The notes under the pieces were generated by a model. The model saw only the letters and a list, made by a program, of their open reading frames with translations, had not been told where the DNA came from and searched no databases. A program made the translations under genes and the position numbers. From contig JBMGUZ010000082.1 in the NCBI GenBank assembly GCA_051530055.1, forward strand, positions 1 through 10,170: DNA of 10,170 nucleotides, written 5' to 3'. Source of the DNA: Neoechinorhynchus agilis. Taxonomy: Eukaryota; Animalia; Acanthocephala. Positions 1 through 10,170 of the stretch are shown here, one piece after another (position 1 is the stretch's first letter; every line of letters begins with the position of its first letter).

Positions 1-79
1 GATCGGCGCTTTGTGTAGTGAGTGAATTATCGATCTCTGCTTAACATTTAAACACCGTATCGATTTGTCACTCACCACA
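1..79 (-). repeat. Start of 3' LTR (TGTGGTGAG...), probably running off the window edge
   Basis: The minus strand reads TG at 79-78 immediately after the purine tract, which itself follows the pol stop codon (TAG at 94-92). Confidence 0.8.
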
Positions 80-91
80 TTCCTCCCCCGT
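80..91 (-). other. Polypurine tract (ACGGGGGAGGAA)
   Basis: Purine run lies between the pol stop and the TG of the LTR, the canonical PPT position. Confidence 0.85.
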
Positions 92-1345
92 CTATTTCAG
101 AAACTTGTCATACGGTCTGGACGGAGGTTTGCGAATTCGATTGCTCCACCTTAACACCATATTATCTCTTCTACCATCCTCCCAGAACTCGGCCTTTGCT
201 TCTTCTATTGGTTGGGTTCCGTGGTCGATAGATCAGCGAGTGTTTACATTGGTTGGCGGCTATTCGTGCTCGATGGACTGCTGTTCGCGCTCGATTGGTT
301 TCTGTTCGTGCTTGATGGACTGCTGTTCGTGCTCTTCTATTATTTCACTTTCGTTTTGATCCCTCTCTCAATTTAGCTGCTCCATCGTCAGTCGATCGCG
401 AAGATAATCACCGTGTATGCGCCTGTATATCCCATCTCCGTGATTTATGACGAATAATCTCGGTCCCGTTTGTCTCCGCACAATTCCTTTTCCCACCTGT
501 GTAAACCCTCTGCCCTTTGAGAATCCCTTTGGCTGATGTTTCGATCTCAAACTTGGCTTTATATGATCCAATTTCGTAGCCAGCCGCCTTCCCATCATCA
601 TCATCTCAGCTGGGCACTGACCAGTCGCATTGTGCGGTGTATTTCTGCACGTTTTCAGAAACTCCCATACGTCTTTCATCTGAAGGGCGCCTGTCTTATC
701 GATAGTTCTCCTATTGAAAGTCCCCACGAATCTCTCCGTTAATCCATTCGATTGAGGGTGATATGGGCTGGTCCGGATGTGCTCGATAGCTTGATCTCTG
801 CAGAATAATGACAATTCCTCATTCACAAACTTAGGACCTTTATCAGCTACCAGGTATTTTGGACATCCCATTCTCGCAAAACATTCCCCCAGCTTCGATA
901 TTACATTTTTGCTGGTAGAATTTCGATTAAGACACCAGACTTCGGGCTCGTTTATGGGACCCGCCAGATCTACATGTACCCGTTCCCACGGTTTGGACGG
1001 AACATCCCAATGAAATATTGGTAATCTTGGAACGTCGGGACGTGATATTTGACACTGGACGCATGTCTTCACCTGCTGTTCGACCTCTTTGTCAGAACCT
1101 AGCCACCAAACATAATATCGCGTGAGTGCTTTCATCCCTTCGATTCCTGGGTGGCCTTCGTGAAGAACTCGCAGCACGGATTGTCGCAAAGACTTAGGAA
1201 AAATAATCAAGCGTTGCAGATACATTAGTATTCCGCATTCTTGAGATATCTCGGAACTCCTATGTACAAATGGTTTGTCTTCGTCTCGAATTTCTGCTGG
1301 CCAACCTTCACGAAACTGACCGCCACTATTCAGGGAATCCGACTG
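92..1345 (-). pseudogene. pol: Gypsy pol remnant: RNaseH-integrase linker and integrase
   Basis: GWPAEI...LIIFPKSLR linker; LHEGHPG...CVQC zinc finger; catalytic VHVD / VADKG / LTERF with exact D-35-E spacing. About 12-13 aa are missing after GPIN. The same frame continues past in-frame stops at 370-368, 262-260 and 235-233 to LRWSNRIRKPPSRPY and TAG at 94-92. Confidence 0.93.
264..334 (-). repeat. 21-bp tandem repeat, about 3.4 copies, in the integrase C-terminal tail (EHEQQSI-type 7-aa units)
   Basis: Units start at 264, 285, 306 and 327 (plus-strand consensus TCGTGCTCGATGGACTGCTGT). Confidence 0.85.
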
Positions 1346-1359
1346 ACTTCGTTTTCGGC

Positions 1360-1401
1360 CGGGTCCACTACTTTTAAAACTCCTCGCTTCAATAATCTGT
1401 C
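1360..1401 (-). pseudogene. N-terminal stub of Gypsy reverse transcriptase
   Basis: DRLLKRGVLKVVDP resembles the (L)DRLxxxGVIxPV motif opening Gypsy RT. Nothing further of RT (no YxDD) follows. Confidence 0.6.
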
Positions 1402-1699
1402 CATTGACATCTTTTTCCAGATTCCTATGTGTCCTTTCGGCTTGACTTTATCGACGGAACTTTCACACAACTGAGGCGCTAAGCCGCACTCGAAGGAGGC
1501 CGATGGACGATCAGCCTTGCACACCAAAGGAACCCAGCGATCGGTGACGTTGAACCTTCGACATATCAACCGCATTGTGAACGCGCACACCACACGGCCA
1601 CTGGGCCCTCATTAATCGATGTATGACCAAAACAGGAGCTTCATTGCACAAAAACACACACCAAACACCACGAGGGGCGCGTGCTAAATGGTAGCAAAA

Positions 1700-1768
1700 G
1701 CGCAGTGATGACGCGGGGACGACGGCGCCAACAGTGTCAAGGAAAGACACAAGCGTTCCTGCAAACAA
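1700..1768 (-). pseudogene. Possible aspartic protease remnant
   Basis: GTLVSFLDTVGAVV loosely resembles GxxVxFxLDTGAxV and lies upstream of the RT stub. The motif is imperfect. Confidence 0.3.
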
Positions 1769-2051
1769 TATCCGCCAATTCCCACAAGAACGAAACTTCC
1801 AACTCAGGCGAATATTCTTAAACGAACGGACACATTCCCGCTCGAACGAGACGAATTTAAGACATGCAATTTACCACGTCAACTAAAATTAGGTCGATTC
1901 ATTTCGCATATCTCAGCGAGCCGATTGCAAAACTGTAAGTTATTCTCGTTTCAATTTTGAGACGAACATCCTTCATCATTGATATCAAAATATCAATCGA
2001 TTGCCAATTAAATTAGCGTTTCCTTCGGCAATGTCATAAAATATATATATA

Positions 2052-3010
2052 TTTCGTGTTTGCAAGAAACACGGAATTAATCAACAAATTTATACCTCTT
2101 ACCGAGCCAGTAAAACGTATGCGGAAGCCCTTTCCAACATGAGACAAAACTCCCAACGTTATTTGGACGGTTTGTCGATCTGGCAATCCCGGACAGAGAT
2201 CCTGCACCTTCCGGAAAATGACCACAAGCAGTCGGCCTTGGACCTTCCCCTCATAAAGAAGATTCACAAATCCTTTAATGATCTTCTCGACGAGGTTTCC
2301 CAAGTTCGTCTTGCGGCGTGTTCTACAAAGGAATCGGGAGCCTGGCTAAATGCTCTCCCCGCCCCGACAATCGGAACTCTTCTAGAGGATTCTACTTTAA
2401 GGGTCGCAGTTTCTTTAAGATTGGGCCAGGATATTTGTATCCCGCATCGCTGTCGCTGCGGATCTATAGTTGAAGCCAATGGCAGACACGGCCTCAGTTG
2501 TAAAACGTCCAGAGGGAGGTTTCCAAGACACTCAGAATTGAACTCAATTTTGAGTAGAGCCCTAGATTCCGTCCACGTGCCCAATATTTAAGAGCCAAGT
2601 AACTTGTGCCGCCTAGACAGCAAGCGAACTGACGGTGTCACGGTTTTTCCATGGCGGGAGGGGAAGCCCCTTTTATGGGATGCGACTTGCGTGGACACGC
2701 TTGCCCCCAGTAATTTTCCCTTTTCAAAAAGGAGCCCTGAAGGTTCAGCGGTCGTAGCTGAAGTCCGAAAACGTACAAAATACAGAGAGCTTTTAAGGAC
2801 CTATTATTTCGTCCCTTTCGCCGTGGAGCCTTGGGACCGTCAGCGCTCACTCTCCTCGACGAAAGACGAAAAGGATGACGGGGGAACCGCGCTCTAGAAA
2901 TTTTCTCGCTCAGCGAATCGCAATTGCGATGCAGCGAGGGAACGCTGCCAGTATACTGGCAACGTCAAGAAGTTCACAGGAATAAATTGTAATCGTTGTA
3001 AATTAATAAA
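2052..3010 (+). mobile_element. 5'-truncated, inactive CRE-clade non-LTR retrotransposon (post-RT region, zinc finger, restriction-like endonuclease)
   Basis: SGAWLNALP...LRLG, CRCG-x8-HGLSC...RH zinc finger, PNI*EP (TAA at 2589-2591, same frame resumes), KRTDG...WDATCVDT, RKRTKY, FVPFAVE. Frameshifts near 2830 and 2865 precede TGEPRSRNFLAQRIAIAMQRGNAASILAT, with stop at 2983-2985 and AATAAA at 3005-3010. Clade assignment is from recalled motifs, not a search. Confidence 0.88.
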
Positions 3011-3218
3011 TTTTAGACTTTTTCATTAAATTTTTATAGTGTGCTCTGAATTTTGACCAGGATGTCTTCATAAGGCGGTGGCACAAAAGCACGACTTATT
3101 GTTAATATCAGTAAACGTTTAAGATTTCAAGACAACGAAAATTCATGTTGAAGTCAGTAAGTGCTTTTGAGCATCTTGGATTTTATCGATTCCTTAGTCA
3201 CGTTGGATCAAAAATGTC

Positions 3219-3266
3219 AATTGAAAAGACAGAATAGTCGGCGGCAAACATTTTGTCTTTTCAGTT
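3219..3266 (+). other. 17-bp inverted repeat with 14-nt loop
   Basis: AATTGAAAAGACAGAAT (3219-3235) pairs with ATTTTGTCTTTTCAGTT (3250-3266): 15 Watson-Crick and 2 G-U pairs as plus-strand RNA. Confidence 0.75.
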
Positions 3267-4242
3267 ATGAATTATTTGAGAAATCTAAAACGGCATTTGA
3301 AACAATTCGATGTTTCTTCATACGTTAGAAAAACCAAAGGTCAGCAATATTTGAACTAGATAATAAGATGCGGAGGAATTTAATGGAGAAAAGTTGAGAT
3401 TTTCAATCCTCATGGATTAACACATCTATCACAGGATGATTTTGTTGTTACATTTTCTTCTATCAGTCTAGTAGCTAGACGACTTCTCTGACTTTGAATA
3501 ATTAAATAGTCGTAAATAAATTTTTCACCTTGAATTCAGCAGCACCGTAATATTTTAATGGGACCAAAAACTAGATGTTGCGTGTGTTAAATTTTTTTAC
3601 TTTTGCGTGAATCTAATGCCTCGAATATTACTTTGTTCATAAAAACGTTCTCAATTTTAAGTCCTGACGTGAAAGTTTTAGCATCTCAACTGATTTTATT
3701 AAAAAGAAGGTTCTGTATTTTAATTTTTTACCAAACCCTTCGATAATATCTGAGAAATAGATCATAATTAACAGCGTCATTAAGATTCTTATTTAAAAAT
3801 TTAGAATAGCATAACCAGCAAAAATATAAAATAAACAAGACTGCTTACGTTTTAAGATTTTAGGCGTCTTTATACGAACGCAAGTCTTTAGCCTGTTAAC
3901 AAGCGAATGTTAGTCCGTTTGCTCATTGGGTAAAAAAGTATTATTTTAGCCAATCAGGTCTGAAAAGAAGTTAAATTTTTTCCTAACATCGCAGGTTTAT
4001 TTAGGCTTAAATTCCATATTAAATAAGATCACATCCAGCGAAGAAAGTAGCAATATTTTCTAAGATGATAGTTCGATGTATTTATATACTTCAATGACGT
4101 TCTTGCTAGGCTTAAAGTTGACGTTAGGAGCAAAAGAAGCATTGTATTCAAATGCGAATTAATAAATAGAAGAAAAATTATAGGAAAACGTTATATCTTT
4201 TGCTAAAAATTTCGAGGGGTGATGATACAGACACATGCGTCC

Positions 4243-4364
4243 AAGAGATTCGGACGAATCACTGTCGATCCGAGATCAGAAACATTCCTCGTACAAAACA
4301 TGAGTCTGGCTGTGCAACGGGACGGAACGCTGAATCCGTCCTTACCAGGACGGCGGCTGAGTGA
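4243..4364 (+). mobile_element. Short, old 3'-end fragment of a second CRE-like non-LTR element
   Basis: KRFGRITVDPRSETFLVQNMSLAVQR, then with a 2-nt insertion removed GNAESVL. This aligns codon for codon with KRMTGEPRSRNFLAQRIAIAMQRGNAASIL of the element at 2870-2960. Confidence 0.7.
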
Positions 4365-5271
4365 TCCGGAGCGATAGTGAAAGTGATTTAACTTTAATTC
4401 CATACTAAAAGGCACACTAAATTCTAAAAAAACATGCATATACAAAAAGCTAATAATTAGATCTCGTATTTACCTCCCAATTGTCAAGTGGAAATGATTT
4501 GTAAATTCAAACTCATCGATGAAAACAAGATTAATCATAGAGGATTGTTATACAATAAATCGTTTTTGTATCATTATAACAAATATATTTAAGGCAAATT
4601 TTTTTTTCGGACATCACTAACATTTTTTTGGATTAATTTCCATTTTCGACAGTTAAAAAATTTTACGCCTTCGCAAATCAATTTTTTCTATGTAGTAATA
4701 AAGTTGGAAGATCATACAAGAACTTTACTCGTTATCTTAGTTTAGATATACACAATCTCAAAAGAAAAAGCGAATGCAGTTTATTAAGTGAATTACTATA
4801 ATAATTTTGTAGTCCCGAATCGCATGTCAGTGTAGAAAAAACTAAGATGTTACTTCAATGAATATCTACAAGTAAAAGCGAAAATTGCTTTATTGTCTTA
4901 AATTTCGCAAATAATATTGAATAAGTACAGAAAAATGCGAATTTTCCCCTTGCACGAACTGAATTAGATTTTCAGAATTAAAACATAAATAAGAAGACAT
5001 TTGAAACAAATCACTGGCGTTATTATCATAAACGTGCTTTTGAATGTTATTGGGTACAAAGAACAAAGCCGTAAATATTTGGTAGATAACAAGCTTGTTT
5101 GTCTATTTGTTGTGGGTTTCGTATCGTTCTAAATGATCTACGTACAACTTTTTTGCCTTCCTTTAATCTACTGAACGACTACAGAGAAATCGTAACTTCG
5201 CTATAACACGTTTTCTATAAGTTTGGTTTATTGTCAACAAACAATCCTGCACGCTATAATAAGCATTATTA

Positions 5272-5278
5272 TTTCGAG
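5272..5278 (+). promoter_or_regulatory. Candidate 3' splice or trans-splice acceptor (TTTCGAG) 12 nt before the first ATG
   Basis: T-rich acceptor-like heptamer at the transition from AT-rich spacer to coding sequence; the ATG at 5291 is in an AAAC-ATG context. Confidence 0.35.
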
Positions 5279-5290
5279 ATTAACATAAAC

Positions 5291-8200
5291 ATGTCCCAAG
5301 AACGAAGAAATGATCAAAATAAAGAACAAGCGTCTTATATTGCCGAACCTGATAATAAGAAACAGTCTATTGATACAACAGTCGGATTAAACCTTCATTT
5401 GGGAACAACTGAGCCGCTTGATCAAGGGCGATCATCCCATGACTTAGCAGTCACTGGACACGTCGAAATGGCACAGTCTACATCACTGCATCTACATCAA
5501 ACACAACCAGAATCAGTTGTCCATTCTGTTCACCACAACGAAGAACGGCGTCCGGAAACACCGCAGAGAAAACGTAGTCTTCAAGTGGAAGCTACGGCCG
5601 AGGAACAACGAACTTATGGCACGTCTTCAACCGCCAAGCGCTTTCGGATACCTGCTGAAATGACTACTACACGAGTGCAGCCGCAGCAAAAAGTATTGAT
5701 TCAACCTGATATCCGCCAAAAAGTGGAGGAAACTGATGACCAAAGTAATGTAACAGGACATCAGGCAGCGGGGGAACGAAAACGATGCCATGCAGGAGAA
5801 AATTCGGAATCAAATATATCGACTATTAAGACATCACCAGCAAACAAGAGATCACGAGGACTGCTAGAACAATTTGAAGGAACGCAGCATAGTGTTGGTC
5901 GGAGAACGTTGACACCGTTGCCGCAACCTCACGCTCAGAGTCAACAAGTGTTTATGAATCCCCGAATACAATCCGCTGGCCAGGGTAGAACTTATGATTT
6001 GGCGCAAAATCCACAGTTTCCATCCCAGCAAACGTCTCGAGAAAATTATGGACAAGCTCAGCGAATGGCAATGACTGCTGCAATGCAATCTGCTGGTCAA
6101 GGCGGAAATTATACTCCGGCGCCGAATCCACAGGGCCCACCCCAACAAACGCCTCTAAAAAACTATGGACAAGCTCAGCGAATGGCAATGAATGCTGCAA
6201 TGCAATCTGCTGGTCAAGGCGGAAATTATACTCCGGCGCCGAATCCACAGGGCCCACCCCAACAAACGCCTCTAAAAAACTATGGGCAAACGCAGCCAAT
6301 AGCAATGAATGCTGCAATGCAATCTGCTGGTCAAGGCGGAAATTATACTCCAGCGCCGAATCCACAGGGCCCACCCCAACAAACGCCTCTAAAAAACTAT
6401 GGGCAAACGCAGCCAATGGCAATGAATGCTGCAATGCAATCTGCTGGTCAAGGCGGAAATTATACTCCGGCGCCGAATCCACAGGGCCCACCCCAACAAA
6501 CGCCTCTAAAAAACTATGGGCAAACGCAGCCAATGGCAATGAATGCTGCAATGCAATCTGCTGGTCAAGGCGGAAATTATACTCCGGTGCCGAATCCACA
6601 GGGCCCACCCCAACAAACGCCTCTAAAAAACTATGGGCAAACGCAGCCAATGGCAATGAATGCTGCAATGCAATCTGCTGGTCAAGGAGGATATTATATT
6701 CCGGCGGCGAATCAACAGGGCCCACCCCAACAAACGTTTCCAAAAGACTATGGGCAAGCTCAGCGAATGGCAATGATTGCTGCAATGCAATCTGCTGGTC
6801 AAGGCGGAAATTATACTCCGGTGCCGAATCCACAGGGCCCACCCCAACAAACGCCTCTAAAAAACTATGGCAAGCCAGCAATGCATGCTGCAATGCAATC
6901 TGCTGGTCAAGGGGAATTCCGGGCAATCACAGGGCCCACCCCAACAAACGTCCAAAAGACTATGGGCAAACGCAGCGAATGGCAATGATTGCTGCAATGC
7001 AATCTGCTGGTCAAGGCGGAAATTATACTCCGGTGCCGAATCCACAGGGCCCACCCCAACAAACGCCTCTAAAAAACTATGGACAAACGCAGCCAATAGC
7101 AATGAATGCTGCAATGCAATCTGCTGGTCAAGGCGGAAATTATACTCCGGCGCCGAATCCACAGGGCCCACCCCAACAAACGCCTCTAAAAGACTATGGG
7201 CAAACGCAGCCAATAGCAATGAATGCTGCAATGCAATCTGCTGGTCAAGGCGGAAATTATACTCCGGCGCCGAATCCACAGGGCCCACCCCAACAAACGC
7301 CTCAAGGATATTACGGGCAAGTGCAGCGAGTGCAAATGAATGCCGGAATGCCGACCGCTGGTCAAGGCGGATATAATATTCCGGCACCGAATACACAAGG
7401 TCAATCCCAACAAATGCCCCAAGGAAATTATGGGCACGTAAGGCGAATGCCAATGAATGCTGGAGTACTGACCGCTAATCAAAGCGGATATTATATTTCG
7501 GCGCCGAATCTACAGGGTCCAGCCCAACAAACGCCCCAAGGATATTATGGGCAAGTACTGCGAATCCCAGTGAATTCTGGAGTACCGGCCGCTCGCCAAG
7601 GCGAATATTTCACTCCGGCGCCCAATCCACAAGGTCGATCCCAACAAACGCCCCAAGGATATTATGGGCAACCGCAGAGAATGTCAATGAATGCTGGAAT
7701 GTCGGTCACTAGTCAAGGCCGACATTATACTCGAGCGCCGAATCCTCAGGGCCCATCCCATCAGATGAATATCCAACGTTCCGGACAAGTGCAGCAAATG
7801 CCAACGATTGCTAGAATGCCGACCGCAAGTGAAGGTGGAGATCCCATGGTCGGACAGCGTCGTCAAATTCCCCCTCAACAGATACCGCCTCAACAGTTTG
7901 CAAAGGACCAACGATTGCCAGCAGGAAATGTAATGCAGGCTGCTGCCCAAGGCGGATACTATGTGCCGGCCAGGAATCCGCAGGTTCAAAATCAACAGAT
8001 GAATTTTGAACAGTATCGACAACTGCAGGGAACGCCATTTGATTGCCGGACGCCTATAATGCCAAGAAATCTTCAATTGCAATTTCCGGCCCATCAGCAG
8101 GCCGTAACCCAGCAATTGGCACAAAGAAATCATATGCCGATGAATCTCAAGGCACCGACTTCTCGATCGATAGTTTCCACCCAGCAGGATCCTCAATTAC

Positions 8201-8808
8201 AAGAGCAACATTCAAAAAATCAGCGGGTAGAACAGGAATCTATCTCAAATATATCGCAGCACCAACGTGAGCAACCCGGAGCTGCTCAAAAAAGTCGCCA
8301 GAATAATGTTTCCCTACAGCAACGGATGGACAGGAAGCGATGCCTTCCTCAAGCTGAAGAATTTATGGAAGATCGTGGAATCGAGACTCAATCAACATCA
8401 AAGAGACCACGGATTCCGGTGGACAAAGCGACGGTCAAAAAAGGCGACATGCCCGTAAAGCCAATAAATGAAGATGATACCGATGACTTGAATGACGAAC
8501 AATTCGCCGATTTATTTAGACCGTTTGGGAAACTTATGGACATTGCAAAAAGGGCGAAGAAATTGGAACTTGAGAAGAAGAAACGAGAAGAAAAATCGAA
8601 GAAAAATCCTTTTGACGACGATTCGGGGCCCTTTGAGTATCCATGTTCGCCAGAGATCCAACAGCAAACTTTAGACTCAAGGATGGACAGGCGACCAAGC
8701 GCGTTCGGACTTACCAAAGACGAGGCAAATGAAGAACGGATGAACATGTCCACCGAAAGTCGACTTCATTTCGATTTCGTGGACGAGCTGCTGGGATATC
8801 GAGGTTAG
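5291..8808 (+). CDS. Orphan low-complexity repeat protein (~1179 aa once 22 bp are restored), Q/P/G/Y/M-rich, predicted nuclear and largely disordered; apparent frameshift at ~6868-6952
   Basis: Track ORFs 5231-6988 and 6979-8808 share one 39-aa repeat. The first ATG is at 5291. 3518 bp plus 22 missing bp gives 3540 bp, or 1180 codons. Diverged repeat copies keep frame and 117-bp period. AATAAA lies 150 nt after the stop. No recognisable folded domain; additional upstream exons cannot be excluded. Confidence 0.8.
5966..8049 (+). repeat. Coding minisatellite: 18 units of 117 bp (39 aa)
   Basis: Unit starts at 5966, 6083, 6200, 6317, 6434, 6551, 6668, 6785, 6893, 6997, 7114, 7231, 7348, 7465, 7582, 7699, 7816 and 7933. 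Consensus MQSAGQGGNYTPAPNPQGPPQQTPLKNYGQTQPMAMNAA. Only the units at 6785 (108 bp) and 6893 (104 bp) are short. Confidence 0.95.
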
Positions 8809-8957
8809 GATATAAACTGAAACTGGATCAATTTAGTGGCAAGAGCGTTTATTCGACAAATCAATTCGTTCACCGTCCATTACTTCTGAATTTGGCCGGT
8901 GAAGTTTGTTCCATTGCCTTTTGCAAACGTTCACTGTAAAAATGTTGAAGATTTGTA

Positions 8958-8963
8958 AATAAA
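8958..8963 (+). terminator. Candidate polyadenylation signal AATAAA
   Basis: Hexamer 150 nt downstream of the TAG at 8806-8808, followed by T-rich sequence. It could occur by chance in AT-rich DNA. Confidence 0.45.
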
Positions 8964-9078
8964 GTGTAAATATGTTATATGAAATTTTATTAAGCCGCAG
9001 ATTATATTCAGTAAAAAATGTTCTCAGAATCTAAACGAACAAAAAATTCGCAATGGAGGATAATATTAATTTAACAAG

Positions 9079-9134
9079 CAAGGTGAATAGGATTGCAGGG
9101 CGTGCCGAAAGACGAACTTCGTCTTTTCACCTTG
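9079..9134. other. Nested inverted repeats (outer 9 bp, inner 9 bp)
   Basis: CAAGGTGAA (9079-9087) / TTCACCTTG (9126-9134) encloses AAAGACGAA (9108-9116) / TTCGTCTTT (9118-9126). Confidence 0.75.
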
Positions 9135-9213
9135 TTTATTTAACACCATTCTTAGTTCTTTTTTATACATTGTCCAAGAGATCAAAATGCGCAAATTAGT
9201 TTAAAATAATTCG

Positions 9214-10104
9214 CCACAAAACCATTTGGCTGCGGCTGCGAACTCATTCTATAGTAATTGTAGTTTGTTTTTAAAAGTATCCCTAATTAAATGGACCTCC
9301 TCGACGAGAGATGCAATGCCACTGTCGAAGCCTTGACGAGAGATGCAATGCCACTGTCGAAGCCTTGTATTAGATATTAGCCAAGCTGTGGCGATGTATC
9401 GTTTTCGGACAATCAAGTTCATGGATTCCTTTGGTGTCCACGTCTTGGCCTCTCATTTGCAAATCAATGAGATTGAGCGAGCCACGCCAAAGCGAGACGA
9501 AAGGAGCAATCATCTATTTTAGAAATCAATCGACGGCATTGGTAAAGCGTTAAGAAAATCACAGGAACATTTGGTTGAGGCTGTGAACTAATTCTTTAGT
9601 AATTGGAGTTTGTTTTTAAAAGTTTCCCTAATTAAATTGACCTCCTCGGCGAGAGATGCAATGCCACTGTCGAAGCCTTGAGTATTAGATTATTAGCCAA
9701 GCTGTGGCGATGTATCGTTTTCGGAAAATCAAGTTCGTGAATTCCGCTGGTGTCTACATCTTGGCATCTCATTTGCAAATCAATGAGATTGAGCGAGCCA
9801 CGGCAAAGCGAGACGAAAGGAGCAATCAGCAATTCTAGAAATCAATCGACGGGATAGGTAAAGCGTTAAGAAAACCACAAAACCATTTGGCTGCGGCTGC
9901 GAACTCATTCTATAGTAATTGTAGTTTGTTTTTAAAAGTATCCCTAATTAAATTGACCTCCTCAACGAGAGATGCAATGCCACTGTCGAAGCCTTGAGTA
10001 TTAGATTATTTGCCAAGCTGTGGCGATGTATCGTTTTCGGACAATCAAGTTCATGGATTCCTTTGGTGTCTACGTCTTGGCCTCTTATTTGCAAATCAAT
10101 GAGA
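9214..10104. repeat. Tandem array of ~316-bp units (2.7 copies, A-B-A)
   Basis: Units start at 9214 (345 bp, including a 32-bp duplication), 9559 (316 bp) and 9875 (partial, similarity ends at 10104). Confidence 0.95.
9303..9366. repeat. Perfect 32-bp direct duplication inside the first 316-bp unit
   Basis: GACGAGAGATGCAATGCCACTGTCGAAGCCTT occurs at 9303-9334 and 9335-9366; it is single-copy in the other units. Confidence 0.95.
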
Positions 10105-10170
10105 AAGCTGTTGGACTATGCAGCAGCGTTGGATTTACGTATTTCGAATACTTTCCAAAAGATCCAAGAC

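Follow-up and report, generated by a model that had tools for sequence, protein, structure and literature searches.

The locus described here is, in our preferred reading, which we hold with middling confidence from sequence analysis, a real protein-coding gene and the best-preserved copy of a young family in Neoechinorhynchus agilis, and it would encode a disordered, probably nuclear scaffold protein of about 1,180 aa. The encoded layout is modular: a basic N-terminus is followed by about 18 repeat units, a Q-rich spacer, a second basic module and an acidic-aromatic tail that carries a 39-aa motif. The window, by which we mean the whole 10,170-bp stretch of DNA analysed, is a complete unplaced contig of the N. 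agilis assembly GCA_051530055.1. Its features, and the related genes located elsewhere in the assembly, are collected in Table 1.

Table 1. Features of the window (positions in nt) and genomic locations of related genes in GCA_051530055.1
Feature	Position	Strand	Remarks
Retroelement integrase fragment	368-1225	-	Pfam Integrase_H2C2 4.4e-15, rve 1.6e-08; context, outside the gene
Upstream non-coding flank	3674-5290	+	~95% identity to paralogue L001 (blastn, MAFFT)
GenBank gene model	5133-6988		591-aa product; 9-nt exon 1 at 5133-5141, 80-nt intron at 5142-5221
ORF A, N-terminal half	5291-6988	+	565 aa plus stop at 6986-6988; final ~25 aa out of frame
N-terminal non-repeat region	5291-5929	+	213 aa, hydrophilic; basic clusters RKRS, KRFRIP, RKRC, KRSR
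Degenerate first repeat unit	5930-6046	+	
Seven clean 117-nt (39-aa) units	6047-6865	+	Near-identical to one another
Damaged repeat unit	6866-6960	+	95 nt; two frame shifts, 2 -> 0 -> 1
Seven clean 117-nt units	6961-7779	+	First three homogeneous, last four divergent (28-33 nt from consensus)
ORF B, C-terminal half	6979-8808	+	609 aa plus stop; different frame from ORF A
Q-rich region after the array	7780-8199	+	About two decayed units plus spacer
C-terminal basic module	8200-8463	+	
Acidic-aromatic tail	8464-8805	+	Predicted long K/E-rich helix
Conserved C-terminal motif, RPxxFG[LF]TxDExN..SRxxFxxVxxxLG	8689-8805	+	Common to all paralogues and the distant P0006
3' UTR-like flank	8809-9212	+	Conserved in L001 (94.5%) and L003 (87%)
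316-nt satellite-like tandem array	9299-10104	n/a	~2.4 copies (TRF); context only
ACOME3_003325 (P0001)	CM121341.1, ~14.03 Mb		Paralogue, phmmer E=2e-189
ACOME3_008032 (P0002)	CM121342.1, ~14.11 Mb		Paralogue, phmmer E=6e-123
P0003-P0005	CM121342.1, ~9.19 Mb		Fragmented paralogue gene calls
ACOME3_006130 (P0006)	CM121342.1, ~6.28 Mb		Distant relative, 318 aa

The tandem array dominates the gene. TRF reports a 117-nt period with 15.2 copies across 6001-7760 (score 2261), while counting in register gives 14 clean units, the degenerate first unit, the damaged unit and about two degenerate units after 7779, for a total of about 18. This number, the 39-aa length of the unit and its composition agree with what had been predicted from the DNA. 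The consensus unit, YGQTQ[R/P]MAMNAAMQSAGQGGNYTPAPNPQGPPQQTPLKN, contains 7 Q, 6-7 P, 5 G, 5 A, 4 N, 3 M, 3 T, 2 Y and 1 K, with no acidic residue. About ten of the units in the window share 93-98% identity and array length among the paralogues runs from about 5 to about 26 units, which bears out the proposal that the protein was built by repeat expansion. The four divergent units have acquired neither a stop nor a frame-breaking indel (P of no stop = 0.019 under random substitution). Variable columns between units are distributed 24/21/23 over the three codon positions, and the unit-to-unit dN/dS of 0.8-1.0 is uninformative, being found in every frame. Over its 546 residues the array consists of 18% Q, 13% G, 6% Y, 6.6% Met and 15% P, the last being high compared with amyloid-forming prion domains; Q+N make up 26% and K+R+D+E 4.8%, AlphaFold2 (AF2) finds no fold, and the array may be prion-like in composition.

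The start codon (ATG at 5291) and the stop codon (8806-8808) that had been proposed are both present, and the interval between them, at 3518 nt, is not a multiple of 3. What had been described as a single ORF of about 1180 aa is, in the deposited sequence, two: the frame of the ATG closes after the 565 codons of ORF A, and the original prediction had read through the frameshift. GenBank lists two separate 'hypothetical proteins' at the locus, with BRAKER models on either half. The annotated portion of ORF B is limited to 7336-8808 (490 aa, P0007), and it is because the annotators called this shorter product that an exact-sequence look-up of the 609-aa ORF returned no record.

The interruption is confined to one damaged unit. 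Relative to its closest unit (6632-6748) it has suffered nine deletions totalling 22 nt, no insertions and a single substitution, whereas the divergence between the window and its paralogue L001 amounts to 200 substitutions and 12 indel events, or one indel per 17 substitutions; the two spectra differ with a Fisher P=9e-10. A second tract in the same assembly, at 9375-9580 of L004, likewise displays deletions only, around 25 of them and mostly losses of one base. Reads from pooled worms (ONT R9.4 and Illumina) were combined in a MaSuRCA hybrid assembly with TGS-GapCloser, and the only assembly for which a separate polishing step is described is a rejected Flye one (PMC12690905). These observations suggest that the break at 6866-6960 is probably technical, a piece of long-read sequence left uncorrected in the hybrid assembly, although some of the deletions, at 3-6 nt, exceed typical homopolymer errors and count against such an origin. 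Given a technical break, the animal would most likely make one protein of about 1,180 aa. An intron that removes the damaged stretch was also considered and rejected, as the sole nearby GT...AG pair (6906-6975) fails to restore the frame.

Every relative of the gene comes from N. agilis GCA_051530055.1, in searches that covered 1.84 billion representatives and 5.8 billion clusters. The gene is, as had been proposed, lineage-specific in these data, but as one member of a small family, the other young copies of which show visible decay, it does not qualify as a single-copy orphan. The relatives comprise three young paralogues, all partly decayed, and one distant gene (P0006), so far annotated merely as hypothetical proteins; at least four young copies exist, distributed across two chromosomes and the unplaced contig. 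The paralogues have in common with the window gene the 117-nt unit, the basic module, the acidic tail and the C-terminal motif, which in the window gene accompanies the array and basic module in the form RPxxFGLTxDExN..SRxHFxxVDxxLG. Family copies are 5-14% diverged, and the paralogues carry arrays of about 5-6, 7.5 and 26 units, compared with about 18 in the window. Blastn alignment to L001 is colinear and takes in non-coding DNA on either side (1.6 kb upstream, 0.4 kb downstream), with about 95% nt identity in the flanks and 83% aa identity in the C part. L001 differs in the loss of the first NLS-like motif and in an N-terminal part with frameshifts, its lesions there being deletions of 19, 30, 3 and 7 nt and a nonsense codon. 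Three substitution stops lie in frame in the tail of L003, and the gene calls at L004 and L005 are fragmented. With real disabling lesions in all three young paralogues, the whole family may be dying out. The distant P0006 shares only the final 39 aa or so, together with the order of a Q/P/Y/M-rich region, a basic region and the motif, and differs in having no tandem array. A search with P0006 for an older family recovered P0006 alone.

The surroundings of the gene match the original prediction in part. It had placed the gene between dead retroelements and a tandem array: one integrase fragment and the 316-nt array are indeed present, while further retroelements could not be verified, the ORFs at 1330-1768 (-), 2037-2303 (-) and 2139-2897 (+) having no match in Pfam and PDB searches. 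The integrase fragment, with a zinc-binding H2C2 domain and an rve core, is a remnant of an LTR retroelement, beside which no RT or RNase H was recognised. Sequence related to the 316-nt array extends from about 9214 toward the contig end, and homology between the window and its paralogues ends at 9212. This sharp 3' boundary suggested a mobile unit or retrocopy, an idea that was discarded because L001 and L003 remain alike beyond that point; their similarity implies that other DNA was inserted there in the window. Between the gene and this boundary, downstream of ORF B, lies a conserved polyadenylation signal (AATAAA, 8958-8963). An Rfam search of the window gave no match.

Selection is visible at the C-terminus. 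On the window branch the tail has accumulated seven synonymous and two non-synonymous changes (P=4e-4), against 3 and 18, respectively, in the rest, in a test that comprises nine substitutions polarised by a pseudogene outgroup; in L001 the tail shows two synonymous to four non-synonymous. Judged by these counts, purifying selection has acted on the acidic tail in the lineage of the window. Elsewhere the comparison with L001 yields 12 synonymous and 20 non-synonymous differences in the N-terminal region and 5 and 29, respectively, in the Q-rich region 7780-8199 (dN/dS 1.66), with an overall dN/dS of 0.83. The repeat and Q-rich parts, at about 0.8-1.7, appear to evolve about neutrally, a range that would fit a pseudogene too; for these low-complexity parts the description 'fast-evolving' is apt.

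A rival reading is that the frameshift is real. The locus would then be a recent pseudogene, or would specify a 565-aa truncated product deprived of the conserved tail, and would represent a decaying member of a recently amplified family. We regard this as possible and rather unlikely. The deposited sequence is, after all, broken, every other young copy bears genuine lesions, and the near-neutral dN/dS between window and L001 and between units, together with the even spread of variable columns over codon positions, is in keeping with decay; moreover, an unplaced contig with a retroelement fragment and a satellite is the usual setting of a dead duplicate. Against this stand the excess of deletions in the damaged unit, which is unlike the divergence of the family and recurs as a technical pattern elsewhere in the assembly, the open state of the rest of the 3.5-kb coding region apart from the 95-nt unit, and the purifying selection on the tail in the window lineage.

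A proposal about the biological role, compatible with our preferred reading, is that this is a fast-evolving germline or genetic-conflict gene, ampliconic and with a copy number and array length shaped by sexual or intragenomic conflict. We consider it improbable. The young copies are dispersed over two chromosomes and the unplaced contig, array length differs 3-5 fold among them, the data searched contain the family in one species only, and the Q-rich region has a dN/dS above 1; furthermore, 30% of N. agilis transcripts are sex-biased (PMC12690905). However, that dN/dS derives from small counts with one partner partly a pseudogene, and the decay of the copies resembles ordinary duplicate loss.

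No folded domain had been expected and none emerged. The two halves were taken separately in searches and folds. Pfam-A (hmmscan; E<=1 for the halves and the N-terminal 225 aa) revealed no domain in either half, in the N-terminal part or the tail taken separately, or in P0001, P0003 and P0006, and PDB sequence searches with the N-terminal part, the tail and the array gave nothing at E<=10. A word-indexed protein search found no relatives of the tail of 515-1638 aa and, at 194-616 aa, nothing beyond two paralogues and the gene model of the window itself. The non-repeat ends, which had been singled out for scrutiny, thus lack a Pfam, PDB or cross-species homologue in these searches. AF2 models have a pLDDT of 48-52 and a pTM of 0.15 and predict a helix for every unit and a single long one for the tail; the N-terminal region (5291-5929) falls below a pLDDT of 50. 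No stable fold is predicted.

In the non-repeat parts five K-[KR]-x-[KR] clusters occur where 0.55 are expected from shuffles (P=0.0006). By motif they are of the classical NLS type, and all five fall in regions with pLDDT <60; import itself is a prediction. The stretch RKRC...x20...KRPRIP in the C-terminal basic module resembles the N-terminal RKRS...x20...KRFRIP (15 of 36 residues identical). The final 114 aa have a net charge of -8 and include 10 aromatic residues. Basic modules on either side of the array and an acidic-aromatic tail, as first described, are real features of the sequence.

Cross-linked plug or glue proteins have Q-rich, K-bearing tandem repeats of variable number. Acanthocephalan males produce cement and copulatory caps (PMC9153150), and a secreted or deposited structural protein, such as a Gln/Lys-rich component of male copulatory cement or of the egg envelope, would not be nuclear. 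The case for such a product here is one of composition: Q-rich units with one K each, in variable number. By hydropathy analysis neither a signal peptide nor a hydrophobic segment is present (mean of -1.9 over the first 30 aa, maximum of 0.29 for any 19-aa window), and the annotated alternative N-terminus (MIYFGLLST...) likewise lacks a signal peptide. As basic clusters are enriched and constraint falls on an acidic peptide motif and not on the repeats, a structural role seems very doubtful. Least credible of all is that there is no gene, only a minisatellite whose unit lacks stop codons by chance, flanked by chance ORFs: the array is open also in another plus-strand frame (5998-8805) and has a minus-strand ORF of 324 aa (5952-6926), and its units show no third-position excess of changes, but the non-repeat flanks run without a stop for 213 and 342 codons where other frames have 12-16 stops per kb (across 7780-8805, none in the coding frame and 12 and 16 in the other two), the paralogues keep the same frame, the tail has a synonymous excess and the downstream polyadenylation signal is conserved.

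Returning to the disordered scaffold protein that we favour, a mechanism can be sketched from its sequence. The K-K/R-x-K/R clusters would direct nuclear entry, and the array may act as a multivalent, self-associating low-complexity scaffold. In each unit a short segment of weak helix propensity, made largely of Met, Ala and Gln, would precede a Pro/Gln/Gly linker, and two tyrosines recur at regular spacing. In a scaffold of this type the composition and number of units would matter, while their exact sequence would not. The constrained acidic tail and its terminal motif could be the specific part, docking a partner protein, and transcriptional co-activation or another nuclear body function is a candidate output. 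A role as nuclear scaffold or coactivator is plausible on these sequence features.

Several known systems invite comparison. The FET proteins (FUS, EWSR1, TAF15) also possess uncharged, G/Q/S/P-rich low-complexity regions with regularly spaced tyrosines, and such domains are known to drive self-association and transactivation (PMC8675291). However, no sequence similarity was found, the RRM, RanBP2 zinc finger and RGG elements are absent here (Pfam, PDB E<=10), and FET repeats are degenerate hexapeptide-like motifs as opposed to an exact 39-aa tandem unit with three Met and a predicted short helix. The analogy first drawn to the QPGY domain of SS18/SS18L1 (CREST) is one of Gln/Pro/Gly/Tyr-rich composition in a nuclear co-activator context, with no alignment to any known protein; the N-terminal SSXT/SNH domain of SS18/SSXT is missing here (Pfam-A, E<=1), no homology was detected and the QPGY region of SS18 is not a tandem array. 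Met/Ala/Gln-rich segments within a low-complexity region are shared with yeast ataxin-2 (Pbp1) and TDP-43, whose self-association is tuned by methionine oxidation (PMC8675291), though the Lsm/LsmAD and RRM domains of those proteins, and any detectable homology to them, are lacking. The three Met of each unit lie inside the predicted helix; redox sensitivity of the array, by this analogy, is pure conjecture. Secreted structural and adhesive repeat proteins are set apart by the N-terminal signal peptide that hydropathy did not find here.

In the public annotation the gene is divided between two hypothetical proteins, at a point where long-read sequence was probably left uncorrected, and, as a second array in the assembly has the same defect, the tandem-repeat genes of GCA_051530055.1 need to be re-checked. 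Should the break prove real, the locus would be another decaying duplicate of little interest. A bolder view, which we put forward as a speculation with a low chance of being right in full, is that this is a newborn species- or genus-restricted family of condensate-forming nuclear scaffolds whose repeat type is so far undescribed, with a short Met/Ala/Gln helix that alternates with a Tyr-bearing Pro/Gln linker about 18 times, where copy number and array length are rapidly reshaped and only a C-terminal docking peptide, common to an older single-copy gene, is conserved; it may be tied to the unusual nuclear biology or the reproduction of acanthocephalans. If intact and expressed, the gene would illustrate cleanly, in nature, the birth and change of a taxon-restricted low-complexity protein, with arrays growing from about 5 to about 26 units at 5-14% divergence and selection visible at a short terminal peptide alone, in a phylum for which functional genomics hardly exists.

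The protein is best filed as new and taxonomically restricted, a low-complexity protein built of tandem repeats. In a HMMER all-against-all comparison, the non-repeat C-terminal 352 residues gave only six matches among 1.84 billion representatives, all encoded in one assembly (GCA_051530055.1) of Neoechinorhynchus agilis, an eoacanthocephalan parasite of mullet; the orphan status claimed in the original prediction holds. Pfam and PDB searches with pieces of the protein gave no match, and the likeness to FET-type and SS18-type low-complexity regions is one of composition alone, the defining domains of both having been tested and being absent here. The flanking modules are present as predicted: a basic module in the hydrophilic N-terminal region of 213 residues, a second basic module 3' of the array and an acidic-aromatic tail (last 114 residues, with 10 aromatics and a net charge of -8). 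K-[KR]-x-[KR] clusters occur five times in the non-repeat parts versus 0.55 in shuffles (P=0.0006), while RKRC...KRPRIP of the second basic module aligns to the N-terminal RKRS...KRFRIP at 15/36 identical positions (E=5e-4, valid for the single comparison). The consensus 39-aa unit and its residue counts likewise agree with the earlier description. Neither a signal peptide nor a membrane segment was found in the protein.

Thus the predicted layout stands, but the single ORF of ~1180 residues does not: that reading ran through a frame switch inside a damaged 95-nt unit (the break), where the protein-like reading moves from frame 2 to 0 to 1. The window makes up the whole of an unplaced 10,170-bp contig, JBMGUZ010000082.1, which carries two gene models, one on either side of the break, and the gene is carried in the public record solely as two hypothetical proteins. 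The annotated models at window 7336 and at position 10001 of L001, the locus of the closest paralogue, begin where the first divergent unit has its first Met, not where the long ORF starts; these late starts likely result from repeat masking of homogeneous units before BRAKER.

Start-to-start spacing of the window's units is 117 nt everywhere except for one 212-nt gap (repeat finder). Besides the clean units there is a degenerate one at the start of the array, a short one and, beyond 7779, about two that have decayed, for a total of ~18. Because ~10 of the units are mutually 93-98% identical, most of the window array is the product of recent expansion or homogenisation. Two further frames, one on each strand, are also open across part of the array; these ORFs are no sign of overlapping genes, since they exist only through the chance absence of stops from the repeat unit in those frames.

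Features of the window and of the paralogous loci
Locus	Position	Strand	Feature
Window	259-334		21-nt tandem repeat, 3.6 copies, 76% match, adjoining integrase fragment
Window	368-1225	-	285-aa ORF, H2C2 and rve domains of an integrase
Window	2139-2897	+	Pair of neighbouring ORFs (150 aa, 97 aa) with Cys/His-rich stretches
Window	5133-6988		Gene model, 591 aa, 9-nt first exon, 80-nt intron
Window	5291-8808	+	Gene under study, 3518 nt
Window	5291-6988	+	Frame of ATG 5291, 565 aa, stop at 6986-6988
Window	5952-6926	-	324-aa ORF
Window	5998-6978	+	Second open plus-strand frame
Window	6001-7760		117-nt tandem array, 15.2 copies, score 2261 (TRF)
Window	6047-6865, 6961-7779		14 clean units, each exactly 117 nt long (in-register translation)
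Window	6866-6960		Damaged 95-nt unit (the break)
Window	6979-8808	+	C-terminal half, 609-aa ORF, different frame
Window	7336-8808		Gene model, 490 aa
Window	8464-8805		Acidic tail
Window	9214-10170		Satellite-like array, 316-nt period, 2.4 copies, 91% match
Window	9299-9367		32-nt sub-repeat within satellite-like array
L001	8271-8785		~514 nt of extra DNA
L001	9046-9760		Damaged N-terminal part
L002 (CM121342.1, ~6.28 Mb)	10001-10957		P0006 (ACOME3_006130); neighbours dynein light chain, kinase, HAP1_N
L004 (CM121342.1, ~9.19-9.21 Mb)	1899-2390		Detached 4-unit fragment
L004	7351-10453		Largest array of the family
L004	9375-9580		Two consecutive units cut to ~94 nt

The break is probably technical, because its deletion-only spectrum is unlike the divergence of the family and a like pattern occurs in the array of L004, a further young paralogue locus. 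Compared with its closest unit (6632-6748), the 95-nt unit has lost 22 nt in nine separate deletions, has no insertion and carries one substitution; the unit directly after it is a clean copy again. Across ~3.6 kb made up of flanks and of coding sequence outside the repeats, the window and L001 differ by 200 substitutions and 12 indel events, a ratio in sharp contrast to the 1:9 of the damaged unit (Fisher P=9e-10). The two shortened L004 units carry ~25 deletions, mostly of one base, and few substitutions. Such clusters are the classic mark of uncorrected nanopore sequence, and this segment looks like a stretch of it inside one of the public assembly's chromosome-scale scaffolds. For the genome, ~50 worms were pooled, and their ONT R9.4 and Illumina reads were combined by MaSuRCA into a hybrid assembly of 46 Mb, with Hi-C scaffolding, TGS-GapCloser gap closing and BRAKER annotation, and separate short-read polishing is described solely for an unused alternative Flye assembly (PMC12690905). 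As a caveat to the technical reading, some deletions in the 95-nt unit are 3-6 nt long. Lesions in other family copies are of the evolutionary kind. The N-terminal part of L001 has 19-, 30-, 3- and 7-nt deletions, with frameshifts and a nonsense codon (TAA), the 30-nt deletion removing the first KRFRIP basic motif in frame; its C-terminal half is still open over 466 residues and annotated as a gene. The tail of L003, another young paralogue locus, has three stops, each caused by a substitution.

L001 is colinear with window 3674-9212 at ~95% identity, a span that takes in 1.6 kb of non-coding DNA upstream and 0.4 kb of flank on the 3' side, and L003 with window 5588-9207 at ~83-87%; the three are segmental duplicates, 5-14% diverged. 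The extra DNA in L001 lies in the shared upstream region (window 4990-5009), ~300 nt before the start codon. Repeat expansion, as originally proposed, is borne out by arrays of ~5-6 units in L001, ~7.5 in L003, ~18 in the window and ~26 in L004, the last also with a 351-nt (three-unit) higher-order period. Gene calls on the L004 array are five short fragments, and its detached fragment lies 5 kb upstream. A distant relative of 318 residues, P0006, is encoded by an array-free single exon amid conserved neighbour genes. Its regions follow the order of the window gene (Q/P/Y/M-rich, basic, terminal motif), and the C-terminal 39-aa motif, RPxxFGLTxDExNEExxNMSxESRxHFxxVDxxLG, is the only sequence that it has in common with the repeat family. 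No relatives of P0006 were found elsewhere in the databases searched, and it may be the older progenitor of the family.

Paralogue homology ends exactly at window 9212, so the DNA beyond it is foreign relative to L001 and L003; this is the predicted neighbouring tandem array, which is satellite-like and reaches ~65 nt short of the contig end (TRF 9336-10104). As to the dead retroelements also predicted, the integrase ORF, with no recognisable RT or RNase H beside it, is a retroelement remnant. In the two adjacent ORFs, the Cys/His-rich stretches resemble the C-terminal region of an ORF2 from a non-LTR retrotransposon, but neither Pfam nor PDB gave a match, and the plural of the prediction is verified only in part.

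Between units, variable columns number 24/21/23 over the codon positions, without a third-position excess, and dN/dS is 0.8-1.0. The predicted fast evolution is evident between the window and L001, where the Q-rich region has 29 non-synonymous and 5 synonymous differences; dS is 0.083 and dN 0.069 over the C part, and dN/dS is 0.51 in the basic-plus-acidic end. With changes polarised using L003 as outgroup and the tail boundary set beforehand, the window branch shows 7 synonymous to 2 non-synonymous changes in the tail (P=4e-4 against neutrality) and 3 to 18 outside it, the L001 branch 2 to 4 in the tail. For the N-terminal part versus L001, the synonymous share of the raw counts (12 synonymous, 20 non-synonymous) is above the neutral expectation of ~21%, as used for the C part. 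The four divergent units keep their frame and are stop-free (P=0.019). Taken together, these results, small as the counts are, point to a gene with a constrained terminal peptide and a low-complexity body whose sequence and length can vary freely.

AlphaFold2 models reach a pLDDT of 48-52 and a pTM of 0.15, with weakly predicted helices: one of ~16 residues in each of two modelled units (…NYGQAQRMAMNAAMQS…), one long helix in the tail (EQFADLF…KKREEKSKK) and short ones in the terminal motif. The classical NLS consensus is the established basis for reading basic clusters as import signals. Self-association has precedent in Tyr- and Met-rich low-complexity domains (PMC8675291). Given both, the mechanism is most likely one in which the basic clusters would direct nuclear import, the imported array would form multivalent self-contacts and a partner would dock on the conserved acidic-hydrophobic end; co-activator and other nuclear-body scaffold roles would fit the data equally. 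Three results are of most use: which family the gene belongs to, the probable assembly artefact by which it is split, and a selection signal confined to the tail.

Follow-up and report, generated by a model that had tools for sequence, protein, structure and literature searches.

Equally spaced RKR-x20-KRxR modules on either side of a tandem repeat array in a Neoechinorhynchus agilis gene: candidate long-linker bipartite nuclear localization signals

Prion-like, FET-type low-complexity nuclear proteins have an import receptor that also suppresses their self-association. The published consensus of the classical nuclear localization signal (cNLS) has KR upstream and K-K/R-X-K/R downstream, giving KR...KRXK (PMC8140498). 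Ashwin has two NLSs with functional linkers of 14 and 18 aa (PMC13586215), while Pom121 has several basic boxes, and a 14-aa spacer was seen on importin-alpha in a crystal structure (PMC4569319). Lange et al. (2010) is also cited among the sources on long-linker or multiple bipartite NLSs. The window analyzed here, a stretch of 10,170 nt from Neoechinorhynchus agilis, encodes three modules whose basic clusters fit the bipartite consensus, with RKR upstream and KRFR, KRSR or KRPR downstream (PMC8140498). The 20-aa linker in all three lies outside the canonical definition of 10-12 aa. Longer linkers are documented, as a sequence-only reading of the window had stated, and 20 aa is the upper limit of the extended range of 8-20 aa (bioRxiv 10.1101/2025.06.12.659319).

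The gene that carries the modules begins at 5291, where its first ATG is the start used by the annotated paralogue P0002 (ACOME3_006612) and comes shortly after an in-frame stop. From start to end, its product would comprise a hydrophilic N-terminal part, an array of 15 units rich in Tyr, Gln, Pro and Gly, a spacer rich in Q, and a C-terminal part that ends in a 41-aa motif. The features of the locus are as follows.

5291-6988, + strand, frame 2: N-terminal gene half
5567-5653 (RKR to KRFR, 5567-5647), + strand, frame 2: module M1, RKR-SLQVEATAEEQRTYGTSSTA-KRFR-IP
5777-5860 (RKR to KRSR, 5777-5857), + strand, frame 2: module M2, RKR-CHAGENSESNISTIKTSPAN-KRSR-G
6001-7760, + strand: tandem array of 15.2 repeat units of 117 nt (39 aa)
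6860-6963, + strand: decayed repeat unit of 104 nt, with deletions of 9, 11 and 2 nt
6979-8808, + strand, frame 1 (open from at least 6802): C-terminal gene half
8332-8418 (RKR to KRPR, 8332-8412), + strand, frame 1: module M3, RKR-CLPQAEEFMEDRGIETQSTS-KRPR-IP
8494-8592, + strand: predicted amphipathic/charged helix EQFADLFRPFGKLMDIAKRAKKLELEKKKREEK (AF2 model, low confidence)
8683-8805, + strand: C-terminal 41-aa motif MDRRPSAFGLTKDEANEERMNMSTESRLHFDFVDELLGYRG, conserved in the family
8958-8963, + strand: candidate AATAAA polyadenylation signal by sequence match, about 150 nt past the stop

The frame 2 half reaches its stop 24 codons past the exit from the repeat frame, and the C-terminal half runs from leftover array units through the Q-rich spacer, M3 and the predicted helix to the conserved tail. 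The array product is low-complexity and almost uncharged, is rich in Q, P, G, A, N, M and Y, and contains two Tyr per unit. The window array is highly homogeneous and larger than that of the paralogues (15.2 versus 4.5-7.5 units). The N-terminus MSQERRNDQNKEQ is hydrophilic and, judged by reading the sequence, has no signal peptide; the N-termini of P0002 and P0006 read the same way. The protein is predicted to be mostly disordered. An AF2 model of the C-terminus (pLDDT 57, pTM 0.16), in which M3 is coil with a pLDDT of about 50, was not confident enough to be compared with known folds. The 3' flank that holds the candidate AATAAA is common to the pseudogene loci L001 and L004, and neither Rfam nor tRNA scanning gave a hit in the window.

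A regular expression search of the forward frames found all three RKR-x20-KRxR copies with linkers of exactly 20 aa, M1 and M2 before the array and M3 after it, as had been claimed, and the pattern was absent from the remaining frames and strands of the window. The conceptual protein has three RKR triplets and three KRxR tetrads in total, and every one of them lies inside a module, leaving no orphan clusters. M1 and M3 align without gaps at 15 of 36 identical residues (BLASTP E=3e-4), and their linkers are identical at 6 of 20 positions (P=0.005). The linkers had been described as otherwise diverged, which is mostly so except for M1 and M3, which have these six residues and the post-cluster IP in common. 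The proposal of a duplicated module was likewise sustained for M1 and M3, whereas M2 is borderline by linker identity (P=0.07 with M1, P=0.14 with M3). The modules therefore appear to be internal duplicates of one linear motif of about 30 aa, clearly so for M1 and M3 and probably for M2, and their equal spacing would be due mainly to this common descent. A fourth, decayed copy had also been suggested, and an RMD-RRP-x20-SRLH string is indeed present from 8680/8689; as a module it was rejected, since its linker matches that of M3 at 2 of 20 positions (P=0.5) and the string belongs to the separately conserved 41-aa C-terminal motif. This acidic-hydrophobic tail, identical to that of P0006 at 24 of 41 positions (59%, E=1e-14), defines the family, which the basic modules do not.

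Among the long-form copies of its family, the window gene is the most intact, and the family is so far known from N. agilis alone. The hypothetical proteins P0001 (ACOME3_008032), P0002, P0003 (ACOME3_007344) and P0004 (ACOME3_003325) each represent a piece of a long-form paralogue. These paralogues, at 82-95% nt identity, keep the order of N-terminus, array and C-terminus, but their loci are all broken, unlike the mostly open window copy. P0005 (ACOME3_006743) and P0006 (ACOME3_006130) have the C-terminal motif in common with the window gene. P0006, an intact single-exon distant paralogue of 318 aa, lacks the 39-aa array and carries one KR-x20-KRSK together with a canonical KK-x11-KRSVK signal. 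The reference genome holds four other long-form copies (L001-L004), and all four are pseudogenes with stops, frameshifts, truncations or TE insertions. An 87-nt intron in P0001, which removes the first cluster of M3, was rejected as an annotation device because it skips a CGA to TGA stop in pseudogene L001.

Word-indexed searches for homologues outside the species, made with the C-terminus, the N-terminus and profile A1, returned N. agilis proteins alone, as did an exhaustive HMMER scan of 1.84 billion representatives, in which no outside orthologue appeared. Pfam gave nothing at or above the gathering score; its sole listing, PF06623 (MHC_I_C), was a sub-threshold, low-complexity match (E=0.011, 15.9 bits against a 20.4-bit cutoff) in which no stretch passes alone. 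A PDB sequence search gave 0 matches at E<=1, and a PDB profile search gave noise at E about 1 only.

We consider, with moderate confidence, that the modules are most probably long-linker classical bipartite NLSs dependent on importin-alpha, equally spaced mainly by descent. The KR of the first cluster would occupy the minor site of importin-alpha and the K-R-x-R its major site, and the acidic, Ser/Thr-rich 20-aa linker would loop out. Import into the nucleus, joint binding of both clusters and selection for a given length, if any, are inferred. The NLS model does not call for a fixed length, since a linker that loops out should be able to lose residues, and this speaks against selection for spacing by importin.

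Whether the modules have a present function turns on the decayed repeat unit, which shifts the frame from 2 to 3 to 1 with a net break of -13 nt and may be a genuine inactivating lesion or else an assembly artifact within the array. Because the frame is broken at 6860-6963, the window copy as assembled cannot make the full protein. The modules had been taken to support the two ORF halves being one protein; it is instead the architecture of the paralogues that shows one gene. If the break is no more than a fault of the assembly, the modules may be functional; otherwise they may be a very recent relic. That the locus is a pseudogene in a dying family, its modules without present function and their spacing merely the record of a long-past internal duplication that no indel has since altered, is a serious alternative, though on the unlikely side. 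The decayed unit carries three separate deletions, and the break is not a simple homopolymer error; even so, the N. agilis reference assembly is an ONT/Illumina hybrid made from pooled worms (PMC12690905), and should the window derive from this assembly or a similar one, an error within the 1.8-kb tandem array would be plausible. A small intron or programmed frameshift that would rescue the frame was considered, and nothing supported it. The other long-form loci, L001-L004, are all broken, yet about 1,170 codons of the window gene are open outside one unit, and its 737 non-array codons contain zero stops (P about 0.06 under 2.5% neutral change). Neither ORF half had a product on record when its exact sequence was looked up. 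Relative to L004, coding identity (93.8%) equals that of the flanks (94.5-95.5%) and dN/dS is 0.6-1.5; recent purifying selection is therefore not visible. The expansion and high homogeneity of the array speak against decay. The relic explanation concerns present function only and leaves room for the modules to have served as NLSs in an ancestor.

It is also possible, though we think it clearly doubtful, that each basic cluster acts alone, whether as a weak monopartite NLS, through contact with the nucleolus, chromatin or nucleic acid, or as a phospho-regulated site, in which case the x20 spacing would have no mechanistic meaning. KRxR by itself matches the monopartite consensus K(K/R)X(K/R) (PMC8140498), and 20 aa exceeds the length needed to span both importin-alpha sites. 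Each RKR nevertheless has a KRxR partner, always at the same exact distance, with no cluster left over. P0006 bears on both sides of the question. Its dibasic clusters are many, with successive spacings of 22, 21, 20 and 13 residues, but its KR-x20-KRSK repeats the module distance in register with M3 (pairwise global alignment, three gap settings), while alignment of the region downstream needed indels, and the two lie at a similar distance from the tail motif (95 versus 97 aa). This register comes from the pairwise global alignments alone, as the MAFFT alignment A1 did not put the P0006 module opposite M3, and by our own estimate such a match would arise by chance in about 5-10% of cases under a null that keeps the dibasic clustering.

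The P0006 match is a single independent hint that the spacing was kept. Because so distant a paralogue retains KR-x20-KRxK at the M3 position, a constraint on length is possible, and perhaps some such constraint acts in addition to common descent. Close paralogues were rejected as a test of selection on spacing: at 82-95% identity or already dead, with dN/dS of about 0.6-1.5, they are too young or too decayed to show it. The sole in-frame linker indel, giving x14, sits in the clear pseudogene L003. A stronger proposal is that KR-x20-KRx[KR] is a length-constrained motif conserved in the family, either a long bipartite NLS of fixed geometry or a docking site for another partner, which was triplicated in the long form so that multivalent binding solubilizes the array; we regard this as improbable. 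It would place the motif in an acanthocephalan-specific family of low-complexity nuclear proteins.

Convertase sites resemble RKR and KRxR, and secreted structural proteins can have Tyr/Gly/Gln-rich repeats, so that the clusters could be dibasic, furin-type processing sites of a secreted structural or peptide precursor and the array an extracellular material. This is very improbable, given that the window ORF, P0002 and P0006 lack a signal peptide or hydrophobic N-terminus, that a stop in frame lies shortly before the ATG, and that a charged helix and an acidic-hydrophobic tail are present. When the non-array N- and C-terminal parts were shuffled 20,000 times, a single match arose once and two or more matches never (0/20,000), and a loose pattern, [KR]3-xL-K[KR]x[KR] with any shared L from 8 to 30, gave no shuffle with more than one pair. 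Pure coincidence of basic residues, for which only the small number of sites speaks, is in effect rejected by this shuffle test and is hardly credible given the resemblance of M1 to M3.

If functional, the modules would represent a natural bipartite NLS whose linker is of extreme length, a length that is apparently held fixed; they would help to calibrate NLS predictors and to probe what limits the linker, and would mark an acanthocephalan-restricted low-complexity family as nuclear. The present practical value is mostly in annotation: several N. agilis 'hypothetical proteins' are pseudogene fragments, and one intron in the annotation serves no purpose but to bypass a stop.

Like the prion-like, FET-type proteins, the window protein has Tyr/Gln/Gly/Pro-rich, almost uncharged repeats flanked by motifs that resemble import signals, but it differs from them in having no RRM, RGG, PY-NLS or detectable homology. 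Chaperoning of its array by an importin would be pure speculation. The modules are like the classical bipartite NLS of the nucleoplasmin type, KR-x10-12-K(K/R)X(K/R), in their upstream KR and downstream K-R-x-R, in an acidic/polar linker and perhaps in their location within predicted disorder; they differ in a linker of 20 rather than 10-12 aa, and their binding to importin-alpha and import are putative. Ashwin (PMC13586215) and Pom121 (PMC4569319) likewise have more than one bipartite-like signal, linkers longer than 12 aa and a disordered spacer. The window protein has no sequence homology to either, and it differs from both in having three copies that all share one linker length, which reaches the upper end of what has been reported.

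The window consists of eukaryotic DNA and carries a single long intron-less gene on the plus strand, split into two pieces.

Features of the window
368-1225 (-): retrotransposon integrase fragment (Pfam Integrase_H2C2, E=4e-15; rve, E=2e-8)
3000-5200: AT-rich stretch
5231-6988 (+): ORF1, frame 2, first ATG at 5291
6001-7760: tandem array between the ORF pieces, 117-nt (39-aa) unit x 15.2
6979-8808 (+): ORF2, frame 1
8683-8805 (+): acidic-hydrophobic 41-aa C-terminal motif, also at aa 270-310 of the N. agilis protein ACOME3_006130 (P0006) and aa 138-173 of ACOME3_006743 (P0005)

The gene lies in TE-rich DNA. A 21-nt tandem repeat (x 3.6, 259-334) adjoins the integrase fragment. At 2139-2897 (+), two neighbouring ORFs (150 and 97 aa) contain stretches rich in Cys and His; they had no Pfam match and give the impression of a possible non-LTR retrotransposon ORF tail. 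Tandem repeats with periods of 316 nt (x 2.4, 91% match) and 32 nt (x 2.2) lie downstream of the gene at 9299-10104.

The conceptual protein contains three RKR-x20-KRxR modules, designated M1 (5567-5647), M2 (5777-5857) and M3 (8332-8412), and the pattern is absent elsewhere in all frames. These modules hold every RKR and every KRxR of the protein. Among 20,000 shuffles of the non-array parts, a lone match came up once and no shuffle contained two or more; under a loose definition allowing any common spacing of 8-30, the same shuffles never gave more than one pair. Together with the uniqueness of the sites, these results indicated that the pattern reported by the sequence-only reading is real, and chance is a negligible explanation for it. 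A BLASTP comparison between the N- and C-terminal parts aligned M1 with M3 without gaps (15/36 identical, E=3e-4). Within the 20-aa linkers, M1 and M3 shared 6 identities (P=0.005), M1 and M2 shared 4 (P=0.07), and M2 and M3 shared 3 (P=0.14). The proposal of a duplicated module is well supported for M1 and M3, and internal duplication is plausible for M2.

The array encodes 565 aa, of which Q makes up 18%, P 15%, G 13%, A 12%, N 8%, M 6.5% and Y 5.8%; charged residues number only 23 K+R and 4 D+E. It is by far the largest, with 15 units versus 4.5-7.5 in the paralogous loci L001, L002 and L004, and the near-identity in DNA of its first ~9 units points to recent expansion or homogenisation. 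The unit at 6860-6963 has decayed through deletions of 9, 11 and 2 nt; its length is 104 nt, and the reading frame passes from 2 to 3 to 1 across it, so that a full-length protein is impossible as assembled. This unit includes the palindrome GGAATTCC, has near-identical 'MAMIAAM...TPVPNPQ' units on either side, and resembles an array-internal junction left by duplication or by assembly. The N. agilis reference was assembled from pooled worms by a hybrid ONT/Illumina approach (PMC12690905); should the window derive from it or from one of similar type, the frame break may be an assembly error inside the array.

Protein searches returned N. agilis proteins exclusively, and Pfam and PDB searches with the gene product returned nothing. 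A word-indexed search overlooked both ACOME3_003325 (P0004, 89% identical) and P0006, which were found by an exhaustive HMMER scan of the C-terminal 202 aa against 1.84 billion representatives; negatives from the word-indexed search are to be read with care. Four further long-form loci were recovered from GCA_051530055.1, and all four are broken.

Other long-form loci of N. agilis
L004, CM121341.1, 14.0 Mb: nearest copy to the window, with flanks at about 95% identity; N-terminal half disrupted and M1 missing; M2 and M3 preserved
L002, CM121342.1, 8.47 Mb: M1, M2 and M3 strings intact, in different frames; frameshift M1/M2
L003, CM121342.1, 11.5 Mb: stops; M1 linker down to 14 aa; M2 frameshifted
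L001, CM121342.1, 14.1 Mb: 5' truncated; stop codons in the array; RKR of M3 changed to RK-stop

Similarity between L004 and the window resumes at 10104-10170, so the duplicated segment reaches past the gene. Homology of L002 to the window stops at window 8473, and a TE insertion looks to have cut this copy short; an ORF with reverse-transcriptase-like motifs, recognised by reading, lies where homology ends (L002 12389-12721, -). At L001 10505-10620, the gene model ACOME3_008032 has an 87-nt in-frame 'intron' whose sole effect is to bypass the stop created by a CGA->TGA change within M3's RKR; this is an artefact of annotating a pseudogene. The order N-terminus, array, C-terminus is common to the long-form copies, and it is this order, not the modules as had been argued, that shows the two ORF halves of the window to be one gene. 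With the largest array and no stops in 737 non-array codons (P about 0.06 under 2.5% neutral change), the window copy is the strongest candidate for a gene that is still live or was so until very recently.

The most conserved segment of the family is the 41-aa tail (consensus RP..FG[LF]T.DE.NE..NMS..SR.HF..VD..LG), of which 24/41 residues are identical in P0006 (E=1e-14). This motif defines the family; no counterpart turned up in Pfam, in the PDB or in the other species searched. The way it ends, HF.[FW]VD[ED][LF]LG, suggests a putative motif of the activation-domain type. A possible fourth, decayed module (RMD-RRP-x20-SRLH, from 8689) falls within these final residues and was rejected, as its linker resembles that of M3 at 2/20 positions (P=0.5) and it is part of the separate constrained tail.

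Window and L004 are 93.8% identical in the coding C-terminus and 94.5-95.5% in the flanks, with dN/dS of 0.61 (216 codons) and 1.5 (133 codons); close paralogues therefore give no support for constraint, on spacing or otherwise. P0006, an intact single-exon ORF of 318 aa, has KR-x20-KRSK at residues 156-181. Global alignments at three gap settings placed this in register with M3, with a gap-free linker and with indels required downstream of the module; the second cluster lies 95 aa from the tail motif in P0006 versus 97 aa in the window. The match gave P=0.0004-0.003 under residue shuffling and, by our estimate, 0.05-0.1 with dibasic clusters kept and positions randomised. For the proposed selection on spacing, P0006 is the one informative relative, and it offers a genuine though isolated hint that the 20-aa length is retained. 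P0006 also has a canonical KK-x11-KRSVK, consistent with nuclear targeting as a family trait.

The most likely reading, to which we give about an even chance, is that the modules would serve as three redundant long-linker bipartite nuclear localisation signals (NLSs). A structural model of low overall confidence predicts a C-terminus made up largely of coil, together with one long charged helix; M3 falls in coil (pLDDT about 50). A possible but clearly less probable explanation is a relic in a dying gene family, compatible with ancestral NLS function; the gene carrying the modules is possibly dead. Independent basic patches are unlikely, and convertase sites of a secreted precursor very improbable, as the gene product has no signal peptide. 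On the NLS reading, importin binding does not predict an exact linker length, since a looped-out linker should tolerate shortening; if length is truly constrained, something more specific would be implied. Avidity and chaperoning of the array by the modules are speculation. Overall, the earlier observation held, and its interpretation is partly supported.

Both clusters match the published consensus of K(K/R)X(K/R) at the major importin-alpha site with KR upstream (PMC8140498). Linkers of 14 and 18 aa are functional in Ashwin (PMC13586215), a 14-aa spacer was observed bound on importin-alpha for Pom121 (PMC4569319), and a range of 8-20 aa has been quoted (bioRxiv 10.1101/2025.06.12.659319). 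The feature is a putative NLS of an ordinary kind in an orphan gene, where internal duplication has given it several copies, and its fixed 20-aa linker is the one mildly unusual property.
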